Below are positions 1-64,000 of a DNA stretch of 64,000 nt, in pieces. The position numbers and the translations under genes were made by a program. Source of the stretch: Polymyxa betae A26-41. Lineage: Eukaryota; Protista; Endomyxa: Phytomyxea. The DNA lies in assembly GCA_003693705.1 (NCBI GenBank), contig RBZT01000633.1, positions 186,001 to 250,000 on the forward strand, read 5' to 3'. How positions within the stretch are numbered: the stretch's first letter is position 1; every line of letters starts with the position of its first letter. The notes under the pieces were generated by a model, which saw nothing but the letters and a program-made list of their open reading frames with translations, was not told where the DNA came from and made no database searches.

Positions 1-60
1 GATTTATTTAAGTAATATGTTTCTGTTTGTTTTATCGATCTTTATTGACTCTCGGTGTAG

Positions 61-196
61 ATATGATTCCCGAAACGACAAATACGATGAAGTGTTTGCT
101 TTTCAAAGATGTTTGTCAAGGCTAAGTGAAATGCAAAGCAAGGAGTATTCTGTTGCTGGTGATTTGCATCGGAAGAAGCGGTCAGCGCAAGGTTAG
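61..196 (+). CDS. Terminal exon of an unidentified gene entering from the left edge
   Basis: GT..AG intron at ~12-60, then open frame YDSRNDKYDEVFAFQR...KKRSAQG ending TAG at 194-196. Confidence 0.5.
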
Positions 197-229
197 CACC
201 ACGAATGTTTAAAAATGTATTAAAGTATT

Positions 230-2517
230 CTACAATCCGTGAAACGCTTGTAAAGTCGTTCGTTTTACTGGCGTTCCACGCATGGTTCGCTGTGTAGCTG
301 AGTCAATTTTCACAGACACGTAGCTACCTACAGCAGGAAGCTCTAACTTTTCATCAAAGGTACTTCTCAGAGGAGTCTTCTGGAAGACGACTTTGATATT
401 GGAATCAGAACGACCACTAAAGAAGTCGCCGGACCTGCATTTCCGATCAGAAGTGCCAACTATGTAACATTGAGATCGTCGAACCGTTTGCTGTCTCCCT
501 CTATTAGTACGAGCTGAGTTGTTCCAACATATTTTTCAGCACGTTCTCGAGCCATGTTATGGAAAAGGTTAGTCATTTCTGTCAGTCTCCTGGCTTTAAC
601 ATCTTCCGGTACATCATCTTTCAGGTATGAATGGGCATGAGTTTTCTCTCTAAATAGACTGTTACAACGGCGATAATCGCGTCTCTCATTGTTTAAACCT
701 TGCGGAATACGCGAACATAAAAGCGTGTGAGTATCCGACATCTTTGATCAAGTCCTGCCCGTTATCAGGAAAAAACGCGGCGTTCATAAATCGGTGTCAT
801 ACCAAAGTCATTCGATGATCGTCCTCTGTTTCCCCACAGAAGCCTGTGATGAAATCACTTGTAATAGCACAATCAGGTATCATTTCGTAAATGTTCCTAC
901 AGTCAAATATTGAAAATCATTAATTAAGGAAGTTATCGATAGGCAACATACGAAATTAATTGCCTGTATGCTGTGCTAGTGTAGTCTCGCTTCATAGCAG
1001 CCAGAATAGCATCACTGCCACTTTGAGCTGGAATGTGCAATGAATTGCAAACATTCTTGTAGTTGGCGACAACCTACGAAAATAATAAAAGGAGATTCCT
1101 AAAGCGAGAAAATATGATACCTCTAAAAGGTCGTCTGGGAAATCTTTGGGGTGTGGTGAAGTGAAGCTGAAAATAAGGTAAGCGATGAGCAGGCCTTTAA
1201 GAAAGCCAAACATACCGAATTCTCAATTCCGGGTCGATCTCTGCACACTGGCGAAGCAATTCAGGAAACCGGACGCCCAATCGAAACGTTCTCTGTGTGA
1301 CCAATGTGAAGAGAGGAAACTCGATAACTAGAAAAAGTAACCTTGGTTTTTTGTGAGAATCCTTCTGTAAGATTGAAGTCTTTTAAGGTATAATTGCCCT
1401 TTGGCGCGCGGCTGATGTCATTGTACGAGTTGACATTCTGTCCGAGCAAAGTAACCTTTGCAGTTTTTAGAAGCTAACATAACAGTGGGAACAGTCAATA
1501 TCTTACCTCTCTAAATCCTTGTTCTGACAACCGACGAATTTCTTGTAAAATACTCTCAATGTCACGGCTTCGTTCGCGGCCACGGGTGTAAGGAACAATG
1601 CCTAAACAATGTTCACGCCTTTGATGGATGCTGAGGATTCAAAATCATACAGTATGAGCAAAGATTGTTGCATCCTCTCATAATCGAAACGAACGCAGAT
1701 ACATTGTTTGAACTGTGGCGAACTGGAGCGATATCTGCATAAGTCTCCTGAATAATACATGATGTTAACTGAATGCACCGCCGCAAAGCTCAATTTACAT
1801 CTAAAGACAGGATGACGTTCACAGCTGATTGGCCGTCACTGGCAATTGACAGCAATCTGGGAAGATCGCGATAGCTATCAGGTCCAGCTACAACATCCAC
1901 CAATTGATCGCTTTCAAGCAATTTTGTCTTTAAGCGTTCGGCCATGCTTAGCAAAGTCAAACGTTGTTGACAATCGCAGATGAGATCTTTACCATCCCAA
2001 TACAGCAACAGTTCGACGTCCCGTTTTCCGGCCAAGAGCCCGAATCTCATATAATCGTGCCCATACCTTGTCTTCAGCGCCTTCTCGGATCTACACCGTT
2101 GCCTGAGCCATCAAATACAATTTTAAATCTTATCGAGTACCGAGCAGGTATTAATTAGGGCGATATCGGCGTTGCTGAGGTCATTAACGCGCTCGAGTCC
2201 ACTTTTGGTTAAAACCGACTCGACAATTTCGGAATCAGAAACGTTCATCTAATTACGAATGAATTGACGCTTAAAATGGTTCAAAGTCGTACTTGACAAC
2301 CGTATGTCTCGATAAAATAACGCCTACGTCGATTAATTTCTGGCGCCAGATCCTGAATAAAAGGGTGCGACGAGGATGGAGCCACTTCATGATGAATGGG
2401 CGTCGTCTCTGCCCCATGTGGAATGAAATCCTTCAAGGTTTTGCCATCGGTTGGTAGTTTAGTAATGAGAGGAATGGCAGTCGATAAGAGGCGCCGCCCT
2501 TTAATCGTGGACAGCAT
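230..2517 (-). CDS. CDK5RAP1: MiaB/CDK5RAP1-type tRNA methylthiotransferase (radical SAM, TRAM domain), probably mitochondrial; multi-exon
   Basis: Spliced translation shows [43 protein letters not shown] (CxxxCxxC), [28 protein letters not shown]; Arg/Leu/Ser-rich N-terminus. Confidence 0.93.
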
Positions 2518-2735
2518 ATCTGTTCAAGGCAGTGAGCCAGTGATGACGGAACCCATAATCTCCGTCATGTTCCATATTGAAATCGTCACTTTTTTTATGT
2601 TTTTTTGACCGCTTTGTCATATGCTTACTGAGTCATAGGTACATGTAACATGTTGAATGACTTTTCAAAGAAAAGATACTGCTTAAATGACCAAATTTTA
2701 TTTTTTCTTGTTCTATATTTTTAACAATGCAGGAT

Positions 2736-3745
2736 TTAATCGCGCATGGTGTCGGAATCGGGACGAGGGCCGCCTTGGCCATCACTGTTAGCACTGCTGA
2801 TACGCTCTTGAAGTTCTTCATCACCCAAAATGGTGAAAGCTCGGGACGTGCTAACGACTCCGATCTCGATGTTGTCGACTGTGATTTCTCCTAGAACAAT
2901 TTAAGCAATGAAGTGGTAGCATTTGCAATAAAAAGACCGGTGGGCGAAGGTCCACGAAGAGCCTTGATAGCATATTCGATTAACTCGTTGTCGGTGGCAT
3001 TTTCGAACGACTCGAAGTGTTTTTCAAGGAAAGTCTTGGCACTCTGAGAACGCGCTCCCAATGCTTGGGCGATAAATTCATAATGAATACCGCTGCAGTT
3101 TGTTCAGATTCTGTATAGCATATTGCAAGATTATTACCATGGCGAAGTTTCGAATAAGTGAGCACCGGTTTTATCAACACCAACGACAAGAAGTCCAACC
3201 CCATAGGGACGATTCCAAGCTTGCTGCGTGTAGATTTGCGATTTGTCAGAAACTTGGGACACTATGCGATTAATTGGCATGGCTGAACCATACACGTGCT
3301 TTGGATTAAGTCAGCGCCTTAGTTTTCCCAAGTTTAAGCAAGAATTACTTGATGATAAAGGGCTTCGCGGCGCATGTATACGCTAAGACCACGAGCATCG
3401 GCGATCAATCCAGAGACACCAATGCCCATGTGCTCATCAATTCTGAACAGCTTTTGCTGCGGCGAAGCAAGATCTGAAGCAGATCGGCGAAGAGCAGCCA
3501 AAACCTAGCAGGAATTGCTTTACACCATATAAAAACTAGAAAACTGAGTACAAACATACAGCTGTAGTCTTAGAACGAAGCCCACAGATCGCACTGCCCT
3601 GCTTTACAGCCTCCATTGCATATTCCACCTATACCAGCAGCGCCTAAGGCAAACCGGACTGCCATCGCAGCAGCGTTCCGACCTGGTGCAAACGACCGAC
3701 CGGGGAGTAGGTGGTGACGCTATCATCGTATTGGTTTCGGTACAT
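2736..3745 (-). CDS. PSMA1: 20S proteasome subunit alpha type-1 (alpha6); multi-exon
   Basis: [55 protein letters not shown] motifs. Confidence 0.93.
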
Positions 3746-3892
3746 GTCGACTGCCGATTAGACGAACTGCAAAGACGAAGATAGAAATCGTAAGAGACTG
3801 GATAGAGGCGCCTTCACTTCGATATGTGTATCGTAGTGGAGGTTTATGCGCAGAAAGTCTCTCTAATCTCCTATGTTCGTTGACTTCCATCT

Positions 3893-4104
3893 CAGCCTTC
3901 TCAATCAGTTCTGTCTCAAACAATCTCCGATTCAAGCGAGATCTCTATCGGCCCTCTCAAACTGTTCTGTCTTTAGATTAAATTATCACCGATTCAAGCG
4001 AGATCTTCGTTATAATTGGTGACAATCGGCCTTCTCAATCAGCTCTATGTTTGAATTAAACAATCAGCGATTCAAGCGAAAACTTTTTTATAATGGTGGC
4101 TAAT
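3893..4104. repeat. Three degenerate direct repeats (spacing 62 and 78 nt) with invariant core CGATTCAAGCGA
   Basis: Core at 3928-3939, 3990-4001, 4068-4079, each preceded by GCCYTCTCAA.C.GYTCT-like sequence. Confidence 0.85.
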
Positions 4105-4266
4105 TGTAGTAACTTTCAAAGACATTTTATTGTTTTTGTGGAATCAATTTATCCGGAGACAAATAAGCTCATTATATGTATTTGAGAAATTGAACATCGA
4201 AGATTTCACTAAGTTGAGTCATTAAGTGACAGATCGTTAATTAAACATTTTCTTTGATGACAGGTG

Positions 4267-4713
4267 ATGAGCTCTAATATCTTGATAGCATGCCTATTCT
4301 ATCTTGTTATTGTCATTGTGGCAGCAGAGACCGAGGAGGCGTCTACGGCAAGCCCTGTATCTGGATTAACTGAAAGCCGTCTAGCCGCTCTACGGGCGCT
4401 CTCCCAAGCCGGCGAACTTCATGTTAACCGAACATCAGACACTTCTGGAGTCGCTTCGATGAAGGTTCCCATGGTTCGAAATGGAACCTCAAAGCCAGTC
4501 ACCTTGCAGATCCAGCTACAAATCGCTCCTACTAAAACCTATATCAATGGGCAGAACTTCACGGTCGACGACGATGCTGCCTCCGACGAGGATATCTCAT
4601 CCAGCACGGAGCACAATCCGAACGAGAATCGCCACAAAAAGCCGTCTTATCCCAAGCTTGATTGGACAGGTTCGAATGAGCATGATAACGAGGCCTCTGT
4701 CGAGACATCATGA
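4267..4713 (+). CDS. Small intronless predicted secreted protein, unknown function
   Basis: 148-aa ORF with hydrophobic signal peptide MSSNILIACLFYLVIVIVAA and acidic C-terminus; no family recognised. Confidence 0.6.
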   Translation: MSSNILIACLFYLVIVIVAAETEEASTASPVSGLTESRLAALRALSQAGELHVNRTSDTSGVASMKVPMVRNGTSKPVTLQIQLQIAPTKTYINGQNFTVDDDAASDEDISSSTEHNPNENRHKKPSYPKLDWTGSNEHDNEASVETS

Positions 4714-5271
4714 AAACGAACCTCTGTGCAATTGCTGGGAACTCGAGCTTCTTCTCTTTCAAAGTTAGCACAGCTTGATCAAGCCAGCTGCAGTTTTAGC
4801 AAAATTGAAGGGGTTGCAAGTGTGGTATACCGAATGGGGACAGCATTGATACGGGTTGGACGAGAATGCTTAGTAATGGTCAGTCCAAAGATAAATTATA
4901 GTAAAGCTAAAGCTGATTCGAAGTTCATGGTAGACAATCAACTGCACAGTTAATAGGGAAGGGCTATGTCCAATACTGAAGTAAATGTTCTACTTACAGG
5001 AATGGTAAACTATCGCCAATCAGAGTGGAAACATAATCAGGATCTAAATAAAAGTTTACAGACTGGCCTGAATCAGGAGAGCCCTGCTCCAAATATGGAA
5101 TCTAGCATTTGACGACACGTCCAGTTTGTAAATTCCACGGAGAGTCTCTGTATTAGGTAGTGGCCACCATACTTCAGAAGGATTTCGTTTTAGGACTTGG
5201 CGTAAGAGAGTGCGCCTCGGGGTTAGAACCTGGTTCGGCCGGTCGTCGTCTGGAATCGCAGCGTCTGAGCT

Positions 5272-8200
5272 ATGCCCTGCCCGCTGCTGTCTGTATTCCT
5301 GGTCCTAGCCTGGGCGGCATCGTTCCCATCCGTTGATGCTGTCACGACCTGTGGCGGTTTGATATCGATTGCTCCCTCTCTTGTTAGGTATGAGAGAGAG
5401 ATGGTCTAGGGTTTGGTCTATCCATGTAACGTGACCTCTCTCTCTGTGTGTTTAGATTGGCGCCGTCGCAGCTGGATTTCTCACAGATCAGTCTGGTTTT
5501 GACGACCAAGTCTGGCCTGCGTAAGGAGAGTGTCCGATGTGCCCCAAATGGGTTCTATATCGTCCCCATTTACGAATCCGGCACCTATGTCCTGGAGCCT
5601 CGTCACCCGCAGCAATGGACGTTCTCCCCGTCGCGATACGAATTCTCGATCACACCTGATGGCCAATGCAACGACGACTTCAACTTCCGCATTCAGGGTT
5701 CGTACCGTGGCCGTACCGGTCCCTGCGGTAGCCCTGTTCTGACATCCACGATGTAGGGTTCCCTGTACATGGCACCGTTGTTGTCCCTCAACTTGATACG
5801 TGTTCGGATCGGCATTCCAAAGCCGCCGAAGTCACTCTCACCGTCCATTCGATGACAAATTCGTCGTTCGCTGTGGTTACGGCCTATCCTGACGCCCGCG
5901 GCCGTTTCGCAATCGCTGGTCTATCGCCTGACGACTATCTGATCGAGGCCCAGCACCCCCGCCATCAGATTACGCCGGAATCCGTCAGTCATACTGTCTC
6001 ATGGGGCGAATCCAACCTCCTACCCTTCCGTATGGCTGGCCCTAGCGTGTCGGGCCAAATAGTTTGTCCCGGAAAAATCGGTTCGTTCGATTGCAGCAGG
6101 CTTTTCAGTGACATCTGATGATGGGTGGTTTATAGCGATGGGCCTGTACCTGGTACCGCGAGGCCAACCGGTTGCAGAATGTGGCGATCGTAGCGAATCT
6201 TGCTACAGTGTCGTTTCGGATTCGGGCAGTTTCCGGTTCACAGACGTGCCGTGCGGATCGTACACGCTCCATGTTGATATGCCGACATCTGCCGCCACCT
6301 ATGCGATGAATGTTGATGCGGTCGATGTCGAGGTCGGATTTGACGATGTCGTTATCGGTAATATTACTGCAAACGAACAATCGGTTTCATTAAACTTCGA
6401 TCAGCGCCCGGCACTTTTGCCATTGTCGCTGTCAGTATCGTTGGGAAGGTGATGCATCAGGAATCTGGGCGAGGTGTTGACCAGGCGGCCGTTTTCGTTG
6501 ACGGCCACGAAGTCGCTGTTACCGATGCCGAGGGTGAATTTATGTGGAAAGGCAGCGATCTCAACAGGAAGGGCCCGTATGACCTGAAGGTATTTTTTTC
6601 AAAATCGTCCATTTTGTTATCTTAGTTCTCTTCAGGTATTCAAGCGTGGGCATCATTTTGCTGCTGTTCGTCCTTTCTATTTTGGCGACGCTTCACCTTT
6701 GATCTCGACTGAAAAGTATTTATTATGACTGGTTCTCTTTACGTCGCATCTGAGGTGCTTCTGTTTCAGATATGACGTTTGCGGTTCTGTCCAAGTTGCA
6801 GATTCTGCTGCACCATCCGATTATTCTGTCGAAGTAATTGTTGGATCGTCCATCGTCGAGACGTTGGAGCTGGACGGCAATGGCGCTTTCTGCTATACAG
6901 CAGCTGTATGGATTTCGTTGCCACATTCTCGTCATGTTCATTGACATTGTCATTAGCCGGGCAATTATGAATTCCGTCCTGTCTCGTCATTAGGGTCTCT
7001 CTCACCACAATCCCGACTGGTTACAGTTTCTAACGCGCCCGTTGATAACGTCAATTTCTATCAATTGACTGTCTCTATGCTCGGCTTCGTCAGCTGTTTT
7101 GAAAAATCGTCTTGCGAGGTATCATCATTGGAGGTTTCCGTCTAACAATGAGCCCTGATTGGAATCGATCAGGGTGTTGATGTCTTTCTTGTGAACTCGA
7201 AGTTGACTGTTTCTAATTCTACTTCTGCCAACGGCGCCGTCGTATTCTCCGAGCTCTCGTCCGGATCGTACCGGCTCTCTGCCAGCAAGAGGAATATGTG
7301 TTTCAAGCCTGTCAATGTTCGCCCCGTTAATATCTCGCCATTGTGATGCTGATCATGTCCTCCTCAGGTTGAGGTCGGCAATCACGATATCTCGAATGTT
7401 ATGATTCAGCAGACCGGCGTCAGCATCAGCGTTGATTCCCCTTTTTCTGTCGAGATGGATCTCATTGATTCTGTTAAGAAGACTCAGACTCCAGGTCATT
7501 TCTGTTGTTTCTTATATGCGTTATTGGTTTGAAACTGAGATATCGATAGTCTCCATTCCTGTTGGGGTGTCTAGTCTCTGCCTTCCGTCAGACGTCCCGA
7601 ATCGGTTCGAATTGCAATCGTCATTGTCGTCACCGTATCGCTTCAAAGGCGAACCCGTGACTGCTGCTGATAGTATCACACTTCAACCGGATCGAATCCA
7701 GGTCACCGGAAAGATTGTCGTCCCGGCTAAGTTGGCGTCATCGCTTGATATCGACGCCGCTTCTGATAAGGAGACATTAAAGACGACCGCTGTGATGGTC
7801 TCCACTGAAGACGATCAGGCCACTCTTGAATACAGTTTCTGGGGTTCCGTCTCTGATACATACATGATCAGCATTGTTGGGTCGTCGAATCTGGTCTTTG
7901 AACCCAATCGTCGTCAGGTTCGTTCTTCTGCTGCGTTGTCGTTCCATTTGTCTTAGTTATTTTTACTGCAGATCACTGTTTCTGCTCAAGAAAAAATGTA
8001 TCCGATCGAAGTTGGACTTTGTCGCGGTCGTGCTGGCCTATTCCGAAGTGGGAAGATCATTCCGGCTGTTCCTGGTAGGAGACTCTTTTTGAGATGCGGT
8101 GTTCTGTTACTGAATGGGATTCAGGCGCAATGGCAATTGCGAATTCTTCGGAAGGGTCCCTGTCGATGGTGCTCACCAACGGTATCCCCGCTTCAAATAG

Positions 8201-9683
8201 TATCTCTGCTTGTTTTCATTGAATTCAACAGATGAGTATCGATTCGGTCCTTTATCCGATGCTGCCGATTACACCATCGAAATCCAGCATCCTGAATACA
8301 AAGTAGAGAACTGTGCAATTTTATGGGCGGTTTTCTGAACTCCGTACAGTTTGAACCTATCAGCAGCGGTGATTTCCGTTCCATCAAACTACGTTCTATT
8401 CAATGTTCCATTGTTGATGAAAATCTCGGGTAGTTTGTTCTGTCGTTTCTCTGCACTGGTTTGACATGCTTGTAGGAAACCAATCGAAGGCGTTTTAATT
8501 TCTTTGAGTGGAGCAGGCTGCAGGAACAACACTCTGTCGGATGTTGATGGGAAGGTTAAATTCTCTGTATGGTGCACTCAGTTTAATAGTGGATGTGCGA
8601 GCTAAATTTGCACTAGGGCATTCTCCCTGGGCAGTATTACCTATTCCCGGTCCTGAAAGAATTTGTTTTCAATCCACCATCTTTGATGATTAATTTAACG
8701 AACGATGCCCAAACTGAATACACGATCTCTGCCAAACGCACTCTTTACAGTAAACTTTTGCGTTTTCCTGTTGGTTTTGTTTTCAAATGATGTTTAGGCG
8801 TTTTTGGATCTCTGAAATCGATCTCCAACAACGGAGTCTCCAACGTGATTGTTACAGCGACGGAATTAGAAGGCGATCATCTTGAAGAGACTGTGTATAA
8901 ATCCTTTTTTTATTTTTTCGGGATTGCTGACATTATTTAGGTCTGATGCCACTGGCAAATACCGAATTCGTGGACTGTCAGCAGGTGGGTTTTGAAATGT
9001 CGGGATGCTCATCTCCCTGATTAGTCGTAACAATTAGGTGCAAGATATAAGATCACGCTGAGGTCGCTGGAGATCACGGACTCGATTGAACGCAGCGTTC
9101 CTGAAGAACGCATCGTCACAATGCCTGCCGAAGATGTCATCGGTATTGATTTTGTTTGCTATCGGCGCTCTCTTTATTGCGACATTTTCGGTATTTTGCC
9201 AAATGAAAACTTGCCTTCTTATATTGAGCTGCGTCACCAGAAAACAGTAAGCTACGTATGATTCAGATTTATATAGCTATGCTAACTATATCTCAGGGAC
9301 AGCTTGAGAAGGCGGTTTCGTGTAGTCCGTCCAAGCGTTTCTTCTCCTTCTCTAATATTCCTTTCGGGTCGTATGTCATTTCTGCCGTTTCTAAAGATCT
9401 CATTATCGAACCCATTCTGGTCGATGTATCTGGATATGTTAAAGTTACTTTCAAATCCAAGCCTGTGTTAAAAGACAACCTGAACAACACACCTAAGATT
9501 TCGATTTTCACCATTTTCATCGGGTTTGCTTTAGTGTTTGCTGTTGTCAATTTCGAGAGTCTGCAAACCTCTGCCAAAAAATGGAACGAAAAACGGAAGT
9601 CAAAGACTGTGTCAGTTTCTCAATCGTGGGATATTGGGTTTGAAAGGAAGAAGAACAGCCTGACTAACAAATCGAGACATTAG
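5272..9683 (+). CDS. NOMO1: Nodal modulator (NOMO)-like ER type I membrane protein; highly intron-rich
   Basis: Signal peptide then CGG, ISLVLTTKSGLRKESVRCAPNGFYIVPIYESGTYVL...WTFSP...CNDDFNF, repeated beta-sandwich segments, GKYRIRGL, C-terminal TM followed by a basic tail. Confidence 0.88.
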
Positions 9684-9719
9684 AGAATCCATTCTATCAG
9701 TAAAAATGTTTAATTGTGC

Positions 9720-10028
9720 TTATTGCCAGTTTACCAAGGTTTCCTTTTGCGCCTCGCTTATACATGTTTTAGAATTTAGGTTGTCAAACATCAACAATAT
9801 AACCGGTGGCTTTTCTGACTTTTGTTTCATTACGTATATGCTGCGTATCGAAGATGATCCCAAGAAGCACTGACATGAGCTCGCCAGCTGGCGTTCAATT
9901 TTATCCATACGGGTGACCAGCTCTTGGATTGCAACTGGTGGCGATTCCTGATCCTTCAATGGTATATACATTGTTGCGCTAGAAATTGTTGCATTCTTGC
10001 AGAACTTTCTCTGTACTGGTCGGGCCAT
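9720..10028 (-). CDS. Possible small hypothetical protein
   Basis: ATG-started 102-aa ORF filling the gap between NOMO and TMEM115; no motif recognised. Confidence 0.25.
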   Translation of the reverse strand: MARPVQRKFCKNATISSATMYIPLKDQESPPVAIQELVTRMDKIERQLASSCQCFLGSSSIRSIYVMKQKSEKPPVILLMFDNLNSKTCISEAQKETLVNWQ

Positions 10029-10115
10029 TTTTTCGGGCTTAGGTAAGTAATGAATACTTCGGCAACCATCAAGTGTGACAGCGGCTTAACACATCGATAC
10101 CGATTATAAAATAAT

Positions 10116-11364
10116 TTATTTTGGTGAAGGCTGGCTTCTTTCTTCGTGAGACTCGATGTCTCTCGAGACCGTTGTAGTAGGAGATGTTCTTTCATGCTTA
10201 TATACACGTAATTTCTCTTCAATCGCTTGCAATGCGATCTTCTTCCTCCTATCAATAGAGCCTGAATGGTACTGTTAATTAGTATTCCATTTACAGCTAA
10301 TACAGCATACTTGCGAAATCGTCCTGAAGCTGCGAAGATGACGATTCTGAGGAAGCTAAACCCTCATATTGTACAACATATTTTTTTAAACATCCTAATA
10401 AAACGACTATTTTGAAAACGATGTTAAAAATAGGCGCCAAAGCCGGCCGAAACGAAGAAGGAAATAAGGCATCAAGTTGGAAATCTGCAGACGTATTTCC
10501 GATTAGGTCGGTAGAGGGATCCACTCTGAAAAACCTTTTCGCAGTACACGGATCAGAAGGTGAAACATCTTTACGTTTAATTCTTACCTGATGTAGAGCC
10601 AAGAGTAATACGTTCCAAGAGATAGTGGCAGGAATTCCTTGGAAAGCACACCTCCGCTAAGCAGGCAAATCACTGAAAATGCAAGCAGAATAGATGGCAA
10701 ATGCTATAGAAAGTTAATCCAGGAATCGAATCCAATATGTCCAATACATTAAATTTAAGAGCAGGAAGTGCCTTGGGAAGCAGCGCTCGCTTTCCAATTA
10801 GCAGCTTCAACGCGACGATCAGAGTTGCAGTGATTACGCTCAGACCGCTGAACTCGTGAAATCTAAAACGGATTATTGGTCATTGAGAGATAACTGAAAG
10901 TTATTGTTTACAGGAAAGATTCCCAACGAGTGAAAATGAAGAAAAACATCTCAATCCAGAATATGCTGAATCCTGTAGCCAGAACGACAAAAGCCTAGCA
11001 GGTCAATCAATGACCTATGGTAAATCTAAACTGAATAGGAATAATTACAAGAAGTTGGTAAGTTGTGTGCAGAAAGTTTCGTTGAATGTATCTGCCAGCT
11101 GAAAGCAATATCAGAACATGGATGGTCGCCTGATAGTTCATTCAGTCAACAGATTCGCTAAGTAGACACTCGTACGAGCAAGAAGTTACGATCTAGAAAA
11201 GGATATGTGACGACATTCCAGAGATAGAAATGCACAAAGAACGAATTGGCAGGAGATAGAGCAACCAAAGTCGCAAGCAGAGGAGCGGCTCCAGATGCAA
11301 CAATAAGTGTGAAGAGAAGGTGTATGATGGCAAATGCTGGTAAAATGAGCCTATCTGATGCCAT
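10116..11364 (-). CDS. TMEM115: TMEM115/DUF1751 rhomboid-like membrane protein; multi-exon
   Basis: MASDRLIL..., FYLWNVVTYPF, RFF...GNTSADFQLDALFP, C-terminal IDRRKKIALQAIEEKL. Confidence 0.8.
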
Positions 11365-11405
11365 TCGACTATGAGATGAATGCCCTATATGGGCTATATA
11401 GGTAA

Positions 11406-11650
11406 TGGCTGTTGTTAATGTTATAACGATAGCCACGTAAGCGACGCAGCCCTTTACAAACCCTCCCTTTAGACACTCCAAATCGCTGCTGATCCAGCAA
11501 GTTCCTCGTTTAGATTTGCGGCTCGCCATCCTTTTCGTAATCGCTTTCCCGTCTCTCTTTCCAACAACATAGCGCTATACTCGATGCTGTTGTGTAATGG
11601 TCATGATGATTACTCACTCACTACATCTGACTACTGCACTGCACTTTTTT
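11406..11650 (+). ncRNA. Candidate structured non-coding RNA with 3' box C/D motif and oligo-T end; identity unknown
   Basis: Intergenic; TATA-like TATATA at 11395; 12-bp hairpin 11406-11435; further stems; ATGATGA 11603-11609; CTGA 11627-11630; T6 11645-11650. Confidence 0.35.
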
Positions 11651-11754
11651 GTTAGCGGTCATTCACAACGATAAAAAACGTATGTGACAATAGCTGCGAT
11701 CTCTCTGCATCCACCGTTGGAAAAGTTCGCTTCATTACCATGTTGAATGTGCAC

Positions 11755-14674
11755 TTATATTTGTATTAAATCGGCATCTGGGGGTGCGTCCAGCTCAGGA
11801 TCTGATATCTGTTCTGGATCTAAATTGATTTGTTGTTCTTGCTTTCCAGTATTATATTCGTCCATGAGCTCATCAACTGTGGTTATTGGAGCGATCGGAT
11901 AGACGGCAGCATGGGCTCGGCTGGCGATGGGTTCAACAACCTGACGCATTTCTTCATCATCTCCAGCAAATACGTCGAACTGATCCAAGAACACCCTCGC
12001 CGAACGATCAGAAACTTCCACACAAACATTCTAGAAACGAATGAGACGTTATGGCAGCCATTGTGATGGCGTTATTACCGGTGATGGCTCGGTCTCTAAA
12101 ACTGCAGATTCGAATACATTCCCGAGCAACATTTGCATTTGGCGATGACGAACTTCAGGGCAGCCATCGACTATTTCTTCCATGGAATTGTCTGTTTCAT
12201 CTCTATCTCTTTCAGGTCCGGATTGGTGCTCATTATGGCCATGATTACACGGAACTGAGAGAACTGTGATCCAGCTATGAGTATGGAGACAACGATCACA
12301 GGACGGGGCTCACTTTTGGCACTGGCAACATTACTGTCAATACTCAGCAGAATACACATTACTGAATCAGCAATCATATCAGTAACCGGGTTGGAGCACC
12401 ATTCTAATAAGACATGCCTAACAATACTCAATCGATGAACAAAACGGAGTCGTGCAATGTCCTACGTAACAGCGTTGTCGGTATCGCGTCCGAGAGAAAC
12501 TCGAACATCGCCCATTATAACCAGCTGGACTTCGTTTTTCACATTCTCTTTCTGGACAGCATAAACCCGACTGAGGAACTCTTCGACGATGCCGATATCG
12601 CCACGGAAAGGGATTTTGACATTCTGGGTGATGATCGTATGTGAGAGGGCGGATTCAACAGGCAGGTCTTCGACCGCCATGATTCGGTCTGTGAAATCGC
12701 GACGAACTACCAAACCGGAAAGCAGATAGGGAGCTCTGGCTGCTAAGGATCCCACCACCTAATTGACAGGTAAACATCTCCAAATGTGGCCAAATGCGCG
12801 AATGGACTTTAGCGATACGCTCCGACTTGAACTCGAGCTCAACTTGCTGACAGTTTTTCGGTGCAATAACGGTGATAGAGCCATCATCATAGATCCGCAC
12901 CAGCTCTTGACGAAGCCGTAACATCTGGTTCGATTCCCCATGGACCAGTACGATATGTCTGGGGCGAAGTGCGGCAATGAACTCGGATGTCTCCGAGAAG
13001 TCGGCATGTGCAGAGAACGAAACCTAGCCGAACGGATGTCAAAGGCAGCTATTTGTCTTAGAACAAAATCAACCTCGTGGACAGACATATTCAGTGGAAT
13101 TTTTAGGCCTGAAAGAGTTGTGATCTGGTCGGGTTCGTTCTGGATTAATTTCGCAAGAGTTCCTAAACAATCATATATTACAGCTCTGAGAAGCAAATCA
13201 ACAGACAAACCTTCAACGGAATATCCGGCTAGAATGACAGCGTTCCTCTTATCAGAGCACCACATCTCGAATAGCTGTCGTGATAATCCGTTTTGTAGCA
13301 TACCAGGAGACGCCATAACAATGGATGGCCCGATATCATCCAATTGTTCAATACCTTTTTCAAATCACTACAACATAGCCATACATGGACGAAGACAACA
13401 AACCTTTCAGATTGAGAATATGCCTGAAATTGAATGGATTTCCCAATTCACTTCGGGCACGAATGGCATTGTTCATCATATTCACGTAGCGTTTGTAAAC
13501 AGTCATACCTATCGACAGTTAAGACCAATCATTTGACAGCCGTATTCTTTCGGGACATTTCTTTGCTAATGCCGAAGCATAATAAATCGGGTAGGAGTGC
13601 AATGAAGGGTTGGCGTCCCAATATTCGTCGAGAATGAGAAGTAGCTCCTGGGCCCTACCAAGAGCGAACACAGGGATTAGCACGCGACCACCGCGAACTA
13701 GAACCTATTGACAGCTATTACACTATTCTGGAGAGCGATACAAAGCTATACAGACTTGATGGACGAGGTCTGTGAATCGTTTCTCTCGTTCGTTAATTGC
13801 CGGAATGGTTCGAATGCCCCAAGTACTAGAATCATGTTAGAGACGATATCCATAGCCTGAAGGCGAATATTCACCTTTCTACGATGAGGACATCGGGTCG
13901 TACAGGAGGGATTTCAGCCGCCATCAAATGGCGATCCTCACGACGTGAGTAGTCGCCGGTATACAGCACTTTAACGCCTGCGAAGGCTTTAATGGCAACG
14001 CATAAATCACGAAAAGAACAACCTGCTATCTCGATCATGAACATGGCAGCACCAAGAACGTGTCCAGCGTGATAACACCAAAATTTGATTCCTTTCAGAA
14101 AACATCAGATACCGTTCTCATAATGCAAACAGGCGATAAACCTTTATAATGGACGACCTGGTGGAAATTGATAGCTTCAATTTTATCCATTGAATTGATT
14201 AAATCGTCTTCGTCATATAAAGCCGTATCTGCTGAAATTGCAGAAACCTACACAGACAGATGAATAAACGCAGGTTCTGTGCTTGCCTCAATTACTTTGA
14301 CGAAATCCTGAAGAATAAGTTTGTAGATAGACTTGGTCGGATGCGTCATGAATACACGCCCTTTGAAATTGGTCTGAGCCAGAAAATAGGGCAGAGCGGC
14401 AGCATGATCCAGATGGAAATGTGAAATCAGGATAATATCAATCTGATCGGCATCAACCTGATCAAAATACGGCAATGCATCAATTCCTTTTCCTGCTGGA
14501 TGAATACCACAATCTAACTATCAGGGTGACGATCAGATCGGGATGCCAAATGTATGGCGGTGACCAAAGTACCATGATGGTCTTGCCTTTGAATTGCAGT
14601 ATATGGCATGAGCGGCCGACTTCATTTCCAGAGCCCAATGGAGTGATGGACAGGAAGTCAGCTTCGTCTTCCAT
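11755..14674 (-). CDS. CPSF3: Cleavage and polyadenylation specificity factor 73 kDa endonuclease (Ysh1); multi-exon
   Basis: [60 protein letters not shown], beta-CASP motifs. Confidence 0.96.
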
Positions 14675-15225
14675 CGCTGATCAGCCCCAACGATGTTGCT
14701 GTTCAGGAACTCCGCTCTGCAATTTCCAATAAATCCCGTTTATACAGAAAATCCTATTTATAAACCGTTTGAGATGCAGATCGCGAGAATCGCCCAATTA
14801 CTGCTATACTTATTCTGATTGCGCCAGCTGTCTCTGTGATTGCTTTTCCGATCGTATTGTTTAGAAATCTGTAAGGGTTGTGAGCAAAGATACCTAATTT
14901 ATCAACAGACGAAATATATGAAGTGCATATGGATATGTGAATGTATTATAGTTGCTGCATTCGGCTATAAATTTACAACTGAAGTATTGATGGTTGGATC
15001 GAGTGCTTTCATATCAAAATCGCGGTAATTTGCGACCCCATTCCGCTGCGCTAATTGGGTTGGGTTGGCTTCAACAGCGTTTGCTTGCTGGTGATCGGCT
15101 ACACCCAATCAGCGACTAGGTTCAGTACATGTATGATCTGTAGGGCGTTTCGTAGTCTCAGCACAAATTCATCGCGATCTTATCAATTCAGGTGATCACA
15201 TAGATGATGCCATGGCGCTCAATCT

Positions 15226-15424
15226 AGGGGATGCGCCACGCCTCACACGCTTTTTTCCTATTCATCCAATAACTGGTTCACAAAAGGAAATGATAATTCT
15301 GTCAGCTGTAATTCGGTATATGGATGGGCGACGTTCAGGCGATGCTGTTGGCATAAAAGCTTTGAGCAAAATAGACGATCTCGGTACCGATGGCGTTACA
15401 CATGGAGTCCGTGGCGCATCCCCT
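15226..15424. repeat. Perfect 15-bp inverted repeat AGGGGATGCGCCACG...CGTGGCGCATCCCCT (169-nt spacer) in the CPSF3/ValRS divergent intergenic
   Basis: Arms at 15226-15240 and 15410-15424; the right arm overlaps a variant of the shared promoter motif. Confidence 0.85.
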
Positions 15425-15507
15425 TTGTCCCTTTGGCCCATGCGTGGCTGCGCTCCCTCTTGCTTCTACTGCATCATCTCATTCGTTCTATTAGGCCGAC
15501 TTGTACC

Positions 15508-18500
15508 ATGACGGCTGCATCCAAGCATAATGTCTCGAAGAAGGACGTCACCACCGAGATGCCGCTCACTTACAATCCAGGGCAGGTTGAAAGCCACTGG
15601 AATGAGTGGTGGTCTGCCCAAGGATACTACAAGCCCGAATGTCGCCCTGAAGGTCGTCGTTGCTGTATGTTTCGGCTCGCTGTCGTGCTGAAAAGTAGAT
15701 AGGCGAGCCATACGTTATGGTGATGCCTCCCCCCAATGTCACTGGAACATTGCATTTGGGTCATGCTTTGATGGCCTCCATTGAAGACTGCATTGCTCGC
15801 TGGCAGCGCATGAAAGGCAAAGCTGTTTTATGGGTTCCAGGTACCGACCATGCTGGTATTGCTACGCAGGTGTGTCTTTTAAACCATTGTGTCAGCTCTT
15901 TTTTAAAATAGATTAGGTTGTTGTAGAGAAGAAGCTCTGGAAGGAGAAGCAATTAACGCGTCATGACCTTGGCCGAGAAAAGTCAGTTGAAGGCTTGACA
16001 TGCTGCCAGCTCTTATTCTGTGTGCAAGGTTTCTTGAACAAGTCTGGGATTGGAAGAATGAATCCGGCTCCTTCATTTGCAATCAGCTACGCTTGTTAGG
16101 ATGCTCGTGCGATTGGAGCCGTGAAGCATTCACCATGGACGAATCTCGTAGCAGATCCGTTCAGGTAATTTGCTGCTTTTACGATTTTGCTTTCCCAATT
16201 CTTTGCTCAGGAGGCTTTCCTTCAAATGTTTAAATCTGGCAAGATCTACCGTGCCAATCGTCTTGTGAATTGGAGCTCCCATTTGCGTACTGCAATTTCC
16301 GACATTGAAGTGTACGAGCTATTCCAATGGCGCTCGTGACTCTGTTTAGTTAACATGTTACAGTGACTATGTCACCTTTGACGCCCCGGGGACCTTGCGC
16401 ATTCCAGGCCACAATAAGGCCATCGAATTTGGAGTCTTTCATTCGTTCTGGTACCAGCTGGAAGGCAGTGACTCTCCCGATGATCGTATCAAAGTTGCTA
16501 CAACCCGTATTGAGACCATGCTTGGTAATGCTCCTTCTCGTTCAGAATGATCGTCTAAAATTTCCAAGGGGATGTTGCCGTGGCTGTTCACAGCGAGGAT
16601 GAACGTTATAAGCGGTTTCATGGCAAATATCTGAAACATCCGTTCTTTGCTGATCGTCGTGTGGCTGTTATTATTGATGATATTCTCGTTGATCCGGAGA
16701 AAGGTCGGGTATTCTTCTGTATGGATATCATAGCCTCTTAACCTGCTCTTAGGAACCGGTGCTGTCAAAGTTACCCCTGCCCATGACCCGAACGATTTTA
16801 AGTGTGGCCAACGTCACAATCTATTGAATATTTCTGTCTTTGATGACGGTTCGTTGTTCTCGTTATCCTTTTCGCTTCCTTATTTTTGCAGAGGGTCGAA
16901 TTTCCAAAAATTTGGAATCTGAATTTTCGGGCATGATGAGGTTTGATGCCCGAACTGCCATTATTAAGAGGCTTGATGAGCTCGGCCTATATGGTGAACG
17001 AATTCCTAATCCCGGAATGAGGCTCGGTATGATGTCCGATATTTCTCTCTCGCTACTCTCTTGACATTCTGCTGTAGGAATATGCTCTCGATCCGGTGAT
17101 GTTATCGAGCCGATGGCAAAGCCTCAATGGTGGGTTGATTGCAAAGAAATGGCTCAGCGATCTACTCAAGCTGTTCGCGAAGGTGAACTCGTTATCTTAC
17201 CAAAAACACAAGTTTGTTACCCCTTGGATTCCTTTTCGTAAATCGCTGATTTGTATGCAGGAGAAAACCTGGTTCCAGTGGCTTGACAATATTCAGGACT
17301 GGTGCATTTCTCGACAGGTTTTCGAGTTTGCAAATTGTTGGTTTTGTGTTTACTTTTGGTCTGTAGCTTTGGTGGGGCCATCGCATTCCAGCCTATCGCA
17401 TTCTAATCGACGGCGCTCGTCGTCCAGATGAACTTTGTGATATGCATTACTGGGTTGTGGCAGAGTACGTCTTTGCAACTGTGTCTGGAGGAAGCTTACC
17501 CCTTATCTGTAGTACCGTGCAAGAAGCCCTCAAAATCGCTTATTCCCGATTCTCCGATATCGAGCAATCACGAATTGCTCTGGAGCAAGATGAAGACGTT
17601 TTGGATACCTGGTTTTCCTCAGGTATCGCCTGGTTAAGATCTGATGCCTCTCGCTTATTATATTTTAGGTCTTTTCCCATTCTCCGTTTTCGATTGGCCT
17701 TCAGAAACTTCTGATATGAAGAAGTTCTTCCCAAACACCTTATTGGAGACTGGATCCGACATTCTGTTTTTCTGGGTTGCTCGAATGGTGATGATGTCTC
17801 TCGAGCTTACAGATAAATTGCCATTCAAATACGTCTTCTTACACCCAATGGTATCGATATTTTTATTTTTGGAATTATTTGCTGAAAAAGGCAGGTCCGA
17901 GACAAACTTGGTGGAAAAATGTCAAAAAGCAAAGGAAACGTCATCGATCCTCTTGATGTTATTTCTGGAATCACGTTGCAGGAGCTCAATGAGAAACTCG
18001 AAAAATCCAGCTTGCCCGAGAAAGAGATAAAAAAAGCAAGAATTCGTGTTTGAATTTTCTCATCGTTTAACGTAATTCAGGCTATTGCACTACAAGCTCG
18101 CGAGTACGGAAAGAAATACAAAATTCCAGGAAGTACCGAAATGAGTGATGGTATTCCTGAGTGTGGTACCGATGGATTACGATTTGGACTGCTTTCGTAC
18201 ACTGCTCAAGGTTTTTCAGAAATCTCCTTTAAAGTGTTTTAGCCGTTTGCTGAGTTGCTTGCAGGACGTAATATTAACTTGGACGTATTCCGGGTCCTGG
18301 GATATCGCCAGTTCTGCAATAAAATTTGGTGCATTATGCTGCTTTGCTTTATATTGAATGACCGAAATGAGCTTCAGGAACGCAGTTAGATACAGTATGC
18401 AGCACTTCCCAAAAGACGGATTGCCTTCAATTCAGGACGCCATCAACATTGTTAGAGTTTGCATGCTGTGTTCGTCCGAAACTTATTTGGTTTGCTCTCA

Positions 18501-19704
18501 GGTTGATCAAGCCTTGTTTGCTGACGGCAAATCGACCGGCACGATATATGACCGCTGGATTATGAGCCGGTTGCATAACGCTATTGAGATTTCCAATTCG
18601 GGTAAGTGGTAATTCTTGCCTGATCCCGAAACTCGTATCTGATTGTTTCCTGATTAGCAATGGAAATCTATGATTTTGCATCTGCAACGTCGGCTATGTA
18701 TGATTTTATGCTGAATGAATTTTGCTGTGTCTACCTTGAGGTCCGTTTATTCCATGATGTGATGTGAAAAATTGACGATATGCTCACTAGGTTACCAAAC
18801 CTATTTTCTTTGACGGACATGAACAAAATAAGTTTGTTTCACAAATGGTAATTTGCAATTTTGAGTTATGCCAGAAATAACTGTTGTATTAGGTTCTGTA
18901 TATATGCTTAGACCATGTTTGTAAATTGTTGCATCCAGTTATGCCGTTCGTAACCGAAGAGCTTTGGCAACGACTGCCCGTGTCTGGTGGACGAAGTCCT
19001 GGTGAGTCCATCATGATTCAGTCATACCCTGAGGCAATGTGCTCGTTACAAGCTGCTGCTGTTATCTGACTTCTGTGTGTAGGCAGATAGCCGTTACCGG
19101 AATGCCACTGTTGAAGCCGCAATCAATCAAGGTTCCGAGATTATTACTAGCATATTATCAGCCAAGCAGCGCTTATCTATTCCTGAGGTTATTTTCTCTA
19201 CATGGAAGACTGATTCTTTGCTAACTTGCTGACTAGTCTGCCAAACCTGCTGTCCTGATTCAGTGTTCGAATCCTGACATCGAATCTGACGTCAACTCTT
19301 GCATATTGGCAATCCAGACTCTGGCGAAGTGCTCATCCTTAGCAACAATCCCCTTGTCTGCATCTCCTCCGGCTGGGTTCGTTTGTTGTCATTTAAAATC
19401 TTCAACTGAGGAATGGGTGTTTAGGTATGCTCCAAACATCATTAACGAAAAGCTTACGGTGAACATCTACGTTCGTGATCTGATCGACTTTCAAGGCGAA
19501 CTGAAGAGGAATGAAAAAACGAAGTTGGAAGTTTTGTCTAAGATTGAAAAGATGAACCAGCGTATGTCCACTGAACAATACCAAACAAGAACTCCCGACC
19601 ATGTCAAACTGAAAGAAAAGGCCACTATAGAACAGTTGAACGAGAAATTGGAGTCTATCGAAAAAGCCATGCAGAATCTGTTAAATTTACAAGGTGCAAA
19701 TTGA
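15508..19704 (+). CDS. VARS1: Valyl-tRNA synthetase; ~20 short introns
   Basis: [15 protein letters not shown] (HIGH), [60 protein letters not shown]-terminal coiled coil. Confidence 0.97.
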
Positions 19705-19781
19705 GTTTCGAAGAATACATTGTTTTAAAGTTGATTTTTGACCTCTTGAACACACGAAATTTGTAGATGTTCGAAACAGTG

Positions 19782-21577
19782 TTAAGCGGCGGTTGAGGAA
19801 TCGGTCTGGGGTGTTGCTGGGGGAGCAGATGTCATCCGACGGCCAATCTGGTCACTGGGCAGAAGATCTCGATTTGGAATCTGAACTGATCTAACAACCT
19901 CCGATGACTGATCTCGCAGTAGAACCGGAACGTATCGGATGGGATCGCTTTGCAGACGATTCATTTCGGACGAAGATACTGGTTCTAATCCATCGCTTGT
20001 TCGGTGTCGTAGTCTGAATCCAAAAGGCGCATCTGCAGAATGCAGAGGAGGCGTTGTCGGGAATGGATAGGATTTTGTTACAGAAGAGGTTTCAGCTCTG
20101 GATGGTGAAATAGGGAAATCCTCTCGCAAGGGAGTGATGAACCTGACCAATCGGTAGAGGTAGTAAAATGCAACGACAGCTATAGCCAGTACGATGCCCC
20201 CTGAATAAACATAGAAATTGGCATGAAGATACCACTCAGAGCTGGGATTCTCTCGTCTTGCAAAACCGATGGAAACAAGTTCTCCCGGCTGAGCAGACGA
20301 TTTGAATTGTTGAACTGGTCCATGATCGAAGCTGATGATAGCTAAATGAGAGAATTGAGCAATCGGATTCCCGTTTGCAGTTCAGAGCGGTGTCGTACTT
20401 AGAAGATTACTCATGAAGGCAGTACCCAGAATCCATTTGTTGGCTTTGTAGGAAGGCTTGATAGCGATATAGCATCCAGATGGATGAAGTTGGATAATCG
20501 AATCGGGTGACAATCTGTATTTCCTGTTCTGGACTTTGACATGAAATACCGGCATTCTGACAATGACAAATCACGAATATAGATAAATAATTCGTGGGAA
20601 AGCGCTTACGATAGTTTTCGGCTGCAAGGAACCTTACCCCTAGCATTGGCCCCGACCTAAATGCAGTTAGTAAGTTTGAAAATCCTTCGGTAATACAGAC
20701 ATCGTTCAACATTGCATAGACGATATTCTCTGGGCCGATTATGTAAGGTGACCCTGGATCTAATCTAATCACGTTGTCAACCCGAGCGATTTGATGCAAG
20801 CGTTACAAACATTGCTGGAATCATATCAGAGGCAAAATGCCCCCATTCCAAACTAACATTAGCGAGGAACCAGTGTGTAGCATCAGCTATTGGTTTATAC
20901 GTGAACCAATCGATCGGCTTAGAGCGACGCGTGTCATCCCAGCCACCAAATGTTAGGGACCCATTACGAAGCGGATGCTTCGGTAGATAAAATGAAATCA
21001 GTCTTGACAAAGACGGGTATCGAGCCTTCAGATCATCGAAAATATCGCGAAGTGCAGGAGAACTAGGACCTAATCCTATCGACCCAATGTAATGTTCGTA
21101 TTGATGTTTGGTGATTTCAAACGAAATTGATTTCTCGCTTGCCCAGGACCCAATCGACAGGTGATGTTCGCAAACAGTTCGATTAATAACCTTATCAGAC
21201 CTGTTCGCGTTCAACTGATCCCCATCAAGAATCTTGATTGCTCCATTTGAGGATGGACAGAAGTTGGAAACAAGCCAAGTTCGACTGGAGCCTGTTAAGA
21301 GCACTATTTTCGAACTTCCCTAGATAAATACAGCGTTAATCTTACCAAAATCCAAGAGAACAGAGCTATCCTTCTCCGAAGTACCAAACTTGATTAAACC
21401 AATGGGTCCTTTTTTGTCATCAATGTTATCAGCTGATCGCCTCGACATTGGCGCCCGCTGTGGTGGTATAGTAATAGGAATGCTGATGTGACAAAAACAG
21501 GTATGGACCGTCAGCGATAGAACCAAGAGGACCTCTGCATGCATCTGAAAAGGCCATTGAAGATATGGCGAGGCCAT
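19782..21577 (-). CDS. Pepsin-family (A1) aspartic protease-like protein with signal peptide and C-terminal TM; atypical catalytic motifs
   Basis: After splicing: VLLDFGSSRTW and AILDPGSPYI; GSLTFGGWD, MLGVRFL, SIGFA; TM GGIVLAIAVVAFYYLY; start may be 21577 or 21544. Confidence 0.75.
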
Positions 21578-21832
21578 TGGCGAAATCCGAGCAGAATCGA
21601 TGAACAGGCTATCCTAACTTCCGATCATCCTCTTTTGCAACCCTTCATGGGAGCAGAGCAACGTCAACCCTGGAAGAAGACAAACGACAGACAACTTCGA
21701 TTTTGAAGTAATGAAGCGAAGGGAACTCCTGCAAGTGATCACATAAGAAGTAACGTAAATAGTTATTTGTTACACATAAACGACAGCTATAGAGAGAATA
21801 TATTCAAGAGTTGACTTGTTTATATGAAAAAA

Positions 21833-22477
21833 TCAGAACAGCAGAACCGACTTGCCATTGATAGGGCCGTGGCCGTTCAGGAGCTTAGCGTGAACACCAC
21901 GGTTCTCGAGACGGCCCTGGTCGCGGTACTTGATGTATTCGTCACGAGTGAATTCAGTGAATCCCCACATGTTGGACACTGCGATGTGCTGCCGGCCAGG
22001 GAACTTGTATTTGGCACGACGGATGGCTTCCAGAACGTGCTGACGAGCAGAGTCCTTAGCACGAACGGACAGGATCGGGTCGCCGATGTTAACACGGGCG
22101 ACGATACCAGCCGGCTTACCGAAGGCGTGTCTCATACCGGTTTGCAGACGATCGGCACCGGCACACGACAACATCTTGTTAATACGAACGACATGGAAAG
22201 GATGGGTTCGTATACGAAGGTGGAAGGTATCCTTGCCGGAGTATCGAACCATGTATTTGTTGACGGCAATACGGCCAGCTTCCAGGGCTTCCGAACTCAG
22301 CTGTTCCTTCTCACCAGAGACCAGGTGGATACAGAGCGGGAACTGGTCAGCATGGGCAGTCTTGGCACCGACATCGTAGATACGGATCTTGGGGTCGGGG
22401 ACACCACGAAGGTATCGAGACTTGATGTAAGGCTTATTCTTGCAGTAGCGGTAGCATCGGGCAGGACGGCGACCCAT
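21833..22477 (-). CDS. RPL10: 60S ribosomal protein L10 (uL16/QM), intronless
   Basis: [17 protein letters not shown]...[25 protein letters not shown]. Confidence 0.98.
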
Positions 22478-22523
22478 GATCTCGATACAGATGACGACGA
22501 TCTGAAACACCGTCCACTAGATA

Positions 22524-22550
22524 GAACGGATTGCGTCACGGACTCCGTTC
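22524..22550. promoter_or_regulatory. Quasi-palindromic promoter element GAACGGATTGCGTCACGGACTCCGTTC upstream of RPL10
   Basis: 17-mer CGGATTGCGTCACGGAC is identical to 28499-28515 upstream of eIF6; ~50 nt from the ATG. Confidence 0.7.
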
Positions 22551-22623
22551 TATATGTGCCTATCCCCTAAGATTAATCATTGCTTTCCTGCTCACATGAC
22601 ACAAGACTGAAATGATGAATAGT

Positions 22624-24453
22624 TTAGTTTTTCCCTCTTTGCAAAACGGCCCAATTGTTAACCATTAATTTTTGAACGCAAAGTAGGGCTTGTTGTTGAA
22701 CGTCTTGTTCGGGGTGCGACATCTTTAAAATTAGCTTCTCTTGGCCACTCAACTTTCGAACGACCTGTTTTCCAGCTGGATAAATTCTTGCGAATTCACC
22801 AAGATCGAAACAACAAATTGCTACAGTTTGATGATGCTTCGATTCCAGCAAATCTATTAACCTATACAATATTCAGCGATATGTATACCGAAAAAGGAGT
22901 TGCCGACCTTTTGATTGGGGCGAATCCGTCAACTTCGCATTTTGAAGCATTCTCCTTCCAGAAGGCTTCTGTGTGAATCGGGCCCCATTTTAACTGTCCA
23001 ATTTGTAGTTCATTCAGGAATACCTCAAATGATCTAAGAGAAAATTCGGTAATCTTCTAACCGTAAAAGTATAAGAAGTACGAGTATTGCTTAACAGCTT
23101 TAAAAAGTTCAGAGCGAATGAAATCAATGTCAGTCACCATCTCTGAATCGATCGCAGTAGCTCGTTGCTCTAGTAGATCTAATGTGGTTATAAAATTTAA
23201 TTGTACGAGCATTTCATTAAAGCAAAGATGCCCGATCATATTCTGGTGAACCCAAATTAGGAATGAACGTGAACAATATCACAATATTACTCTGATGCAA
23301 GCAATAACGATTCTGGCAACTTTATCCCTAGAAACATTTCGAACCGTCTCAACCAGAACTGGAATGACAGAATCCCGCAGAAAGAACGAGTGGATTTTGC
23401 TCTGGGTGGCAAATATTGTGATTACGTTTGTCAAAAAGCATGCAGAATACTTACATTAAATGAGAGCAACCAAATGCAAAAGCCTGCTTGATAAACTATT
23501 TGAGTGTTCCGAGTTGATTCGAACTGCAGAGTTCTGACAAGGCTGCAAAACGACCTTAATTTCCAACAAATTTCCAATAACAAATTACCTAGATAAGCCA
23601 CCCTCTTCTGCAAACTGTACTTGAGCCTGAGGCTCCTTTAAGAACAACTTTAAGCACGTCAAAGCGACAGCATGACATCTAAAAGTTCTTCAGCACATAA
23701 ATATGAAATGTTGTTAACTTACCGGTCATTAGTATCAGCCACTTTGGCGTTCAGCCACGACCCAAACATCGATACCACCTTATTATCAGTAGTATATCCT
23801 GGAGGTTTTAGGCTTCATTACAGATTAGAAATTTGTGAGTTGAATTCTTCAGCAGAAAGGAGTATTACCTGATGAGAAGAGAAAATAATATGCAAGCTTT
23901 TTCAATAGTGAACGGATGATAATCACTACGAGCTAGAATCCTATTATAGGTTGACTATGTAGTCAGCAAGAAACAGTGTCATTTCTATACCTCAGCAACA
24001 AAGAGTGAAAGTCGAAGTCTGAGGTTTGCAGCGACAAAAACAATGGCGAGGCGTCAATGTTCTCTAACAGAGCGAATGATATAACGTTCATGATGAAGAG
24101 AGCAACTGACTTCGTAAAAATTCTTCAAGTATAACCAGGACGAATTGTGTGATGTCCTCATCAGTCCACTTTTTCAAGCATGTAATGCAAGCTTGGATTA
24201 AGGCCAGGCCATTCTGCTCATGCAGTTTACAGAAGCGTATATCTTCGAAGCAAATCAATACCTTGGCGTCATACTGGTTTTCTGGAGCCTTCTTGATTAG
24301 GTTGACTTCTTGTTCCGAGATCACTTTCGACAGATTTCTCCATGGCAGCAAACTCGCACGTGCGATAACGGACTCGTTATCAATGGCGGTCAGCTCTTGA
24401 GCAGTCTCGAATTCGAAACCCGAGAGCGATAACCGATGCTCGATGGAAACCAT
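22624..24453 (-). CDS. ATP6V1H: V-type proton ATPase subunit H; multi-exon
   Basis: QIVYQAGFCIWLLSF, RDKVARI, LKWGPIHTEAFWKENA, CFDLGEFARIYPAGK, ALLCVQKLMVNNW. Confidence 0.93.
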
Positions 24454-24920
24454 CTTCTATCAATATGGGCTAAGTCGATAATGACTGATGAGGTCAGCAG
24501 TGTCAATATGCAGTAAAGTGGCTACGCTCTCTTCGCTGTCGTTTCGTTTTATCAAAATGAGAATTCCGATTCGCTATACAAAGCAAATTGCATGCGGCAC
24601 CTTCAAGCATCATGATCCAGCAAGAATAAGCCCATCAGCGTGTTGTAAGTTTATCGTTTTGTTGGGTGGGTCGATATCATACTAAACTTACAGAATAGGA
24701 AACTGCTTCACAAAAACGGCACCAAAAAATTGATTTGTATTCAATCGAATTCAATTGTTCTTGTGTCAATCCAGATGCCTAAATTGATTCCGAAATCTTT
24801 CTGAAAAATTGTTATTCTGCGCGAATCGAATGACCTGAAACGAGTTCAGGCCGAATTTTTGCAGAACATCTTTCGCCTACGTCTTTGAAGCCGTTATAAT
24901 TCGAACTATACTCTGTTAGC

Positions 24921-25696
24921 ATGGAAGGCGAGGTATGTGTCCAGACATTCTCAGGTCCAAGTCGTCATGATCCACTTGTAAACGTTCTCGATGGTCTGGA
25001 ATTATATCATGATGTCGTCGACGCCGATCTGCAGCGAAAATTGCTTGACTTCGTTGAGAAAGATATTCGAAAGGGAGAAAATCAGCTTCTGATTGGGTAT
25101 CCAATATTCGGTTGATAAAGGACAAATTTGATTTTACATTAGAAAATCCTATCAGCCACCAGAAGCCAAGAAATGGGCTGGAAGATCTAAAAGCAGGCTC
25201 TTGCTGCAGTATGGTTCGTGATTTCGGTCATAGCATCTTGATTTATTAATTGGCATATTCAGGAGCGTATACCTTATGTAATCGTGTTTATCGACATATT
25301 GCTGTAGAACCGATTCAAACAGAACCTTTGCAGTTACTTATAGACACATTATATTCCAAAGGCGTTCTAAAAGATACAAGTTGTAGACCTAATCAATGTA
25401 CTATAAATGTGTATGAACAAGGAAATTGGCTTCCAGCACATGTCGACAACAAAGAGTTTCAAAGGCCCATAATTACTGTCTCGTTATTGTCGGAACAAGA
25501 AATGGTTTTGGGAGAACAATTACGTCTGGTGGAGGATGGCGTCTTCGACCAAGAACAATGTCGGTTAAGGCTGCCAATAGGATCGGCTGTTTGCCTCTGG
25601 CGTAATGCTGCTGATAGTCTGAAACACGCTCTACCAGCATGTACCTCCAAACGCATCTCAATCACATTGAGATATTTACCGGAGTTACCTGCTTAA
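24921..25696 (+). CDS. AlkB-family 2OG-Fe(II) dioxygenase (ALKBH5/9-like)
   Basis: PNQCTINVYEQGNWLPAHVD (HxD), VSLLSE, KHAL (distal His), RISITLR. Confidence 0.85.
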
Positions 25697-25985
25697 TGTT
25701 GTATTATCTCTATTATTAAATTCACCATCTGTTTAATCTCGCTCCTGTTTTAATTTGATAGAGTGATACGCCGTTGGATAATTCTTTATTCTGAAGACAT
25801 CAAAAGTCGAATGATTTTAGCTAATAGTTATCGACTGAAGTTAGGGTTTTGGGGTTTGGGGGTTCGATTTTGTAACAACAAAAGTGCGTTCAGGTTGAGC
25901 CAGCGAACACTTTTTCATAATCGCCTTTCTGTAATCTCTTGTTGGGGGTCGTCTTCCAAGCCCCAGAGCTGGCGACGTCTAATCT

Positions 25986-27425
25986 ATGGGCTCGTTTCTT
26001 GCCAGATGCATTGCCGCCGCTCTGCTGGTCGTCGCTTTCTTGATTGTTGCTGAAGCCTCTGGGGATTACTATTCAATGCTTGGTGTGGCGAGAGATGCGA
26101 CACAGAATGAGGTGAGCTTGTTTTGTTCCTGACAATTGCTGCTGAAAGGAATTAGATTAAGAAAGCCTTCAACAAACAAGCCAGAAATGTTCATCCAGAT
26201 AGGAACAAGGTGATCTTGTCGTTATTGCAGAGTCTCTTAATTAATATCGCCGACAGAGTCCAGATGCAGAAGAACAGTTCAAGAAGTTAAAGAAGGCATA
26301 CGATGTTCTATATGATGAAGAACGACGATCAGTGTATGATCGATATGGCGAGGATGGTATCGATCGAATTGAAAATGGCCAAGGTGGATTCAGTCGATCC
26401 TCCTCCTCCGTATTCGATTTTTTCGAGCAATTTGGAGGGTTTAACGGTATGGGAAATGCCAGATTCGAACAAGAAGAACAACGGGGTGAAGACCTTCAAA
26501 TGGTGCATCCAATCTCCATTATTGCCACTATTCAAAATTTCTGACAATGCTCAGGCGCTTGTTATTACTTTGGAAGAGGTGTTTACTGGAACAACTAAAC
26601 ACGCTCACATGAACTGTCATGAGACCTGTCCGCATTGTAAAGGCTCAGGAGCTGACTCTCCTCATGACATTCAAACCTGTCCACAATGTCATGGTCATGG
26701 TCGCCTCGTCACCCGACAAGGATGGGTGACAACGGTAGTCATGCGTGTTCCAATCAATCAGATCGTTTAATTTATCATAGTGCAATGTTTGCGGTGGGAA
26801 AGGCAAACTCGTACGAAGTAAATGTCATATGTGTAAAGGGCACAAAGTAAGGTTTTCCCAATTACCTCGTTTGTTGCTTCTCAGCAGTCACATTCAGGTT
26901 GTTCCGCATCCGAAAGAATTCGAGATTTACGTGCCAAAGGGCATTAAAGAGAACGAGGTCCTTGTTCACGAACATGAAGGTGACGAGCGTCCCGATATGA
27001 GACCTGGACACATTTCTTTCACAATATCGACGGCAGCTCATCCGGTATTCACCCGGAATGGCGACAACCTTGAGGCTAATTTGTAGGCGGTATTCCTCGA
27101 ATAGTTAATATTCTTCTAACTATGCTCAGGGAAATCGATTTGTTGGAATCCCTAGTAGGTTTTGAAAAAACCATACAAGGCCTAGATGGGAAACCCATCA
27201 AAGTGTCAAATAACGAAGTATGTTGATATCTGCACGCATCTTCTGTCTGCTGAATGTTCGCAGATCACCAATCCAGGACAGGTTTTGACTGTCAAAAAGG
27301 CAGGCTTGCCAAACAAACAGAAACCGTCGAAATTTGGCGATCTATTTATTAAATGCCAAGTGCGTTTTCCTTTCAAATTAACGCCAGAACAAGCTGCTGT
27401 TATCGATAAAGTTCTTCCAAAATAG
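25986..27425 (+). CDS. Type I DnaJ/Hsp40 with signal peptide (ER-luminal, Scj1/ERdj3-like)
   Basis: Signal peptide; DYYSMLGV...HPD J-domain; four CxxCxGxx zinc motifs; GDLFIKCQVRFP C-terminal domain. Confidence 0.9.
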
Positions 27426-27550
27426 AACTTCTCATAGGCAGTGCGCGTATAGCATTGTAATAATGTCGCTTCCAATGTGTAAATAAACAATACATCAGCC
27501 ATGGTCCAATTAAATGGAAAGTTGTATATGTATTGGATTCGAAAAGAAAA

Positions 27551-28441
27551 TTAGATAAATTCGTCAATGAGCGAGCTGCGAAGATCGTTGACGATGGCGT
27601 CTTTTGGACCTTCATGCAGGTTGAATATTGATTCAATAACACTCTTCTCAGTCGTCGTTGTAGCGATGCCACAGAAAGCAGTCCAATCGTTGACGACGAG
27701 ACCGGCAGCGATCACATCGCTACCGCGATTGACAGTTCCGGCAGTTAGCGGAACTTGCAATAATGAAGACAATTCTAAAGACTGAATCAGAGGGCAGTAT
27801 GACCAAATGAATCGCAATCAAACCTTGTTGCTCTTCTAGAGTGGTCTTAGGATGGACCAGACCGCCCTGGTTCGTTAGTTTACAGTAACTTCCAACCAGA
27901 ACATTGCCAGCGATGCTCTGACGGAAGACTTCGACGCCGAGAACATCGGCGACGATCTCTTCTGTGGCTTGGTCAATGTCGGGATGGACCAGGGCGACAT
28001 GGTCATTACAGGCGATGACATTGCCCAATGCACTCAGTTTCTCCTCAATCCTTTGAATCTAACAACAGATTGCTTCAGTTCAACAATTTAGCAAATTCCA
28101 TCGCACTGGTACTTTGGCAGAATTCGGCAGCGAATTCCTCAGATGCTGAAGTTCGAGGTCGGTGGTCGTACTGGGCACCAGCAAGCCGTTCTTGTTACCG
28201 ACAGTTAATCGGCCCACGATACGACATCCAGCAATTGAGCTGTGAATAACGGGGATGTGATCAGCCAGTTCGCCTTCGAATGCGCTGTAGAACGAATCGC
28301 TGGCGCCGATTCCCACCAGACAGTACGAATTCGTCAGAGAGGCAAAGACGCCGATTTCGTCCGAATTCTCGAATTTCACACCTGGATGGAATTCAGAGAC
28401 GGCGCCCACCCGAGCCTGGCTGTCGACTTACGAATTGCCAT
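27551..28441 (-). CDS. EIF6: Eukaryotic translation initiation factor 6
   Basis: [52 protein letters not shown]. Confidence 0.97.
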
Positions 28442-28498
28442 GAGGCTGTTCTCAGAGAGAGAATCAAATTGCTAAAGATTCCTCAGAAAAGGAAGACT

Positions 28499-28515
28499 CG
28501 GATTGCGTCACGGAC
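28499..28515. promoter_or_regulatory. Promoter element CGGATTGCGTCACGGAC upstream of eIF6
   Basis: Exact match to the RPL10 element, same orientation relative to the gene, ~58 nt from the ATG. Confidence 0.7.
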
Positions 28516-28639
28516 CTCTCTGTTCAGCCATGCTTTACTGCGATTTTCCATTTCAAATTGAGTTTTCGAGTTCTCGTGAAATTTCATTTCTCAGGCGTTT
28601 ACAATTTTTGCGGATTTGTGCGAGACGAAAAGATTTCTC

Positions 28640-30278
28640 GAAAAGGGCCGAAAAACAGGGAAATTCAGTAAAAAACAGCATTGTGGACTGGCGGGCAAAC
28701 TGGTCATGTTCTTTTTTAACAGAAGTTATGATGGGTTTATTCAACCCAGTAAACAAGAGAAAACTTGAATTCCAGGTTTGTTCTGAACAAGCTGAAGGGA
28801 GCAACCATAATCCTCAATTGTTGTCTGGATTGCAATGAAAGTGGTCGAGCTGTCATGGAACGAGGTTAATTCAAAAAGCCGGTGATAACGACGAGAATTT
28901 CGTGCGATCTAAACTCTTGGACTCAGCTGGAAACGAATATAATAGTTGTTAGTATTTAATGATAATAGAAATCAACATCCAGGTAAAACAGCTCATTACA
29001 TATCCAATAATTTTCTGGCCTTGGATTTCATCTCTTCAAACGTGATCACACCCATATTACACGCCTTCTCATAATTGGCAAGCATGAACTTGGTCTCCTC
29101 TTGTTTGGCCTTGGCTTTGTGAATCTCCAGAAACTCCATAATTCCAGCACAGGCCTTATTGAAATCGGCTGACATCTTACACAACGCCTGTGTTTGAGTC
29201 TGCATCAACGCCTTCTTACCCTGCTGCTGTGCCTGCGATGTTAACGGGGCGGATCTGGCAGCAAGCGGCTCTGATTGTGGTTTCGGGCATGGATTGTGAC
29301 TAGCGCCATTCTGGTTAGCGGCGTCATCTGAATCAGATTCGGAAGCGGTCGGCGTCATCTGTGAAGGCTGGGCCGACATTGGCTGAGAAGACGGCGCTGG
29401 TTGAGGCAAATTCTGTGAATCGCCGCAGGCAGCAGGTTCACTGCAGCCGGCACTGACGGCAGCTGTTGTCTGCGATGGCGTCGTGGAAGACGCTGGAGTC
29501 TCAGGTGGCTTTTCTGTTGGTGGTGCCTGAATGGTGACAGCGTTCATAGGCTTCTGCTGGGACGAGATCTCGGCGTTGTGATTACGCCAGAGAATCTGCT
29601 GCATCAGCGGAGACGCACCCGTCATCTTCAGACGCTTCAGAATCTGTTCGTTCTGCTGGACAAGTTCGGTAATTGAGCTGTTCTGCCCTGTGCCTTCCAG
29701 CTCTTTCAACATGTTTCGGACACGGGTCTTCAAATGTTCGTTGTCGAAGGCCGATGCTTCCGGATACAGCCCAACAAAATCGTTGTACACCTAATTGAAG
29801 TTGAAAACAGTGATGAAGGCTTGATGGCGTCAAGCGAACCTTTTTCCAGACAGAAGATGGGACCAATTGAGTGACACTTTCTCGAGATTGAACGTATTGT
29901 GAGTAATGCATACGATAGGATGCGATTAGAGTACTCATATGTTGAGGTGTCAAAGTGGCCCGTGGCTTTCGTTTCTTTTTGGCGCTGTTCGGCGTGCCGG
30001 GTGGCTGTAAATCAGGTGCAACCGGCAGCACGAGCTCAGTCTGGTCGGCCGTGGTCGTTGACATGACGCTTGCGATAGTCAAGGCGAATTTAGGCGGAAA
30101 TCTCGGCGTGAAAAAATAACCCGTTCAGCATGGATGAACCGCGCAGTTTTTTCCGCCCATTTTCAATCGGGTTCATTTTCACAAAATTTAGCTGCATCTC
30201 CGCTAATCTGAAACATTGCACAGATGCGGACTTTTCTCACTTCACTGAGTTTTTCCCACTGTTGTCTGGGCTTTCTAT
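28640..30278. mobile_element. Possible degenerate DNA-transposon-derived unit carrying the Myb/SANT-like gene
   Basis: Loose inverted similarity between flanks (AACA-GGGAAA-TCAGT-AA...GCAT-TGTG); no transposase and no clear TSD. Confidence 0.25.
28996..30064 (-). CDS. Two-exon nuclear protein with a possible Myb/SANT-like (trihelix/MADF-like) domain and a SHOCT-like C-terminus
   Basis: NLS KKKRKPR; helical segment LIASY...VWKKVYNDF...LKTRVRNMLKE across a GT-AG intron near 29791-29839; P/S/Q-rich linker; GVITFEEMKSKARKLL. Confidence 0.6.
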
Positions 30279-30476
30279 GACTCTGACCAATGGGAAAAAC
30301 TCGGTCTTGAACTATTATTAAAATGGCTATTGTTGTATCGGAATTGATGACTCGATGTCACCTAGCCAAACGGCTCAATGAGGAATCCGATTCAGGTCTA
30401 TTGGAAGATTTCTGAGTACCTTGAGCCGATCAAAGGACAGCTTGATTAGATTCCAAATTGTCTGCCGATCACAGCC

Positions 30477-31545
30477 ATGATTATCGGTGAGAGTATCAAC
30501 CAAGTTTGTCTCAATCGATGCTTGAACCCAGCTGAGAAGCTAGCAGTACGAGCATCGTTAAATCAGCTAGCTAATGAGGATCCATTCGGATCTTTATCCT
30601 TCTGGGTAATAGTTCGCTGCTAGTTATACGTTTGCAATGTAGAATTCAAGATCGTTGTTGTTAGGGTAAAATCTATGGAGTTCAGAACGACTACTTAATC
30701 GCGAAATCATTAAATTTCAAAGTTGAGATCTCCAAGAAGTTCTACTTCAGTATGGATCAGGGCAAGACATTTGCTGTTCTTCCAAATATCGACGCTTGGA
30801 TCGCCGATAAAGCTAGTAAACATCATGGACAGTTTACTGGAGACCCGAGCGCCCAGCTTCAAGAATTCGTACCTGGCCAGGGCGAAGGTGACAAGGAGGG
30901 CGAAGTCTACTAACCTGTCGCCTCCCCGATGTCTTGGCTAATTTTAAGCATAGGAGCAGGAGTCTGCTGATGGAAAGGAAGTTGACGGTTCTGCGTCGAT
31001 TCGGCAACTAAGAGAGTTGGAACGGTTGTCATGGACTGTGTTGAATATCGATCATCATACAGATTTGACTATCAAAGGATCTTATATTAGAAACTCTGCC
31101 AGTGATCTGATCCCAAACCCAAATTTCCAGGGATTAGAGTCCCCTGCTCAACTATTAGATCTGAATAACTATCAACATCTACGTCAGCCGCAAGATCTTG
31201 ACAATCTCATCGTTAGTAATAATTCAAGATTACAACCCAACCTAATTTGCATTGCTCAGGAAATGACGAAACGATTAGAATCATTCAGCATCAAAGCAGC
31301 TTTGGATACAATATCCATTGACCTACCAAAAGGTGTTTGGACAGTTTCTGCAGTGGATTCTAGTGGCACCTCTGTACATCTTCAGAACCATCTATGGCCA
31401 GGTAAGACACCCTTAATCGATGTACATTGAAGTCAACATATGTGTAGGGTTTTCTGCTTGGGTTTCGATTGGATCACCCAGGATTGAACAAGCTGGCTAC
31501 TTCGGATATGGTCAACGAAATCAGGATTTGGTCTTCGCGTTATAA
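30477..31545 (+). CDS. RSPH9: Radial spoke head protein 9
   Basis: LSFWGKIYGVQNDYLIA, FTGDPS, ELERLSWTVLNID, PNPNFQGL, DLPKGVW, LWPG, GYFGYGQRNQDL. Confidence 0.92.
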
Positions 31546-31595
31546 ACATAACACTTTAAAGTGTTTTTATGTTGAGCAGATTGCGGTGAAGACTT

Positions 31596-32330
31596 TCATC
31601 TTCCTCGAGCTAGCATATGGCTCCTTAGGGATTGCCTACTTTTAGGTGTCGTAGAAGAGAGCAAGCCCCCTGCCGTTTCTTAACTGAAGTCTTTGGCCTG
31701 GTAGCAATAGCTAAGGAAGCGAAGCCCTGCCTTTATTTATCCAGCTTGTGACAGGAATTTGTTGAATACTGGCACTTGGAAGAACGAACTGATTCAGCTC
31801 GTTCAACCCACGCTCAAGCTTGAACAGAATCTTTATCTTCGAATTCGTAACTGCTCCCTCGTCTCTGTTTCTGCAATTCTGCTTCCCATTACTATTCCAG
31901 TTTGTGTATCTTTTGTCTACAGGTAATCTTATCTGTTGTATTGATAGATAGTTCGGTTCTTGACAGACTGCTTCGTTTTGACTGACATAGATCTTCTATA
32001 TGCCGTTTCTCGTCGTTGACTGATTCCTTTGAGTTGGCGTAGACACTTTGGATATCAATTTCGACGTTGATTGATCCTTTTTTATTGGCGTAGGCACTTG
32101 GGATACTGGTCTGGTAGTTGAATGAACCCTTTTAACTGATGCTAACGCTTTCGATAACAGTAGCCTTTCTTGAGTCGGTGTAGATGGTTTCAATCTGTCA
32201 TGTGAGCAATCAACTTTAGTGGGCGACAATTCCAGCTATCAGCAGCCACTCTTCAGGCCGTCTAGACGGTCTCAATTGTTCAGGTGCGCAATCAACTTTA
32301 GAGGGCGACAGTTTCAGCTAGCAATCAGCA
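31596..32330 (-). CDS. Hypothetical low-complexity S/T/P/K-rich protein with internal repeats; structure unresolved
   Basis: Repeated peptides LKLSPSKVDC/LELSPTKVDC and SQVPTPIKKDQST/SKVSTPTQRNQST. Confidence 0.3.
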
Positions 32331-32503
32331 CGGCTCGGTTTCAACTGGTTCAAACCAAAATTGTACGGTTTGGTTTGAGGTTAATGAAATTGGTTTGGTT
32401 TGCTTTGAAGTGGTTTTGGTTTGGCTTGATGCATCGCTAAACCGCTTTGTAGCCAAGAGGAAGGTTGGGTTAACGATAGAACAAGGTGGGCGGCCATTTC
32501 TTT

Positions 32504-33910
32504 TTATAGACGGTGACATAAGGTTTGCGGTTCCAGTTCAATTCCGGTCTCAATGGAGGTCTTGAGTCGTTTCGCCAGCACCCGGTCTCTTTTCGTTATT
32601 AAAGCATAAACTACCCCATCATTTCCAGCTCGAGCTGTTCTGCCTGCACGATGAAGAAACTCGGTTGAATTGTTAGGAAAGTCGAACATGACAACTGATG
32701 AGGAGACAGGGAGATCAATTCCACGACAAGAAATGTCAGTTGCGACCAAAATCGTTTTTTTTGCAGATAAGAACGAATCGAAGTTCGCTTTTCTGGTCTT
32801 AGGCAGAATACTGCCATGTATTGAAGTGGCTTGAGAAACCCCAGCTTCAATGAGACCATGTTCAATAGCTCGGCAGCTATCAATAGTGTTACAGAATACA
32901 ACGACACGTTGGTATTTGGGTTGGATCTCTCTAATCAGCGACACTAATTCAGTTAATTTGTCTTTACCGCCAACGTCTATGAAGTTGACCTAGATGATAC
33001 ATGTGACAAATCGTATATCAAGCCAAGATTATAAAATTACCTTGAGCTTTGGAGGAATCCTGTGAAGCTGATTGGACGTTATAATTTTTAAATTCGGGAA
33101 CCTTGATTGTAAGTGACGTATGCATTGCTTTGTTAAGGTGGCGCTTACGAGAACAAACTGAATGTCGGCTGATTTCGGCAACCGTTTTAATATCCCATTC
33201 TGAATTTCATCCATAAATCCACTTTTCCCGTCAAAAAGCGTATCGGCTTCATCAAACACAACTGTTTTCGTATTGTTTAAGCGGCAGAATCCATTGCTGA
33301 TTAACTCGCGAAGCCTTCCAGGTGTAGCAATGACAACATCAACAGAATCATCAAATATTTGCTTTTGCTGAGAAATCGATTTGCCCCCAACAATAAGTCT
33401 AGCAGTAAGCTTGATGTGATGACAGAACATTTTGGCGACATCGCCGATTTGCACAGCAAGTTCTCTGGAGGGAGCCAGAACAACAGCTCGAGGATACCCA
33501 GGAGTAGCAAGCAGCCCTAAAAAGAGTCAACACGTTCTAAGCAGAAGAACATTCTTATACCTGAACTTCCTTCTAGTGACTTCACATTATTTAGTAAAGG
33601 TAGCATATACGCTATAGTCTTCCCTATTTCAACCTTAAAACGATAAAATGACGTTGCTGGAAAGAATCTTACCTGAGCCGGTTTGATCTGCAAAAGCCAC
33701 GTTTTTCCTGTCCAGAATGTGAGGTATCACCGATTGCTGAATCCATGTAGGCGTATGGATGTTTGCAGATTGCAAAGCAGTAATGAGAGCTGGGTTTAAG
33801 CCTGACGATACGAACGATAATGTCCTGATCGACAGCCGCTTGGTAACCAGAAGTAATGTCAGCGGTGATCTAGCCATTGTCATGACGCCGAACTTCGCAG
33901 AAAATCCCAT
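32504..33910 (-). CDS. DEAD-box RNA helicase, probably organellar (DDX28/RH39-like)
   Basis: PTWIQ, DQTGSGK, PSRELAVQ, ATPGRL, DEAD, SAT, ATDISCRGID, HRAGRTARAG. Confidence 0.9.
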
Positions 33911-34292
33911 CGCAACTGATATTCGACAACAAAAATAACTTTCAGTGGTCAGTAGGACGCTTCAGTTGGAGTTATTCCCATAGGATTGTTCAATGGTACA
34001 ATTGGATGCTATCAGCAGTACCACTGTTCGTCCTGGCTTTTCCCGACCACTAAGCAATTCCGACACTTGCCTTGCTTGCAGAATACAATACTGGAATGGG
34101 ATTCACTGGCCAAGACTGGTACCAGATGCTGGAAGACAGATAGAGAGTGAATAGATAAGCGTAAGAGCTCTCAGTTACCATTATACTACAACAACATGAA
34201 CAAATGCGTTGCTGTTGCTATCTGAGACTGAGTATCAGATTGGACGACGACTCTGCTCTAAGCTGTCTTCAGACTATAGATATAATCAGACC

Positions 34293-35666
34293 ATGATCTC
34301 TCCACGATTGTTGAATGCCTCGCAGCCGCAATCCAGGCGTCGCGAAATCGTCCTCGAACTGTTATCTACAGAGAGGAACTATCTTTCTTGGTAGCCTTCT
34401 GTCATCTTCGCATCTCTCCTAGCTCATCGAAGCGTTGTAGTTTAAACGCTTTCTTCTCGACATACGTTTGGCATTTGTCAACTCAAAAATTCGTTCCAAT
34501 GCCGACTCAGTATATACAATTGGTTCAGAATTTGGAGGTCAACTTGTCGCCTTTACTTCTTATCTCCATGAATTTTAACCTTCATTAGGTAATTAAGCAG
34601 CTTCATTCACAGTTTTATGATGAACTTCTGTCCCATATAAGCATTGAGAGCTGGGAGTCGGATTCCGAAGTCTCACCCCTTTTCAAGAGATTTTCGCCTT
34701 TCTTTCGGATATATGGCGATGTGATTCATCAAGTCGAGGTTGTAGGGAATTTAGTGCAGGATTTAGCTGTAGAAAATCCTGCTTTGGATGACATCCTTCA
34801 GTGTTGTCGGCAGGATCCGCGCTGCAACAAGCATACATTTCAAAGCTTCTTAATTATGCCAGCTCAGGTTTGAACCTCTCAAAGTTGGAATGATATAATT
34901 TTTTAATGTCAACCGAAACAGCGAATCCCACGTTATATATTATTACTGAAGAATCTACTCCACCATACCCCATTAGACCATGTTGAAAGACAATCACTCC
35001 AGGAAGTGACAGAGCTTTTAGATTTGATTCTGCAACAAGTAATCTTGCATTGTTTTCTCCGTTCATACCAATGAGCTTAAATTTTTTAGATCAATCAGGA
35101 AGCCTTGAACGAATGCAATCGGAAAATTCTTGCGAGGATTCACAAAAAGGTCAGATAATAATAGCAATTGTTTATTCTCACTATTCTTAGCTGCTTGTTG
35201 CCTTTTAGATGCCAAAATCTTTCAATGTTTTCTTACCCAGGCGTAAATTTTTGATGAAGACGAGAATGCAGTTAATGAACCAAGACCAGTCAATTCAGCC
35301 TGTAAAGCTTGTTCTGTTCAGCGATGCACTTCTGATCGTCAAGAATTTCATTGGACATTATCGCATCGTGAAGAAGTTTGATTTTTCATGTTCTTCATCG
35401 TTAACAGGTTCGCGGCTACTTATTGACATGACGGATTACTAAATCTTTATTCAGTGAGAGATGGTGACGATTTTCCAGCGACATGCAAAGGAGCCGATGA
35501 AAATACGGATTCAAACAGAATCATATTTTGTGAAGGAGATGGCCAAAGATATATTCTCCAATGTGCTAACTATGCAATGAAGCGGAAGTGGTTGGACACG
35601 ATTATGCAATGCATTAATGGTTGCGTTAACAACTGCATCAGCAGTCAAGAACGCGATAGAAGGTGA
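34293..35666 (+). CDS. DH-PH RhoGEF; 5' end uncertain
   Basis: RREIVLELLSTERNYLS, FQSFLIMPAQRIPRYILLLKNL, LFSDALLI, KRKWLDTI. Confidence 0.85.
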
Positions 35667-35850
35667 GAACATGTAAGACGTATTTAGCCTAATTAACAAA
35701 CATGTTCAGAGCATCATGCACGTTGTAAAGGTATAAAGCTTGATAACAACATTTGTCTTCTTTAACCAGCGCGGTATATTTATCCAGTTCCAAGTTAATA
35801 TTGTTATATACATTGTAAGGAAGTGAATCAATAAATATAAGCAGCCTTTT

Positions 35851-37786
35851 TCAAGGCCGATTCCTATTCGGGCATGGTGACGCCATCGGTAGAGGACACT
35901 TGTATCCAGCTTAGACGTTCATCAGATAAAAAATCGATAGAAAACTTACCTTTAACTGGCTACGACTTGGTTTCTTGGCAGAAAATGATATTTTTTTCAC
36001 AGCACTTTCCAATGGAGCGCCTACGAAACAATCAATCGAAAATCATCTGTCCAATAAGAGAAGACCTGGATGCAATTTTACTGGCAGTCGTGCTGGAGTT
36101 TGCTGCAGCCAAATGTCAAAATCGATTCATCAACGTAGATGGTACCAAACCGTAAAAGGAGGCAGAAGGGGCCTTGACATTACAGGTGTTGGGGGGACCA
36201 GACCCATCCGATTGATATCAGGAGAACTGGTTTGGGAAGAGTGATTGGTCTCTGGATTTTGACGCTCGTCTGAACTACGTAGCTGGGAAATAATAAGAAT
36301 ATAAACACTGCAAACGAATAATTCCACCAACTTCAGTTTTCAAGCCAGCAATTGAAGCCTTTATAATATCAATCTCTGTGGATAATTTCGGCAAGATATC
36401 CCGAAGGTGTTGCAATTGTGAATATTGCAATGATACTTGACGTGCTACTTTGTTCTCGTTTTGAAAATCAATGGCCTAATGAAAGCAACATCAAGATGAG
36501 AAAAAACTTGAAAAAGTTCTTACCGATGCGTTCTCACTCGAAATCAGCAAATCTGAAGAGGACAGCTTCGGGAAAAAATTGACGAAATCGTCAATGATTT
36601 CCTGTAAGTTGACATCTTTCTGAGAGGTCAATTTCTCTTTAGATTCCTCACAATAGACCCTTGTAATAAGATTGGCACTTCCCACTTTCTCGGAAAGAAC
36701 AGTTTCAACCAAATCTTGAGCATTTATAAGATCAGGGAAACGCAATAAAATGAATTAAACCTACCACAGCCTGCTTTGGAGCCAGAGTGTAGTTCATGTA
36801 ACTGCTCCCAAACAATGCCAAGACGTTCAACTTTTTCGCTTCTTTCTACATTGGCAAACTCAGAAAATGCCTCCTTGTTGCATATATCCTGATTGAAAGA
36901 CTTCTCTGCTTCTCGCGCATGATCCTGAGAAGCACGTTTAGTCGGGAAAGTAATCTAATAAGAGCAAAACCAACCAGCGCTTGAACTGTGACACGATAGC
37001 TTTGTGCTAAACTGTCGATTTTACGCTGATATTTTTGTGACCGAAGAGAAGTTTGACGAACAGATTCAAGCAGTTTGCCATTTTCTTGTAAGAATCGGCC
37101 CTGTATGCAGACTTGAGTACTAACAGCACGTTAAAACTTAACGAACCTCTAACGCTCCAACATGAGCATTGAGAAGAGATAAAGGCATCTTAGACGAATC
37201 AGGAACACCAAACGCAAATTTCGTATAGAATTCTGGAAAATCTCTTTGGAACACTTGATGCAAAACATATTCTGAAAACCGCCAAACGAGATTTATCAAT
37301 CTGCTCTATCAATTGGTTTTCAACACAGAGAAAACGCATGCTCAGCTAACCTGGTTCCAAATCCACAGCTCAGATACGAACGTTGCACAGTTCCACGTGG
37401 AATGTCGCCTTTCCTTTCCAAATCGCTCAAAAACTTCAAAGTTGTAGCTCGAAACTCCTGGTCTTGTCTTTGGTCGAGAATCGGCCATATGCCTGCAAAA
37501 TTCTAAGGCGGCGTCACCAAACATAAAAGGCAATTACAAACGCCAATACCTTTGTTGCTTGAGTTGGATCCAATCGATGGAACAAGAAGAATAAAACCAT
37601 ATTCTGAGCCTTAAAGTTACTCCCATGTAAGAACATGCCAGGTCCAAGCTCAAATGTTGTCCGAGCCATAGCCGAATTGATGATTTCTGAGACTTGTAGA
37701 CCAAGCAGGCATAGATTTCTCCATAGAACCTGAGATGGCTCCAAGAACTGTTCAATCAACTGGTCTGGCTGTCCGACATCTGCCAT
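35851..37786 (-). CDS. HAUS6: HAUS augmin-like complex subunit 6
   Basis: LWRNLCLLGL...LGPGMF...VLFFLF.RLDP...FAGIWPILDQRQDQEFR N-terminal domain, then coiled coils. Confidence 0.8.
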
Positions 37787-37967
37787 ATGTCAATGAGCAC
37801 CTATTAGTCTACACAGCTGTTAATAATGGCATGTAGCATAACAGGTTACGCGGATACATTACAAGTCGATTGAATTCCAAAGGGGGTGGTTAATGATAAT
37901 AATCGTTGGATAATCACAAAGCGAATGTTGGAGTCGGAGTGCGCACCCAAAATCAGCTCGCGATCAA

Positions 37968-39769
37968 ATGGAGCCGCCAGGCAACCCATCGGATTCGATG
38001 ACGGATATCACAGCTTTGCTGAGGTCTGCTGTTAGTGACCTGGAGATTGGCCAAATGGTTCATGGGCCAAAGTTCTCCTTATTTGAGGTGATTTAGAATT
38101 ACGTGCTTTTGTGGTTTGCTTTATCAAGATGATAGGCAATGTCAGCTCTGGAAATGTTTGATCCCAAAATGGATCCACGTTTGGGTTTTAATCCTGAACA
38201 TACAGAGCCTGATTGTGAATACCAATGGTTAACGGAATCGGATGCCATTCAAGCCATGGATCGATTATTACAATGTGAATCGTATTTCTATTCAGGTCGC
38301 AATTCCGCCATGTAATTACAATTGCTTATTCTAATGCCATTCGTAGGCACAACTCTACTGCATTCAGTCCTACTTTGCGCCTGGCTTCATGATTGTAATC
38401 AGTTGATGCTTCCAACGGAGCATCTACCTACCATTGCTGTTAGAGCCTATTCTCTTGCCGTTCTTCGATGTATCAACAGGATTGTTGATGCTTTGTATAC
38501 CTCAGACGTAGTTTACGAAGAAGATATCACCTTGGAACGATTCGGGTCCTAGTTTTCTGTCGATCTGTGTCTCTTAGATTAACGGACAGATTTAGGTTTT
38601 CCCTTGGGGAATCGATACCATCAAGCTATATTCTCGAGAGCATTGATCGGGCCATTAGTTTATTCCCAGAACAATCACCAGTTTGGTTGAGGCTGCAGTA
38701 CCGTCGTCATTTGCTACACGCTTTCGAATATTTCTTTGGCAATAACTCGGCGAATTTTCGGCATGCGTTCTCTTATCTCGGCAGCTGTATCGAATCTGTA
38801 GATAAGCTGAATCTACCTGAAGATGAATGTTGCCCCAAAATTTCTTATTTTGACCTCTCTGTTCCTTGTAATTATCTTGCATCGTGCCCTCCGCGTTTAA
38901 TCAAGCTAAAGTCCCCAAAACAGTCATTACTGCAGCAAAAAGATTTGTTTGAACAGCTGATGTGTCTTTCATATTTTCCCGCCGATTCTACTGCTGATCA
39001 ATTGCTGCAGTTCTCAAGTGCATTTGCTACCTGCCTTCCAGCAAACATTATCCCCAGAGCATGCTTATATTTACTCAGTTTATCTGTATCTAACATTCAG
39101 CCTTCGTATCGCCTGTTTTTACGCTGTCTGTCAATGAACAGATCGCGAGCTCATCGTTTCACATCGAAACTATTCGCTGCCTGTCTAACGCTTCCTTCTC
39201 CTGATTTCGCCTTGATGGTTCTTATCCATCATGTTGAAGCAATGCTGGAACTTGAGTTGCTTTCACCGCAAGAATACTCCTCTGTCTTCTTTATTTTGGA
39301 TGCGTTATATTCATCTCTGACGGCAGCGACGATGACTCGTTTTATGCGAGGCTGTATGCTTCTCGCTAAGGGGTTGTTGCTTTCATATCTATCCTTTTCA
39401 TTGTGTGCCTCTCAAGAGCAAACCCCATTGATTGACCAGGAATATATTTTTTCGCACAGGTTCAGTCTTGTTTACAGGCATCTGGAGAACTTTCCAACAT
39501 GCGCGAAATTTCAAAGTACTGTCTCGTTCATTCGCAGTCAAGAGCTTCGTTCGACGATAGAACGAGCATCAAAGTATTTCGAAGATGCCAAATCATGTTT
39601 TTCTGATGGTCATTTCGTCATGCCGAATCAGGAAAAACGCGCTAGGAGACTTGCAACCATTGCTGGATGTAACTGTGCTAGTGTCAAGTCATTATCTAGC
39701 AGAATGGGACAAGCTATTTCAGTTCGTTGGATTGGTGACCACACATACCCTATTATCAGGTGGGCTTGA
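37968..39769 (+). CDS. NAA35: NatC auxiliary subunit Mak10
   Basis: MTDITALL...[53 protein letters not shown]. Confidence 0.9.
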
Positions 39770-40249
39770 TCGGAAATACATCAATGTTATAACGATTCTT
39801 GAATCCTCGAAAACTTTAGCACGCATCAGGAAAATATGTTCGCTGTTTTTATCGATCACAATCTGAACTGTTTAGACTCGGGGCTCAGATACCTAAGAGT
39901 GCATTTTTATTGAACTCCAACAAAGGAAACTTGCGTCTTTTCGCAATGCAGAAGCATGATGTCTTCGCTGCTGAATTGCGATCAACGATCACGCTATGTA
40001 TTCTGGCTTTGCGCATACAATGATAATTGCAAACTGTCCATTTTGACTCGTAAAGCATTTCGAGATGGATGGGTAAGCAGCTTTATAAATAAAAGCTTCC
40101 CCATGCTAAATTTCGCGATCCAGAAGCTTGACAATGTTGCTTGTTTGCGCATTGTTTGGGGATGTATCATTACGGGTTTTGGCATGGTGTATTGCTTAAG
40201 TGAGACTACTCCTCGTACACTACCGTATATATAATGATATCACATCATC

Positions 40250-41920
40250 ATGATATACTATTTAATTGATCGTAGAACCATTGCTTCTGCCATTATCGCA
40301 GCTACTTTCGCCATCTGTCTCACAGCAGTCATCGGTTTCGTATGCTATGACCATTATCAGACGAAACCCAATCATGGCAAGACCAACCGGCAACCACCCG
40401 TACAGGCACCTACCAATTCCAGCATTAGTCATATGGCAGATTCTGAGAGTAAATCCAAGCCCGTCGTTTCAAACATTGTTCTTGGAGATGATCCAATCCA
40501 AACCAATATCAACGATCAAGAATATGAATCGAATCCGGAACAAGTGGAAACAAAAGTTGACGAGTACTGCATGCCTATACATACATTTAAAGGCAACAAT
40601 TACCATGATAAACGTACCCGAATCGTTTATGGTGATCACCCGGTTCCTGAAGAAGACTATGACAAAATGTCGTTTATCGACATCGAAATCGATTCCGGCT
40701 CAAAAGCGGAATACCGTCAGAATATACCTGCAGATGGATCTTGCAATAATAATCAGCCAAATCGATGTCAGAGATCGGCCATTCCAGGCTGCGAAACTGA
40801 TATTTCAGAAACAGTTAATAGCTGTCCGAGGTCGTCATATCAGCATGATATGGCAGCTGATTCCAATCCAAATTCTGCTGAAGAACAGATCAAAAGTCCT
40901 CAGAAGCCATCTCGCCCATCTGAAGCAGATTTACAACGTTATGCAGTCAGCATGATCAAGCGCTGCAAGCACAGCTTGAAGTTGTTTTACCGATCAGGAC
41001 GGTACGAACCTGTTGACGATGAAAGTTCATGGCAAGTTTTTGAGCATTTCGCCTCCTCGTCGAAATACTATATGCAAGTCGTTGCGTACCGACTAAAAAA
41101 TCAAGAGCTTGAGCATATGGAACAATTTCGGCGAATCTGTAGAAGTTATGAGAAAAGGGATGAGGATAACCCTGAAAGAAAGACATTTGTTCTACATTCG
41201 GACGGAATTCGTGAATTTCTGGATTCTTTTCAAAAATATAAGCAATGGCGAGATGGCAAATCTACTGATTGTCTGCAATATGCCGATCGGATTAAAGCTA
41301 AGAGGTACGATGACTTTTTGAACTTAGCAGCAATATGCATTGCAAAACATCTCGATCATATTATCGAAGTTGGGGAGAGAAGCGGCAATTTTACTATAAG
41401 GCATTATCAAAGGTTTTGGAACTTCTCCAAATTTGCCAGAGTGTATGCTATGCTACCAGATCTTCCGGAGCCACTTCAACAAAAACTGAACGAGCTAGAA
41501 AACGCTATTCTATCTATTAGGTCCTGCGTGTTCGATCGTGTTAATGGACTGAGAAGTACTATCGGTGACAGCAAATCTTCGTCTAAGAAAACGTCACTTT
41601 CATCAAATAAAGCTTCTAGCGCAAGTGTTGGTTATGAGCCACCCAAAGAACGGAAGTCATCTCAAGACAACTCCTCGCCCATAAGAACGCCAAATTTGGA
41701 AAGGCATTGTATCCAGAACAATGAGAACATGGCAGAGAATGGGTTGATTCATGATCAGCAATTCAAAACCCAATGTAACCCGGCTCCAGTATCACCGGAA
41801 AGGAAGGTGCTTTCAAGGCTTGATAATCTTCCCAGCGTTATTAAGCCAAACGGCAAACCAGCAAGCAAGTCGACAGCGTTGAAGATTTTTTTTCGGCGTA
41901 AGCGTGCTGGATTGGCATAA
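40250..41920 (+). CDS. Intronless 556-aa protein with N-terminal signal anchor, unknown function
   Basis: Long ORF; TM IASAIIAATFAICLTAVIGFVCY; disordered linker; helical core; basic C-terminus. Confidence 0.75.
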   Translation: MIYYLIDRRTIASAIIAATFAICLTAVIGFVCYDHYQTKPNHGKTNRQPPVQAPTNSSISHMADSESKSKPVVSNIVLGDDPIQTNINDQEYESNPEQVETKVDEYCMPIHTFKGNNYHDKRTRIVYGDHPVPEEDYDKMSFIDIEIDSGSKAEYRQNIPADGSCNNNQPNRCQRSAIPGCETDISETVNSCPRSSYQHDMAADSNPNSAEEQIKSPQKPSRPSEADLQRYAVSMIKRCKHSLKLFYRSGRYEPVDDESSWQVFEHFASSSKYYMQVVAYRLKNQELEHMEQFRRICRSYEKRDEDNPERKTFVLHSDGIREFLDSFQKYKQWRDGKSTDCLQYADRIKAKRYDDFLNLAAICIAKHLDHIIEVGERSGNFTIRHYQRFWNFSKFARVYAMLPDLPEPLQQKLNELENAILSIRSCVFDRVNGLRSTIGDSKSSSKKTSLSSNKASSASVGYEPPKERKSSQDNSSPIRTPNLERHCIQNNENMAENGLIHDQQFKTQCNPAPVSPERKVLSRLDNLPSVIKPNGKPASKSTALKIFFRRKRAGLA

Positions 41921-42123
41921 AATTGCCCTAGCATGCAAATATGTTTAGGTAGAGAACAATACAAGACTTAAAAAAACCAGCTATCGTTATTAGTGTGTTA
42001 TTCAATCTCCAATAAATAATTATTGATGTTTTTTCAGATACGGGATGTTAGGGTTTTATGGCTTACGTAGAAAACGCTGGATAAACCCGTTGTTTACTTA
42101 AGATCAGCTCCAAAAACTTACTA

Positions 42124-42909
42124 ATGCATAGCCAGAGCAGTGTTGCAAGCATTTCTCCTGCTATATCTCAGGGCAATAACTCTTTCTATAAGCTTAGTCG
42201 AATACCAATAATAATCGCTTTGACAGCTCTCGCCATCTCCATTATTGTGATTGCCTTTATCACGTCGTCATATTCGCCATATCAAGACTCTGCATCTTCT
42301 TCAGACTGGAATAAATCCAACCACCTCCAAAACCAGACCGTCGAGAATCAATACCATCCGATCACAATTGTTGGAAACGGCACGGATCCTTCAAATAGAA
42401 CAGAAATCCCATCTTTCTCTTCTAAGCAAGCTGTCTTAATGACATCTCTGAATAATTTTCAGCTAGCATTTGATTTATTGGCAAATTCGATCAATGAAAT
42501 GTCAGTTTCTTCATTAATTCGAGCATTTACAGAGTTTCGTCGTTGCTGGGAAACTTCTATCTCCACTTCGTATATCGATGATCAATTCCGTCTCATTCAA
42601 GCTGCTATAATTGAGCTATTGCGACCTGCGCACGACGAGCTTATCAAGCTGAAAGAAAGGGCAAGAAAGTTACCACCTCCAGGCGAGAACATAGGCAGCT
42701 GGGAGCGATTTAACAAACACTTTAGACGATGTGCAGATAGTGGAGTTGTACAATTCATGAAACCAGTAATAGCGATCATACAGGGACCTAATCCATATAA
42801 GTTATGGGCTCTTATTGATGAAATCTGCATAATATATCGAGAGCAAATAACGCCAACCCATTCTGTCGAGTTTCTTCAAGAATGCATCTCCAAGCAGGTG
42901 GCCATGTGA
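42124..42909 (+). CDS. Intronless 261-aa protein with N-terminal signal anchor, unknown function
   Basis: TM IPIIIALTALAISIIVIAFI; S/N-rich linker with N-x-S/T sites; helical C-terminal domain. Confidence 0.7.
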   Translation: MHSQSSVASISPAISQGNNSFYKLSRIPIIIALTALAISIIVIAFITSSYSPYQDSASSSDWNKSNHLQNQTVENQYHPITIVGNGTDPSNRTEIPSFSSKQAVLMTSLNNFQLAFDLLANSINEMSVSSLIRAFTEFRRCWETSISTSYIDDQFRLIQAAIIELLRPAHDELIKLKERARKLPPPGENIGSWERFNKHFRRCADSGVVQFMKPVIAIIQGPNPYKLWALIDEICIIYREQITPTHSVEFLQECISKQVAM

Positions 42910-44858
42910 TTTGTTGCTTTATTTCTAGCATCTGCATCTCTATGACAAGTTCGTTATCGTTAACTTGCATTATTGAGTATGGGTAGTTCTTAACATGGCA
43001 GTACCTAACACCGTGGTTTCAATACAGAAGTGATTCGTATTGGAATGTAAGTAAATGTTAAAAGTGTTTTGGAACTTTACCAACACCATTGCTTTTCCTG
43101 ATTATGAGATCATACTGACTGTAAACTATGGTATTAATAAAATATTTAAGCGTTCAAGTATTCATCCAATGAAATTTTCAAAAGTAAAACACTTCAGATT
43201 ATATGTATTCGAGCATGCTATCTGAGCGCAGAGAAACTTGATGCAACATTAAGAAGCAATCACCGATTAATTTCACAGTCGGCGTTCCTGATTGTCTGTG
43301 ACAGATGATGTTAGGCACCATCACACGTGAAGCCATGCAACAAATAGTTTTTCAATGCAGAAAAAGACGGGTGTTCCGTTTATCGAGCCTTTTATGATCG
43401 GTCATTATCTGAAATAGATATTACCAGGAACACTTTTCGTTAAAGATGGAAATCCTATTAAGACGGCGTTTCAACTTGGCCGAGAGCTCAAGGAGGCTTG
43501 TCGCTTCCATTACGAGCTTATGAGAATGGCAAACAAGTTGTCGGTCTGTACATTTGATTAGACGAGACTAAGCCGAAGTTACTGAAACGATGAAACGATT
43601 GAATAAGATCCAAGTATAATTTGATGCTAGAAGTGACCAGATAGTATCGGCGAATGATCGTCTCTGCCATATTCCAGCCTATAACGATGCAAGGAATGCC
43701 AAAAGTTTGATGACGGTTAAGAAAGCTGTTGCGGTCGTTGGAACAAAAATTAGTGTTGATGTCGAGAATGATCCATAAAGTACGACTGACCAGAGAATTC
43801 TACAGAGAATTAGCAGCGTACATAGAGCATCATCGTCGCTACTGTCAGCTCAGTACAAATCCAGCCACTTCAGAAGACGTTGTCACATCCTCTGTACAGG
43901 ATGATGATATCAGCAATGCACCATTCATCGACGTCATCAACAGATGTAATAACCCAAGTAGCATTTCGTTTGAACGTGATGTACTAAACTGAAATTTACC
44001 ATCTTTTGATACAAAGAGACAAACTGAAAACCCTAAATAACGGCTGATAATGGATGTCACTGTCTTTAGTATTCACAGATTGCTCTGACACCTTGAGGGA
44101 TGCGATTTTACAAGATTCAGCGGTACCTGGCAATTAACGGCTTTCAATCGCAATTGATATCTGTCTAGATCAACAACGAATGGCAACCGGATGATCACCA
44201 TAACGGCATAACCCTTAGCAGATCACTGAATTACAACCAATGAACCTGTGACGAATCGTGATGGGCACCGCCACTCATTGAGCCATGAGACTAGCGGCGG
44301 CCTCTTCGTTCAAATTCTTCGTTCAAAGGAAGACGGGGGTCGCTCCGTCAAAGAAAGCCTCCTGTCAGTCCAACTGTCATTTGTATTGTTAAAAGATAAG
44401 ATGAGCCACTTGTTTGGGTTCTTATTGGCTCTTTAGATGTTTGGAGAGCTGGGTTAACGTTCCCTTTCTTCTAGTGATTATTAGGACATTGCGTTTTCGA
44501 AGTCAGTTTGGTTCTTGAGCTGTCGGTACCTTAATCATAACACGAGCCATCACATTTAGTTAGAGACCACAACGTAGCGGTTTGAATCCTGCCTGCAAGC
44601 GGAGCATGGCGACAAATCGTCTAACATAGATGTCGACATTCTCAATTTCAACACTGCTCAATGACTAAGCCTATGCTCTGCACTGAGAGCTGCATATATA
44701 AATCCAAATAAACATTTCATGCCTTGTGAATGATTCAGCGCAACCCATTCTGATATGTAATAAATCAAATGTAAGGAGATGGCAACCGATTATGGGTTGC
44801 TTGTGTATAAACAAGGATTTATGACACACACAGAACCAACTTAATCTTCATCTCGTTC

Positions 44859-45572
44859 ATGGACAATCACCGTCATGCGGTAAACATTCCCGAGGTCGTA
44901 CCCGACCACGATGACGAATTTCTCCGTGTGACTCATTCAGTAGGCTTCCCATCAGCATTCTCTGTCATGACCAAAGGCGAGCCCAGCTCTAACGACACTC
45001 GGACGAGACTGAAATCGAATAGCTGGCGAGATGAAGAGGTCCTGTATCTGAGTGAGCTTGGTGCTGACCCAGATCTGCGTAAAGATTGGGATCTAATTGC
45101 ACAGAAGATGAGCGCGAAATTTGGTACCAGTTATCGTACCAAGTATTTTCCAGCTACTATCAAACAGAGATGGTTCAAGCTTAATCCTCAGAAACCTAGA
45201 CCTTCACATCGTGATCCATATCTTGATTTTGTACAATCAGAGAACATACAGAATCATGAATCTATCATCACTCGAACACCTTACCATAGAGAAGAGCTCT
45301 CCTATCTAGCTGAGCTTATCCGAGATTTTGGACTCAGAGATTGGTCTCGTGTTGCACAACGTATGCAGCTGAAATTTGGTGACAAATATCGTCGTTATGC
45401 GCCAATGTCACTCTCCATGAAATGGGCTCGACTTCGTGCTAAGAATCAATTACCTCTGCCTCCCGTAAGTTATATTTCACAGTCTTCTTCAATCTCAGTT
45501 CCAGTCTTGCTTCTTGCAATGTGCTTGTTTTGTTTTTGGCATTGTGCTTTCGCATTTTGGCTCGTTAATTGA
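44859..45572 (+). CDS. Protein with two divergent Myb/SANT repeats
   Basis: SWRDEEVLYL...DWDLIAQKM...IKQRWFKL and PYHREELSYL...DWSRVAQRM...SMKWARL; 3' end may be spliced at GTAAGT 45465. Confidence 0.75.
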   Translation: MDNHRHAVNIPEVVPDHDDEFLRVTHSVGFPSAFSVMTKGEPSSNDTRTRLKSNSWRDEEVLYLSELGADPDLRKDWDLIAQKMSAKFGTSYRTKYFPATIKQRWFKLNPQKPRPSHRDPYLDFVQSENIQNHESIITRTPYHREELSYLAELIRDFGLRDWSRVAQRMQLKFGDKYRRYAPMSLSMKWARLRAKNQLPLPPVSYISQSSSISVPVLLLAMCLFCFWHCAFAFWLVN

Positions 45573-46638
45573 CGGCGGCACCTATAGCAATCAGAAATTG
45601 AAGGTTCTGCTGCGGAGATGGCTGTAGAGATAACAAAACCAGAGCCCGGTGCTTGAAATCTCATACAGTGATAATCCTCAACAACCAACTGGCGATACTC
45701 CGGTTGAAGACGCCGGTTAACTTCTTCAAACACCACCATTATCTTACCAATTTGAACGTTGTATGATTACCCATTTAGCAATGTTCTTCTTTCAATCTGT
45801 AGTCGCAAAATAAAGCCGGCTATCGATAGTTTTTAGGCCTATTACGACTGTGCCTCTGTTTTTTTCAATGTCTCAGGAAACCTTTTTTGACACAGATCTG
45901 ATAGTGAAATGATCTATTAGCAGTTTGCGACACTGGAAAGCCAGATTTTGATTACAGTCCTGCAATACTTCCCAAAATGAAATTGTGTTTTGGGTACCGC
46001 CGCCAACGTCAAAGATCGGTGTCACAGGTAGTCGCTGAAAGCTTCCAAGTTCCATGATTTGAAAGTTTCTGCTCGGTTGGTTGCGGAATCAGTAGACATT
46101 CCTTGCTGACCACGCGGTGAAGTCGATCATTAGCTGAGAGAGCTGGAATAAGATAGCGATCTATTGATGAAGAGGAATAGTGAATGATTAGCAAAGTGAG
46201 TTATGTTACAGACGAGTCTCTTGGGACCCACCTCATATTTTTGTCATAATTCATAACAACACTCTCTAGACTTTCATCTTGTCGTAATGCTGGAGACCAA
46301 TTCAGACCCAGCATCAATCGCTAAGCTATTCTCCAGAAGGCGCTACGATTCATTGGCAAAACGTATTCCGCTTCTCTATGTAATCCTTAAACAAACATTA
46401 GAAGCAATGCAGTGCAAGTTTCTCCAGACTGGGCCTCCATCTTTTTCTACCTTTGCTTTCGGCTATTAAAGAAATGAATCCTGTTTAGAAAACACTGTCT
46501 GGTTTATTGGCAGTAGACGTATTCCTAGCTGGACACAATCTGGCCAAAACCTATATCTAACTCAGCGCCTGTTTTTAGTACTTTCTGATCCCTCGATCGA
46601 GTTGTACATATCGAGTCAGCTGATGTCACCGGCGTCTA

Positions 46639-49600
46639 ATGGCGATGTTGCATGGCTGGTTACTCATCTTTATTTCTCTGACAGCATGTACACTAATCTG
46701 GTCCCAATCATCACCTCCGGCATCAGGATCTGAGTTGGTTCTATGGACATCTGCAGCTGTCACTGAATGGGTGACCATTCTGGCCAACAAATACCTATCC
46801 GACAAAGTCGATAGTCGAGTCACGTCGATACGAATTCTGGAGAGCACATATCCGCTTTTATTCAAGAACCTCATGGAGCGTGATCTCATCGACCTTCACA
46901 TTTATGCTATCAATCCAATGGTGCCGCATGATTTTACCTCAGACCAGGCTATATTGCCAGTTGCCTTGAATTCCATAGCTATCGCCGTTAATCTCCCGAA
47001 TATTACATCGCTGGCGCTGTCGACTGATGCAATTCTATCGATATTTAATGGGACATGCCCGACATGGAATCATTCTCTGATTCAACAAGACAACCCGAGC
47101 TTGGCTTTACCATCAGACTCAATTGTTCTCGTCAAGCGAGATGATCCGGCTGCGTCGACCAATGCGTTGTTATCGTTCTTTCAGGAATCATCCAGTTATT
47201 GGGACCAACGCTATGGAAATTCAATGCCTCACTTACCGAACGATATTTTCGCATCTAACATTAGTAGACTCATCGAAGAAACAGTTCGACACCAATATTC
47301 ATTAACGTATGCGACCGTCAACGCCTTCTCATCGACTTCGTTAACAGTGGTCCATTTCAAAAATCAGTTTGGATTGGTGGTATCTACTGATGATACATCA
47401 GTTGTGAAGGATTTTAAGGATTCTAATCATATTCCAGCGCTGACCAAGTTTGCATCCTGCCATTACCCACTCGCAATGGCTGTTATCATACAGATGCCTA
47501 AAATTACTGCCAATATGGATACGGCTGTGAAGCGGTCTCGATTTCTGCTTTGGATTATTGAAAAATTTCTAACCAAAACCGAGAACGTTGCCGACGACTT
47601 TGACCTAATTCCAATTATCGAAGCGAAACGTGATATGCTAATGCTGGATTCAGTTCAGGTCAAAGACCAATCTGACCAGCGTGTACTTCAGACTGTGCTA
47701 AATACAAGATCTTGTATGATTGGCCAGACGAGATCAGAAACCTCAGCGCCTGTATTTTATATCGATATTCTGAACCAGGTTCTACCAACATCTAGGTCAC
47801 CTTATATCGATACTACATGTTTGCCATGCCCATCTGGAACCTACAATATCGATCCGTTTTCGGGCATGTGCAACGAATGTCCAAAGCACGCAAGCTGCCC
47901 CGGTGGGCAGTACCTGTATGTGCCACAAGGCACCTGGGCTTATGTTTATACCGCTAATCAATCCACATTGGTCTGGGTGATCACATGCGAGCAGGACCTG
48001 CGGTCGTGCTGCCCTGATGACCATTGCAGGGTCGATCCGAACCCAGGATCCAGTACAACCTGTAGCGAGCTGTTCACTGGCCCGGGTTGTGGCCGATGCA
48101 TTCCTGGATATATTCCCTGGCTACGAACCTGTTATTCGTGTGATCTATCAGGTTTGGCTGTGGCTGCCCAGATTCTTGGCTTTATTATCATCTGTGTGAT
48201 CTTCTGTTTATTCGCCATGCTCGCCCCGCAAATGTCTGAAATGATCTACATTGAGACGTTTCTGTTTCATCTCCAAATCAGTATACGATTATTGCAAAAG
48301 ATGTCGTTGTGGTCGAAAGCGAATCGAACCTGGGTCCGAGAAGTTCTCATATATCTGGCTGGCTTCAGAATTTTTGATGATTCCAATCTATTAATGTTAC
48401 CTGCATTGAGCTGCCCATTCCAGTACGTCTGATAATCGGGCGTAAAATCGTATGGTTAACTGCTATTGTAGGAACAATCTCACTATGGTAGAAATTCTTT
48501 CACTCGTTTTAGCAATTGTATATTTCACGACCCCGACAGTATTAATTACAGTGATCGGGCCCTTCTGGCTAAATTCCAGAAAGAAATCGTCGTCTTTGGG
48601 CGAAAAATCCAATTCTTCAGCAGATGTTGGAGTATTTGTCGATCCTGACAGGTAGGCTGAGGCTTGCAACCCCAAATATTAATGCTGACATTTGCACTTG
48701 CTAGAGATCGTGCCTTTCTCAGGACCCTTTGTCTAAACGGGACATTTCGAATGTTTACGTTTGCTATGACACCTATACTGTATCGCTCACTATCGGCCAT
48801 GAACTGTATCGAGAACCCCATTGACGGCAGTAAGGTTCTATCATCAGCATTATCAGAGAAATGCTGGACTGAAGGACATCAACATCTCTATGTTCTGGCA
48901 GGCTGTATCATTTTCACGTTCGTCGTCATTTTTCCATTTCTTCTCAATCGAGAGATGACCAAACCTGAACACGTTCTGAATGCTCATGATCCTGCATATA
49001 ATCTGATGAGCCACATGAAGAAACGGTATCGAGTCTATCGGCCAGCAATCGTGGCAATCGATCACGTTCTGGAGAAGTATGTGGAATTCCTTTCTTAATA
49101 TCATCGATCTGATTACGAGTCTATAGATTTCTGATTCTATCGGCTCTGGTATTTGGATCACGGGATCCATATGCACTTACTTTCTCGTTCGGATTGTTGC
49201 TTCTCATTCGAATCAATTTCACATTCTATGCTCGCCACTATGATAACGTCTTGAGAGTCGGTTATTATTATCTAACTTGAGGCTGTTGTACTCAACTCCG
49301 ATTAAATAGATCTTATCAATACTCAGCTTGACTACAATCACTATGATTTCGCTTAGTGATGGATTTAAAGACTCATATAATGCCACATTGATGAGTATGC
49401 TTTTGGTAATGATATGTCCTATCATTTGTGCAGGAATGTGTATTGGCGAATATATTAACAGGTACATATCACTGCCGGAATATAAAGTTAAGCCCATGAA
49501 TTTTATAGGAGGAAGCTTCAGCATAAAATAGTTCCTGTGATAAAGAGGCATTTGGCAGTATACTCATCGACCAAGCCTTCAACAATTAGACCAAACAACT

Positions 49601-49653
49601 TCTCGATCATAACAAATTCAAGTGCTGGCAGAAGATACCCACATAATGGCTAA
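46639..49653 (+). CDS. Receptor-like protein: signal peptide, PstS-like type 2 periplasmic-binding domain, Cys-rich region, ~8-9 TM module
   Basis: LPVALNSIAIAVNLPN...LSTDAILSIFNGTCPTWNHSLIQQDNPSLALPSDSIVLVKRDD; CLPCPSGTY...CPKHASCPGG...GPGCGRCIPGY; hydrophobic helices across short introns to TAA at 49651. Confidence 0.8.
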
Positions 49654-49678
49654 AGTTTCTGCAGAAACGAGAACAAAT

Positions 49679-50874
49679 TTATTGCTTTGGTAGTGGTGAA
49701 AACTAGAACAATATAATATTGAATAAATGATAGGATATGAATAGGGCTGAGAATTGATACCTTGATAAGGAGATTACAGATATCAGTAAGGGTAATGAGA
49801 CCTTCAGGTTTTCCAGATGGATCTTCAATCCAGACATGATGTAATTTACTATTAGCCATACGAGCCATTAGAACTCCCAATGATTCAGTTGCTGATACTG
49901 ATACTGGAGTCAACGGATCCGAAACATGGCGTTTCAAGATATCGATGACTTTCTCAGAGAACATTCGAGCCAGCTCCTCTCCTAATTACAATCTTATTCA
50001 AACTTGGGGTATTGGCTTAGGCTCATGGCGTACCGAATCCTCTTAAATCTGATGGAGAGAAGTTGCCTACTAGACGACCTCCATGATCAACAATAGCTAG
50101 ACAAGAGACATGCTTCCTTGCCATTGTCTGAATGGCATCAGATAATGTGGCGCTGATGTCAATCGAGATCGGTTTTTTCGATGTAAAACCTGCAATGAAT
50201 GCAATCAGAATACGAATATTTAGTTAATGAGTATCAACTAACCCAGATCTGCTAAATGAACGTCACCAAATCGTTTCAATTCAGGAGTCTGAAATAGATT
50301 TCCAACAACATATCGATTAATATCAGATTGTGATACAATTGTATAACCGCGAGGATCATTTTCAAGTTTTACAATACAACGATGCATTCGACCAATACTT
50401 GATAGAAACTTAATCGCATCCAGAATTCGGCAACGTTCTTCGACTAAACAAAGCCATTCAGATTCCATACAGGCTGAGCTGGAATGATGACCTTGGAGAG
50501 GTGGCGATCCAGCAGCATTAACAACCTTCTCCAAAGTGGTATTCATCGCTTCTTCACGATCTGGTCGGGTTGCAAGAAATAATAGCAGATCGTGATAGGA
50601 TACAAGAGCAATCCATTGAATCATGCCCAGATCGTTGGGTTTCATAACCGGCGCCGACTAAAGATGATGTTAAGAAATAACTGAGATCGATCTTGGCGAT
50701 AATTACCAGAACGCGGGCTCGTGATAATGTTTGAAATGCAGAGGCGACAGTTGACATATAATGTAGAACGGTAATATTACGATGTTGTGGGATACAGGCT
50801 GATATAGGAGCATGCAGGATATCATCCATTGGTTGATAAGCGGCACGACCTTCACCATCATTATGCACAGGCAT
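49679..50874 (-). CDS. Multi-CBS-domain protein (AMPK-gamma/Sds23-like)
   Basis: IVSQSDI, VSCLAIVDHGGRLVGNFSPSDLRG, LHHVWIEDPSGKPEGLITLTDI. Confidence 0.85.
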
Positions 50875-63172: not shown

Positions 63173-64000
63173 ATGGAGAAAGAAAATTTTGAAGACCTTT
63201 TTGCTTTTTAACTTCAAATTTTGTAGATGTGGACATAGACAAGTCTGCCGAAGCGCCGTCTGCATCAGCTTTTGAATTCAGGATGATATTGATTCGACCC
63301 ACGTACTACTGTTTGCTGCCGTTGTTTATTTGATTCACCAGTTATCAACTAACCAGAATGAGGTCGATTTATCTTGAATAGCGTTGCTCGAATTGTAATT
63401 GACGCTACACTTCAGACTTGAATATTAGTACCTAACCTTTGCATTGTAGTTGTCCCTTCAGCCGGTCGCTGCGGCGTCTGTCATCAATACTTCGGACTCT
63501 CGTTGATGACGATGTTGATGAAGATGACGAAGAACAGACCATGGAAACGTCCCTCAATCCCTCCAAGACCATATTCTAGACATTAGGCGGAAAATCCAAT
63601 CTTTTTACACTAGTTGACGACGATGAATCAGAAGTATGTTTTCAATAGTCGTCATTTACTTTCTAAAATATTGTTTTGTAGTGTTCGGGGTCGTCTTTGA
63701 CTATGGCTTTACAGTTAATTACAGCCAAAGTTTTGCAGTGTAATCAGGATGAGGATGATACCATTGAACAACCGTTAGTCATAGCAAAATCATCTGTCCA
63801 GAGCCTGTTATAATCAATGTGATAACATCGCTGCAATCGGAGGAGTTTTCTTCGAACTTTATTACAACCACTTCCAAGTCGCCTGATAAGCCAAAAGATA
63901 GACCAGCTCAGCGATTGTTGACATTTCCTCCCTCAGAAGAGGGAATCAATTTCTCTATCTCGACACCTCCAGAGACAGCGTCTGCTGAACTTGATCAATT
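63173..64000 (+). CDS. Possible 5' part of an acidic/Ser-rich hypothetical gene running off the window
   Basis: Acidic exon-like segments (DDDVDEDDEE; VDDDESE), intron-like GT..AG near 63634-63680, open frame to the window end; model unresolved. Confidence 0.3.

What the first reader, a model, noticed from the sequence alone, without database searches (positions are those of the whole stretch)
46639..49653. Eukaryotic receptor-like gene built from a bacterial PstS-type binding domain, a Cys-rich linker and a multi-TM module
Seen: a signal peptide, then ~280 aa following the PstS pattern (hydrophobic strand, N-L-P, LS...I..IF.G...W....I...NP.L.LP...I..V.R.D), then CxxCPxGTY/CPxxAxCPGG/GxxCxxCxxGY repeats and ~8-9 hydrophobic helices. 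The PstS phosphate-binding loop R-x-D-G-S-G-T reads KRDDPAAST, so the ligand may no longer be phosphate. The first ~1.8 kb has no introns, unlike most genes in the window. Known: class C GPCRs use the same logic (binding domain + Cys-rich domain + TM bundle) with a type 1 PBP. Inference: an independently assembled nutrient or host-cue sensor (receptor or ligand-gated channel) made from a horizontally acquired type 2 PBP.
Basis: partly seen in the sequence, partly recalled or inferred. Interest (0 to 1): 0.82.

Follow-up and report, generated by a model that had tools for sequence, protein, structure and literature searches.

The report
PstS-domain receptor with TRP-like membrane module
A root-parasitic protist (very probably Polymyxa betae) expresses one spliced gene for a surface protein that joins a degenerate bacterial-type phosphate-binding domain, a cysteine-rich stalk and a nine-helix membrane module; the module belongs to a widespread, unstudied eukaryotic receptor-like family, so the gene is real and interesting but not a one-off invention.

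Summary
Window 46639-49653 (+) is one six-exon gene of about 920 aa. Spliced RNA-derived contigs from two studies confirm the introns, and the gene is collinear with a 907-aa Plasmodiophora brassicae protein.

- **Ectodomain:** residues ~30-343 are a PstS-type (type 2) binding domain by sequence (PDB PstS E 2.8e-8) and by model (Foldseek E 8e-21, TM 0.8). Only 3 of 9 phosphate-site positions survive, and none survive in the P. brassicae orthologue.
- **Stalk:** a Cys-rich region follows, of the Ephrin_rec_like/DUF7630-31 kind.
- **Membrane part:** about nine helices follow. This is not a class C GPCR, since there is no 7tm_3 match and no GPCR fold match. It has no solved relative. It sits at the edge of Pfam PF06011, the fungal Pkd2/Flc "TRP-like" putative Ca2+ channels.

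The same stalk and membrane chassis occurs across eukaryotes with other ectodomains: ANF_receptor, OpuAC, LRR, beta-helix and 4x PstS. PstS ectodomains also sit on class C GPCRs (published for P. brassicae and a chytrid) and on animal receptor guanylate cyclases. Recent horizontal acquisition and unique assembly are therefore not shown.

Most likely it is a surface sensor coupled to ion flux, with a ligand that is no longer canonical phosphate. I rate it a new variant of a known kind. Another window of this scan noted the same stretch before.

The parts
46639..48422 (+). Exon 1 (1784 nt, no intron). It encodes the signal peptide, PstS-like domain, linker, Cys-rich stalk, TM helix 1, helix 2 and the conserved LPxxSC loop.
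   Evidence: ORF; donor GT at 48423 seen as a joint in contigs of X2 and X6; aligns to P0152 residues 90-574.
46639..46704 (+). Signal peptide, aa 1-22 (MAMLHGWLLIFISLTACTLIWS).
   Evidence: Hydropathy peak 1.93 at the N-terminus. The P. brassicae orthologue also starts with a hydrophobic segment. No dedicated signal-peptide predictor was available.
46726..47667 (+). PstS-type (type 2) periplasmic-binding-protein fold, aa ~30-343, with a degraded phosphate site. R167, D169 and S173 are kept; the T10, S38, D56, S139 and G140 equivalents are replaced by A, Y, A, A, A.
   Evidence: Pfam PF12849 E 2e-5; PDB PstS E 2.8e-8; model pLDDT 83.6; Foldseek top 20 all PstS, E 8e-21, TM 0.80-0.83 by target; site table.
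47134..47160 (+). KRDDPAAST, aa 166-174: the remnant of the R-S-D-x-S-G-T-T phosphate loop.
   Evidence: Alignment A1. R is kept in 61 of 62 other rows and here, but is V in the P. brassicae orthologue.
47815..48141 (+). Cys-rich stalk, aa ~393-501 (14 Cys), of the Ephrin_rec_like / DUF7630-DUF7631 kind.
   Evidence: Weak Pfam hits PF24634 E 0.044 and PF07699 E 0.24. Invariant or near-invariant Cys columns across 20 relatives (A2). 12 of 26 relatives hit DUF7630, best 3.3e-10.
48154..48222 (+). Membrane helix 1 (LAVAAQILGFIIICVIFCLFAML).
   Evidence: Hydropathy 2.89; aligns to helix 134-156 of the orthologue's model.
48472..48651 (+). Exon 2: one membrane helix (MVEILSLVLAIVYFTTPTVLITVIGPFWL) followed by a basic, Ser-rich loop.
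   Evidence: Joints 48422>48472 and 48651>48705 in X2 and X6; tblastn to P0152 583-637; hydropathy.
48705..49076 (+). Exon 3: an amphipathic helix, a loop with two conserved Cys (NC...EKC), a membrane helix (LYVLAGCIIFTFVVIFPFLL), a basic loop, and the start of the next helix.
   Evidence: Joints; 37% identity to P0152 637-761; profile A2 hits this exon at E 2.4e-11 in the own-genome search.
49127..49256 (+). Exon 4: the end of one membrane helix, another helix (YALTFSFGLLLLIRINF), and the YARHYDN motif (family motif PY..DN).
   Evidence: Joints; tblastn; alignments A2 and A3.
49310..49461 (+). Exon 5: the last two membrane helices (ILSILSLTTITMISL; TLMSMLLVMICPIICAGMCIGEYI).
   Evidence: Joint 49256>49310 in X2 and X6; translation; tblastn to P0152 837-867.
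49462..49508 (+). Intron 5 (47 nt, GT..AG). It is spliced in the X6 contig and retained in the X2 contig. Retention gives an alternative stop at 49529-49531.
   Evidence: table 5; sequence.
49509..49653 (+). Exon 6: a basic cytosolic tail (RKLQHKIVPVIKRHLAVYSSTKPSTIRPNN...) ending in TAA at 49651-49653.
   Evidence: Translation. It resembles the basic tail of P0152 (HRHRVVRRRVGPSKQAPTIVPSTRS; sequence).

Best explanation
SHOWN. This is one expressed six-exon gene of a plasmodiophorid; the assembly statistics match the Polymyxa betae draft. It encodes a ~920-aa protein built, in order, from:
- a signal peptide;
- one PstS-fold (type 2 PBP) ectodomain whose canonical phosphate-ligating residues are mostly replaced;
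- a disulfide-rich stalk;
- about nine membrane helices;
- a short basic tail.

The stalk and membrane part is a member of a large, uncharacterised, pan-eukaryotic family. In that family the same chassis carries many different ectodomains. The family sits just below threshold of Pfam PF06011, the fungal Pkd2/Flc 'TRP-like' proteins. PF06011 proteins have the same overall plan: signal peptide, ectodomain, 9 TM helices, cytosolic tail.

INFERRED. The protein sits in the plasma membrane with the PBP clamshell outside. Closure or opening of the clamshell, on a ligand or a contact, is passed through the rigid Cys-rich stalk to the nine-helix module. That module changes ion (probably Ca2+) permeability or another membrane signal, by analogy with stretch-activated Ca2+ permeability reported for S. 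pombe Pkd2.

Relatives with the same plan (Chromosphaera 4x PstS) keep the complete phosphate site, whereas the two plasmodiophorid orthologues do not and differ from each other. The ligand here is therefore probably not orthophosphate bound in the canonical way. It is either a changed, unknown ligand or the domain has become a ligand-independent ectodomain.
For: Gene and transcript
- Spliced contigs of two studies remove introns 1-4, and X6 also removes intron 5, in one continuous record from exon 1 to the last exon.
- All exons are collinear with P. brassicae SPR01933.1 (P0152, 907 aa).

PstS fold
-.

Degraded site
- the window keeps R, D and S of 9 positions; P0152 keeps none; Chromosphaera domain 3 keeps all 9.

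Chassis family
- Residues 391-593 hit proteins with ANF_receptor, OpuAC, Chlam_PMP/beta-helix and TIG ectodomains.
- The full module aligns with conserved Cys and motifs.
- hmmsearch with the A2 profile gives E 1e-14 to 1e-34 for the rows that were not used to build the profile.
- Own-genome paralogues exist.
- ESM Atlas finds the same predicted fold (TM 0.60-0.76 by query) in cnidarian, sponge, green-algal, haptophyte and ciliate clusters carrying LRR, PMP, Ephrin_rec_like and TIR.

Link to PF06011
- P0008 scores 27.7 bits against a cut-off of 28.5 (E 1.6e-6).
- P0147 scores E 2.4e-5.
- 4 of 26 module sequences hit, best 5.2e-6.
- Two own-genome paralogues hit at E 1.2e-4 and 2.8e-4.
- An Atlas cluster labelled TRP scores 0.92 with 210 shared features.
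- Pkd2's plan of signal peptide, ectodomain, 9 TM and tail is given in bioRxiv 10.1101/2022.08.11.503631; its stretch-activated Ca2+ permeability is in the abstract of PMC9727806.
Against: - No exon of the window gene itself hits PF06011, and every PF06011 hit in relatives is below the curated cut-off.
- The membrane module has no solved relative, so channel function is pure analogy.
- PF06011 proteins themselves are only 'putative' channels. Some (Flc) are discussed as flavin or haem carriers.
- The ectodomain site is not conserved between the two orthologues (28% identity overall). This fits relaxed constraint as well as a new ligand.
- The ectodomain model was built from an alignment made of PstS relatives, which favours that fold.
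- The membrane model is of the P. brassicae orthologue, not of the window protein. The joined spliced protein was not submitted to any tool, by rule.
- Localisation, topology and ligand are untested.
Confidence: 0.55

Rival explanations
1. It is a class C GPCR-like receptor: a PBP ectodomain, a Cys-rich domain and a seven-helix G-protein-coupled bundle. This is what is known for PBP_like_2 + 7tm_3 proteins of P. brassicae and chytrids.
For: - Same order of parts.
- PstS + 7tm_3 proteins exist: P0046 of P. brassicae, P0052 of Calcarisporiella, P0084. They are published in PMC4815078 and PMC3251606.
- Stalk domains of relatives weakly hit NCD3G. The own-genome paralogue reaches 48.4 bits against a cut-off of 38.9.
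- An own-genome 7tm_3 receptor also carries Ephrin_rec_like.
Against: - There is no 7tm_3 hit in exon 1, in later exons or in the orthologue, although 7tm_3 is easily found elsewhere in this genome at E 1e-35.
- There are about nine helices, not seven.
- Foldseek and VIA-align give no significant GPCR match; class B GPCRs appear only at E 0.3-0.9 with TM 0.1.
Confidence: 0.04
2. It is a lineage-specific invention. A bacterial pstS gene was transferred into the plasmodiophorid ancestor and fused there to a resident Cys-rich/TM gene.
For: - It is the only PF12849 match in this genome, and there is no paralogue of the ectodomain.
- The first exon is long and intron-free.
- In the membrane-module tree the plasmodiophorid protein lies nearest chytrid modules that carry ANF_receptor or OpuAC, not with the 4x PstS proteins of Entosiphon and Chromosphaera. 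PstS may therefore have been joined to this chassis more than once.
- Rolfe et al. proposed HGT for the PBP/SBP domains of P. brassicae receptors.
Against: - In the PBP-domain tree the pair window + P. brassicae sits among eukaryotic receptor PstS domains, apart from the 34 single-domain proteins (2 label changes against 23.8 expected).
- The nearest rows are euglenid and ichthyosporean domains.
- Both trees are weakly supported with long branches, and the taxonomy of the single-domain set is assumed, not known.
- An intron-free 939-aa paralogue without any PBP shows that long exons are normal for this family.
- Composition is ordinary: GC 0.44 against 0.38-0.48 across the window.
Confidence: 0.15
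3. It is a solute importer rather than a sensor. The PBP domain captures a nutrient and hands it to the multi-helix module, which translocates it. This is the 'novel transporter' reading that Rolfe et al. gave to PBP/SBP fusions in P. brassicae.
For: - PstS proteins normally feed transporters.
- Some PF06011 members (yeast Flc) have been linked to flavin transport; see the abstract of PMC9600462.
- An obligate biotroph needs host nutrients.
Against: - The binding site is degraded and not conserved between orthologues. This is unexpected for a nutrient-capture protein.
- The module shows no similarity to any solved transporter fold.
- The same chassis carries LRR, beta-helix, TIG and TIR parts, which are recognition or signalling domains, not nutrient binders.
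Confidence: 0.12
4. It is a ligand-blind relic. The PBP fold is kept only as a structural ectodomain, for folding, trafficking or adhesion. The protein acts like fungal Pkd2, for example in membrane-tension sensing, without any chemical cue.
For: - Five of the eight phosphate-ligating positions are replaced here, and all are replaced in P. brassicae, including the otherwise near-invariant Arg (61 of 62 rows).
- Orthologues share only 28% identity.
- The Pkd2 ectodomain is essential for trafficking rather than shown to bind a ligand.
Against: - The fold is confidently retained in both species: pLDDT above 90 over most of the domain, and Pfam hits in both.
- Relatives with other intact PBPs suggest that ligand control is the family's theme.
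Confidence: 0.14

Closest known systems
Plasmodiophora brassicae SPR01933.1 / UniRef A0A3P3YP56, 'PBP domain-containing protein' (907 aa; P0152)
   Same: It is the orthologue. It has the same order of parts, is collinear with all six exons, and shares 28% identity over 513 residues in exon 1 and 37% in exon 3.
   Different: It is only an automatic annotation, with no study behind it. Its phosphate loop is even more degraded (no Arg). GC content and sequence are strongly diverged.
PBP_like_2 / SBP_bac_1 + 7tm_3 fusions of P. brassicae (Rolfe et al. 2016, PMC4815078) and the PBP_like_2 class C GPCR of the chytrid Spizellomyces (SPPG_06488; Krishnan et al. 2012, PMC3251606)
   Same: A eukaryotic membrane receptor with a PstS-type ectodomain. 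They are found in the sister plasmodiophorid and follow the same idea of a bacterial-type binding domain on a eukaryotic membrane module.
   Different: Their membrane part is a 7tm_3 GPCR bundle. Here it is an unrelated ~9-helix module preceded by a DUF7630/Ephrin_rec_like stalk. No PstS + 7tm_3 gene was detected in this genome.
Multi-PstS + DUF7630 + TRP-like proteins of Entosiphon sulcatum (P0002, P0003) and Chromosphaera perkinsii (P0008)
   Same: The same three kinds of part in the same order. They are the best overall hits of the exhaustive search, at E 4e-31.
   Different: They carry four tandem PstS domains, some with a complete phosphate site, and are much longer (1534-2386 aa). Their membrane modules are not the nearest to the plasmodiophorid one in the module tree, though support is weak.
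Fungal PF06011 'TRP-like' proteins (S. pombe Pkd2, Trp663, Trp1322; yeast Flc1-3; Aspergillus TrpR; Cryptococcus Flc1)
   Same: The same overall plan: signal peptide, extracellular domain, nine membrane helices, cytosolic tail. Relatives of the window protein give repeated sub-threshold PF06011 hits over profile positions ~235-420.
   Different: Their ectodomain is an Ig/ML-like lipid-binding domain, not a PBP plus Cys-rich stalk. No hit reaches the Pfam cut-off, and the window's own exons give none. Homology is probable, not proven.
Class C GPCRs, ionotropic glutamate receptors and receptor guanylate cyclases (PBP-gated eukaryotic receptors)
   Same: The working principle: a clamshell binding domain outside controls a membrane or cytosolic effector. 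PstS-ectodomain guanylate cyclases exist in Owenia and Tubulanus.
   Different: The membrane or effector modules differ. The classic examples use type 1 PBPs (ANF_receptor) or the iGluR LBD, not PstS.
Bacterial PstS (E. coli 1IXH, Y. pestis 2Z22, M. tuberculosis PstS-3 4LVQ)
   Same: Fold and detectable sequence homology.
   Different: 15-18% identity. It is not a soluble or lipoprotein partner of PstCAB but is fused to a membrane module. 5 of the 8 ligand positions are replaced.

Membership tests
PstS / PBP_like_2 (PF12849), type 2 periplasmic binding fold | Significant sequence similarity to family members or the family profile | tested here: met
   phmmer against PDB finds 17 PstS chains, best E 2.8e-8. 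The exhaustive search finds 1169 hits, mostly PstS-like. The Pfam score of 24.9 bits is just under the 27-bit cut-off. The six-frame genome search reports 26.5 bits, or 27 with neighbours.
PstS / PBP_like_2 (PF12849), type 2 periplasmic binding fold | Two-lobed type 2 PBP fold superposable on PstS | tested here: met
   Model pLDDT 83.6. The Foldseek top 20 are all PstS/PhoX, E down to 8e-21, TM 0.77-0.83 by target over ~330 columns. Caveat: the alignment used for the model consisted of PstS relatives.
PstS / PBP_like_2 (PF12849), type 2 periplasmic binding fold | Phosphate-ligating residues (E. coli T10, F11, S38, D56, R135, S139, G140, T141, plus D137; numbering from established knowledge) | tested here: not met
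   The window has A, A, Y, A, R, A, A, S and D137=D. Only R167, D169 and S173 are compatible. The orthologue P0152 keeps none.
PstS / PBP_like_2 (PF12849), type 2 periplasmic binding fold | Works with a PstCAB ABC importer | tested here: not met
   The domain is covalently fused to a stalk and a nine-helix module in a spliced eukaryotic gene. No pstC or pstA lies beside it (ORFs; Pfam scan of neighbouring ORFs).
Class C GPCR (7tm_3, PF00003) | 7tm_3 seven-helix bundle | tested here: not met
   There is no PF00003 hit in exon 1, the later exons or P0152. The same model finds five other loci in this genome, best E 2.5e-36. There is no GPCR fold match.
Class C GPCR (7tm_3, PF00003) | Venus-flytrap ectodomain plus Cys-rich (NCD3G) linker | tested here: inconclusive
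   The ectodomain is a PBP, but type 2. The stalk of the window protein hits Ephrin_rec_like and DUF7631 only weakly. NCD3G is hit by relatives and by the own-genome paralogue.
PF06011 'TRP-like' (Pkd2/Flc) family | Profile match above the curated cut-off (28.5 bits) | tested here: not met
   The window exons give no hit at E<=1, and P0152 gives none. Relatives are sub-threshold: 27.7 bits for P0008, 23.8 for P0147, 24.4 and 23.5 for own-genome paralogues.
PF06011 'TRP-like' (Pkd2/Flc) family | Signal peptide, extracellular domain, nine membrane helices, cytosolic tail | tested here: met
   Hydropathy and the model of the orthologue give ~9 helices with basic loops on alternate sides and a basic tail. 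Topology is inferred, not measured.
PF06011 'TRP-like' (Pkd2/Flc) family | N-terminal ML/Ig-like TRP_N domain | tested here: not met
   The ectodomain is PstS-like plus a Cys-rich stalk. No TRP_N hit was found.
PF06011 'TRP-like' (Pkd2/Flc) family | Ca2+-permeable or mechanosensitive channel activity | not testable with these tools
   This needs electrophysiology or reconstitution.
Uncharacterised eukaryotic 'Cys-rich stalk (DUF7630/DUF7631/Ephrin_rec_like) + ~9-TM module' family | Conserved Cys pattern C..C..GTY...C..CP..A.CPGG...GYW...C...CC...C..G..G..C..C...C..C directly before helix 1 | tested here: met
   Alignment A2 has six invariant Cys columns and eleven nearly invariant columns (seven of them Cys); the window row carries the pattern.
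Uncharacterised eukaryotic 'Cys-rich stalk (DUF7630/DUF7631/Ephrin_rec_like) + ~9-TM module' family | Homologous membrane module (F.Q helix, L..P...C loop, C...C loop, PY..DN motif) | tested here: met
   The exhaustive search hits residues 386-593 in 13 listed proteins. Profile A2 finds window exons 1 and 3 at E 2.4e-62 and 2.4e-11. Atlas matches by shape give TM 0.60-0.76.
Canonical TRP / voltage-gated-like 6-TM tetrameric channels | S1-S6 fold with a pore loop | tested here: not met
   No TRP, polycystin or VGIC chain appears among the Foldseek or VIA-align matches. A weak or missing match is not proof of a different fold.

The most novel reading that the evidence does not exclude
The nine-helix module, distantly related to fungal Pkd2/Flc, is the common output part of a pan-eukaryotic and so far unrecognised class of surface receptors or ligand-gated channels. 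Its ectodomains are swapped like cassettes: type 1 and type 2 PBPs, LRR, beta-helix, TIG. The plasmodiophorid PstS version, with a rebuilt pocket that differs between P. betae and P. brassicae, would then be a host- or rhizosphere-cue sensor tuned to each parasite's host.
Probability: 0.25. Interest if true: 0.8.

Novelty: new variant of a known kind. Interest (0 to 1): 0.55.

Why it matters
Clamshell binding domains controlling a membrane effector are a textbook principle, seen in class C GPCRs, iGluRs and natriuretic-peptide receptors. Here the effector is a different, structurally unsolved nine-helix module.

That module's only studied relatives, fungal Pkd2/Flc, are 'putative' channels whose gating stimulus is debated. 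Family members with intact, well-understood binding domains would give a defined chemical handle to test whether this module is a gated channel. Candidates are PstS with a full phosphate site in Chromosphaera, and OpuAC or ANF_receptor in chytrids.

Plasmodiophorids are unculturable root parasites, and Polymyxa betae transmits rhizomania virus. For them, surface sensors of zoospores are almost unknown. A single-copy, expressed receptor conserved between Polymyxa and Plasmodiophora is a concrete candidate.

The finding also corrects two published or implied views:
- PBP-receptor fusions are not unique to P. brassicae.
- They need not be recent gene transfers.

Tried and rejected
- **Word-index search with exon 1.** It gave only one bacterial PstA-PstS fusion, which was uninformative. 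That is why the exhaustive search was used.
- **Word-index search with the orthologue's residues 360-907.** No hit.
- **Word-index search with profile A2.** Only 7 hits, which were used to deepen alignment A3.
- **Raw RNA runs X11 and X16.** Zero reads were laid, so they are no test of expression. The evidence comes from the spliced Logan contigs of X2 and X6, whose library type is not on record. I infer they are RNA-derived because introns are removed.
- **Foldseek against PDB with the membrane module.** Best E 0.17.
- **VIA-align over 48,161 chains.** Best Z 6.7, spectrin or HRD1-like helical matches that I regard as non-specific.
- **PDB profile search with A3.** Nothing below E 0.2.
- **Paper searches.** DUF7630/DUF7631 gave 0 papers. 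'PstS + Plasmodiophora' gave irrelevant hits. Ephrin_rec_like + transmembrane helices gave 1 irrelevant paper. The supplements of Rolfe et al. had no term hits, so I could not tell whether the orthologue is among their eight 'transporters'.
- **Bacterial contamination of the binned assembly.** Considered and rejected: the gene has five confirmed spliceosomal introns and a plasmodiophorid orthologue.
- **Two fused gene models.** Considered and rejected: the contigs are continuous, the introns are in frame, and the gene is collinear with the orthologue.
- **Joined spliced protein.** Exons were used by reference, and the P. brassicae orthologue served as proxy for the membrane module.
- None occurred.

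Full report
**1. What is in the sequence**

An ATG-initiated open frame runs from 46639 to a TGA at 48430-48432 (597 aa). It opens with a hydrophobic signal-like segment, aa 1-22.

- Pfam places PBP_like_2 (PF12849) on aa 106-278 at E 2e-5, 24.9 bits, just below the 27-bit cut-off.
- phmmer against all PDB chains finds 17 PstS proteins and essentially nothing else. The best is M. tuberculosis PstS-3 at E 2.8e-8.
- A strongly hydrophobic helix follows at aa ~505-530.

**2. Gene model and transcript**

From the sequence I predicted GT..AG introns at 48423-48471, 48652-48704, 49077-49126 and 49257-49309, each keeping the frame.

tblastn with the Plasmodiophora brassicae protein found later shows that all the downstream hydrophobic ORFs are collinear with one 907-aa protein.

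Laying public runs on 46300-49800 gave the decisive evidence. One 4615-nt contig of run X2 covers 46300 (and 36 nt beyond) to past 49800 with exactly these four introns removed. A 2877-nt contig of X6, from another study and year, removes the same four plus a fifth, 49462-49508.

The library type of these runs is not on record. I infer from intron removal that they are RNA-derived.

With intron 5 removed, the frame runs to TAA at 49651-49653. With intron 5 retained (X2) the protein ends at 49529-49531.

Both contigs run on into the convergent minus-strand CBS-domain gene, whose own intron (49703-49760, CT..AC) is also removed. The two genes therefore overlap tail to tail, and the assembler merged them. 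This does not affect the continuity from exon 1 to exon 6.

The two raw RNA runs I chose (X11, X16) gave no reads and are no test.

Exons were used by reference.

**3. The organism**

G000 has 27,085,814 bases in 1001 contigs. The Polymyxa betae draft is described as 1,001 contigs and 27,085,946 bp with 45.1% GC (PMC6328671). The only close relative of the protein is from Plasmodiophora brassicae.

The window is therefore very probably from P. betae, an obligate root endoparasite of beet. That assembly was binned from a metagenome. However, five confirmed spliceosomal introns and a plasmodiophorid orthologue exclude a bacterial contaminant.

**4. The ectodomain**

I modelled aa 1-385 with an alignment of 68 sequences (A1). 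The model has mean pLDDT 83.6, with more than 90 over most of aa 30-340.

The first twenty Foldseek matches in the PDB are all PstS/PhoX: E 8e-21 to 3e-14, TM 0.73-0.83 by target, ~330 aligned columns. The caveat is that the alignment consisted of PstS relatives.

I located the nine positions that make the PstS phosphate site in alignment A1. The residue numbers come from established knowledge of E. coli PstS.

| Site (E. coli) | Window | Kept? |
|---|---|---|
| T10 | A | no |
| F11 | A | no |
| S38 | Y | no |
| D56 | A | no |
| R135 | R167 | yes |
| D137 | D169 | yes |
| S139 | A | no |
| G140 | A | no |
| T141 | S173 | conservative |

- The P. brassicae orthologue keeps none. It has V in place of the Arg that 61 of 62 other rows keep.
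- The third PstS domain of the Chromosphaera protein keeps all nine.

The canonical phosphate pocket is gone in both plasmodiophorids, and the two differ from each other.

**5. Relatives and the chassis**

The word-index search found almost nothing, so I ran the exhaustive search. It gave 1169 hits at E<=1e-3, in two classes.

*(a) PstS-like domains.* Beside single-domain proteins these include eukaryotic receptors:
- four tandem PstS domains + DUF7630 + a weak PF06011 match, in Entosiphon sulcatum and Chromosphaera perkinsii;
- PstS + 7tm_3 in P. brassicae (PBRA_005806) and the fungus Calcarisporiella;
- PstS + one helix + kinase-like + guanylate cyclase, in the annelid Owenia and the nemertean Tubulanus.

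*(b) Hits to aa 386-593, the stalk plus first helices.* These lie in proteins of ~700-1700 aa whose N-terminal parts are ANF_receptor (a chytrid 'GABA-B receptor'), OpuAC (chytrids), Chlam_PMP/beta-helix, or TIG/FG-GAP.

Aligning the C-terminal ~550 residues of these proteins (A2, A3) shows a common module:
- a fixed Cys pattern;
- helix 1;
- an 'F.Q' helix;
- an L..P...C loop;
- further helices, with a two-Cys loop and a PY..DN motif.

A profile of this module finds more members among the session's proteins. In the window's own genome it finds at least five other loci. One of these is an intron-free 939-aa ORF on contig C934 with seven Ephrin_rec_like repeats, NCD3G, DUF7630 and a weak PF06011 match.

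The ESM Atlas holds clusters with the same predicted shape (TM 0.60-0.76 by query). They come from cnidarians, sponges, green algae, haptophytes, ciliates and Perkinsozoa, and carry LRR, Chlam_PMP, Ephrin_rec_like, START or TIR parts.

The stalk and module is therefore a pan-eukaryotic chassis with exchangeable ectodomains.

**6. What the membrane module is**

The orthologue's residues 355-907, modelled with A3, give pLDDT 78.5 and pTM 0.78. The model has a beta-rich Cys domain and about nine long helices.

From hydropathy, basic loops and conserved Cys-bearing loops I infer this topology: N-terminus outside, nine helices, tail inside.

It is not a class C GPCR:
- No 7tm_3 match occurs anywhere in the gene or its orthologue.
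- The same Pfam model finds five other loci in this genome, best E 2.5e-36.

It has no solved relative:
- Foldseek best E 0.17.
- VIA-align best Z 6.7, on non-specific helical proteins.
- PDB profile search: nothing.

The only named family at its edge is PF06011 'TRP'. All matches are below the 28.5-bit cut-off:

| Sequence | Score or E-value |
|---|---|
| P0008 | 27.7 bits |
| P0147 | E 2.4e-5 |
| 4 of 26 module sequences | best 5.2e-6 |
| Two own-genome paralogues | E 1.2e-4 and 2.8e-4 |
| Atlas 'TRP' cluster | feature score 0.92 |

PF06011 proteins such as S. pombe Pkd2 have the same plan: signal peptide, extracellular domain, nine helices, cytosolic tail. They also lack an experimental structure (bioRxiv 10.1101/2022.08.11.503631). 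Pkd2 is reported to become Ca2+-permeable on membrane stretch (PMC9727806 abstract).

I regard remote homology as probable, at roughly two in three. It is not proven. The window's own exons give no PF06011 hit.

**7. Origin**

*PBP-domain tree.* I built a quick maximum-likelihood tree of 71 PstS domains.
- It pairs the window domain with the P. brassicae one (SH-aLRT 86; both are long branches).
- It places them among the eukaryotic receptor domains, apart from the 34 single-domain proteins.
- The label 'eukaryotic receptor' needs 2 changes, against 23.8 in shuffles.

*Membrane-module tree*. It puts the plasmodiophorid module nearest the chytrid modules that carry ANF_receptor or OpuAC, not with the 4x PstS proteins.

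Both trees are weakly supported, and the taxonomy of the single-domain set is assumed. Together they fit cassette swapping of binding domains on an old eukaryotic chassis better than a recent bacterial transfer into plasmodiophorids. Neither is excluded.

This gene is the only PF12849 match in the genome. P. brassicae is published to have several PBP_like_2 + 7tm3 genes, which Rolfe et al. called transporters 'unique to P. brassicae' and likely HGT (PMC4815078). Krishnan et al. had already listed a PBP_like_2 class C GPCR in a chytrid (PMC3251606).

**8. How it most likely works**

*Shown:* the parts, their order, expression, and the degraded pocket.

*Inferred:* a plasma-membrane sensor in which the state of the clamshell is passed through the disulfide-rich stalk to the nine-helix module, which alters ion (probably Ca2+) flux. 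The ligand is not orthophosphate bound in the canonical way.

Rivals:

| Reading | Confidence |
|---|---|
| Ligand-blind relic acting like Pkd2 | 0.14 |
| Nutrient importer | 0.12 |
| Lineage-specific HGT fusion (concerns origin, not mechanism) | 0.15 |
| Class C GPCR | 0.04 |

**9. Verdict**

Novelty is a new variant of a known kind. It is a PBP-ectodomain receptor whose membrane part is a non-GPCR, PF06011-like nine-helix module. I found no paper on that module with such ectodomains. The family is visible in databases only as DUF7630/DUF7631 and 'hypothetical protein'.

Interest is 0.55. It is still above ordinary, because the family offers a direct way to test what PF06011-like modules do.

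Noticed in passing
window 49462-49508: A fifth 47-nt GT..AG intron is spliced in the X6 contig but retained in the X2 contig. Retention swaps the basic 48-aa cytosolic tail for a 22-aa end (stop at 49529-49531). This may be a regulated isoform or an unprocessed transcript.
   Followed up: partly
window 49650-49964 (-) and on to ~50645: A convergent CBS-domain gene (Pfam CBS E 7.7e-7) ends at 49650, inside the last codons of the receptor gene, whose stop is at 49651-49653. RNA contigs of both runs merge the two genes, and the CBS gene's intron 49703-49760 is spliced. The 3' ends therefore overlap tail to tail.
   Followed up: partly
G000:C934:29486-52442 (loci L003-L005, L010, L012, L013, L021, L022): A cluster of paralogues of the Cys-rich stalk and nine-helix module lies on one contig. 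It includes an intron-free 939-aa ORF with seven Ephrin_rec_like repeats, NCD3G (48 bits), DUF7630 and a weak PF06011 match, plus a second copy at 47316-49122 with stops or introns. Further copies lie on C674, C846 (two) and C630.
   Followed up: partly
L020 = G000:C620:69500-79499 (and L015): Two tandem class C GPCR genes (7tm_3 at E 1e-35) have ectodomains of Laminin_G_3 plus Ephrin_rec_like instead of a PBP. They are flanked by shorter Laminin_G_3-only ORFs. This looks like another modular receptor set in this genome.
   Followed up: partly
P0019, P0136 (also P0059, P0070, P0107): Receptor guanylate cyclases of an annelid (Owenia fusiformis) and a nemertean (Tubulanus polymorphus) carry a PstS-type (PBP_like_2) ectodomain where vertebrate receptor cyclases have ANF_receptor. 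One is annotated 'retinal guanylyl cyclase 2-like'.
   Followed up: no
whole genome G000: The assembly statistics (1001 contigs, 27,085,814 bases) match the published Polymyxa betae draft (1,001 contigs, 27,085,946 bp), a metagenome-binned assembly. Intron-less, bacterial-looking genes in it need a contamination check.
   Followed up: partly
window 44859-45572 (+): The upstream ORF of 237 aa has weak Myb/SANT matches (E 1.4e-4) and a hydrophobic C-terminus. Another note of the scan (s1-675047) already covers it.
   Followed up: no
P0043 (2699 aa, metagenomic), P0138, P0082: Very long proteins carry three or four near-identical PstS domains, interleaved with Kelch propellers in P0043. In the tree they nest within the single-domain, presumably prokaryotic, PstS set. 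Their origin is unknown.
   Followed up: no
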